Assembly: GCA_004297845.1 (NCBI GenBank)
Contig: SCSP01000074.1
Span: 1-41,486 of the forward strand
Direction: 5' to 3'
DNA: 41,486 nucleotides
Source of the DNA: Bacteroidota bacterium
Lineage (GTDB): Bacteria; Bacteroidota; Bacteroidia; Palsa-948
Shown here: positions 1 through 41,486 of the stretch, in pieces
Position numbering within the stretch: the first letter of the stretch is position 1
How the letters are laid out: the number at the start of each line of letters is the position of its first letter
The notes under the pieces: model-generated
The model's database searches: none
What the model saw: only the letters and a program-made list of their open reading frames with translations
What the model was told of the DNA's origin: nothing
Translations under genes and position numbers: made by a program

Positions 1-663
1 CTGGCTCCCATCGAGTATAATCCCGATTCGCACTTTATCGCCTACATTCCGTTGAATTTGATTAATCCCCTCAATGGTGAAATTAGATAAGAGATTTGCG
101 TAACGCTCAGGGTAAAGAGACAGTTCTTCTGTTTTCTGTTGTGCCAGGTTATGATAAAAATTCAGGATATGATTGTTGGGGGCAGTAAGCAAATCTACCT
201 GCAAGAGGTTGTTCATTAAAGTATCTTTTAATTCAGGTTTAAACTTTTTGAAATCAGGATGGTATTCCGGCAGTTCATGGTAATTTGCATCCAGGTCAAT
301 CACAAATTCAATATCTGAATTTATATCTCTCATACCTTTTACAATGTAACTCACATCACTAAACAGCACAGGCATTACAACGTAATCAGCCCATTGCACC
401 AGCTTAAAATCAATTGGATTATCGTAATCATCGAACATCTTATTGAAGTCCCATTTATGGATATGCCCTATAATAGCGCAGTGTGTGTCTGTCCGGTTTA
501 ACTCCAATGCCGGTAGTATCATCCTGTAATAACCACTTTCATTGGTACAAGAAGAAAGAAACAACACATGAATTTTTTTATCATTCATGTTAAAATTCGG
601 ATACCTGTGTTTAAATTCTTTTGCCGTGTTCAGGTGAAAGTAAAGTTCTTTGACGCTTTTCAT
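1..663 (-). CDS. hypothetical protein, N-terminal 221 codons (3' end lies beyond the window start)
   Basis: My reverse-complement translation is open from the ATG (rc of 661-663) to nt 1: MKSVKELYFHLNTAKEFKHRYPNFNMNDKKIHVLFLSSCTNESGYYRMILPALELNR...RIGIILDGSQ. It is absent from the ORF track because it runs off the edge. The strand/helix pattern hints at a glycosyltransferase-like fold, but I saw no diagnostic motif. Confidence 0.6.
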   Translation of the reverse strand, partial: MKSVKELYFHLNTAKEFKHRYPNFNMNDKKIHVLFLSSCTNESGYYRMILPALELNRTDTHCAIIGHIHKWDFNKMFDDYDNPIDFKLVQWADYVVMPVLFSDVSYIVKGMRDINSDIEFVIDLDANYHELPEYHPDFKKFKPELKDTLMNNLLQVDLLTAPNNHILNFYHNLAQQKTEELSLYPERYANLLSNFTIEGINQIQRNVGDKVRIGIILDGSQ

Positions 664-682
664 AATTTTATAATTGAATTAT

Positions 683-934
683 TTATTCTATACGGGTTCC
701 ACCCTCGTAACGCTCCAGCACTTTTTCTGTGCCATCATTTTCAGCTATTTTAGCTCTCTCGGTATAGACACTATATTTCGCTACGAGGTTGCGAAGCCGT
801 TTTAATCCGAGTTCACGATCACGGTGTTTTGAATACCTATGAGGCCAATCCAATGAATAGAATCTTCGCACATTTCCATCTGTAAATACGAAGTCCACAT
901 AAGTGAAAGAATCTTGTATGAGTTTCCAAGCCAT
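683..934 (-). CDS. small hypothetical protein (83 aa)
   Basis: The ORF lies 19 nt upstream of, and co-oriented with, the 1-663 gene. No recognisable motif. Confidence 0.45.
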   Translation of the reverse strand: MAWKLIQDSFTYVDFVFTDGNVRRFYSLDWPHRYSKHRDRELGLKRLRNLVAKYSVYTERAKIAENDGTEKVLERYEGGTRIE

Positions 935-1183
935 AAGAAAAAGGTTTATATTTGCATTAATAATTTATTGATTTTTACATGGCATATAATTATAAATCAG
1001 CCAGTTATATTAATATTAGGCACATTTTTTAGTAAATAAAATTTGTTGAATTGTCAGTAGGAGCGGTTCGACTTGGTTCCCGCTGCGGGTACAAAACCGA
1101 AGTTTTCGAGATAAAATCGAATATCCCGTTTAATTTTTCCTCTAAACTCCTTGGTGATTTTTATTTCTTAAACAAGTTTTTTC

Positions 1184-1783
1184 TTGAAAATATTTTTGAC
1201 ATCTTTTCTTCTTCTGTTCCGTTTTTCAATGGTAATAGCTCAGCCCGGCCAGGCTATACCGGTAGGAAGAAATGCACTTTATGCAGAATGGTACGGGAAT
1301 GGTGTTTATTATTCTTTGAACTATGAAAGGATATTTTATTCACGAAACAACAACCGCCTGCACCTGGGCGCAAGGATGGGAGCGATGGCATATCCAAATG
1401 TTTTTTCCAACAAGGATATTATTTTTATTATCCCCGCAGAGGTAAACGCCATACTGGGAAAAAGCGAACATAAAATTGAATTAGGAATAGGGAACAGCGT
1501 TTCTACAGCCAGGTTCTATCTGTTGCTTTCTGATCCTCAACGCTATTACAGGCAATTCATACTATTTACCCGTTTGGGTTACAGATACTATTATGGGAAA
1601 GGCATTCTTTGCCGCTTAGCGCTAATGCCATTGCTTACTTATAAGCTCGGCTACATATCCGGAGAAGACAGCCCGGGACCCGAAATACTGAAGCCATCCA
1701 CATCCGGACTGATTAATGACAATTCGTTATCCCGGTTTTCTCTTGGCATTTCTGTTGGACTCACTTTTGGATATTCCTTTTAA
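1184..1783 (+). CDS. putative outer-membrane beta-barrel protein (199 aa, TTG start)
   Basis: Signal-peptide-like N-terminus (MKIFLTSFLLLFRFSMVIAQ). Alternating aromatic/hydrophobic strands. The C-terminus ...GLTFGYSF ends in Phe, like an OMP beta-signal. Confidence 0.55.
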   Translation: MKIFLTSFLLLFRFSMVIAQPGQAIPVGRNALYAEWYGNGVYYSLNYERIFYSRNNNRLHLGARMGAMAYPNVFSNKDIIFIIPAEVNAILGKSEHKIELGIGNSVSTARFYLLLSDPQRYYRQFILFTRLGYRYYYGKGILCRLALMPLLTYKLGYISGEDSPGPEILKPSTSGLINDNSLSRFSLGISVGLTFGYSF

Positions 1784-1829
1784 TTTAATGAATAGAAATT
1801 GGGACAAAACTCCTACTTTCGTATCTAAT

Positions 1830-3080
1830 ATGACGAAAGGAACTGTCGCTACAATCTTCTTCTTTTTTCTTTTTATTCATTCCTTTGCCCAAAAAACTAT
1901 TGTTATATCCCCGCCAAAAGGTTTACCTGTTTCTTCAGATTGCAAAAGCGCCATTCAGCTGAGTTCCACACGCAAGGTTTCATACGGCCCCACTGTTCCT
2001 CCAAAAGGTTTCGGCAAGGTTATGGATATTAAAGCCTGCGACAAGCAGGATATTTTCACTTTTGAAAAAGAGCGCAACACCGCATGGTATTCTTTTGTTA
2101 CACAAGAAGAAGGCGATCTTATCATGGAGATCATATCCGTTAATCCCAAGAACGATTATGATTTCATGCTTTTCAAATGGACCGACACCTGCTTTTGCGA
2201 CAATGTTAAACAGGGATATCTGTTGCCGGTGCGCACCAACCTTTCACATTCCGAAAGCAAGCAGGGAGTTCCCGCGACCGGACTTTCAGCCAAGGCAGGC
2301 GAAAATCATGTTCCTGTAGGGGTCGGGAAAGAATTTTCAAGTTCTCTTCCGGTAAGAAAGGGCGAGAAGTATTACCTGGTAGTTGACAATGTTAATCCAA
2401 AAGGCCAGGGACATACCATCAAAATGTATTACCTGAAAGAGATCAGTGTGAGCGGCACCGTGATTGATGACCACAAAAACCCGGTAGCCGGTGCAATCGT
2501 ATGGGTTGAAAATGCAAATGAAAACATAGTTGATGTTACAAAATGCGATGAGGCGGGAAAATACTTTTTGAGTGCAAAAATAAAAGAGGATGAGTACTAC
2601 AGCCTGCTGTATACCAGCGATAGTTCCTTTATTGAATGTCGGCAGATTATCCTGAATGAATTCGCAAAAACTAATTATGTCCAGAAAGATATCAAGACCG
2701 TCTTGCCGAAATTAGAACGTGGGAAAAAATACATACTTGAGGGAATATCTTACAACACAAATACCGGAAGGTTGCATCCCGGCTCCTTCCCAACCTTGAA
2801 TGCGCTTACCAGACTGATGATGAAAAATAAAAGCCTGAAGGTGCAGATTGAAGGACATGTAAACAATCCTAATGTCGCGGCAAACACAGGAGAAGACAAA
2901 ATACTTGGACAGAAAAGAGCCAATGAAATTTACGACTACCTGCTCTATAAAGGCGTTGCAAACACACGGATTGTCCCCACAAGTTTTGGAAGTTTATTTA
3001 TGATCTACGAAAGACCAAGCAATCAGACGCAAGTTGACGCCAATAACCGGATAGAAATATTTTTTCTTCCGGATAAATAA
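1830..3080 (+). CDS. OmpA-family protein with carboxypeptidase-regulatory-like domain
   Basis: I chose the ATG at 1830 (MTKGTVATIFFFFLFIHSFAQ signal peptide) over the track start at 1716, which overlaps the previous gene. It has a CarbopepD_reg-like 'VSGTVIDDHKNPVAGAIVWV' and a C-terminal OmpA-like region (LKVQIEGHVNN...RANEIYDYLLYKGV...NNRIEIFF). Confidence 0.8.
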   Translation: MTKGTVATIFFFFLFIHSFAQKTIVISPPKGLPVSSDCKSAIQLSSTRKVSYGPTVPPKGFGKVMDIKACDKQDIFTFEKERNTAWYSFVTQEEGDLIMEIISVNPKNDYDFMLFKWTDTCFCDNVKQGYLLPVRTNLSHSESKQGVPATGLSAKAGENHVPVGVGKEFSSSLPVRKGEKYYLVVDNVNPKGQGHTIKMYYLKEISVSGTVIDDHKNPVAGAIVWVENANENIVDVTKCDEAGKYFLSAKIKEDEYYSLLYTSDSSFIECRQIILNEFAKTNYVQKDIKTVLPKLERGKKYILEGISYNTNTGRLHPGSFPTLNALTRLMMKNKSLKVQIEGHVNNPNVAANTGEDKILGQKRANEIYDYLLYKGVANTRIVPTSFGSLFMIYERPSNQTQVDANNRIEIFFLPDK

Positions 3081-3160
3081 TATCGCATCATGATAAAATT
3101 TTATGAACAGAAATACAAATTCAGGCGAGCGGGTTAAACTGCCTCAGCACGACATGTCCA

Positions 3161-4777
3161 CTACTTTTTTTTGGGAGGGGTAGGAGTCACATACCCATCC
3201 GGCACCAGAATGATATTTTTCTCGATCAGCGGCTTGTAGGAACTTTTATCTAAAATTTGTACTGTTTCGCTGTAAGGCAGATAGCCGGGAATCTCAGTGG
3301 CAATTTTAAATTTACCCGGAGGAAGGATGATGACATATTTTCCGGTGCCGGGATTCGGCATGTAATTACCGAACTCATCCCCGGTTTTTACATCGGTTAC
3401 GGATATAAAAACATGTGCCGAATCTACCGGCTTTTCTGCATCCTTGCTGGTTACTTTTCCTACCAGCACCGTGTAGTCAGGATCCACATCTAAAAAATTT
3501 ATCCGATAAATATCAAGGTCACCCAAGCCATCCCTTTTTCGTGCAGAAAGGTATCCGTATTTTCCGGTTGAAGATATCCGGAAGTTCATGTCATCCTCCG
3601 GAGTGTTGATCGGAAAACCAATGTTCTTTGCGCCCGTGAACTTCCTTTCATTCTCATCCCATTTAGCGGCAAAAATATCGTAGCCGCCCATGCTGGTATG
3701 TCCCATAGATGAAAAGAAAAGTATATATCCATCGGGTGAAATATTGGGAAAATCTTCGTTCTGAGGAGTGTTTACACCTTCTCCCAGGTTTTGTGCAGGG
3801 CTCCAGTTTCCATCGGGCAGCCTTCTGCAAACATAAATATCCGATCCTCCCATTCCACCGGGCCGGGTGCTGGCGAAAAAAATAGCGTTCCCATCAGGCG
3901 ATATGGATGCTGAAATTTCCTGCCCTTTCATTGAATTGATTTGTTCATCTAATAAGATCGGTTCTTTGAAGTTTCTGCTTTTATCCGCTTTGGAAATATA
4001 AATATCTCCGGAACCCTGCATGTTGTCAAAATACACCAACAGGTACTCCCCGCTGCTGGAAAGCCCTACTGCTTCCTCATCACCATAGGCAGAATTAATT
4101 ACCCTGCCAATCGGTTTTGCTTTGCTGAATTCTCCGTCCTTCACTTTTGAAAAATAAATATTGGCGCCCCAGGAACCGTCAGGGTATTGATAGCCACCGG
4201 ACTCCGGTCGTTTGGTATTGAAAATAAGGAAGGACTCGTCTCCCGGAACAAATGGAAAATAATCAGGGTACTCTGAGTTAATATTTTTGCCCAGATTTTC
4301 AAAGGTTACATTCAAAGGGAATTTCATCAGTTCCTTTGCGTTCAAACAATACTGTACCTGTACGTCCGCATCCTTGGTGTTCTCAGCAGACCCCTTCCCC
4401 CCTTCTTTAAATTTTCCAAAGGCTTTGATGGCATCATCAAACTGCAAAGCATACTGATAGGCCCTGCCAAGCAGGTATTTTGTTTCATGCTCGGAAGTGC
4501 TGCCCTGTATCTTTTCAAAATAAGCTATTGCCTTGGTCTTGTCAATATCTGTATTCAAATAGCAAACCCCGATTCGATAGTTATATTTTTCATTAGCAGG
4601 ATCTTTCTTTATAAGAACGAGGTACTCATCAAGAGCGCCCTCGAAATTCCCGTACCTGAAATTCTCATCCGCGAGTTTTACATCTCCCAGAGCCGCTTTT
4701 TTAGCCTGCTTGGGCTGTGAATAAGAAAAACAAGAAGCAAGGAGGAGAAAGCAGGGAAGGATCAGGCGAAAGAGCAT
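3161..4777 (-). CDS. TPR + PD40 (TolB-like beta-propeller repeat) protein, no OmpA domain
   Basis: Signal peptide MLFRLILPCFLLLASCFSYSQ. N-terminal TPR-like block. Repeated PD40 signatures (ISPDGNAIFFAS.RPGGMGGSDIYV, ISPDGYILFFSS). C-terminal CarbopepD_reg-like beta domain. Confidence 0.85.
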   Translation of the reverse strand: MLFRLILPCFLLLASCFSYSQPKQAKKAALGDVKLADENFRYGNFEGALDEYLVLIKKDPANEKYNYRIGVCYLNTDIDKTKAIAYFEKIQGSTSEHETKYLLGRAYQYALQFDDAIKAFGKFKEGGKGSAENTKDADVQVQYCLNAKELMKFPLNVTFENLGKNINSEYPDYFPFVPGDESFLIFNTKRPESGGYQYPDGSWGANIYFSKVKDGEFSKAKPIGRVINSAYGDEEAVGLSSSGEYLLVYFDNMQGSGDIYISKADKSRNFKEPILLDEQINSMKGQEISASISPDGNAIFFASTRPGGMGGSDIYVCRRLPDGNWSPAQNLGEGVNTPQNEDFPNISPDGYILFFSSMGHTSMGGYDIFAAKWDENERKFTGAKNIGFPINTPEDDMNFRISSTGKYGYLSARKRDGLGDLDIYRINFLDVDPDYTVLVGKVTSKDAEKPVDSAHVFISVTDVKTGDEFGNYMPNPGTGKYVIILPPGKFKIATEIPGYLPYSETVQILDKSSYKPLIEKNIILVPDGYVTPTPPKKK

Positions 4778-4952
4778 ACGCGGAATTTATAATGATAGCA
4801 AATATAAAATAATTACTACGTACAAAAAGATAATTTCTCCGCCAACCAAAGCCCCTGATTTATCAACAGAACTTAGTTCCTGAACTTTCAAATTTATCAT
4901 ACATTTGCCGTTGCCTTTCTTCTTATGAAAAGAAATAATAAAAACACACAAC

Positions 4953-6008
4953 ATGCATTTTAAAATCCTCACTTCGTCTCTATTGCTCGCATTTAATTTT
5001 CAATACTCCATCGCGCAGGATACAGTGAAAGTTTCCACGCTGGCGGGGCTTGATAATAATGCGGAAAAATTCTACAACAGCGGCATTGCAAAATTTGCCT
5101 CCAAAGACTTCCATGGCGCTGTCGTGGACTTTAACCAGGCCATTGGGCTTAACGCAGTTTTTGACAAGGCTTTTTTCAATCGGGGAATTGTTAAGTTTGA
5201 AATGAAGGATGTGAAAGGAGCCATAGAAGATTATACCCAGTCTCTCACGCTGAATGACACCTGCGCGCAATGCTACTTCAGCAGGGGGCAGGCAAAATAT
5301 TCCATAGCGGATAAAGCAGGCGCTTCCGGTGATTATGGAAAAACCGTTGAACGCAACCCCATGCATTCGCAGGCCTATTACTACCGGGGAGGAATAAAAT
5401 TTGAAGAAAAAGATTATAAAGGAGCTATCGCAGATTTTGACAGGGCTATTCAGGTAAAACCTGATTATGCATACGCCTACAACGACCGTGGAAGCGCCAA
5501 ACGCGAACTGGAAGATTATAACGGTGCTGCTGCAGATTACAAAAAAGCAACAGAATTGAAAAAAGACATGGCTTTTGCTTTCAGCAACCTTGGAAGCGTG
5601 TTAAGAAAAAAGGAAGATTACAAAGGAGCGATAGCCGCTTATGACAATGCTTTAAAAGTTAAAGAAAGTTATCTTGCGTACAACAACCGCGGCAGCGCCA
5701 AATACGATGCCGGAGATTATCAAGCAGCTGTCGAAGATTTTACAAAAGCGGTAAAACTGAAAGTGGATTATTCCATAGCCTACAATAACCGCGGTGCCGC
5801 AAAATTCAAGCTGAAAGATTACCCGGGCGCCATCAGCGATTACAATAAAGCCATCCAACTGAACGGACAATACGGCTTCGCGTTTCTGAACAGAGGCATG
5901 GCCAAAGAACTTCTCCGTGATCAGGCAGGGGCCTGTGCCGACTGGAACCAGGCTGTTCAGCTTGGCATTGAACAGGGAAAGAATTATTTAATGGATTGTA
6001 AAAAATAA
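4953..6008 (+). CDS. secreted tetratricopeptide-repeat protein
   Basis: Signal peptide, then about nine 34-aa repeats of the form 'DY.GAI.DY.KAI.L.P.YA.AYNNRG.AK'. Confidence 0.85.
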   Translation: MHFKILTSSLLLAFNFQYSIAQDTVKVSTLAGLDNNAEKFYNSGIAKFASKDFHGAVVDFNQAIGLNAVFDKAFFNRGIVKFEMKDVKGAIEDYTQSLTLNDTCAQCYFSRGQAKYSIADKAGASGDYGKTVERNPMHSQAYYYRGGIKFEEKDYKGAIADFDRAIQVKPDYAYAYNDRGSAKRELEDYNGAAADYKKATELKKDMAFAFSNLGSVLRKKEDYKGAIAAYDNALKVKESYLAYNNRGSAKYDAGDYQAAVEDFTKAVKLKVDYSIAYNNRGAAKFKLKDYPGAISDYNKAIQLNGQYGFAFLNRGMAKELLRDQAGACADWNQAVQLGIEQGKNYLMDCKK

Positions 6009-6017
6009 TGAACTAAC

Positions 6018-8519
6018 ATGAGAAAAAATTTCGTTTTTGTTTGCTTTTTTATTTTTCAGTCATTTTTTGCCATTGGGCAGAACATTGATTTTACGAAAAG
6101 CAACTTTACAGGCAAGGAAGATGGACTGAAAGAAGCATCAGCAAACATAAAAAAGGGGGATGAATTTTACAGGGCAGGCACATTCATGTATCACAAGGCA
6201 CTTGAATTTTACCTTAAAGCCAATGATTTTAACTCCGAAAATGCTTCGCTGAACTACAAAATCGGAACCTGCTACCTCTACTCTTCTTTCAAGCAGAATG
6301 CCCTTGCTCATCTTGAAAAAGCAAAAAAATTGAATCCCGAAGTTAACAACAAACTCTACTATTATCTGGGACGCGCTTTCCATCTCCGTATGCAGTGGAC
6401 AACGGCTATTGAGCAGTTTGAGTTGTACAAAAAACGTATTGCCCAAACCAGTGAAGAAAAAATCCCAAATGTTGAAAAAAAAATACAGGAATGTAAATAC
6501 GGAATTGAGCTGATGAAAGATACGCTTCGCTTCAGCAAGCTCCCCGATTCCCTGCGGTATAAGATCGAGAACATGGGAGCCAGCGTAAATTCCCAGTATC
6601 CGGATTACCGCCCAGTGATTTCTGCCGATGAAGCGATTTTGGTTTTTACAGCTCGAAGGATGAATACCACCGGAGGCGGAATGGACCCGTATGACGGCAA
6701 ATATTTTGAAGATATCTACATTTCAAATAATGAAAAAGGCACATGGTCTGAATCAAAAAATCTGGGAGATCCTATCAACACATCCAATCGGCACGATGCT
6801 ACCTGCGGAATTTCCGTTGACGGGCAGAAACTTTATATTTATCTGGACGACACGTATGACGGAAGCGGTAATATTTATGAATGTAAATTAGATGGGCGTA
6901 ACTGGTCTGAGCCCCAAAAAATGCCTAAAGCAATTAATTCTCGTTATCACGAATCATCTGCCAGTCTTTCACCCGATGGAAAAACAATTTACTTCTGCAG
7001 TGAAAATCTGTTTGAATACCCCGGGCAAGGAACCCACGATATATTTAAGGTCTCACAGGTAATTAAAGACGGTAAAACAGAATGGAGTGAGCCCGAAAAC
7101 CTTGGAACCACGATCAATACGCAATACGATGAGCGTACCGTATTCATCCATCCGGATGGTAAAACATTATACTTTTCTTCCGAGGGACATAACTCCATGG
7201 GCGGATATGATATGTTCAAGTCAGTGTATAACGATTCCACAAAAAAATGGTCAAAGCCGCTTAACCTGGGCTATCCGGTTAATACCCCCGATGATGATGT
7301 TGACTTTGTGGTTTCTGCAAGCGGAAAGCATGCTTACTACGCAAGCGTACGTCCGGACGGATTTGGAGAAAAGGATATTTACAGGATCACACTGCCTGCA
7401 GACACCACGGTCTATCTCACCCTGGTGAAAGGAAATGTAGCGGACGAAAGCAAGAACCCTGTTAAGGCTAAAATTGAGATCATTGATAGTAAAACAGGCA
7501 AGGTAATATCCGTGCAGGAATCCAACAGCGCCACCGGAAAATTCCTCGTATCACTTCCATCAGGAAAAAATTACAAAATGAATGTAACTGCTGACGGGTA
7601 TTACCCTCAGCAGAAGGACTTTAACATCCCCAAAGGAGAAAAATACAAAGAGCTTGAAGTTAACATCATTATGAAGCGAAAAGTGCAAATGGTGTCCATT
7701 GACGGGGAAGTTACCGATGAAAAGAACGTGCCACTTCAGGCTACGGTGGAAATAATCAATAACGCTACCGGAGAAGTAATCGTTAAAACCACTACTGATA
7801 AGCTGGGAAAATATCTTTCAAAGTTACAAGCAGGGAAAAATTACGGAATGGTTGTTTCCGCAGACGGATACCTGTTTGAATCCCTGAACTTAGACATACC
7901 CCCCGATAAAGAGCGGATGAAGATCCCTCCCATCCGGCTTAAAAAAATAGAGGCGGGGAAAAATATTGTCCTGAACAACATCTTTTTTGATTTTGACAGA
8001 GCCACGCTTCGTGCGGATTCAAAGCCGGAACTGGACCGTGTTGCCAAAGTGCTCAAGGAAAACCCCAGCATGAAAATCGAGATATCCGGGCATACCGACA
8101 GCAAGGGATCTGCCACCTACAATCTCAGGCTTTCTGAAGCCCGTGCAAAATCGGTGGTGGATTATTTGATAAGCAGCGGCATCGAAAAGTCGAATCTTGC
8201 CTATAAAGGTTATGGATTTTTGAAGCCCATTGCATCTAATGATACAGAGGAGGGCAGGCAGCAAAACAGGAGAACCGAATTTAAAGTGATGGAAATAGAC
8301 CCGAACGCGAAAGTAACTTTCACTTCTCCGAAAGAGGAGGGAGGAGGGATTACGGTTAAAAAATTACCGGAGCATGTTTTAAAAGCAGATAAAAACAATG
8401 ACGGGAAAATATCGGCAGATGAGATTATCTTTCTGATCGATAATTTTCTGGACGGGGAAAGTGATTTTACATTTGAAAAAATAAATGCAGTCATTGAGTA
8501 TTTTTTTGAGCAAGACTAA
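6018..8519 (+). CDS. TPR-PD40-2xCarbopepD_reg-OmpA envelope protein with C-terminal EF-hand-like extension
   Basis: Signal peptide. TPR block (LNYKIGTCYLYS...YYYLGRAFHL). PD40 repeats (LSPDGKTIYFCS, IHPDGKTLYFSSEGHNSMGGYDMF). OmpA motif (NIFFDFDRATLR...ISGHTDSKGS..YNL.LS..RA..V..YL...GRQQNRRTEF). 'DKNNDGKISADE' near the C-terminus. Confidence 0.9.
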   Translation: MRKNFVFVCFFIFQSFFAIGQNIDFTKSNFTGKEDGLKEASANIKKGDEFYRAGTFMYHKALEFYLKANDFNSENASLNYKIGTCYLYSSFKQNALAHLEKAKKLNPEVNNKLYYYLGRAFHLRMQWTTAIEQFELYKKRIAQTSEEKIPNVEKKIQECKYGIELMKDTLRFSKLPDSLRYKIENMGASVNSQYPDYRPVISADEAILVFTARRMNTTGGGMDPYDGKYFEDIYISNNEKGTWSESKNLGDPINTSNRHDATCGISVDGQKLYIYLDDTYDGSGNIYECKLDGRNWSEPQKMPKAINSRYHESSASLSPDGKTIYFCSENLFEYPGQGTHDIFKVSQVIKDGKTEWSEPENLGTTINTQYDERTVFIHPDGKTLYFSSEGHNSMGGYDMFKSVYNDSTKKWSKPLNLGYPVNTPDDDVDFVVSASGKHAYYASVRPDGFGEKDIYRITLPADTTVYLTLVKGNVADESKNPVKAKIEIIDSKTGKVISVQESNSATGKFLVSLPSGKNYKMNVTADGYYPQQKDFNIPKGEKYKELEVNIIMKRKVQMVSIDGEVTDEKNVPLQATVEIINNATGEVIVKTTTDKLGKYLSKLQAGKNYGMVVSADGYLFESLNLDIPPDKERMKIPPIRLKKIEAGKNIVLNNIFFDFDRATLRADSKPELDRVAKVLKENPSMKIEISGHTDSKGSATYNLRLSEARAKSVVDYLISSGIEKSNLAYKGYGFLKPIASNDTEEGRQQNRRTEFKVMEIDPNAKVTFTSPKEEGGGITVKKLPEHVLKADKNNDGKISADEIIFLIDNFLDGESDFTFEKINAVIEYFFEQD

Positions 8520-10539
8520 AATTAAATACAGGTCAAAAAACGCAAAAGAAGCAGGCGCACACTTTGTGTGTTTTTTGTTTGTATTTATTGTCGCTTTCCT
8601 AATGCCTGTTGCCGAGTGCTGTTCCCAGTCTATACCTGAGTTGGAAGGGAAACTACAAATCGCTTCTGCCGAAGAAAAACCCGGCATACTCAACCAGCTG
8701 TCAGAAGCTTATCTTAAATCAGACGGAAACAAGAGTATTGATTATGCGGAACAGTCCCTTAAAGCAGCGCGCAAAACGGACGATATAAATGAGGAAACCG
8801 GTGCATTCATCAACCTTGGCAATGGCTATGATAAAATTAAAAATCAGAAGAAAGCCATCCAGAATTACAAAGAAGCGATAAAATTATTTGACCAGTATAA
8901 TCAGCCCGGAAGTTCAGCCTATATCTGGAACAAGATTGCGGACTCTTATGTTAATACAGGGAGTTACGCAGAAGCTATAGACGCCAATACCAAAGCGCTT
9001 GACCTCTTTAAAAAGGCAAATGACAAAACCGGAATCGTAAACATGAATATTGACCTGGGTGATATTTATTTTAAGCAGGAAAAATATGAAAGCTGCCTCC
9101 CTAACTACAAGCAGGCCCTTCGGTTGTACGAAGATTCAAAAGATGCCAGGGGGCAGGTAACCATTTTAAACCGTATCGGAAGCGCCTATTCCCAATGGGG
9201 AAACTACGATGAAGCCTATATTTTTCTGAACCGCGCACTCGATGTAGCGAAAAAAAATAACCTGAACTCCCAGGCCAATGCAGTGGCCCAGAGCCTGGAA
9301 AAGGTGAAAAAGAACATGAGCAACTGGTCTAAATCACAAACAGAGTATGCGGTACAGGCAGAAAAAGAACAGCAGAAAAAAGCAAGAGAACAGGAAATAC
9401 AAATTCTGACAAAAGTAAGTGAGATTAACCTGCTGGCTGATAAAAACATCAAATCAACCGCTGAGATCGAGCAGTTAGGCATAGAAGCCCAGCTAAAAGA
9501 GTTCAAGATAAAAACCCAGCAGGAAGAGATTAAGCGCAAGCAGATGGAAACCGAATCGCAGACCCGTGCCAATGAATTGTTGAAAAAAGAAAAGGAACTT
9601 GCCGATTCCGAACTTAAAACTCAGCGCATTATCATCTGGGGTGGCGTTGGCTTTTCTATTTTGGGTCTGATGCTTACAGCGCTTGTATTTTCCGCCTACA
9701 GAAACAAAAAGAAAGCAAATAACCTTCTGAAACAGAAGAACGAGATCATTTACAAGCAGAAAGACCAGATCGAACAAAAGAACATGCTTATTACAGACAG
9801 CATAGACTACGCAAAAAATATTCAGGAAGCCATTCTCCCTCCTGCCACCTTGCTCTCAAAACATTTCCCTGAATCATTTATTCTGTATAAGCCTAAAGAT
9901 GTTGTCAGCGGTGATTTTTACTGGATTCACGAAGGAAAAGATAATAACAGCGTAAGCCTGGCCGCGGCAGACTGCACCGGGCATGGCGTTCCTGGCGCAT
10001 TCATGAGTTTGCTTGGATTTATCATGCTGGATGACATAGCCCGCAGAAACGCGCGTGGTACTCCCGCAGAGGTATTGAAGGAAGTGAACACTCAGTTAAT
10101 GTCCGTTCTTCACCAAAACACCGAAAATACCACAGGAAAATTCGGAATGGATATTGCCCTGATCAAACTGGATAAGCTAAAAAACGAAATCACTTTTACG
10201 GGAGCCCATAATCCCCTCATCGTTGTAAACAGCGGCAACATTACAGAAATAAAAGCCGACAGGATATCCATTGGCACATCCACTGACTGTTCGTTCAATA
10301 ACAGTACCGTGCAGGTCCAAAAAGGAGATATGATCTATGTCTACACAGACGGATACCAGGACCAGATCGGAGGTGAAAAAAGAAAAAAATTCCTCTCCTT
10401 CCATTTAAAAGAATTGCTGCAGCAAATTTATTTGCTGAGTCCGGAAAAGCAGATGGAAGAACTGAGCAAAAAACATGCTGAATGGAAAGGCAAAAACGAT
10501 CAAACGGATGATATTTTAATTATAGGGTTAAAAGTTTAA
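8485..10539 (+). CDS. TPR / coiled-coil / transmembrane SpoIIE-type (PP2C) serine phosphatase
   Basis: N-terminal hydrophobic segment, TPR-like repeats, a long K/E/Q-rich coiled coil, and a TM helix (IIIWGGVGFSILGLMLTALVFSAY). The C-terminal SpoIIE/RsbU-like domain shows SGDFYW, AAADCTGHGVPGAFMS, YVYTDGY and DDILIIGLKV. The start overlaps the previous gene by 35 nt. Confidence 0.85.
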   Translation: MQSLSIFLSKTKIKYRSKNAKEAGAHFVCFLFVFIVAFLMPVAECCSQSIPELEGKLQIASAEEKPGILNQLSEAYLKSDGNKSIDYAEQSLKAARKTDDINEETGAFINLGNGYDKIKNQKKAIQNYKEAIKLFDQYNQPGSSAYIWNKIADSYVNTGSYAEAIDANTKALDLFKKANDKTGIVNMNIDLGDIYFKQEKYESCLPNYKQALRLYEDSKDARGQVTILNRIGSAYSQWGNYDEAYIFLNRALDVAKKNNLNSQANAVAQSLEKVKKNMSNWSKSQTEYAVQAEKEQQKKAREQEIQILTKVSEINLLADKNIKSTAEIEQLGIEAQLKEFKIKTQQEEIKRKQMETESQTRANELLKKEKELADSELKTQRIIIWGGVGFSILGLMLTALVFSAYRNKKKANNLLKQKNEIIYKQKDQIEQKNMLITDSIDYAKNIQEAILPPATLLSKHFPESFILYKPKDVVSGDFYWIHEGKDNNSVSLAAADCTGHGVPGAFMSLLGFIMLDDIARRNARGTPAEVLKEVNTQLMSVLHQNTENTTGKFGMDIALIKLDKLKNEITFTGAHNPLIVVNSGNITEIKADRISIGTSTDCSFNNSTVQVQKGDMIYVYTDGYQDQIGGEKRKKFLSFHLKELLQQIYLLSPEKQMEELSKKHAEWKGKNDQTDDILIIGLKV

Positions 10540-10542
10540 AAT

Positions 10543-12549
10543 TTGAAATACTTCAAGATTTTAATAGCAGCAATTATATTTTTCCCCTTCTCTTTACTCC
10601 CGCAAAATGTGGAGTTCACCAAAGAGAACTTTCCAAATGACAGGAATGGATTGAAAGAGGCAAAGAAGAATATTCAAGAGGCAGACGGGTATTTTTACCA
10701 GTCGCAAAATGCAGGATACAAATTATACTCAAAAGCTCTCCCTCTGTACCTTAAAGCCAATGACTTTAATCCGAAAAATATTTTAATAAACTATCAAATA
10801 GGCGTTTGTTACCTGCATTCTTCTTTTAAGAAGAAAAGTCTTTCCTATCTTGAAAAGGTAGGTACGTTAAATCCAACCATAGGTGAAAACCTGCACTATT
10901 ACCTTGGGCAAAGCTATCACCTGAATATGGATTGGGACAAAGCCATCCAAGAGTATCAGACGCACAAGGATATGATCTCCGCGAGGGGTCATTCTGACAA
11001 GCCGGAGCAAAAGGCAGAGATCTTGGAGGTAGACAAAAAAATCGCAGAATGTAAAAATGGAATGGAGCTGGTTAAAAAACCCATCCCGGTACTGATAGAG
11101 AATTTAGGGTCAGAAATAAATTCATCTTTCCCTGATTACCGCCCCGTGATTTCTGCTGATGAATCGGTTCTTATTTTTACATCCCGCAGAGATAATACCG
11201 CAGGAGGAGGCGTTGATGTACACGATCAAATGTATTATGAGGATATTTATATTTCAACCTATGAAAACGGTAAATGGATTGCCGCAAAAAATATGGGGAA
11301 ACCGGTGAATTCTGAAAACCGACACGATGCTACCCTGGCTCTTTCCGCAGATGCACAAAAGTTATTTATCTATTTAGACGACATGGATCGTGGCGGAGGC
11401 AACATCTATCAATGCAACCAGAAAGGGACCTTTTGGGAAAAACCGGAAAAAATGAGCCATACTATTAATACAAAATATCACGAATCCTCCGCATCACTTT
11501 CAGCCGATGGTAACATACTGTATTTTGTCAGCAATAAAGCAAAAGGATTTGGCGGGCACGATATTTATAAAACGGAATGGGATAAAACAACCAAGCAATG
11601 GGGAGAATCGGAAAACCTGGGCACTGTGATAAACACTCCTTATGAAGAACATGGTGTATTTATTCACCCGGATGGAAAAACCATCTACTTCAGCAGCGAA
11701 GGACATAAAACAATGGGAGGGTTTGACATTTTTAAATCGGTTTTGGACAAAAAGACAAAGCAATGGTCAACTCCCGAAAATATCGGCTATCCGATAAATA
11801 CTCCGGATGATGATATTGATTATGTAGTGTCGGCAAGCGGTAAACATGCATACTATTCTTCTTTCAGGGCGGACGGGCATGGGGAAAAAGATATTTGTAT
11901 AGTTACCGCAGAAATATCCAGCGCGGAAGTTACTATTCTGAAAGGAACCATTTTTGATGCTTTAACCAAACAGCCGCTTGAAGCGGAAATTGAATTGGTT
12001 GACAATCAATTGAACCTGATTATTTCTACATTTACATCCAATAGTGCTACAGGCAAGTATCTTGTTTCTCTTCCTTCAGGCAGAAATTACGGTATTGCCG
12101 TGAGCAAACAAGGCTACCTTTTTCAATCCGAGAATCTTGATATCCCCGCCTCAGCGGCTTATCAGGAAATAGTGAAAGATTTCGGACTGAACAGTTTGTC
12201 AGTGGGAAGTAAAATAGTTCTAAAAAATATTTTTTTTGATTTTGATAAGGCAACCTTACGTGCCGAATCTGCATCCGAACTGGAACGTCTTACCAAATTA
12301 CTGACGGATGCTCCCACTATCGAGATTGAAATATCGGGGCATACGGATAATAAAGGATCGGATGAGTATAACCGGAAACTTTCCCAGTCACGCGCGCAGG
12401 CAGTGGTTGATTATCTTGTAAAAAAAGGCATTGAAAAATCCCGGTTCACAGCAAAAGGGTACGGCAAAACAAAACCTGTTGCAACAAATGATACCGATGA
12501 AGGCAGGCAATTAAACAGGAGAACGGAGTTTGAAATTTTGAGCAAATAA
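10543..12549 (+). CDS. TPR-PD40-CarbopepD_reg-OmpA envelope protein (paralogue 2, TTG start)
   Basis: Same architecture as 6018-8519, with long stretches identical to 12568-14643 (KGTIFDA, SNSATGK, NYGIAV, NIFFDFDK, GRQLNRRTEFEI). Confidence 0.9.
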   Translation: MKYFKILIAAIIFFPFSLLPQNVEFTKENFPNDRNGLKEAKKNIQEADGYFYQSQNAGYKLYSKALPLYLKANDFNPKNILINYQIGVCYLHSSFKKKSLSYLEKVGTLNPTIGENLHYYLGQSYHLNMDWDKAIQEYQTHKDMISARGHSDKPEQKAEILEVDKKIAECKNGMELVKKPIPVLIENLGSEINSSFPDYRPVISADESVLIFTSRRDNTAGGGVDVHDQMYYEDIYISTYENGKWIAAKNMGKPVNSENRHDATLALSADAQKLFIYLDDMDRGGGNIYQCNQKGTFWEKPEKMSHTINTKYHESSASLSADGNILYFVSNKAKGFGGHDIYKTEWDKTTKQWGESENLGTVINTPYEEHGVFIHPDGKTIYFSSEGHKTMGGFDIFKSVLDKKTKQWSTPENIGYPINTPDDDIDYVVSASGKHAYYSSFRADGHGEKDICIVTAEISSAEVTILKGTIFDALTKQPLEAEIELVDNQLNLIISTFTSNSATGKYLVSLPSGRNYGIAVSKQGYLFQSENLDIPASAAYQEIVKDFGLNSLSVGSKIVLKNIFFDFDKATLRAESASELERLTKLLTDAPTIEIEISGHTDNKGSDEYNRKLSQSRAQAVVDYLVKKGIEKSRFTAKGYGKTKPVATNDTDEGRQLNRRTEFEILSK

Positions 12550-12567
12550 ACTAAAAACCATATACGA

Positions 12568-14643
12568 ATGAAACCACTTTTTTTTATCTCCTGTTTGTTT
12601 TCATTAAGCCTCTGTTTGAAGGCGCAAAATGTAGAGTTTGAAAAAGCAAATTTTCCGAATGACAAGAGTGGATTTAAAGACGCAAAGAGAAGCATGGAAG
12701 ATGGCGATGACTACTTCAATAAATCACAAAAAGAGGGTTATAAACTGTATAATGACGCCCTTGACCTCTACCTGAAGGCGAATACTTTTAATCCGAGCAA
12801 CGCGTTGCTGAACTACAAGATAGGAGTGTGCTACCTCAACTCAGCATGGAAGCAGAAATCACTTGCTCATCTTGAGAAATCCTATAAACTAAACCCGAAT
12901 GTAGGCGAGAATATTCACTACTACCTGGGCCGGGCCTACCACCTCAACATGGAATGGGACAAAGCCATTAAGGAATACCAGACCTACCGCCCCATGATAA
13001 AACCCGAAGACAAAGAATCTATAAAGGATGTAGACAAAAAGGTAAACGAATGCAGAACAGGCATTGAACTGGTAAAACATCCCACACTTGTTTTTATCGA
13101 CAACATTGGCGCGGACATCAACTCGCCTTTTCCTGATTACGGCCCGGTAATTTCCGCGGATGAAGCCATCATGATGTACACTTCCAGAAGGTCCAACACC
13201 TCAGGCGGGGGTATGGACCCCAACGACCAGCAGTATTATGAAGACATATACATTTCCACCAGTGAAAATTCAAAATGGGCTGTCGGAAAAAATATGGGCA
13301 AGCCGGTAAATACGGATAACAGGCACGATGCAACGGTAGCCCTTTCGGCAGACGGACAGAAATTATTTATTTACTTAGACGATATGACCCGTGGCAGCGG
13401 AAATATTTACGAATGTGAAATTAAGGGAATCACCTGGGCAAAACCGGATAAGCTCAATGACAACATTAATTCCAAATATCACGAATCCTCCGCTTCCATC
13501 ACTGCGGACGGAAACATCTTATATTTCGTGAGCAACCGCGAAGGAGGCTTTGGCGAGCACGATATTTACAAATGCACCTGGGACCTCAAAAAGAAAAAAT
13601 GGGGAGAAGCCGAGAACCTGGGTCCCACCATCAACACTCCATACGGAGAGCATGGTGTTTATATTCATCCTGACGGAAAAACACTTTTCTTCAGCAGCGA
13701 AGGATTAAAAACAATGGGAGGTTATGATATTTTTAAATCAATCTGGGACGATAAAAAGAAAAAATGGTCAGCACCTGAAAACATGGGGTATCCCGTTAAT
13801 TCTCCCGATGATGACATTGATTTTGTTCTTTCTGCAAGCGGAAAACACGCCTACTACTCTGCTTTTAAAAACGAAGGCTTCGGGGAAAAGGATATTTACC
13901 TGATCACCTTTGTAACCCCGAAGCATCCTGTACTAAACACTGAGGACAACCTGCTTGCAAGCCTCACGGAGCCCATCAAAGAAACTGTGATCGCGAAAGC
14001 TATTGATGTACCTGTGGTGGCAGTATCCATCCTGAAAGGAACCATTTTTGATGCGGTTACCAAGGCTCCTTTGGAAGCCGATATAGAGCTGGTTGATAAT
14101 ATCTTAAATCAGGTAATTGCATCTTTTAAATCAAATAGCGCCACCGGCAAGTTCTTAGTTTCGCTCCCCGGGGGAAAGAACTACGGAATTGCGGTCAAGA
14201 AAGAGGGTTACCTCTTCCACTCCGAGAATTTTGATATACCTGCCTCTGCCGGCTATCAGGAATATGTGAAGGACATTCCCCTAAAGAACATTGCCGTGGG
14301 AACCAAGATTGTGCTCCGTAATATCTTCTTTGATTTTGACAAATCCACGCTGAGGCCTGAATCAACCTACGAACTGGAGCGCCTCATACAACTGCTCAAA
14401 GATGTTCCAACCATGAAAATTGAAATTGGCGGTCACACAGACAGTAAAGGATCGGACGAGTATAACATGAAGCTTTCAGCCAGCCGTGCTCAATCTGTTG
14501 TGGATTACTTAGCTACACACGGAGTTGAAAAAACCCGTTTAACATCCAAAGGATACGGAGAAACAAAACCCATGGCCACCAACGATACGGATGATGGCAG
14601 GCAGCTGAACCGAAGGACGGAGTTTGAGATAAAGAGCAAGTAA
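12568..14643 (+). CDS. TPR-PD40-CarbopepD_reg-OmpA envelope protein (paralogue 3)
   Basis: Signal peptide MKPLFFISCLFSLSLCLKAQ. Same domain order and motifs as 10543-12549. Confidence 0.9.
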   Translation: MKPLFFISCLFSLSLCLKAQNVEFEKANFPNDKSGFKDAKRSMEDGDDYFNKSQKEGYKLYNDALDLYLKANTFNPSNALLNYKIGVCYLNSAWKQKSLAHLEKSYKLNPNVGENIHYYLGRAYHLNMEWDKAIKEYQTYRPMIKPEDKESIKDVDKKVNECRTGIELVKHPTLVFIDNIGADINSPFPDYGPVISADEAIMMYTSRRSNTSGGGMDPNDQQYYEDIYISTSENSKWAVGKNMGKPVNTDNRHDATVALSADGQKLFIYLDDMTRGSGNIYECEIKGITWAKPDKLNDNINSKYHESSASITADGNILYFVSNREGGFGEHDIYKCTWDLKKKKWGEAENLGPTINTPYGEHGVYIHPDGKTLFFSSEGLKTMGGYDIFKSIWDDKKKKWSAPENMGYPVNSPDDDIDFVLSASGKHAYYSAFKNEGFGEKDIYLITFVTPKHPVLNTEDNLLASLTEPIKETVIAKAIDVPVVAVSILKGTIFDAVTKAPLEADIELVDNILNQVIASFKSNSATGKFLVSLPGGKNYGIAVKKEGYLFHSENFDIPASAGYQEYVKDIPLKNIAVGTKIVLRNIFFDFDKSTLRPESTYELERLIQLLKDVPTMKIEIGGHTDSKGSDEYNMKLSASRAQSVVDYLATHGVEKTRLTSKGYGETKPMATNDTDDGRQLNRRTEFEIKSK

Positions 14644-14723
14644 CCCATCTCTACCACATTCCGAAATCTATAAATTTATCCCATGCATAATAATGGAATC
14701 CTTTGAAGAAAATTTTAAACTTT

Positions 14724-15902
14724 CTAAATATAAAACCCCTTCTTCCCTTCCCTCACTAATTTTTTCAGCAGTACGCTTGGGCGGTAGCGGTCTTCGTTGT
14801 ATTTGGAATATAGTTTTTCGAGCGCAGAGAGTACCTTCTCTATTCCTATCTCATCCGCCCATTTCAGCAGACCTTTTGGATAGTTCACGCCTTTGGTCAT
14901 GGCCATGTCAATGTCTTCTTTGGTGGCCACTCCGTAATACAGCGCATCGGCAGCTTCGTTGATGAGCATCACCAACACCCGTTGAAGAATAGCGATCTTA
15001 TCCTTTTCTCCCAATCCTACGCCTGTCTCTCCTCCTTTGGAGGAGTTGGAGGGGGCTTGGTAATCATAATATCCCTTTCCACTCTTCTTCCCAAAATGCC
15101 CCGCCTCCACCAATCTTTTTTGAGTTAGCGAAGGTTTGTATTTAGGATCGTTAAAGAATTGCTTCCATATTGTTTTTGTAACCGTGTAGTTAATGTCATT
15201 GCCAATCATATCCATCAATTCAAAAGGCCCCATTTTAAAACCTCCAATTTCCTTCATGGCCGAATCAATAGTTGCAAAGTCGGCTATACCCTCTTCATAA
15301 ATACGTATGGATTCTCCATAAAAGGGGCGTGCCACGCGGTTCACGATAAACCCGGGGGTGTCTTTTGCAATTACGGGAATTTTTTTCCAACTCTCGATCA
15401 TTTTTTTTATTTCTCCTGCCATGTCTTCTCTTGTAGAAATTCCCGGAATAATCTCCACCAAAGGCATCATCGGTGCAGGATTGAAAAAGTGGATGCCTAT
15501 CACCCGCTCAGGTTTCGTGCAGGAAGAAGCAATGGAAGTAATGGACAAGGAAGATGTGTTTGAAGCCAGTACGCAGTCTGTAGAAACTATTTTTTCCAGA
15601 TCGAAAAACACCTTTTGCTTTACTTCTAAATTTTCAGCAACGGCCTCCATGACAAGGCTGCACGGGGCAAGCTCGGAAAAAGTATTTGTAAATTTGGTAA
15701 GGTTAAATATTTTTTTAGACTGATCTAAATTTATCTTACCCTTCTCCGTGAGTTTAGCCAAAGCGGATGATAGGTTTGATTTTGCCCGTTCCAGCGCTGT
15801 CGCGCTCGTATCATACACCACGGTAAAACATCCGGCCATGGCCGCAACCTGTGCAATTCCGCTGCCCATGGCGCCAGAACCTACTATTCCTATTTGGTGC
15901 AT
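14724..15902 (-). CDS. 3-hydroxyacyl-CoA / 3-hydroxybutyryl-CoA dehydrogenase, long form with extra C-terminal domain
   Basis: N-terminal NAD Rossmann motif IGIVGSGAMGSGIAQV. HFFNPAPMMPLVE and PGFIVNR signatures. GKKSGKGYYDY followed by a second 3HCDH_C-like segment. Confidence 0.9.
   Translation of the reverse strand: MHQIGIVGSGAMGSGIAQVAAMAGCFTVVYDTSATALERAKSNLSSALAKLTEKGKINLDQSKKIFNLTKFTNTFSELAPCSLVMEAVAENLEVKQKVFFDLEKIVSTDCVLASNTSSLSITSIASSCTKPERVIGIHFFNPAPMMPLVEIIPGISTREDMAGEIKKMIESWKKIPVIAKDTPGFIVNRVARPFYGESIRIYEEGIADFATIDSAMKEIGGFKMGPFELMDMIGNDINYTVTKTIWKQFFNDPKYKPSLTQKRLVEAGHFGKKSGKGYYDYQAPSNSSKGGETGVGLGEKDKIAILQRVLVMLINEAADALYYGVATKEDIDMAMTKGVNYPKGLLKWADEIGIEKVLSALEKLYSKYNEDRYRPSVLLKKLVREGKKGFYI
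15029..15055. repeat. GC-rich hairpin + purine-tract mini-element, copy A (inside the dehydrogenase gene)
   Basis: ctcctcc|ttt|ggaggag (perfect 7-bp stem, 3-nt loop), then tt + ggaggggg. It translates on the - strand to the linker ...SNSSKGGETG... Confidence 0.6.
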
Positions 15903-16053
15903 TGAGAAGTCAAGTGAGTAGGATAACTGAATTAACCTGCAAATATACTTCGAATCTTACTATTAACTTTATATGGTTAATAATTTAAAAGTGCAATTTG
16001 CATAATCCCAAAATATTTCCTTAAATTCGCGTTTGTAAAAAAACAATGTCAAT

Positions 16054-16839
16054 ATGAAACGGATATTTGTCTTCCTGTTTTTTGTCCTCTTTTGTTTACG
16101 CTCTCATGCGGGAGTAGTCATTGTCGAGGGAAAATACCAGAACAAAAACATCTATATACAGAATGGCTATACAGATGCCGGTGTTGGATTTTGCGCGTAC
16201 GCTGTGTATGTGAACGGCAAACTCACTAATGACGAAGTGAATGCCACCGCATTTGAAATTGACCTTCAGCAATTTCAGTTAAAATATGGACAGGAAGTTA
16301 CTATCAAGATTCACCACAAAGATGGCTGCAACCCACCCCGCGTGCTGAATCCGGATGCATTGAAACCTCTTCCTGCTTTTGAAGTGGTCAGTATGAAGAT
16401 GACCAATGATGGGCTGATCACCTGGACATCCAAAAACGAAGGAGGCCCTATGCCATTTATTGTCGAGCAGTTCCGGTGGAACAAATGGGTGAATGTGGGT
16501 GAAGTACAGGGTTTGGGCAAACCGGGAGAGAACAGCTATAAGTTTCAGGTTACGGCATTACATTCCGGAGAAAATAAATTCAGATTGAAACAAACCGGCT
16601 ACCAGTCAAAATATTCCGGAGAGGTAAAGATCATATCCAGTACACCCCGATGCATATTCTCCCTCTCTAAGGGCACCAAGCAAATTGATTTCAGCTGCGG
16701 TACTTTGTACGAAGTATATAATTACTATGGCTTGGTGGTGAAAAAGGGCTACGGAACAAGAGTGGACATTGCCAACCTTCAAAAGGGAGGCTATTATGTT
16801 TGTTTTGACAATACGATCGGAGAGCTAAAAAAGAAATAG
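16054..16839 (+). CDS. secreted hypothetical protein (261 aa), possible T9SS-CTD-like tail
   Basis: Signal peptide MKRIFVFLFFVLFCLRSHAG. The C-terminal beta-rich tail (YEVYNYYGLVVKKGYGTRVDIANLQKGGYYVCF) loosely resembles a type-A sorting domain. Confidence 0.65.
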   Translation: MKRIFVFLFFVLFCLRSHAGVVIVEGKYQNKNIYIQNGYTDAGVGFCAYAVYVNGKLTNDEVNATAFEIDLQQFQLKYGQEVTIKIHHKDGCNPPRVLNPDALKPLPAFEVVSMKMTNDGLITWTSKNEGGPMPFIVEQFRWNKWVNVGEVQGLGKPGENSYKFQVTALHSGENKFRLKQTGYQSKYSGEVKIISSTPRCIFSLSKGTKQIDFSCGTLYEVYNYYGLVVKKGYGTRVDIANLQKGGYYVCFDNTIGELKKK

Positions 16840-17484
16840 TCATTTTACTCTCCTGAGTATCTCCGTAAATTCCGAGATTATCATAGCGGTAGCTCCCCAG
16901 ATTATTTCCCCGTTTATTGTATAGCAGGGAACCTGCATATTGCCTTTTCTAATCTTAATGAATCGTTCAATGTCTCCCTTATTTTTAGCTGCCATCAGAT
17001 CATTTATCTCTACTTCCAGCAAGCCCTTTACTTCCAGAGGATGCAACTTAAATTCTGGAACGCTGTTTACCATTCCAACGTAGGGATGAACCATGTAATT
17101 ACTTACAGGAATATACAAGGGAGTTAATGCACCCAGCAAGGAAACAGCATTACGATCCACACCAATTTCTTCTTCTGCCTCACGCAATGCAGTTTCTGAA
17201 AGATTTTTATCGGACTCATCCATTCCACCGCCCGGAAATGATATTTGTCCGGCATGACTTCCACCCTCATTTTCAGTCCTGAGAATAAATACAGTTTTAA
17301 CCCGAAAGTGATTTGGATCAGCATAAAGAAGGATCAAAACAGCGCTCTTTTTAGGTGAAATACCCATATCCATATAATCACTTGGAGGCTTTCTTCCAAG
17401 CGGAGCCATCAATTTTTGAGCGGAAAAGCCAGGAAGTTCCATTGAAATTTCAATGGCTAATTTTTCTATGAATTTTGGAAACAT
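16840..17484 (-). CDS. Nudix hydrolase, CoA pyrophosphatase-like
   Basis: Nudix box GGGMDESDKNLSETALREAEEEIGV, preceded by AGQISFPGG, which is typical of the CoA pyrophosphatase subgroup. Confidence 0.85.
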   Translation of the reverse strand: MFPKFIEKLAIEISMELPGFSAQKLMAPLGRKPPSDYMDMGISPKKSAVLILLYADPNHFRVKTVFILRTENEGGSHAGQISFPGGGMDESDKNLSETALREAEEEIGVDRNAVSLLGALTPLYIPVSNYMVHPYVGMVNSVPEFKLHPLEVKGLLEVEINDLMAAKNKGDIERFIKIRKGNMQVPCYTINGEIIWGATAMIISEFTEILRRVK

Positions 17485-17591
17485 ATCATTCGTCTAAGAA
17501 ATTGAAGCGCTTAGCATACAAATACTGCCATTGGTCAAAAGAATTGAAACCTATCGGATTAAAAACGTAAAATAATCTGTAAAGCAACAAT

Positions 17592-19079
17592 ATGACGTTT
17601 CACTATTCATTAAAAATACTCGCTTTTTTAGTTCTCACGCTGGGAATCACCCAAATTCCTGTTTGCAATACTACTAAGGATACTTCCGCAGGCAGCGATT
17701 CCCTTAATGCCGTTGATATTCCACATATTCTGGCAAGGAAGAAAATAGTGGCCCTCACAGACAATAGTTCCACCAGCTACTTCATCTATAAAGGAGAACC
17801 CATGGGCTACGAGTATGAAATGCTCCGCTCCTTCGCCAAGCACTTGAAAGTGGATCTGCAAATTATTGTAGCGAAGGATATGAACGAAATATTCGATCTG
17901 CTGCAAAAAGGAGAAGTGGATATTGTATGCGCCAACCTTACCGTTACCGAGGAAAGAATGAAAAAAGTGAATTTTACCGAGCCTCTTATATATACAAGAC
18001 AGGTGCTGGTACAACCCAAACCCAAAGGATGGCAGAATATGAACGCGGAAAAACAAAGTGAATACCTGGTGAGAACTACAATCGATATGTCGGAAAAAAA
18101 TATTTACGTGCGCAAAGGATCTTCGTTCTATTCAAGGCTCGTGAATTTACAGGACGAGATAGCATCCAAAATAAATATTATTGAAGTGCCCGGAGAGGTA
18201 ACCACCGAGGGGCTGATAGCCATGGTTGCCAACGGAAAAATACCCTTCACAATTTCTGACGAAAATGTGGCCATGGTGAATCAAACCTATTATCCCGCAC
18301 TCGACATTAAAACTGCGATCAGCTTCCCACAAAAGATAGCATGGGCAGTGAATAAGCGCTCTCCCCTGCTGCTGGCGGAACTTAACAGTTGGATCATCCA
18401 CAAGAAAAATACAACGGAATACGCAGCGCTGTATAATAAGTATTTCAAAAACCCCAAAGGAGCAGGTCAAAGGAACGAGAGCGAGTTCTCTTCCCTTGGT
18501 GGAAATAAGATATCACCTTATGATGACATGATCATGGCTTATAGCAGGGAAATAGGCTGGGACTGGCGACTTTTGGCATCGATGATCTACCAGGAATCCA
18601 AGTTCGACCCAAACGCTCAATCCTGGGCAGGGGCTTGCGGTTTAATGCAGATGATACCCTCCACCGCACTTCAATATGGACTGGACACCTGCGGAGGCAC
18701 CGCCATTGAGAGCATTGACGCGGGAACACGCCACATTATAAAACTGGACCAGTACTGGGCAAAGGTTATCACAAATAAGAACGAACGAATAAAATTTGTG
18801 CTTGCCTCTTATAACGTGGGACTGGGCCATATCATTGACGCAAGGAACCTGAGCAGGAAATACGGAAAAAATCCGGATCTATGGCAAGGAAATGTTGAAA
18901 AATACATACTGCTGAAATCGTTTCCGAAATACTATAACGACCCAGCGGTGCGTTGCGGCTATTGCAGGGGGCAGGAACCTTATAACTACGTCAGAGAGAT
19001 CATTTCCCGCTACGAACACTATAAAAACACAATAAAGGAAAACGATGAAAACCATGTGTTGGCAGATAAAACAAGCTAA
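17592..19079 (+). CDS. mltF: membrane-bound lytic murein transglycosylase F-like (SBP_bac_3 + SLT domains)
   Basis: N-terminal periplasmic-binding-protein-type domain (GYEYEMLRSFAKHLKV...VDIVCANLTVT.ER). C-terminal SLT catalytic motif (IYQESKFDPNAQSWAGACGLMQM, ASYNVGLGH). Confidence 0.85.
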   Translation: MTFHYSLKILAFLVLTLGITQIPVCNTTKDTSAGSDSLNAVDIPHILARKKIVALTDNSSTSYFIYKGEPMGYEYEMLRSFAKHLKVDLQIIVAKDMNEIFDLLQKGEVDIVCANLTVTEERMKKVNFTEPLIYTRQVLVQPKPKGWQNMNAEKQSEYLVRTTIDMSEKNIYVRKGSSFYSRLVNLQDEIASKINIIEVPGEVTTEGLIAMVANGKIPFTISDENVAMVNQTYYPALDIKTAISFPQKIAWAVNKRSPLLLAELNSWIIHKKNTTEYAALYNKYFKNPKGAGQRNESEFSSLGGNKISPYDDMIMAYSREIGWDWRLLASMIYQESKFDPNAQSWAGACGLMQMIPSTALQYGLDTCGGTAIESIDAGTRHIIKLDQYWAKVITNKNERIKFVLASYNVGLGHIIDARNLSRKYGKNPDLWQGNVEKYILLKSFPKYYNDPAVRCGYCRGQEPYNYVREIISRYEHYKNTIKENDENHVLADKTS

Positions 19080-19168
19080 GTCGCAGCCTATATACAACAA
19101 GTCGTCTAAATGGTATAAAAAAAGGTAACTTTTAGAAGGACTTTAACGTACACAAGCAAAAGGAGGAA

Positions 19169-19372
19169 ATGTGGGAAAATACTCCAAACAAACTGCAAAC
19201 TATGAATCCTGAAAAACTACACGATTTTGTGAACTGGCTGAACGGACAGGTAGAACATCTCTCCAGCGCCATCAACGAAGCTCATGATGGAAAGAACTTT
19301 GGGAGAGAAGCGCAGTTTGAAGGTATGCGCGATGCATTTATGCGTTGCCTCAATAAACTAACGAAAGAATAA
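19169..19372 (+). CDS. small hypothetical protein (67 aa)
   Basis: Isolated ORF with helical-looking sequence. AGGAGG lies only 2 nt before the ATG. Confidence 0.4.
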   Translation: MWENTPNKLQTMNPEKLHDFVNWLNGQVEHLSSAINEAHDGKNFGREAQFEGMRDAFMRCLNKLTKE

Positions 19373-19430
19373 ACCTGTTTAGAAATGCCCAAAAAGCAGA
19401 CAGCCAATAAGGTTTTTACAGCCTGAGACT

Positions 19431-20018
19431 CTACTCAACGCAAGGCAATTGGTTAATAAAAATTGCAGGATTTACTGCTTTGTACTCCTCTTCCACTTTG
19501 GTCCAGGAAATTTTTATGCGTTGCAGATCTGATGACTTAAGCATTTCAGCCTCCTTCCTGGAAATTCTGGAAAAAGTTTTGTACTCGGTGTGTTCAGCGG
19601 ACAGATTGGTGTTGCCGCTGAAAGTTCCGGCAAAAGGAACTGTTACTGTTTTTCCCGATGCAAGTATGAAAGAAATCTGATTGCCTTTCCGTATCATTCC
19701 ATAATCCCTATACGCATTTAAAGAATATATTTTGAAATCAAAATAAATACCCATCACAGTATCCACCCGCACACAGCTTAAATAGCCCTTCATATAATCA
19801 TTGGTTAAACTCTTTCGGCTTGAATCAGCCACCGCGTTTTCAAGAGAAATGAACAGGGCACCTTCTACTACCCTAACATGGTTACCAACCGGATTAATTT
19901 CATTGAGGGTATAGGAACAATTGGATTTAGTCGCCACATCCCTTTTCTCTTCTTTAACAGCGGGAGTGCAGGCAGTGAAAAAAATGATGGCTGCAATTAT
20001 CAATTGGACTGTATTCAT
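19431..20018 (-). CDS. hypothetical lipoprotein (195 aa)
   Basis: Signal peptide with a lipobox-like ...AAIIFFTAC. Confidence 0.6.
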   Translation of the reverse strand: MNTVQLIIAAIIFFTACTPAVKEEKRDVATKSNCSYTLNEINPVGNHVRVVEGALFISLENAVADSSRKSLTNDYMKGYLSCVRVDTVMGIYFDFKIYSLNAYRDYGMIRKGNQISFILASGKTVTVPFAGTFSGNTNLSAEHTEYKTFSRISRKEAEMLKSSDLQRIKISWTKVEEEYKAVNPAIFINQLPCVE

Positions 20019-20203
20019 TGTATATGGGAGTAAACGGCAAATATAATTTTTTCAAACCAAGTAGAATAAAAAAAGTTACTTTTGCCAGCCCGTTCCCCGC
20101 CAGAATGATTCTGTCAGGCTGGCGTTCAAGACGGGGACTGCCTTTAAACTGGTTGCAACATGTTTACAGAATGTTGGATATTTGTACTCAATTTAGATAA
20201 TAC

Positions 20204-20277
20204 GGACTGGTAGTTCAGCTGGTTAGAATGCTTCCCTGTCACGGAAGAGGTCGCGGGTTCGAATCCCGTCCAGTCCG
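20204..20277 (+). tRNA. tRNA-Asp (anticodon GTC)
   Basis: Hand-folded cloverleaf. Acceptor GGACTGG/CCAGTCC, D arm GTTC..GAAT, anticodon stem CTTCC/GGAAG with loop CTGTCAC (GUC), T arm GCGGG-TTCGAAT-CCCGT, discriminator G. CCA is not encoded. Confidence 0.95.
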
Positions 20278-20281
20278 CATC

Positions 20282-20309
20282 AAGGCTCCCAGACAGGAGC
20301 CTTTTTTAT
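20282..20309 (+). terminator. rho-independent terminator after tRNA-Asp
   Basis: aaggctcc-cagaca-ggagcctt (8-bp stem) followed by a T-run. Confidence 0.7.
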
Positions 20310-20569
20310 TGCTGTATTCACATAAAGTCATTTTCAATCAGCTATAAATTATGCAACTCTTCTTGAAAGTGTATAAATTTATCTCACGCACAGTATAACA
20401 TAATAATAGCATCCTGAGACATTTTATTGATAAAATTTTACACACTAAAAACAGTATGAAAAATAAAACATTTTTTATTTTCGTTGCCTGTTTCTGTAAT
20501 CATTTACACTAACGTATTTCAGCAACTACCTCAATATCAACCCTGCCTGTTTTTACTCAGTAACCGCGT

Positions 20570-21535
20570 ATGAAAAAATCAAGATCACCTTTAACATTGT
20601 TCCTGTTGCTTCTCACAGCAACTTTCAACCCTGTTTCCGCCCAGGTGGGATTCAATAATCCTAACCCTCATCCGAGCTCAATAGTTGACCTGACTGCAAA
20701 CAATAAGGGATTGCTGATTCCACGCATGACCTCAGCGCAACGACAGGCAATTACAAGCCCTGCAAACGGATTATTGGTATTTGACAAAACGCTTAAAGCC
20801 TTTTGCGTTTATGATACCGTTTCAAATCCCGACAAGTGGCTAAGGCTGAACAGCATGCAGGCAGATGCAAATCCCAATAGCGATGTGGTTTCGAAAACTT
20901 CAGGTAATATGGGTCTTGGAACCGGTACTCCATCCCACAAATTAGATGTGGTCGGCAACATAAGAACTTCAGATACCATCATTGCCACCGTGGGAAGATT
21001 TACCGGAACCATTACAGCAAGCAGCTTCATCGGAAATGGCTCTGTTCCTTCCGGATCAATAATAATGTGGTATGGCGCTGCTCCGCCTGCAGGCTGGGCA
21101 ATATGCGATGGCTCGAACGGAACGCCTGATCTTCGCGGAAGATTTGTTGTTGGCTCCGGAACAAACGCAAACCCCGCTCCGGGAGATATTAATCCAACCT
21201 ACACCGTGGGAACAACAGGCGGGGAAAATAAACATTTGCTTACCAAATCAGAATTGCCAAAGCACAAACATACTGTAACAAGCGCGGCAACAGATAACGG
21301 ACAGGTAACCGTTGCTCCCTCCTCAACAAATGATACGTATTATACATTAGGTGCCGGGTCTCCTTTGTTCTTTTCACCGGTAGGCGGAGCGGAACACCAT
21401 AATGCGGTTAATCTACCCACACATGCACATACTGTCTCGGGAAATACCGGGGATGGAACCACAGACGGTGTAAACGCACAATCACACGAGAACCGCCCAC
21501 CGTATTTTGTGTTAATCTATATCATGAAGCAATAA
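20570..21535 (+). CDS. secreted phage-tail-collar-domain (MdpB-like) protein
   Basis: Signal peptide. Collar-domain signatures GSIIMWYG...PAGWAICDGSNGTPDLRGRFVVG, GGENKHLLTKSELPKHKH and NRPPYFVLIYIMK. Confidence 0.85.
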   Translation: MKKSRSPLTLFLLLLTATFNPVSAQVGFNNPNPHPSSIVDLTANNKGLLIPRMTSAQRQAITSPANGLLVFDKTLKAFCVYDTVSNPDKWLRLNSMQADANPNSDVVSKTSGNMGLGTGTPSHKLDVVGNIRTSDTIIATVGRFTGTITASSFIGNGSVPSGSIIMWYGAAPPAGWAICDGSNGTPDLRGRFVVGSGTNANPAPGDINPTYTVGTTGGENKHLLTKSELPKHKHTVTSAATDNGQVTVAPSSTNDTYYTLGAGSPLFFSPVGGAEHHNAVNLPTHAHTVSGNTGDGTTDGVNAQSHENRPPYFVLIYIMKQ

Positions 21536-21536
21536 A

Positions 21537-23885
21537 ATGAAGCTGTTTTTTTCTTTCTGCTTCCTCGTCCTTTTTTATTCTGGCGAATGTATTGCCCAGG
21601 TAACTGTTACTAATAATGGCGTAACGATCACCAATTTGAATCAGACCATTCACCTCAACGGCAATGTAGTGAACCAGACATCCGGGTTTTTAAAGAACAA
21701 CGGAAACATTTACGTAAACGGAAATATTACAAACAATGGCACCACTGCTTTTTGTGATTCTTCTTCCGGACAGGTCCATTTGAACGGAACGGGGCAAAAG
21801 ATAAACGGTACTCATACCCTGAATTTTCACAGACTGATTTTAAATACTGCCGACACACTCAAACTGGAACAATCCATTAAAGTTATTGATTCCCTCAGTT
21901 TCACCAACGGATTCATTGACCTGAACGGACAGACGATTGATCTTGATACAAGCGGATATTTATCAAATGAACGGCTTTCAAGCCACCTCTACGGTATTAC
22001 CGGAAAAATAATATCAAGAAAATATCTGAACCAGCCTGTTCTTGCAGATAATGCGGGAGGGCTTGGACTAAGAATAAGGTCAAATAATAATCACGGTTTG
22101 ACTACCGTAGAGCGAAGCCATTTCCAGCAGCCCGCTGCTGATTCAAGCATCTACCGTTTTTATAAAGTTTCATCACAGTATCCAAATCTTATCGACAGCA
22201 TTTCTGTTTTCTATTTTAATGATGAGAAATTTAAGAACGAAGCTAATTACAAGGTGTTCTCTAAAAAATATTCCGGCAATAATGGATGGATAAATAGAGG
22301 AGGAACTGTAGATTTTGTCGGCAAAGAAGTTTCCGTTCAAAGCCCTATCCTGCTTGATACAGCGCTTTTTACGGTTGCAGATGAAAACTGCAGTATGGTT
22401 CCTGACATAAACGTAACCGGGGTAACCAACCTTGTTCCCATGATGTCCGTTGATACCATTACTTGTGCAAATGATACTCTGAATATAAACGCCTACTCCT
22501 CTGTGCCAAATGCAGTTATTATCTGGAAGGATATATCAGACAGCATTTTCAGCAACCCGCTGCAAGTATCTTCCCCCGGCTTCTATTTCATTGATGTTAC
22601 GGATGGGGTGAACGGATGTACCAACAACATTCTTGTAAATATAACACAGGATAAAATACCCCCACTTTTAGACGCACTTTCGGATTCTGTTTTTTTAAAT
22701 TGCTCACAATCATCCCTGCAATTAAACGGAAACTCCCCTACTCCACTTACTGCTCTTTTATGGACAGGAGCCAGTTTCAGTTCTCCGGATCCTGCAACTG
22801 TAAATGCTACAGGAAATTATTATTTGACCGGAACGCGCAGTGATAATGGTTGTATAAAGATTGATTCTGTTTTGGTCGGTTACAAACCACAATTGATTTT
22901 GCTGAGCAGCCAGGATACATTAGTGTGTAAAAATTCAACTATCCTCCTTTCCACTTCTGAAACAGGTTCTTTAACCGGAGTAAATTACTCCTGGAGTAAC
23001 GGAACTGCTTCTGCAAGCACAACGGTTCAGCCAATAGTAACTGCCACTTATATTATTACCGCAAACTCGCCCGGCTGCAGCGGAAAGGACACCATTGTCG
23101 TTACCGTTCCTCCTGACATGATCGATTCCGTAGCAACCTATAAGCCATGCAACGGAACTACCTTCGGAACCATACTTCTTTATGTGTACGGAGGAATTCC
23201 TCCCTATAAATATTCCATAAACAACGGAGCCGCCTTTTCATCAACCGGAACATTTACGAACATTCCTTTTGGAACTTACAACGTATTGATAAAAGATTCG
23301 CTGGGCTGCACTACGTCAAACACAGCGGTGCTGAATGGCTTCAGCGGACTGCCTGTGCCTCAGTTTATCGCGAGCACACAAAACGCGAAAGGCGATACGA
23401 TAGTTTTGGTTGACATCAGCACGCCACAACCCGATTCAGTTTCATGGATATTTCCTCCACAGGCAAAGATCATTGGAGGAGATAAATTCAACCCTGTCGT
23501 TTATATGCCCGATACAGGAGCATTCCCTGTTACTATGATCGGTTATTGGGCAGATTGCGTGCTTGACACCACCAAGCTTATCTATTTCCATCCCACCGAT
23601 ACCGCCACCGCAAGTGAATATAATAACAACGGCATTAAATCCCTGACTCTTTATCCAAATCCCAATAATGGGACATTTACAGTTGGCGTGGAATTTTACA
23701 AGAAACAAAATTCAAGTATCCAGATTTGGGATACTTCGCCCACAAAATATTTTCAGAAAAATTTCATTGATACGGGTATGATCACCTTACCTGTCAGCCT
23801 TACTCAATTAGTGAACGGAACATACATCCTGCGGGTAATTGGAGAATACAATACCAAACATCTGAATTTCATAATCAGTCATTAG
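21537..23885 (+). CDS. T9SS cargo protein with SprB-type/PKD-like repeats and type-A C-terminal sorting domain
   Basis: Signal peptide. SprB-repeat-like 'CNGTTFGTILLYVYGGIPPYKYSINNG...GTYNVLIKDSLGCT'. C-terminal 'LTLYPNPNNGTFTV...GTYILRVIG'. Starts 1 nt after the previous stop. Confidence 0.85.
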   Translation: MKLFFSFCFLVLFYSGECIAQVTVTNNGVTITNLNQTIHLNGNVVNQTSGFLKNNGNIYVNGNITNNGTTAFCDSSSGQVHLNGTGQKINGTHTLNFHRLILNTADTLKLEQSIKVIDSLSFTNGFIDLNGQTIDLDTSGYLSNERLSSHLYGITGKIISRKYLNQPVLADNAGGLGLRIRSNNNHGLTTVERSHFQQPAADSSIYRFYKVSSQYPNLIDSISVFYFNDEKFKNEANYKVFSKKYSGNNGWINRGGTVDFVGKEVSVQSPILLDTALFTVADENCSMVPDINVTGVTNLVPMMSVDTITCANDTLNINAYSSVPNAVIIWKDISDSIFSNPLQVSSPGFYFIDVTDGVNGCTNNILVNITQDKIPPLLDALSDSVFLNCSQSSLQLNGNSPTPLTALLWTGASFSSPDPATVNATGNYYLTGTRSDNGCIKIDSVLVGYKPQLILLSSQDTLVCKNSTILLSTSETGSLTGVNYSWSNGTASASTTVQPIVTATYIITANSPGCSGKDTIVVTVPPDMIDSVATYKPCNGTTFGTILLYVYGGIPPYKYSINNGAAFSSTGTFTNIPFGTYNVLIKDSLGCTTSNTAVLNGFSGLPVPQFIASTQNAKGDTIVLVDISTPQPDSVSWIFPPQAKIIGGDKFNPVVYMPDTGAFPVTMIGYWADCVLDTTKLIYFHPTDTATASEYNNNGIKSLTLYPNPNNGTFTVGVEFYKKQNSSIQIWDTSPTKYFQKNFIDTGMITLPVSLTQLVNGTYILRVIGEYNTKHLNFIISH

Positions 23886-23901
23886 TGGATAATCCTGTGT
23901 T

Positions 23902-26900
23902 ATGAATTTTCAGAAAATATTTTTCTTTTTCCTACTTTTCTACTTCTCCTCTCTCTTGAGGAGAGGGTCCGAGGGAGAGGCCTCTGCCCAAATCTACCCT
24001 GTACAACTTACCGCCCAACTCATTCCCCCTTACAGCGGATATTTATTGGACTACGCTGATCCAACTTCCGAAAAGCTGCGCATCATTTTACAGTTCAATG
24101 ATTTTACAGTGCCGCAATATAACCTGCGGCTAAGGCTGGAGATCAAAGGGAACGGTTTCACCATACAGTCAAAACAACTATTCAACCCACCGCCCGTTGT
24201 GGTGCAGCCCGGTGTGCCGGCAATGCTGAGCGGAACTGATCTGGCCCCTTATCTTAACAGCAACAACCTCGATTTCATCGGCATCAATCAAAGCCAATAT
24301 GAACAGGGAAAAGCGCTGCCGGAGGGATATTACAGCCTCTGCGTAAAAGCGTATGATTATTACCTGGCAAATACACAGGTGAGCAACGAGGGCTGTGCGC
24401 AGGCCTGGTTCACGTTAAGCGATCCGCCTTTTTTGAATATGCCGTTTTGCAATACAAGCGTGGTACCGCAGTCGCCCCAAAACATTTTATTTCAGTGGAC
24501 ACCCATGAACATGGGCTCTCCGAACTCTGCATTCAGCACTGAATATGACTTTGAACTATGGGAGATCAAACCTGACAGTACCGCCAATCCAGATCAGGTT
24601 GTTTTGAGCGCTCCTCCCATCTATAAAATTACCACGCAGCAAACCTTGGTTAATTACGGAATTGCAGAACCAGAGCTGACCCTTTACATGAAATATGCAT
24701 GGCGCGTGCGCGCGAGAGACCTCAACGGATACGACCTTTTTAAAAATAAAGGTTACAGTCAGGTTTGCACGTTTAATTACGGAAACGCGGGAAAAGTATT
24801 AGACAGCGCCTACGCATTAACTCTCACCGCACAGGCCGTAACGCACCGCATGGGAATGTGCAGATGGAATTTTCAAAAAGTTTTTTCCAACTATTTGCTG
24901 CAGGTACGCAAACAGGGATCTTCAAACTGGTTTGATCACCCTACGAACCTTAACACGCAAAAGATCACCAATCTGGAACCCAATACCGCCTACGAAGCCA
25001 GGGTGCGCGGGAAAGGCAGTGATATCCTTACCGGGGAATGGAGCAACACTGCCACGTTCACCACTTTGAAGGAACCCGTTTATAATTGCAACGACCCAAC
25101 CATCCCGCCCAATCTCCTTCAGGCATCTCCCCTGCCTGCAGATAAGGCGATTGCGGGATTGGTGATACAGACGGGACAGTTTGAAGTGACGGCAACCGAA
25201 ATCTCTTCAAGTGGCGGAGCCGGCTGGTACAAAGGGAAAGGTTATGCAAAAATTCTTGGAGGATTTCCGCTTGCTGTGCAATGGAAGAGCATTTACATTG
25301 ATGACAACAACCGCCACCAGCAAGGTGTTATAGAAGCAATGACTAAAGGAATTGATGCATGGATGCATCAATGGGATATCCAGGAAGCGGAAGAAAATTC
25401 TATTTATACTAATGGAATAATTGATAGTATATATATCAATGGAAATCAGGTATGTATAATTATTCAAGGAAATACAACTGCGTTATGCTACCCTATTCCT
25501 CCCGATGCCAATGTGCTGGTGATACGGGATGAAGAGGGGAATCAATACACGGTTACCACCATCCCTCCTCCCCCCAAGATAGAAGGTCCAACAAACTACC
25601 TTGTACCCAGCGCTGATGTTTTAGATGCCACAGACAGCCTGAAAGTAACCTTCAGCGCCAGCACGTTACAAAAGTATGGCTTTGATAAAAAAGAATACAC
25701 AGCTTACGGGCCCAACTACGAACTGATAAAACTCAAAAATGGCAAAAATTATTTTGTCCCCTATAAAAGTGTTGGAGAAAACCAGACCGATGAAGTCTTT
25801 GCTGATGTACTTGTAAAAGGCTTTGATAAAAGCCTGCTGAGCTTTAAAACCAAGGATGGAACTGTGTTAACATCTGTCACAGGCAGTAATTCTACTCAAT
25901 TCAAAGTTACAGTACCGGATAAGGCAGAATGTGTTTACGCCTGGTACAACGGTAAAAAGATCGGAAAGCTGAATGTTCAGAGCTACAAGCCAGTCAATAA
26001 AAAATTGGTTCTTGTCCCTGTTAATGCCTCTTCGCTTCCTTCCCTCCCTTCGGGAGGGCCGGGGTGGGCTGCAGCCAACATCAACTGGACGGTGAGCACA
26101 GCAGCAAGTTTCACATTTAATCTGGGAACAGATGGACTGGAAGCTCCGGATGCAACTTTGATGACGAAGTACAGTTCCGAAATGCGTGCCCTGCGCGATG
26201 CCTACAGGCAAAAAGACACTGCGTACGATAAGAACGCGTATTACGTATTTGTTGTGCCGGGTTTCACTGACCCCAATTACAAAGGCTACATGGTACGCGG
26301 CAGGGCAGCAGGCTTCGTGACAGCAAACGCCAGCGCCAGGGACCTGGCGCACGAACTCGCGCATGGCGCTTTTGGACTTGAGCATACTTTTCCTCAAATA
26401 GCCAAAGGCACAAGCAACAACCTTCTCGATTATTCCACCGGCACTACCCTAACTAAAAAGCAGTGGGATATGATGCATACCAGCATGCCTGTCTTTAATT
26501 GGTTAGATAGTGAGGAGGATGCGGCAATACTTGACGAATGGAAACTCATATTAGGAATTTTGAATACAATTAAAACATCTCATCAAAAGGATATATCAGT
26601 ACACAAAAATGGATTTACCGCTCCGCATAAAATTGTAACAATCAACAATGTTTATTTAGCAGGTGTTAATTACCAATATATAAAGCTATTGGTACAATAT
26701 CAATGGCCATGGGACTCAATTCATCCGCAAGGAAATATTAAAGAAGTAAGCGGCATATACGGAGGAGAAAATTTGGATGGATTAGATATTGGAGGAAACG
26801 TATGGGTATTTGTTCCAAAGAACAGAGTTGCCAATATGAATATATTTTTAACCTCCCCTGCCGACAGAAATTTATTGTTGTTTGTTGGCGGATACATACC

Positions 26901-27642
26901 CGATCAGGAAATTTTCACCAAACACCCGGATGTGGTTTATCAAAGTGATGTATGGAATTACTGGGGAGGAATAGATGCCACTTTTACAAACCAAATAACT
27001 ACTTACAATACCATTTACGCAAGCGGAAATGACGATGTAAGGACAAGCAATCATGCTTCATTAATAAATTTACACGTATCCCTTGCATCATTGCTTACCC
27101 TTCAACGACCCCCTCCACAAAATAAAAACTACGATGGATATCAGCAAAGATGGAACAACGGAAAAAAAGCGGGAGAAGACCTGGTGAAAAAATTGCATAA
27201 CGGCACCATTCCCTGCCGGAAAACAACAGCCGGAGGGCAGGGCTCTATCCTGGACACCGTAGATGTGGTGGCACACAGTATGGGATATGCCTATGCCAAC
27301 GGACTCATACAGGCTTTGCGCGAAGACTGGATTCATGTGAGCAGATATTATATACTTGCACCCGAAAACCCGGGTACGGGCTTTTTACCCTCCGGGATTG
27401 ATGAAGTCTGGCAATACGGAAGTGATGAAGAGCATGACCCTGTATTTACTTTAGATGGAATTGCACCACAATGCAAAATACCCGGTATTGATCAATTTGG
27501 AAACAAAGGAGGGAGAGTATTTATTCCGGTTAATGACCAAAGCATTAAGACCGGACCTGTTGATAGTCATCTAGCGAAAAATTATGGATGGATATTAAAG
27601 AAAAATCCGGCAGATAAAGGCTATGTCAAAAAGAGAAATTAA
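23902..27642 (+). CDS. 1246-aa secreted multidomain protein: N-terminal beta modules + FN3, M43-like zinc-metallopeptidase motif, C-terminal alpha/beta-hydrolase (lipase-like) region
   Basis: FN3-like 'NLEPNTAYEARVRGKG...WSNTATFTT'. 'HELAHGAFGLEHTF' (26350-26385) plus 'NNLLDYS...LTKKQWDMM', resembling M43/pappalysin HExxH...HTF...NFMDY. 'VVAHSMGYA' (AHSMG, 27271-27285) is a nucleophile-elbow motif. Confidence 0.85.
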   Translation: MNFQKIFFFFLLFYFSSLLRRGSEGEASAQIYPVQLTAQLIPPYSGYLLDYADPTSEKLRIILQFNDFTVPQYNLRLRLEIKGNGFTIQSKQLFNPPPVVVQPGVPAMLSGTDLAPYLNSNNLDFIGINQSQYEQGKALPEGYYSLCVKAYDYYLANTQVSNEGCAQAWFTLSDPPFLNMPFCNTSVVPQSPQNILFQWTPMNMGSPNSAFSTEYDFELWEIKPDSTANPDQVVLSAPPIYKITTQQTLVNYGIAEPELTLYMKYAWRVRARDLNGYDLFKNKGYSQVCTFNYGNAGKVLDSAYALTLTAQAVTHRMGMCRWNFQKVFSNYLLQVRKQGSSNWFDHPTNLNTQKITNLEPNTAYEARVRGKGSDILTGEWSNTATFTTLKEPVYNCNDPTIPPNLLQASPLPADKAIAGLVIQTGQFEVTATEISSSGGAGWYKGKGYAKILGGFPLAVQWKSIYIDDNNRHQQGVIEAMTKGIDAWMHQWDIQEAEENSIYTNGIIDSIYINGNQVCIIIQGNTTALCYPIPPDANVLVIRDEEGNQYTVTTIPPPPKIEGPTNYLVPSADVLDATDSLKVTFSASTLQKYGFDKKEYTAYGPNYELIKLKNGKNYFVPYKSVGENQTDEVFADVLVKGFDKSLLSFKTKDGTVLTSVTGSNSTQFKVTVPDKAECVYAWYNGKKIGKLNVQSYKPVNKKLVLVPVNASSLPSLPSGGPGWAAANINWTVSTAASFTFNLGTDGLEAPDATLMTKYSSEMRALRDAYRQKDTAYDKNAYYVFVVPGFTDPNYKGYMVRGRAAGFVTANASARDLAHELAHGAFGLEHTFPQIAKGTSNNLLDYSTGTTLTKKQWDMMHTSMPVFNWLDSEEDAAILDEWKLILGILNTIKTSHQKDISVHKNGFTAPHKIVTINNVYLAGVNYQYIKLLVQYQWPWDSIHPQGNIKEVSGIYGGENLDGLDIGGNVWVFVPKNRVANMNIFLTSPADRNLLLFVGGYIPDQEIFTKHPDVVYQSDVWNYWGGIDATFTNQITTYNTIYASGNDDVRTSNHASLINLHVSLASLLTLQRPPPQNKNYDGYQQRWNNGKKAGEDLVKKLHNGTIPCRKTTAGGQGSILDTVDVVAHSMGYAYANGLIQALREDWIHVSRYYILAPENPGTGFLPSGIDEVWQYGSDEEHDPVFTLDGIAPQCKIPGIDQFGNKGGRVFIPVNDQSIKTGPVDSHLAKNYGWILKKNPADKGYVKKRN
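23947..23985. repeat. GC-rich hairpin + purine-tract mini-element, copy B (inside the signal peptide of the 1246-aa protein)
   Basis: ctctctct|tga|ggagaggg (8-bp stem with 2 G-U pairs), then tcc + gagggagagg, overlapping the palindrome agaggcctct. Translates as SLLRRGSEGEAS. Confidence 0.55.
26036..26068. repeat. GC-rich hairpin + purine-tract mini-element, copy C
   Basis: ccctccc|ttc|gggaggg (perfect 7-bp stem), then cc + ggggtggg. Translates as LPSLPSGGPGW. Confidence 0.6.
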
Positions 27643-28297
27643 TCCAACTTGCGTTCTACTTGCAGTGTCTCTGCTTTTTTGTTGCTGTGACGATAAGGAA
27701 AAAGCCAAAGTGTATTTAGAGGAAAACTACAAAAACTACAGTACCACCCATTCAATAATTATTGATTCCGTCCAAACATATTTGGATTCACTTTTGGAAA
27801 CATTCACTCCTGAATATGTTTACGGATGGACTGCTGATTCATTAGTTTGTATAAACTCTACAAATGACAAACTTTTTGCGGTTACCATTGAGAAACCAAA
27901 AGGAAAAGGGAAAGGATTTTTTGGGGAAGACGCAATGGAATTATTAGGAAAAAAAATAAATGGAAAATGGTATTTTTTCAGAGGTGGTGGCACCTTAACC
28001 ATTCCAAGAGATATGTATGGACTATCTGAATTTAATCCACCATCTGAATTTTTCCTCAGCCAAATTGCCCGAAAAAACATGCTTGAATCTGCATTGGTTA
28101 AAGAAAACGGAGAATATGTTGTAAGCGATGAATGGATAGATAATAAATTCTACAATAACGGTTACGGCTCCAATCTTTCCCGTGAAGAATACGATAAGGT
28201 TCACTGGATGCTCATTATGAGGAAGTGGAAAGAGAAAATAGATACCAATGAGTACAAACCGCTCAAAAAAAACAACTCACAAAAACCCAATACGTAA
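27623..28297 (+). CDS. hypothetical lipoprotein (224 aa)
   Basis: Signal/lipobox-like VLLAVSLLFCCC. Its start overlaps the end of the 1246-aa gene by 20 nt. Confidence 0.6.
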   Translation: MSKREINPTCVLLAVSLLFCCCDDKEKAKVYLEENYKNYSTTHSIIIDSVQTYLDSLLETFTPEYVYGWTADSLVCINSTNDKLFAVTIEKPKGKGKGFFGEDAMELLGKKINGKWYFFRGGGTLTIPRDMYGLSEFNPPSEFFLSQIARKNMLESALVKENGEYVVSDEWIDNKFYNNGYGSNLSREEYDKVHWMLIMRKWKEKIDTNEYKPLKKNNSQKPNT

Positions 28298-28301
28298 GAA
28301 T

Positions 28302-28778
28302 ATGAAAACTACAAATCTAATTTTCATTTTAGCGATCGCAGTCCTCACAATTTCGTCCTGCAAAAAAGAAAAGGAAGAGACTCCAACTACCGGAGGCGGT
28401 GGAGGCCCAACCCAGCCAACTTCCAATTATTATGTTTTTGATGGAGTAACGTATACAGGAAATCTTGGAGCTTTTACAAATTTAACCTACGCATTTGTTT
28501 GTTCCGGCCAGGGCGGTGATCCTCAACTCACACTTTATTTTTGGCCTGCCGTTCCGGGATCTCCTCCCGCAGGAACTTACCCTGTAAAAGACACTTCAGC
28601 AACATCCCCTTTAGACAGCACCAACTGTTCATTGCATATAAAGAAAGCGGGCATAGACTATTATGGTACAGGGGGAGGATATGTCGCAGTGGGCAAAAGC
28701 GGCACAAAAACCACCTATGATTTTACCGCTATTCCGCTTTCAGGCACTAAAACTGTAACTGGTACTTTTATCTATTGA
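28302..28778 (+). CDS. hypothetical lipoprotein (158 aa)
   Basis: I chose the ATG at 28302 (MKTTNLIFILAIAVLTISSCKKEKEE, lipobox ISSC), 4 nt after the previous stop. It has a Gly/Thr-rich linker and then a beta-rich body. Confidence 0.6.
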   Translation: MKTTNLIFILAIAVLTISSCKKEKEETPTTGGGGGPTQPTSNYYVFDGVTYTGNLGAFTNLTYAFVCSGQGGDPQLTLYFWPAVPGSPPAGTYPVKDTSATSPLDSTNCSLHIKKAGIDYYGTGGGYVAVGKSGTKTTYDFTAIPLSGTKTVTGTFIY

Positions 28779-28807
28779 GTGTATATTTGGCTGCTTTTTT
28801 TGACCAA

Positions 28808-31591
28808 ATGACCAGAGATCAGGCGAGAGCCACCATAGAAGGACTTGTTACACGCTTCCGAGAGCATCGCGGGGAATATCACACCGCGGACTACAACGAA
28901 ACCAAGACAAGAATCGGGTTCATCAATCCGTTTTTTCACGCCTTGGGATGGGACGTGAGCCATGAAGAAGACAGGATAGAATCCTACCGCGAAGTAATTC
29001 ACGAAGACAAAGTAAGAGTTAAGGGACAAATGAAAGCGCCCGATTACGGTTTCCGCGTAGCGGGGCAAGGTGAGAAACGTCTGTTCTTTGTTGAAGCAAA
29101 AAAGCCATCCGTTTCACTCAAGACAAACAGGGAAGCATCTTACCAATTACGCATTTACGGACGAAGCGCGCAAGCGCCCGTTTCAATCCTCACCAACTTT
29201 GAAGAATTTATAATTTACGATTGCACAAAAAGTCCTAAACAAAGCGACAGCGCGAGTTCTGCGCGCATCAAGTACATTCATTTCGAGGACTACATAAAAG
29301 AGTTTGATTTTATTTACGACACCTTTTCGCACGAAGCAGTTTACAGCGGACACTTCGATAAATTTGTTCAGAGCGACACCTACAAAAAAGGAACACAAAC
29401 GCTCGATAAAGATTTTGTTGAATCCCTCGACAGTTGGAGAAAATATCTTGCCACAAGCATTGCCCTCGAAAATAAAAAACTAAACGAGGAAGAAATAAAT
29501 TTTGTAGTTCAGCAAACTATTGACCGACTGATTTTTCTTCGCTTCTGCGAAGACCGGGGCGTGGAGCAATTTGCCCAGTTGCAAAAAGCCGTTTCACATG
29601 GCAATTCTTACGACAACTTGTATGATTTATTCAAACGTGCCGATGATAAATATAACAGCGGGTTATTTGATTTCAAGAAAGACACCATTTCGGCAAAGCT
29701 CTCCATTAACAATAAAGTCCTCAAAAAAATTATAGAGGATTTGTATTACCCTTCTCCTTACGTTTTTCGCGTAATGCCGATAGAAGTTCTCGGAAATGCT
29801 TACGAACAGTTTCTCGGAAAAGTAATCCGCATCACCTCTTCGCACAGCGCGCGCATTGAAGTAAAGCCCGAAGTGCGCAAGGCAGGCGGTGTGTATTACA
29901 CGCCTCAATACATTGTGGAGTACATCGTAAAAAATACAGTCGGAAAACTCATTGAAGGAAAAACCCCGAAAGAAATTGAGAAAATTAAAATAGTTGATCC
30001 CGCCTGCGGAAGCGGTTCATTTCTTATCGGTGCGTTTCAGTATTTGGTTCAATACCATGTCAACTGGTATCACCATCATCCCGCAGAAGCTAAAAGAGCA
30101 AAGGCCCTTGCTCCTCCCCCTTCGGGGGAGGCAGGGAGGGGGTCTGGCGGACTTACCACATCCGAGAAAAAGAAAATACTGCTCAATAATATTTTCGGAG
30201 TGGATATTGACGCAAACGCGGTGGAAGTAACCAAACTTAGTTTGCTTCTTAAATGTATGGAAGGCGAAACCGAAGCCAGCATCAAACAGCAGCTAAGTGT
30301 TTTTCACGAGCGCATTCTTCCCGATTTGGATAATAATATTAAAGATGGGAACAGTTTGATTGATACAGATTTTTTAGATGAGTTTAATTTTGGAGATGAT
30401 AAAAAAGCTAAACCATTTTCTTGGAATAAAGCATTTCCTAATGTATTTAAGCAGGGAGGATTTGATGTTGTTATTGGAAATCCACCTTACCTAAAACTTA
30501 CAGCCAATAATATTGAAGATGAAATACTGTCATACTACGAAAAGAAATATAAATCTTATTCAGGAGGAAGTTCAAAAAATTTATTTCAATTATTCTTAGA
30601 AAGGGTTGCACATTTAAAACCGAAATTTTTTTCATTTATTATTCCAGAAGCATTGCTCACAACAGAGAGTAACGGAAAAATCAGAGAAATTATTTTACAG
30701 AACTTCAACATTAATTCAGTAGTAATTTTTGATCACTTTGTATTTGAAGACGCAACGATAGGAACTACAATTGTAGTTGGAGAAAAAGAATCCAAAGAAA
30801 AAACAAAAATTGTTAAAATTGATAATCTTAAAAAACAAAACCTTCTTCAAGAAATAAGATTGAATACAGGCATTAAACCTTGGGATGTTTCTTTAGATGA
30901 TTCAAGTAAAAAGTTTTTCAAGAAGATTTTTAATTCATCGAAGTTGATGGGAGAATTAGTTGTAATGTCAAAGGGAATGGTAGTAAAAGACAGAAATGAT
31001 ATTCTTACTAGATCCCCAACAAAAAAATCTCTGCCGTTTCTATTAGGTAATTGTATGACACGATACAACTACCATTACGATAAATATGCTGAATATGACA
31101 AGCTGGATATTATCGGAGGTACAAGAGATTTAGACAAACATATTTCAATACCTCGTTTGTTAATTCGCAGAACCGGTAGTAATTTATGTGCAACTTATTC
31201 AGAAAAACAAGAACTGATTGAGAGCACAATCTATATTCTTCGCAGTGAAAAAATAAATCTGAAATTTCTTTTAGGTTTACTTAACTCCAAATTACTTTCA
31301 TTCTATTTATCAAAACGACTTATAACAAACGCACAAGGATTTCCGCAAGTGCTGATGGGACAATTAGAACAACTTCCCGTTGTAACAGCAAATGAAAAAA
31401 ATCAAAATGAAATAATAAGACACGTTGATTTACTTTTAAAGCTGAATGAAGAATTAAAAGAAGAAAAGCTCCACAATAAAATTGAGCAAACAAAACAACA
31501 CATTGCCCACAGTGAAGAAAAAATAAATGAATTGGTGTATGAATTGTATGAGCTGACACCGGAGGAAATTAAAATTGTGGAGGAGAAATGA
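28808..31591 (+). CDS. type IIG (single-chain) restriction-modification enzyme: PD-(D/E)xK nuclease + gamma-class N6-adenine methyltransferase + TaqI_C-like specificity region
   Basis: HsdR_N-like 'YNETKTRIGFINPFFHALGWDV' with D79...E96-A-K98 (APDYGF...FFVEAKK). Motif I DPACGSGSF (29996-30022). NIFGVDID. Motif IV NPPY (30479-30490). 'LLGLLNSKLLSFYL', typical of Eco57I-family C-terminal regions. I preferred the ATG at 28808 to the TTG at 28775. Confidence 0.9.
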   Translation: MTRDQARATIEGLVTRFREHRGEYHTADYNETKTRIGFINPFFHALGWDVSHEEDRIESYREVIHEDKVRVKGQMKAPDYGFRVAGQGEKRLFFVEAKKPSVSLKTNREASYQLRIYGRSAQAPVSILTNFEEFIIYDCTKSPKQSDSASSARIKYIHFEDYIKEFDFIYDTFSHEAVYSGHFDKFVQSDTYKKGTQTLDKDFVESLDSWRKYLATSIALENKKLNEEEINFVVQQTIDRLIFLRFCEDRGVEQFAQLQKAVSHGNSYDNLYDLFKRADDKYNSGLFDFKKDTISAKLSINNKVLKKIIEDLYYPSPYVFRVMPIEVLGNAYEQFLGKVIRITSSHSARIEVKPEVRKAGGVYYTPQYIVEYIVKNTVGKLIEGKTPKEIEKIKIVDPACGSGSFLIGAFQYLVQYHVNWYHHHPAEAKRAKALAPPPSGEAGRGSGGLTTSEKKKILLNNIFGVDIDANAVEVTKLSLLLKCMEGETEASIKQQLSVFHERILPDLDNNIKDGNSLIDTDFLDEFNFGDDKKAKPFSWNKAFPNVFKQGGFDVVIGNPPYLKLTANNIEDEILSYYEKKYKSYSGGSSKNLFQLFLERVAHLKPKFFSFIIPEALLTTESNGKIREIILQNFNINSVVIFDHFVFEDATIGTTIVVGEKESKEKTKIVKIDNLKKQNLLQEIRLNTGIKPWDVSLDDSSKKFFKKIFNSSKLMGELVVMSKGMVVKDRNDILTRSPTKKSLPFLLGNCMTRYNYHYDKYAEYDKLDIIGGTRDLDKHISIPRLLIRRTGSNLCATYSEKQELIESTIYILRSEKINLKFLLGLLNSKLLSFYLSKRLITNAQGFPQVLMGQLEQLPVVTANEKNQNEIIRHVDLLLKLNEELKEEKLHNKIEQTKQHIAHSEEKINELVYELYELTPEEIKIVEEK
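30113..30142. repeat. GC-rich hairpin + purine-tract mini-element, copy D (inside the R-M gene)
   Basis: cctccccc|ttc|gggggagg (perfect 8-bp stem, 3-nt loop), then ca + gggaggggg. Translates as PPPSGEAGRGSG, between methyltransferase motif I and NIFGVDID. Confidence 0.65.
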
Positions 31592-31597
31592 AAAATT

Positions 31598-31654
31598 CAA
31601 CCACTGTGTGGTTGTAATGCAGCAGATGGTTTTACCCTGCATTTTATGCAGGGT
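31598..31654. repeat. two perfect hairpins just downstream of the R-M stop codon
   Basis: caaccac-tgt-gtggttg (31598-31614, 7-bp stem) and accctgca-tttta-tgcagggt (31634-31654, 8-bp stem). Neither has a T-tail, so they are not classical terminators. Confidence 0.7.
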
Positions 31655-31837
31655 TATTCAAATTAAATCCTTTCAGGATTTGCAGGAAAATAAATATTAC
31701 AAAAAAATCCGAAGAGCTTAAATTTGCAGGGTCATTCAGATTAAACTCTTTCAGGATTTGCAGAAAAATAAATATTACTAAAAAGTCCGAAAGGTTTAAA
31801 TTTGCAGGGTCATTCAGATTAAACTCTTTCAGGATTT
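31648..31837. repeat. 78-bp tandem repeat, about 2.4 copies
   Basis: Unit A is 31648-31725 and unit B 31726-31803, both starting 'gcagggt.attca.attaaa..ctttcaggatttgcag.aaaataaatattac'. Partial unit C (31804-31837) is identical to the first 34 nt of unit B. Confidence 0.85.
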
Positions 31838-31864
31838 TGAAAAGATTTGTAAATACAGCAGGCA

Positions 31865-31951
31865 AAGCCCGAAGGGCTTGAACATGAATAACCCCGAATG
31901 AAATTCGGGGAAAGAAGACGAACAACAAAACACACAACTCCGAAGGAGTTG
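31865..31951. repeat. three GAA-triloop hairpins immediately upstream of the Y1 transposase start
   Basis: aagccc-gaa-gggctt (31865-31879), ccccgaat-gaa-attcgggg (31892-31910), caactcc-gaa-ggagttg (31935-31951). Confidence 0.7.
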
Positions 31952-31966
31952 AATAAATACGGTAAA

Positions 31967-32413
31967 ATGAGTACCTATACCCAAATCCTATATCAAATTG
32001 TTTACAGCACCAAGAACAGAGAACATACTCTTGATGCTGATAACCGCAAGGAGCTATTCAAGTATATATGGGGCATTCTGAAAAACAAAAAATGCCATTT
32101 ATACCAAATGGGAGGGGTATCCGACCATCTGCATATTGTAACGCATTTGCATCCCTCCATTGCTCTTGCTTCATTAATAAAAGATATCAAACTGGCAAGC
32201 ACTGAACATATCAAAGCTAAAAATCTTTTCCCGGCATTTGCAGGTTGGCAGGATGGCTATGGGGCTTTTACCTATTCCATTAAAGAAAAGGACAGGTTGA
32301 TTGAATATGTAAAACATCAGGAAGAACATCATAAAACAAAAACTTTCAGAGAGGAATACATTGAACTACTGAAAGAACATGGGATTGAATTTGATGAAAA
32401 ATACTTGCTGTAA
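31967..32413 (+). CDS. IS200/IS605-family Y1 (HUH) transposase, RAYT-like (148 aa)
   Basis: 'MSTYTQILYQIVYSTKNRE' N-terminus. HUH motif DHLHIV (H54-L-H56, 32126-32134). C-terminal helix 'IEYVKHQEEHH' with the candidate catalytic Tyr114. I chose the ATG at 31967 because the track's 31898 extension runs through the hairpins. Confidence 0.9.
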   Translation: MSTYTQILYQIVYSTKNREHTLDADNRKELFKYIWGILKNKKCHLYQMGGVSDHLHIVTHLHPSIALASLIKDIKLASTEHIKAKNLFPAFAGWQDGYGAFTYSIKEKDRLIEYVKHQEEHHKTKTFREEYIELLKEHGIEFDEKYLL

Positions 32414-32420
32414 AAACATT

Positions 32421-32515
32421 CAACCGCTTTGCGGTTGTGTGGTGTGCGGCATTGTTATTCACCGCATTGTATGCGGTGTTATTCACATTTGACCTTCGGT
32501 CGCAACCTGCGGTTG
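32421..32515. repeat. REP-like hairpin cluster downstream of the Y1 transposase
   Basis: caaccgc-ttt-gcggttg (32421-32437), caccgcat-tgt-atgcggtg (32460-32478), caacc-tgc-ggttg (32503-32515). Confidence 0.7.
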
Positions 32516-32550
32516 TCTTCGGGATTAAACAATAGAATTCGAAAAATAAA

Positions 32551-32952
32551 ATGAGCATCGAAATCCAAATACGCCAAGCACTTGAACGCGCAGAAGAATA
32601 TATTGCGTATCTCGCTACCAGACCCGATAAGGAACTTGCCAAAAGGCTTGATATTTTTCATAAGCAATTCATAATCGCTGAAAAAGAAAAACTCACATCT
32701 TCCCTTGAACTGTTAGAAATATGGCGCAGTCAGACAATTCAGGCGCGGATTCGCAAAGCCGAAAATAATATTGCCGATGTACCGAGCGAAATGGAACTGG
32801 CTATTGCCGACATGGAATCCTTTGAAGAAAAAGCAGAACAGCGTCAGGAAATATTGAATGAAGCAAGTTCTACTGTTATTGAAGAAGCGGAGCAACCTCA
32901 AGAAAAAGAAAAGAATTCTCCCGATAATCCCGAACAGCTTTCACTGTTTTAA
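32551..32952 (+). CDS. hypothetical helical protein with acidic C-terminal tail (133 aa), first gene of a three-gene operon
   Basis: ATG ORF with heptad-like helical sequence. The tail is ...VIEEAEQPQEKEKNSPDNPEQLSLF. A 13-nt gap separates it from the next gene. Confidence 0.6.
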   Translation: MSIEIQIRQALERAEEYIAYLATRPDKELAKRLDIFHKQFIIAEKEKLTSSLELLEIWRSQTIQARIRKAENNIADVPSEMELAIADMESFEEKAEQRQEILNEASSTVIEEAEQPQEKEKNSPDNPEQLSLF

Positions 32953-32965
32953 ATAAAAAAGAAAA

Positions 32966-34228
32966 ATGCCTACAAAAATCAAATCACTTAATTGTCCAAA
33001 TGAACTTAAAGAGATCGAGAAAAAAGTTCACGAAGAAGTAAATAAATTTATTTCCGAATTTTCAATCTTAGAGAAAGATACTGTTCATGTTTTAACTGAT
33101 TTAAGAACCAACGCATTTTTTTGTGAGTGTTATATTTCAGCAAAAGAATTAATTGAGAATAGTACAATTGATGTTCCGCTTGACCCTGAAAATCAACCCG
33201 AATACAGAGCTAACAGAGACGCACAACCAGAACATTCCGCATATCAAAAAATGCTTGATGATGCCAAAAGCAAAAGAATGTTTAGCAATATCGTTTGCGA
33301 ATACAATACAAATTATCAAGCAAATAAACCCATTAAAATTATCGGAGGGCAACACCGATTTTTGGCAATTGAATCTGCCCATAGTAGCGGAATAAATGAA
33401 TATCATGGTATAAAAATTTATTTCTCTTTAGATAAACATCAGCGGTTAGATGTTCAATTAATATCAAATACAAATATTTCAGTTTCAACTGACTTACTTG
33501 ATAGAATGTTTGAAACCTCAAAAGGTCCTGAATTAAGAACATGGAGCCAAGCCGTTGGGTTGCTGGACAAAGGGGAAGATTTTTCTGATAAAAAACAACG
33601 AGGTAGTCAAATCTCTGTTAGAGGGGCGCGAACATTCATTCTAAATTATTACGAAGGCAAAAATATTGAAGATAAACTTTTTGATAAAAAAGATACGACA
33701 CCAGTATTAGCAAGAACAGGAATGATAGATGAAAGTTGGGAAAAATTACGCTCTAATAAAGATGTTTGGATAGACAAAGAATTAGTTGAGGCTGGTAAAC
33801 AGTTTTCAAAATTGCATAAGGCACAAAAAGATTATTTCAAAAAAAATAAGAAAGAGCAAGTAGAGTTTTCTGAAAAAGCAATTAGTTATTCTGTGCTTGC
33901 ATCGTGGGCTTATGTATCAGGCGTTTTGCATAATAATAAGGTTAGATTAAGCAGACATTTTCAACTCGCAGATATAAAAAATACTGATCCTCTATCAACA
34001 ACACTGCTTGCCAAAGCAAGACATAAAACTGACGCGGAAAATTACAGGGGCTTGGGTACACGAACAGAACCAAAGGACAGAGGAAGATTAACAGAGTTAT
34101 TTTTCTTGCATGCTGAAAAAGGAGGTGGATTTAATAAACCTATGGTTGATTTAGCAATAAAAAAATATCATGCAAAACAATCTAACTTAGAAGTGCTTGA
34201 AGCAGAAAAGAAATTAGGAGATGAATGA
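32966..34228 (+). CDS. ParB/sulfiredoxin-fold protein of the DGQHR/DndB-like type (420 aa)
   Basis: 'KPIKIIGGQHRFLAIE' (G127-R131, nt 33344-33358), preceded by 'YQKMLDDAKSKRMFSNIVCEY'. The size and layout resemble DndB-like proteins. Confidence 0.75.
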   Translation: MPTKIKSLNCPNELKEIEKKVHEEVNKFISEFSILEKDTVHVLTDLRTNAFFCECYISAKELIENSTIDVPLDPENQPEYRANRDAQPEHSAYQKMLDDAKSKRMFSNIVCEYNTNYQANKPIKIIGGQHRFLAIESAHSSGINEYHGIKIYFSLDKHQRLDVQLISNTNISVSTDLLDRMFETSKGPELRTWSQAVGLLDKGEDFSDKKQRGSQISVRGARTFILNYYEGKNIEDKLFDKKDTTPVLARTGMIDESWEKLRSNKDVWIDKELVEAGKQFSKLHKAQKDYFKKNKKEQVEFSEKAISYSVLASWAYVSGVLHNNKVRLSRHFQLADIKNTDPLSTTLLAKARHKTDAENYRGLGTRTEPKDRGRLTELFFLHAEKGGGFNKPMVDLAIKKYHAKQSNLEVLEAEKKLGDE

Positions 34229-34763
34229 ATTTGATATATTCTGCTCAAATCTTTTAGAAGAATCCAAACGATTCTTGGAAAAGTCGAAAAATGAGAAAAA
34301 TGAAGATGGGAAAAAAGCGTATCAACATTCATGTTTATTGCTCTCAATCTGTTCTTTAGAAGCATATATAAATGGAATTTCTGAAGAAATGACACTCGCT
34401 AATGGCTTTCCAATACATTTTAAAGGCATTTTATTGGAAAAAGAAATTCGCATTGATAAAGGAGAGTTTATTTTAAGTGACACATTAAAAATGTCAAGAC
34501 TGACTGAAAGAATAGAAATTCTCTATAGAAGATATTCACGAAAAAAAATTTCAGATTCTAACGAATGGTGGGCAATACTCAAACAGGGGATTGATTTAAG
34601 AAATAAAATTACGCATCCAAAAGAAAATATTGAACTTACTGATATACTCCTTGAAAAAATATTGCAATCTGTTATAGAATGTTTAACTGCTATTTATAGG
34701 GCTGTTTATAAAAATAATTTTCCAAAGTCGAATTTATCCCTTACCTCAAAACTGAATTTCTAA
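34221..34763 (+). CDS. HEPN-domain protein (putative RNase), 180 aa
   Basis: All-helical-looking sequence. 'GIDLRNKITHPKE' gives R127-x4-H132 (nt 34599-34616), the Rx4-6H HEPN signature. An 8-nt start/stop overlap (ATGAATGA) links it to the previous gene. Confidence 0.7.
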   Translation: MNEFDIFCSNLLEESKRFLEKSKNEKNEDGKKAYQHSCLLLSICSLEAYINGISEEMTLANGFPIHFKGILLEKEIRIDKGEFILSDTLKMSRLTERIEILYRRYSRKKISDSNEWWAILKQGIDLRNKITHPKENIELTDILLEKILQSVIECLTAIYRAVYKNNFPKSNLSLTSKLNF

Positions 34764-34980
34764 TTTCTGAAAGGTCTCTCAATACCCATTTTCTTCTTGT
34801 TTCCAGCCTTTTAAACACTCATCACACTTTTTGCAATCTCCTATCGTTATAACCAATAACTCAACTTGACGATGATGTAATGTTTACGCGAATTAAAAAG
34901 TAATACTAACCAAAAAAGACCTGAAAGCAAAGTATCAGGCATCGCGTAAAATGTCAAGTACAAATGAAACTGGGCAAGCT

Positions 34981-36075
34981 TTACCTATTCAAAACAATCT
35001 TTCGGGTAATCGTTCCTTCTTTGGAGTTAATACGAAGGAAATAAATACCGTTAGGCAGGCAGGAGAAGTCTAAACTGCCATCCTTGCCCGGCAGCGCCAG
35101 GGAGCTGAGTTTTTCGCCTGTTGCCAAGTAAATTTCTGCCGTATACTCCTTAACGGAAGCAGGCATTATAATGTTTACTTTTCCAGCCGAAGGATTCGGA
35201 TATGCCTTCACAGCGCTGAGGGAAGGGTTTTCAGCCAATCCGCCAATCACAGGCAGGGTTTTGAGCCAGGTGATGCTCTGGATGGTATCTCCCGCGGTGC
35301 TGTCAAATTCAAGCACCGAGAATCCCAACCCGCTTGCCCACCAGGCAAAATGCCAGTTACTATCCAGCGTTTCAGCCGCAAAAGACCATTGCGAAGTGAT
35401 ACTATTGCGAATCCAGATACTATCGTGCGTTACCACTTTTCCTTTTTGGCGAAGGCAGTTGTAAGTGCCTAACGGAGTGGTTATACTCCCCCACGCATCT
35501 GTTAACACATTCTTATCCTTTTCCTCTTTTATTCGTACTGAGTCTATCGGGAACGAGGAATAGGGAGCAGTTAAAGTAAATCCCGAAGTGTTTTGAAAAG
35601 TAGAATTATAGGTATTGGGAAACGATGTTATTTCTTCATTGGGGTTCATTTGCAGTACTCCTGACCCCTGACCGGTAAAATCGGCATAGGCTCCCATAAT
35701 AAATAAACCGGTTGCAGTATTTTTCAGATAGTATTCTGTTCCGTCAGGAAACAGAATAGCCAGGTTTGAGGTTGGAAAATTTGAGCCGCTGGATAGCCAG
35801 GCCGGGTTTGTAAAAGTCATGGTATCAATGGTGTTACTGAGCAAAGTTGAGAAATCCCATGTTTTATTTGCCCCTGAAGGTCCGGGGTTGATAGCGCCCA
35901 CAGTAAGTGATTTTACCGTATCGGTAGCCTGGTAAAGAACTTTTCCTGCGAGAACAACATCGTACGGATAGATGGTGATCTGCGCATTGGAAACTACAAT
36001 CCCGCAGGTTGCAAATGTTAAAAGTGTCCCGATGAAACGAGGACTCGTCCGTTGGCGAATAATTGTTTTTTTCAT
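34981..36075 (-). CDS. T9SS cargo protein of unknown function (type-A C-terminal sorting domain)
   Basis: N-terminal signal/anchor. The C-terminus 'VKAYPNPSAGKVNIIMP...GIYFLRINSKEGTITRKIVLNR' matches the Por-secretion-tail pattern. Confidence 0.8.
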   Translation of the reverse strand: MKKTIIRQRTSPRFIGTLLTFATCGIVVSNAQITIYPYDVVLAGKVLYQATDTVKSLTVGAINPGPSGANKTWDFSTLLSNTIDTMTFTNPAWLSSGSNFPTSNLAILFPDGTEYYLKNTATGLFIMGAYADFTGQGSGVLQMNPNEEITSFPNTYNSTFQNTSGFTLTAPYSSFPIDSVRIKEEKDKNVLTDAWGSITTPLGTYNCLRQKGKVVTHDSIWIRNSITSQWSFAAETLDSNWHFAWWASGLGFSVLEFDSTAGDTIQSITWLKTLPVIGGLAENPSLSAVKAYPNPSAGKVNIIMPASVKEYTAEIYLATGEKLSSLALPGKDGSLDFSCLPNGIYFLRINSKEGTITRKIVLNR

Positions 36076-36104
36076 TGGTTTTGTTTTTATTAATAATGTG
36101 TATA

Positions 36105-37265
36105 TTATTTTTCTGAGATTATTTTTTTAGTGTCAGATACTTCCCCTGCCTGCATCCGGTAAAAGTAGGATCCTGCTGGATATTTATTCATATCCGCTGT
36201 AATCTCATATTCCCCTTTCAACTTCTCTTCATTTACCAACACAGCTATTTCTTTTCCTGTTACATCAAACAACTTTATCACAATTTTTTCCCTGCCCGGC
36301 ACAGCGTATTTAATAATGATCTGACCGATGCCCGGATTAGGAATGTTCTGGTCAAGGCGATATCCTTTTTCAATAAAAGATAAATTATTGACAGATAACA
36401 AGCCGGCAGTTGAGAAAGCCCAAACAGTGGAATAATTACTCCAACTCCCTCCATTGTTGGCTTTGACTCTCCAATAAAATGTTGTTGAGTCAGGCAGTCC
36501 AACTACCGTATTGTAATTAACCCCCACATTCACGGATTTGAACAAGGCAGTGAATCCGGTGTCCGTGGAAACATCCAGGTGATACATTACATCATCATTT
36601 TTTTTAAGCCATTTCAACTGCTTCACTGATCCTACATTGTAAGACCAGTTCGAGGGAAGATCAAGCACCGGTACGGAAGCCAGCGTATCATTTGGCCCTG
36701 TATAGGTAACAAACATTTCAATTTTCCTGAGCGGGCAATCATTTCCATCCCTGAGTTCGCTTACGATCGTATCCGCAAAATTCATTCCCGATGTTACCTG
36801 CCCGTAAATGGTATAATTGTTATCAAGACTTGGCTGCGGAGCCACGCATATATAAAACTGTGAATTGGCGCTGTTAATGTTCGCATCGCGCGCTGCAGCC
36901 AGTGTTCCTCTTTTATGTGTGGCAGCGCTGAACTCAGCATTCACCGTAGGTTGGTTGGGATCACCTTGCCCCCATGTTGATTTAGGTCCGTGTCTGGAGT
37001 TAGGATCACCTCCCTGTATCACAAAACCGGGAATTACGCGGTGAAAAGCAGTGGTATCGAAGAAAACCTTGCTTATGAGGCTGTCAAAATTCTTAACGTG
37101 ATTGGGGGCTATTGCCGGAAAAAGCTCCACATTAATATTTCCCAGAAAAATTCCGTTACGGGTGGTGAGTATCTGGTACCGTGGCTTGCCAGTAAATTGC
37201 GCTTTACTTTCTGCCGCCGAAAGGAGAGCAATGAGAACAGCGACCAATATTTTTCTGTATGGCAT
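36105..37265 (-). CDS. cyclophilin-type peptidyl-prolyl cis-trans isomerase fused to an FN3-like module and a T9SS type-A sorting domain
   Basis: Signal peptide. Cyclophilin motifs FHRVIPGFVIQGGDP and NSANSQFYI. 'TTFYWRVKANNGGSWSNYSTVWAFST'. C-terminal 'LDQNIPNPGIGQIIIKY...GSYFYRMQAG'. Confidence 0.9.
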   Translation of the reverse strand: MPYRKILVAVLIALLSAAESKAQFTGKPRYQILTTRNGIFLGNINVELFPAIAPNHVKNFDSLISKVFFDTTAFHRVIPGFVIQGGDPNSRHGPKSTWGQGDPNQPTVNAEFSAATHKRGTLAAARDANINSANSQFYICVAPQPSLDNNYTIYGQVTSGMNFADTIVSELRDGNDCPLRKIEMFVTYTGPNDTLASVPVLDLPSNWSYNVGSVKQLKWLKKNDDVMYHLDVSTDTGFTALFKSVNVGVNYNTVVGLPDSTTFYWRVKANNGGSWSNYSTVWAFSTAGLLSVNNLSFIEKGYRLDQNIPNPGIGQIIIKYAVPGREKIVIKLFDVTGKEIAVLVNEEKLKGEYEITADMNKYPAGSYFYRMQAGEVSDTKKIISEK

Positions 37266-37485
37266 ATCTTTCTGTTTACAAAAATAAGTCTTTTAAATGA
37301 ACCTGAAAGTCGGTAATGGAAGTTATCGCGTCAGAAATTGATACGATTTATCCAGATGGTGAATATCCTGTTAATAAGTATAACACTGAATTTGTAACAT
37401 TTTTATCCGTCCTTTCGTCTAACACATAAATCTGCTCTTAATAGCGGACGAAAAAGGCAAGTAACCAAAATAAGAAAACCGGATT

Positions 37486-37665
37486 ATGTCATTTTTTTCA
37501 TTTCTGTCTGATAACTACGAACTGAGCAAGTTTGTATTGCCTAAAAAAAGACCGGAAAATGATCATTTGGATAAAACCGAGAGAAATAAGCTGGAGAAAT
37601 TAATGCAGGAAAAGGACTTTTACGAGATCAATTCCATAATCAAAGGCAGGTACAAAACCGTTTGA
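37486..37665 (+). CDS. possible small protein (59 aa), below the track's length cutoff
   Basis: Hand-translated ATG ORF: MSFFSFLSDNYELSKFVLPKKRPENDHLDKTERNKLEKLMQEKDFYEINSIIKGRYKTV*. No motif. It is the only ORF in a 437-nt gap. Confidence 0.25.
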   Translation: MSFFSFLSDNYELSKFVLPKKRPENDHLDKTERNKLEKLMQEKDFYEINSIIKGRYKTV

Positions 37666-37702
37666 CCGTTTCATTCTCCTTATTTTTTTTGAAAACAATT
37701 TT

Positions 37703-40700
37703 TTATCTGACAAGTGTAACATTACCATCAATATACTTCGAGGTTCCGGTAATGAAATTTATATTGAGGGTATAAAAGAACACGGCAGGATCCACGGGTT
37801 TTCCGTGAAACCTTCCATCCCACTTTTCGGTTTGATCAGTTGTAAAAAATACTTTTTGCCCCCAACGGTTATACACCGTAAATTCCATATCCAATATACA
37901 TGGGTTTCTTACATAAAAGAGATCATTAAAACCATCATTATTAGGAGAGAATGCGCTTGGAACAAAAATATCTTCACATTCCATGGTAACATTAACAATA
38001 ACCGTATCCAAAGAAGTACATCCGTTTATATCTATTGTGGTAACTGTATAAATAGTGGTGACTGTAGGGTTTGCAGCAGGATTTGCACAGGTATCGCAGC
38101 TTAATCCTGTGGTTGGGCTCCAGGTATACGTTCCGGTGCTTGTGAGTCCGGTTAATGTGGTGGTTGCACCAATGTTAATTGTATAAGGAGACGCTGTTGC
38201 ATCAGCCGTTGGCGATGGGTTTACATTCACATTGATAACAGCAAAATCGCTGCAAGCGCCATTGGAAGCTGTTACCGTATAGCTTGTATTTGCAACAGGA
38301 TTAACAGAAATTGAAGGGGTTATTTGACCTGTATTCCATGAATACATGCTACCGCCTGACGCGGTAAGCATGGAAAGATCACCACTGCAGATAACCGTAT
38401 CTCCGGTGACAATTGCATTTACCAGAGGAAGCACATTTATGAGCGCAGAGGCATCATCGGTGCAGCCGTTCGCATCGGTTGTTGTAACAGTATATGTGGT
38501 TGAAGAGGCAGGACATACGCTGATAACAGAAGAGGTAGATCCTCCCGGTGCCCAAACATACGATAGTCCACCGGTTGCAGATAAAGTACTGCAGCTTCCG
38601 ATGCAGATACTCATTTGAGTAGCCGTTAATGCAGCAGATGGAACGGCATTAACAGTAATGGAAATACTTGCCACAGAACTGCAACCTCCGTTTGAAACAG
38701 TTACCGTATACGTAATATTTGCCGTTGAAGAAGAAACAGGATTTGAAATATTCGAATTGTCTAATCCTGTTGCAGGGGACCATACATAGGAAGCGCCTCC
38801 GCTTGCAGTAAGCGAAGTGGATGATCCGGAACACATCGTGGTACTTCCTCCTATAGCGGTAACACTTGCAGTAGGCTGGGCAATTACGCTTACGGAATAG
38901 GTATCACTGTCCGTACAGCCTGATGGGTTTGTCGCCACTACAGAATAACCTGTTGCAACAGTAGGTGAAACAACAATGGAGGTGGTGGTTTCAGCGGTAT
39001 TCCAAACATAGGTGCCCCCACCGGATGCTGTAAGCGTTGCCGAACTTCCTGAACAGATACTGCTACTTGTTCCGCTGATCAATGCGGTAACAGAGCTTAC
39101 ATTGACCGTAAAGTTTGCTGTGTTTGTGCATCCGTTGCCATCGGTTACTGTAACAGAATACCCGCTAGTAATTGTAGGGTTTACCGTAATTATGGCATTT
39201 GTATTTCCGACATTCCACGAATAAGTACCTCCACCCGTTGCGGTGAGAGTGGATGAAGAACCCAAACAAATTGTGCTGTTTCCGCTTATACCGGCCGCAG
39301 GCAATGAATTTACATTCACTGTAACGACATCCGAGGCGGTTCCGCAAACATCCGTAATAGTTACTGTATAATCAGTTGTACCCGTTGGATTAGCAACAGG
39401 ATTTGCACAGGTTGTGCAATTTAATCCGGAAGCAGGGGACCAACTGTAAGTGCTGCCTCCGCTGGCATTAAGGGGTGCGCTTGCACCAATACATATTGTA
39501 GCATCCGCTCCCGCATTTACTGAGGGGGTTGCGGTAATAGAAACTGTTACACTATCACTTACGCTTCCGCAACTATTAGTAACTGTGACCGTATACGTAA
39601 TATTTGACGTAGGGTTCGCAACCGGGTTGGCACAAGTGGTACAGCTTAAATTCGCAGCAGGAGTCCATGCGTAAGTACCGCTCCCTGTAACACTCAGTGA
39701 AGTACTTGCTCCCGCGCAGATAGAAACATCAGGACTTGGACTTGCGGTGGGCAGAGGACTTGGATTCACGGTGATCACATCACTGTCTGTGCAGCCGCTT
39801 CCATCCGTTGCAATCACGGTATAAGTGGTTGAGGTTATCGGATTCGCTGTAATAGGATTCGTGATCGCTCCGGTGCTCCACGAATAACTTACGCCTCCGG
39901 ATGCGGTTAGTGTGGTTGTTTGCCCGCTGCATACTGTTGTATTTCCGGTGATACCTGCAACAGGGTTCGCTATGGTAACTGTAACATCATCGCTGTTTGT
40001 ACCGCACGAAGCTGTAATGCTGAATGTATAGGTAGTTGTTGTTGCTGTAGGAGTAGCCACCGGGCTCGCACAAGAGATACAACTTAATGTTCCGGATGGC
40101 GACCACACAAATGTGCCGCTTCCTGTTCCCGTTAAAGTAGTACTTGTTCCGGCCCCGGGACATATAGTAACATCCGGCCCGGCATAGGCAGAAGGCAATG
40201 CGGGATAGGTAAGGGAAATTTCATCGGTGGCTGATCCGCAATTATTAGTAACAGTAAGCGTGTAAGTGATTACAGCGGTGGAGGTGGGAGTAGCCACCGG
40301 ATTGGCACAAGTAGTGCAATTTAAATAAGTTGACGGAGACCACAGGAATGTACCGTTACCGGTTCCATTAAAGGTGGTATTGTCTCCCAGACAAACTGAA
40401 ACATCCGCCCCCGCACTGGCTATGGGTTGAGGATAAACTGTTACGCTGTAGCTGGATGAATTGGTGCAGGTATTTGCATCTGTTCCTACTACACTGTAAT
40501 TCGTAGAGTTTGTTGGAGCAACAGAAACATTTGTGGTTGTTGCTCCACCGGGAGACCATACATACGATATACCGCCCGAAGCAGTGAGCGTGGTAGGGAG
40601 ACCTGAACATACCGTATTTGTCCCGCTCACAGTTACGGTGGGCGTTGCATATACCGTTACACTATAACTGGTAGTAACCGTACAACTGTTTGCACCTGTG

Positions 40701-41486
40701 GCAACAACCGTATAATTTGTAGAAGTTGTAGGGCTGGCTACCGGATTTGAAATAATAGCGCTATTTAAACTTCCGGAAGGAGACCACACATAGCTGCTTG
40801 CTCCGGAAACATTGAGCGTTGTATTTGTTCCTATACAAATTGTATTTGTTCCACTGAGAGTAAGTGAGGGTATTGCATTTATAGTTACAACTGTGGTAGC
40901 ATTTACTGCTGAACATGGAGCAGGAGAAGCAACTGTGTAGGTAACAGTATAGGTACCGGCTGTACTTGTGCCTGGCGTGATCGTTCCGCTTGCGTCCATC
41001 ATTAACCCTGCGGGTGAAAATGTATATGTCCCGCCTGCTGTTCCTGTTAATGCTACTGTTTGAGTGCCGGCAGAAGTACACCAAGGTGAACCTGTATACG
41101 ATATGCTTGCGGTAGAAGGGTTAACGACAGTTACTGTAACGGTAGCAGGCAAACTTGTACAAAACACACCATCAGTAACAATAACCGTATAGGTAGTTGT
41201 AGTAGTTGGGGTGGCAACTGTATTATTAGTGGTACTAGCGGTAGTGGTATTCGCAGGATTTAAGCCACCGGTAGTTGGATTCTGTGTCCATGCATATGAA
41301 TAATTGGGAGAAGTGGGACCAGTAACTGTTGCCGTTAATGTGGTACTTTGCCCATTACATATTGTAAAATTTGCAGAAACGCTGATAGTTGGTGCGATAC
41401 ACTGTATTTTATTCTGAGAAAAAGAGGCCGCAACCCCTGCTACCGCAAAAACTAATAGAAAGAAAACTCTTTTTAATGAAATTTGC
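37703..41486 (-). CDS. giant Ig-like-repeat surface protein with gliding-motility-associated (T9SS type-B) C-terminal domain; start codon at or just beyond the window end
   Basis: The frame stays open upstream of the track's Met (41167) to nt 41485. It reads (M)QISLKRVFFLLVFAVAGVAASFSQ, a signal peptide, and the leftover 'g' at 41486 fits an ATG whose 'AT' lies outside the window. There are more than 12 Cys-containing repeats of about 75 aa. The C-terminus 'FVPSAFSPNNDGFNDLFYV...YNRWGQKVF...WDG......VFFY' is the CHU_C/type-B CTD signature. Confidence 0.9.
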   Translation of the reverse strand, partial: QISLKRVFFLLVFAVAGVAASFSQNKIQCIAPTISVSANFTICNGQSTTLTATVTGPTSPNYSYAWTQNPTTGGLNPANTTTASTTNNTVATPTTTTTYTVIVTDGVFCTSLPATVTVTVVNPSTASISYTGSPWCTSAGTQTVALTGTAGGTYTFSPAGLMMDASGTITPGTSTAGTYTVTYTVASPAPCSAVNATTVVTINAIPSLTLSGTNTICIGTNTTLNVSGASSYVWSPSGSLNSAIISNPVASPTTSTNYTVVATGANSCTVTTSYSVTVYATPTVTVSGTNTVCSGLPTTLTASGGISYVWSPGGATTTNVSVAPTNSTNYSVVGTDANTCTNSSSYSVTVYPQPIASAGADVSVCLGDNTTFNGTGNGTFLWSPSTYLNCTTCANPVATPTSTAVITYTLTVTNNCGSATDEISLTYPALPSAYAGPDVTICPGAGTSTTLTGTGSGTFVWSPSGTLSCISCASPVATPTATTTTYTFSITASCGTNSDDVTVTIANPVAGITGNTTVCSGQTTTLTASGGVSYSWSTGAITNPITANPITSTTYTVIATDGSGCTDSDVITVNPSPLPTASPSPDVSICAGASTSLSVTGSGTYAWTPAANLSCTTCANPVANPTSNITYTVTVTNSCGSVSDSVTVSITATPSVNAGADATICIGASAPLNASGGSTYSWSPASGLNCTTCANPVANPTGTTDYTVTITDVCGTASDVVTVNVNSLPAAGISGNSTICLGSSSTLTATGGGTYSWNVGNTNAIITVNPTITSGYSVTVTDGNGCTNTANFTVNVSSVTALISGTSSSICSGSSATLTASGGGTYVWNTAETTTSIVVSPTVATGYSVVATNPSGCTDSDTYSVSVIAQPTASVTAIGGSTTMCSGSSTSLTASGGASYVWSPATGLDNSNISNPVSSSTANITYTVTVSNGGCSSVASISITVNAVPSAALTATQMSICIGSCSTLSATGGLSYVWAPGGSTSSVISVCPASSTTYTVTTTDANGCTDDASALINVLPLVNAIVTGDTVICSGDLSMLTASGGSMYSWNTGQITPSISVNPVANTSYTVTASNGACSDFAVINVNVNPSPTADATASPYTINIGATTTLTGLTSTGTYTWSPTTGLSCDTCANPAANPTVTTIYTVTTIDINGCTSLDTVIVNVTMECEDIFVPSAFSPNNDGFNDLFYVRNPCILDMEFTVYNRWGQKVFFTTDQTEKWDGRFHGKPVDPAVFFYTLNINFITGTSKYIDGNVTLVR

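Follow-up and report, generated by a model that had tools for sequence, protein, structure and literature searches.

Within the 41,486-nucleotide stretch analyzed here (the window), a small low-GC defense islet appears to hold two independent modules side by side, a reading to which we assign a probability of about 0.55. The first would be a type IIG R-M gene with its small acidic companion, ORF1, split here by an IS200-like insertion; the second would be a self-contained, horizontally mobile cassette of two genes, ORF2 and ORF3, encoding a predicted ParB/Srx-fold protein and a RiboL-PSP-type HEPN protein. The ORF2–ORF3 pair is probably a defense or toxin-type module.

ORF1 (32551–32952; 133 aa), ORF2 (32966–34228; 420 aa) and ORF3 (34221–34763; 180 aa) all lie on the + strand, the latter two being the first and second genes of the cassette. 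Between the TAA stop of ORF1 and the ORF2 ATG at 32966 lie 13 nt, while the ORF2 stop and the ORF3 start share the 8-nt overlap ATGAATGA (34221–34228, + strand), which reads as a translational coupling site; the coordinates and lengths are exactly those of the preliminary description of the locus. The start of ORF2 is ambiguous, with a public gene call on the contig of 404 aa (P0001), and we favor the ATG at 32966 because relatives of 419–421 aa cover 99–100% of the query and the N-terminus is modeled confidently. Together, ORF2 and ORF3 have a GC content of 0.32 and a GC3 of 0.22, against a GC of 0.425 ± 0.02 (minimum 0.37) in 319 same-size windows outside the island (z = −5.1), which puts the foreign low-GC character, earlier read from a single 60-nt sample, on firmer ground.

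ORF1 and the type IIG R-M gene

ORF1 is helical by composition and ends in an acidic C-terminal tail. A total of 45 homologues were found, and each one with an organism name belongs to Bacteroidetes/Bacteroidota. At six of six independent loci the homologue is preceded by a type IIG R-M gene and the vicinity contains neither ParB nor HEPN genes; the R-M gene of the window (28775–31591, + strand) is 78%, 66% and 57% identical to those preceding ORF1 homologues in L003, L002 and L005, respectively. The encoded enzyme combines HSDR_N, N6_Mtase, Eco57I, MmeI_Mtase and TaqI_C Pfam domains in the single-polypeptide type IIG architecture and matches the PADLOC model PDLC03604 REase_MTase_IIG (E = 1.2e-181).

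In the window, this gene and ORF1 are separated by an inserted block (31598–32437, + strand) with similar CAACC...GGTTG hairpins at both ends (31598–31614 and 32421–32437). The block contains a 78-nt repeat in 2.4 copies (31647–31837) and an IS200/Y1-type transposase gene (31898–32413, + strand; Y1_Tnp E = 5e-20; NF033573 56.8 bits versus a cut-off of 55). The type IIG gene and the IS-type transposase bear out the defense setting originally assigned to this small islet.

As a conserved companion encoded downstream, ORF1 thus belongs with the type IIG R-M gene; it is confined to Bacteroidota and may be an unrecognised accessory factor of the enzyme. The preliminary description had instead joined it to the ParB–HEPN pair in a three-gene system, as a regulator, antitoxin or DNA mimic. 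Its acidic tail fits such a role, and the three genes are probably co-transcribed in the window, where 13 nt separate ORF1 from ORF2 and both share a strand. The distribution of its homologues nonetheless makes this role very unlikely: besides trailing type IIG genes at all six independent loci, they are absent from the other ORF2/ORF3 loci, the ORF1 HMM matching the window only and none of the more than 80 others. The slot directly after ORF1 is also occupied by other cargo elsewhere, a putative AbiC gene in L096 and an unknown 262-aa gene in L098; the pair fills this slot in the window. Elsewhere, only ORF2 and ORF3 recur together, and this distribution already effectively refutes the three-gene reading. 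Cloning of “the operon” should accordingly be limited to ORF2–ORF3, ORF1 belonging with the type IIG enzyme.

Linkage, coupling and spread of the ORF2–ORF3 pair

A HEPN ORF3 lies directly downstream of ORF2 at 75 of 82 loci, or 75 of the 78 with room for it; the seven ORF2 loci without ORF3 comprise four contig ends and three decayed copies. ORF3 starts between −26 and +5 nt from the ORF2 stop in 73/75 loci, with modes at −1, −4 and −8. The identity matrices of the two proteins correlate (r = 0.66; Mantel, 0 of 999), with a mean pairwise identity of 0.53 for ORF2 and 0.41 for ORF3, and the pair extends to the most divergent member of standard length (P0279/L094). All-versus-all clustering of ORFs within 4 kb yielded no third conserved gene, the commonest neighbor family occurring at 4/75 loci. 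One candidate partner, a 147-aa gene upstream in L001, was rejected as a Zn-ribbon protein unrelated to ORF1. No RNA family was found in the 28000–36000 interval (Rfam, E ≤ 0.1), so nothing points to a type III-like RNA antitoxin.

The pair is spread patchily over ~14 phyla at 45–65% identity, and when 1.84 billion representatives were scanned in full with HMMER, only 307 ORF2 clusters at 50% identity were recovered, indicating that the ORF2 profile does not reach into the large DndB family. A tblastn search with ORF2 against 72,556 plasmids and 50,697 phage genomes gave no match and only four IMG/VR contigs carry the pair (4/4 loci complete), so we dropped the idea of typical plasmid or phage cargo. 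A repeat search around ORF2–ORF3 revealed no convincing insertion scars. ORF2–ORF3 is an obligate, translationally coupled, co-evolving and horizontally acquired pair.

Its nearest neighbors elsewhere include GajA, LmuB, type I/II/III/IIG R-M systems, PD-T7-4 and PDC candidates, along with integrases, resolvases and transposases. Many others are housekeeping genes (ThiC, DXP synthase, KARI, GyrB, RuvC, EF-G), which counts against a defense role. Together with the very high conservation of ORF2, these neighbors would suit a non-conflict housekeeping function such as RNA processing or nucleoid-associated regulation. We consider this highly improbable in view of the patchy distribution and small size of the family, the foreign composition, the decayed copies and the defense/IS setting of the window copy. 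The listed neighbor families contain neither Dnd, Dpd or Ssp families nor a nucleotidyltransferase family; together with the recurrent-neighbor clustering over 75 loci, this upholds the original remark that neither dnd/dpd genes nor an MNT-type antitoxin go with the pair.

Folds and motifs of ORF2 and ORF3

ORF2 is predicted to consist of an N-terminal ParB/Srx-fold domain (approximately residues 1–200) and an all-helical C-terminal domain (approximately 200–420; AF2 model, pLDDT 86.7). Its GGQHR motif (G127, G128, Q129, H130 and R131) is invariant in an alignment of 36 sequences and, in the model, follows strand E123–127 and opens helix H129–140. The C-terminal domain carries an invariant basic loop (H353, D356, N359, R361, G362, G364, R366, K370, R372, G373 and R374). 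Comparable Gly-rich, Arg-containing, phosphate-binding motifs at a strand–helix junction are GERR in ParB, GGCHR in Srx and DGQHR in DndB, and the corresponding DUF262 motif is DGQQR. Both motifs singled out previously, KPIKIIGGQHRFLAIE in ORF2 and DLRNKITHP in ORF3, are present and invariant in the family alignments.

Top Foldseek PDB matches of ORF2 are CTP-bound ParB (7bm8, probability 0.91), pNOB8 ParB, PadC, KorB and sulfiredoxin (3cyi, target TM-score 0.51; 1xw3), and for both ORF2 and ORF3 solved structures are matched at weak E-values (0.05–1). Ten BFVD matches at E ≤ 1e-3 (3e-6 to 1e-3; probability 1.0) are GmrSD-N/DUF262, DndB and ParB/Srx proteins, the closest being GmrSD N-terminal-domain proteins; viral “DNA-sulfur modification-associated” proteins are also among the top matches. 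At the profile level, PF14072 is matched by 8/36 family members, with no match at E ≤ 0.1 for the window ORF2 and 27.5 bits against a cut-off of 29.1 for the best relative (P0093). TIGR03187 (DGQHR domain) matches 32/36 relatives weakly (best 1.9e-4) and the window ORF2 over residues 118–159 only (14.8 bits versus a threshold of 58.85; E = 0.018), while TIGR03233 (DndB) matches 1/36 at E = 0.011, below its curated threshold. The DUF262 and DUF1524 Pfam models gave no match to ORF2, and its all-helical C-terminal half contains no HNH motif. The fold assignment, drawn mainly from predicted viral structures (BFVD) and sub-threshold profile matches, identifies ORF2 as a predicted ParB/Srx-fold protein of the DndB/GmrS(DUF262) type, in agreement with its initial placement in the DndB/DGQHR-like branch, and as a putative NTP-binding protein. 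A DndB-like protein distinct from ORF2 bound ATP and GTP (10.1101/2025.10.10.680097).

ORF3 is a HEPN protein, probably of the RiboL-PSP type. Its putative RNase active site, R127-NKIT-H132, has R127, N128 and H132 invariant across 38 aligned homologues, and an Rx4H-type motif is kept as “RNGLVH” in the divergent L094 partner. In the AF2 model (pLDDT 89.5; pTM 0.85), R127 sits within helix H115–130 and residues 74–89 form a β-hairpin insert. The top specific PDB matches are the HEPN protein AF_0298 (2hsb) and the HepT toxins 5yep, 7bxo and 6m6w, with probabilities of 0.9–0.96 and target TM-scores of 0.57–0.69 at weak E-values of 0.2–1. PF18735 covers profile positions 16–189 of 191 on ORF3 with 21.9 bits (E = 1.8e-4), below the gathering threshold of 28.4; matches at E ≤ 0.01 come from 20/38 relatives, with 6e-8 as the best, and PF18735 is a precomputed annotation of many homologues. 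The HEPN call with a conserved Rx4H, made first by eye, is thereby substantiated. The otherwise invariant S176...F180 tail at the ORF3 C-terminus was weighed as a site for docking or modification and set aside, since an alphaproteobacterial subclade lacks it. Profiles of both families, searched against PDB sequences, yielded nothing beyond a chance match to PsaN and de novo designed helical repeats, which were discarded as compositional artefacts.

Rare ORF2-like variants lack a HEPN partner. Two carry an N-terminal HNH domain (P0281/L090 and P0307/L093) and others adjoin a Dam MTase or an MvaI/BcnI REase (L091, L092), which suggests that ORF2 is a DNA/NTP-sensing module coupled to interchangeable nucleases. 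Some HEPN-less variants bear an N-terminal extension of ~50 aa that appears RHH-like by eye.

The same variants invite a restriction-like interpretation, with ORF2 itself as the DNA-targeting effector (a ParB-type DNase or nickase, or an NTP-depleting enzyme) and HEPN as a secondary, RNA-directed prong, in line with the treatment of HEPN-linked ParB domains by Anantharaman et al. 2013. The closest folds of ORF2 belong to N-domains of type IV restriction enzymes, PMC3710099 counts a ParB-like fold among the endoDNase domains repeatedly linked to HEPN, and ParB/Srx proteins with ATP-regulated nicking activity are cited in PMC12839542. However, members of the main family are not linked to a methyltransferase or to any other gene for self-protection. 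In GmrSD-type enzymes, whose architecture is cited in PMC12839542, the NTPase/regulatory role belongs to the ParB-like domain and cleavage to a distinct HNH-type domain. The existence of HNH-fused variants likewise suggests that the ORF2 core has no nuclease activity of its own, and we regard ORF2 as the effector as improbable.

Proposed function and relation to known systems

We slightly favor an abortive-infection-type system in which the HEPN RNase is held and gated by ORF2. ORF2 and ORF3 would be made in fixed proportion and form a physical complex that keeps the HEPN active site inactive, while the putative NTP pocket (GGQHR) and the basic helical domain of ORF2 would monitor DNA or nucleotide state. 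Upon an invader signal, ORF2 would release or re-arrange the HEPN dimer, and HEPN would then cut cellular and/or invader RNA and stop growth, as in abortive infection, giving a defense phenotype. The logic of the preliminary description, a ParB-like sensor controlling a HEPN effector, is plausible and is retained here for the two-gene pair.

A toxin–antitoxin (addiction or stress) module, with ORF3 as HEPN RNase toxin and ORF2 as antitoxin, would require no invader sensing. ORF2 could bind the toxin in a type II-like manner or modify it covalently with an NTP, as MntA AMPylates HepT in type VII systems. The pair resembles HepT–MntA in having two genes with overlapping stop and start codons, HEPN second, and HepT toxins as the closest solved structures to ORF3. 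The ParB/Srx fold includes ATP-dependent phosphotransferases such as the sulfiredoxins matched by ORF2; since ORF2 is more conserved than ORF3, an enzyme fits it better than a fast-evolving invader sensor. Scattered chromosomal contexts including housekeeping neighbors also agree with such a module, and an RHH-like N-terminal extension would fit an autoregulating antitoxin, although the variants that carry it lack any HEPN. On the other hand, classical antitoxins are unlike ORF2, a 420-aa protein more conserved than its toxin, and the pair is absent from the searched plasmids, where addiction modules are usually common. In L064, L074 and L075, ORF2 is frameshifted and ORF3 intact with its Rx4H; a constitutively toxic ORF3 should kill in this situation, unless the frameshifts are assembly errors, which is possible. 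Unlike in HepT–MntA, the partner here is of the ParB/Srx fold and not a minimal nucleotidyltransferase, and ORF3 probably falls in the RiboL-PSP-type family, reportedly nearer AbiD/AbiF, with its β-hairpin insert. HepT carries an AMPylated Tyr after its Rx4H motif, whereas the ORF3 sequence has none at this position. We judge the toxin–antitoxin interpretation rather unlikely.

Gating of the RNase by ORF2, the preferred model, parallels GmrSD, BrxU and SspE in its proposed combination of a ParB/Srx NTPase module with a nuclease effector. The GmrSD N-domain is the closest fold, DGQQR of DUF262 and GGQHR of ORF2 are of the same motif class, and the rare HNH-fused variants strengthen the likeness. 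The GmrSD effector, however, is a DUF1524 HNH-type domain C-terminal to DUF262, whereas the effector here is a separate HEPN protein; ORF2 matches neither the DUF262 nor the DUF1524 Pfam model, and the only HNH domains are those fused N-terminally in the rare variants. Recognition of modified DNA is a feature of GmrSD-type systems that we do not carry over to ORF2. With DndB and DpdB, ORF2 shares a ParB/Srx N-domain plus helical C-domain layout of ~350–420 aa, a Q-H-R motif core and the weak profile similarity described above, all below curated thresholds. It differs in having an invariant G where DndB has D, and the pair has no linkage to dndACDE, dpd or ssp genes.

The preliminary description had called the module undescribed, which overstates its novelty: Table 1 of Anantharaman et al. 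2013 (Biol Direct 8:15; PMC3710099) lists “Ribo L-PSP-HEPN ... operon with ParB”. That entry and the pair share what is probably the same HEPN family (Pfam PF18735), an operon with a ParB-superfamily gene and the Rx4-6H motif, and a conflict-system role was predicted in the same paper. The entry is a single table line that leaves undescribed the ParB partner, putatively of the ORF2 family, and the L-PSP fusion that gave RiboL-PSP-HEPN its name is absent here. The DndB/GmrS-like nature and C-terminal domain of ORF2, the obligate coupling and the distribution of the pair go beyond it. In PADLOC-DB 2.0.0, ORF2 and ORF3 match no family at E ≤ 1 and ORF1 gives only a chance-level match to DruC (E = 0.039), so that the pair has no named system there, consistent with the original suggestion. 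In the literature, we found neither a name nor experimental work for this pair, and accounts of Ishtar, the Dnd reappraisal, BREX diversity and ParB-CTPase fold diversity do not describe it.

Tentatively, HEPN could be controlled here by a mechanism of a new class, with the RNase gated by a ParB/Srx-fold NTPase, though we lean against so strong a claim. ORF2 might sense invader DNA as GmrSD does and license cleavage of RNA instead of DNA, or it might modify HEPN covalently in an NTP-dependent manner, which would make it a ParB-fold counterpart of type VII antitoxins. Under both versions, the partnerships with HNH, Dam MTase and MvaI/BcnI REase suggest that ORF2 would act as a portable “nuclease-licensing” module.

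If the defense or abortive-infection role is true, the pair adds a compact (1.8 kb) two-gene system present in ~14 bacterial phyla. Its regulatory subunit would be of the ParB/Srx NTPase fold, whose roles beyond chromosome segregation (DndB, DpdB, GmrS and SspE) are still emerging. The very high conservation throughout the family, its invariant GGQHR motif and basic-loop residues, the natural exchange of HEPN for HNH, and the variants at R-M loci offer testable ideas on how nucleotide or DNA sensing may be coupled to nucleases.

Predicted folds of ORF2 and ORF3

The block carries three genes on the + strand: ORF1 (32551–32952, 133 aa), ORF2 (32966–34228, 420 aa, with an ATG start at 32966) and ORF3 (34221–34763, 180 aa), positioned exactly as in the preliminary description, which had read them as a candidate three-gene, undescribed defence module. 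The 13-nt gap between the ORF1 stop and the ORF2 ATG, the ORF2/ORF3 overlap in ATGAATGA and the peptide motifs quoted for ORF2 and ORF3 were all found in the window. A low-GC claim, made from one 60-nt sample, was upheld by full measurement: ORF2 and ORF3 together have a GC content of 0.32 (GC3 0.22) versus 0.425 ± 0.02 in 319 equal-sized windows outside 28775–34763 (z = −5.1). The public call for ORF2 on this contig (P0001, 404 aa) lacks 16 residues of the ATG-initiated ORF (region 32966–33013) and, if correct, would widen the ORF1–ORF2 gap from 13 nt to ~61 nt; given that relatives are full-length and that the N-terminus is modelled with confidence, we favour the ATG at 32966.

Sequence profiles alone lend weak support to the identity of ORF2. 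Its sole Pfam match, DUF5959, is at chance level (E = 0.16), and the TIGR03187 (DGQHR) score of 14.8 bits falls short of the 58.85 cut-off, with weak matches in 32 of 36 relatives; PF14072 (DndB) is matched by 8 of the 36, all below threshold. The predicted structure (pLDDT 86.7), mixed α/β in its N-terminal half and all-helical in the C-terminal one, settles the assignment to the ParB/Srx fold. The best PDB matches to the model are without exception ParB/Srx proteins (ParB-CTP, pNOB8 ParB, PadC, KorB and sulfiredoxin), and significant near-full-length matches to predicted viral structures (E 3e-6 to 1e-3, probability 1.0) comprise the GmrSD N-terminal domain (DUF262), "DNA-sulfur modification-associated" (DndB) and ParB/Sulfiredoxin proteins. 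The GGQHR motif is invariant in the family and lies at a strand-to-helix junction in the model, and a second invariant block, H353–R374, contributes basic residues on a loop modelled at low confidence. Because a full HMMER scan of 1.84 billion representative proteins (E ≤ 1e-3) returned only 307 clusters, the family is tight and isolated; as modelled, it is DndB/GmrS-like in fold, yet outside the curated DndB and DGQHR families.

ORF3 matches HEPN_RiboL-PSP (PF18735, Pfam) at E = 1.8e-4, a sub-gathering score covering nearly the whole profile, and 20 of 38 aligned homologues match the same model (best E = 6e-8). R127, N128 and H132 ("RNxxTHPK") are invariant among the 38. The AlphaFold2 model (pLDDT 89.5) finds its best specific solved-structure matches in AF_0298 and the HepT toxins 5yep, 7bxo and 6m6w, with probabilities of 0.9–0.96, target TM-scores of 0.57–0.69 and weak E-values. 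Profile, motif and predicted fold thus identify ORF3 as a HEPN protein whose catalytic motif is intact, and the identities first proposed for ORF2 and ORF3 are both borne out. Alphaproteobacterial homologues of ORF3 (loci L058, L061, L064–L066, L069, L070 and L074) score lower against the ORF3 profile, and the otherwise invariant C-terminal "GLxSKLxF" tail is missing in all three inspected (L064, L069 and L074). A frameshifted ORF2 or ORF3 occurs at several loci within or close to this group, reflecting either real decay or assembly error.

A coupled and widespread gene pair

Clustered at 90%, the homologues of ORF2 number more than 1,400. Scanning one genome per species located 80 ORF2 loci in ~14 phyla with 45–65% identity to the window protein, spanning Acidobacteriota, Bacteroidota, Bacillota, Planctomycetota, Alphaproteobacteria, Gammaproteobacteria, Actinomycetota, Nitrospirota, Elusimicrobiota, Chloroflexota, Verrucomicrobiota, Ignavibacteriota, Armatimonadota, Gemmatimonadota and Binatota. 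Searched with HMMs made from our own family alignments, 75 of 82 loci show an ORF3-type gene immediately 3′ of ORF2; of the remaining seven, four are contig ends and three are truncated, decayed ORF2 copies. In 73 of these 75, ORF3 starts within −26 to +5 nt of the ORF2 stop (modes −1, −4 and −8), a spacing that fits translational coupling. The pairwise-identity matrices of the two proteins are correlated (r = 0.66, Mantel 0/999), indicating that the genes are passed on and evolve together, and no recurrent third gene was found near the pair, the commonest neighbour family occurring in 4 of 75 loci. ORF2 and ORF3 constitute an obligate, coupled, co-evolving pair, widely spread horizontally and, in the window, foreign in composition; a housekeeping role for it is very unlikely.

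The main rival to an ORF2-gated HEPN RNase is a toxin–antitoxin pair, most interestingly one in which ORF2 would be an enzymatic antitoxin modifying the HEPN protein with NTP. Gene order, the ORF2/ORF3 overlap and the resemblance of ORF3 to HepT all speak for this possibility, to which we give clearly less weight. A simple addiction module is harder to reconcile with an ORF2 that is both a large protein and better conserved than the toxin (mean pairwise identity 0.53 versus 0.41), with decay in both directions (ORF2 broken beside an intact ORF3 in L064, L074 and L075; ORF3 broken or lost and ORF2 kept in L069, L050, L060 and L068) and with the absence of the pair from 72,556 plasmids searched.

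More divergent ORF2-like proteins from the HMMER scan, a small sample, bear on the role of ORF2. P0281, P0294 and P0307 have an HNH endonuclease domain at the N-terminus (Pfam HNH just above threshold; PHROG HNH families), and no HEPN gene lies downstream of these fusions in L090 or L093. P0281 (L090, 5001–6542) sits in a Mu-like prophage context with GemA, AAA_22 and an N6_N4 MTase, and P0307 (L093, 5001–6626) stands alone in a purine-biosynthesis cluster, inserted between DinB_2 and purS. The HNH-fused variants have an altered form of the conserved C-terminal "ERGR" motif. P0285, P0288, P0284 and P0289 instead bear an N-terminal extension of ~50 aa ("KIQIVLDDE.E.KFR", RHH-like by eye). P0285 (L091, 1397–3995) is followed by a D12 (Dam) methyltransferase and a protein that is RelE-like by eye, and P0288 (L092, 778–3048) by an MvaI/BcnI-type restriction endonuclease; neither locus has a HEPN gene beside the extended variant, which hints that this branch is linked to R-M systems. 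In L094, an ORF3-type HEPN gene (E = 1.3e-33) still overlaps P0279, the standard-length member that diverges most. These variants suggest that the ORF2 core is a module paired with interchangeable nucleases rather than itself the nuclease, so that the view taken in 2013, a restriction-like system whose DNase is ORF2, appears improbable.

ORF1 and its type IIG R-M gene

ORF1 has no significant match among family models, and the organisms named for its 45 homologues are all Bacteroidetes/Bacteroidota MAGs. In all six independent contexts retrieved (by handle, L002, L003/L004, L005, L096/L097 and L098/L099), a type IIG R-M gene lies just upstream of the ORF1 homologue, from the same family as the R-M gene of the window (28775–31591, +) and 57–78% identical to it. 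The ORF1 homologue overlaps the R-M 3′ end in three of the six, one variable gene intervenes in L003/L004 and L005, and none of the six contains a ParB or HEPN gene. The family of short acidic proteins to which ORF1 belongs thus looks, from its gene neighbourhoods, like a type IIG accessory or regulator that has so far gone unrecognised.

In the window, the R-M gene is parted from ORF1 by an inserted 840-nt block (31598–32437) that is bracketed by similar CAACC(N7)GGTTG hairpins (31598–31614 and 32421–32437) and contains an IS200/Y1-type transposase gene (31898–32413; also a weak match to a REP-associated tyrosine transposase model) preceded by 2.4 copies of a 78-nt repeat (31647–31837). The slot directly after ORF1 differs among contexts: a putative AbiC gene (PF16872; L096, 5425–6708), a 262-aa gene of no known kind (L098, 5421–6209), no tightly abutting gene (L002, L003/L004 and L005) or, in the window, the ParB–HEPN pair (32953 onward), suggesting a variable defence-cargo slot on an R-M/ORF1 module. 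Cargo begins 10–20 nt downstream of ORF1 in the window, L096 and L098.

Given these contexts, the inserted block and the variable slot, the supposed three-gene operon is an R-M/ORF1 module abutting a separately acquired cassette, although ORF1, ORF2 and ORF3 are probably co-transcribed in the window. Across the ORF2/ORF3 loci, the ORF1 HMM matched nothing beyond the window itself, which makes a three-gene system, with ORF1 as regulator, antitoxin or DNA mimic, the least probable of the readings considered.

On the other side of the pair, a 1,154-aa ORF (37703–41167, −) consists of many repeats of an ~80-aa module bearing "C..C(A/S)NPVA.P"-type motifs; the neighbouring ORFs at 34981–36075 and 36105–37265, the latter cyclophilin-like in its middle, have similar C-terminal ends. 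The ORFs across 34981–41167 resemble secreted or cell-surface proteins of a kind typical for Bacteroidota.

Proposed function and relation to known systems

The corrected unit is a two-gene cassette, encoding a DndB/GmrS-like ParB/Srx protein and a RiboL-PSP-HEPN putative RNase, beside a type IIG R-M/ORF1 module. We propose, with a probability of about 0.55, that it is an ORF2-gated HEPN RNase: the two proteins would form a complex in which the HEPN site is kept inactive; ORF2 would use its NTP pocket and helical domain to sense a signal from DNA or nucleotides and then free or re-arrange the HEPN dimer, which would cleave RNA and cause growth arrest. The ParB/Srx fold, an invariant motif of phosphate-binding type, the conserved basic loop and the invariant HEPN Rx4H are consistent with this proposal, as is the location of the window pair in a defence/IS islet, at a slot occupied elsewhere by an Abi-like gene.

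GmrSD, BrxU and SspE place an HNH-type nuclease under the control of a ParB-like NTPase domain, and the ORF2 core would follow the same logic of a ParB-like module plus a nuclease. The architecture, a ParB-like domain with an HNH-type nuclease, is cited in PMC12839542. The pair is not a Dnd/Dpd/Ssp component, since it lacks linked modification genes and scores below threshold, nor a GmrSD enzyme, lacking a DUF1524 domain, nor a HEPN-MNT system, lacking an MNT gene. PADLOC has no model for it, and neither a name nor an experiment was found in the searchable literature, which leaves out most subscription journals. The ParB/RiboL-PSP-HEPN linkage itself is not new: an entry reading "Ribo L-PSP-HEPN: ... 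operon with ParB" stands in Table 1 of Anantharaman et al. 2013 (PMC3710099), and Pfam includes a model of the HEPN family. The preliminary description was thus sound in its observations and in the identities of ORF2 and ORF3, but went too far in calling the system undescribed, and its three-gene unit is not supported; the pair was noted computationally earlier and is experimentally uncharacterised in the literature searched. The general logic of an NTPase partner with a HEPN effector is already familiar; the pair offers a widespread, compact and highly conserved example with informative natural variants.
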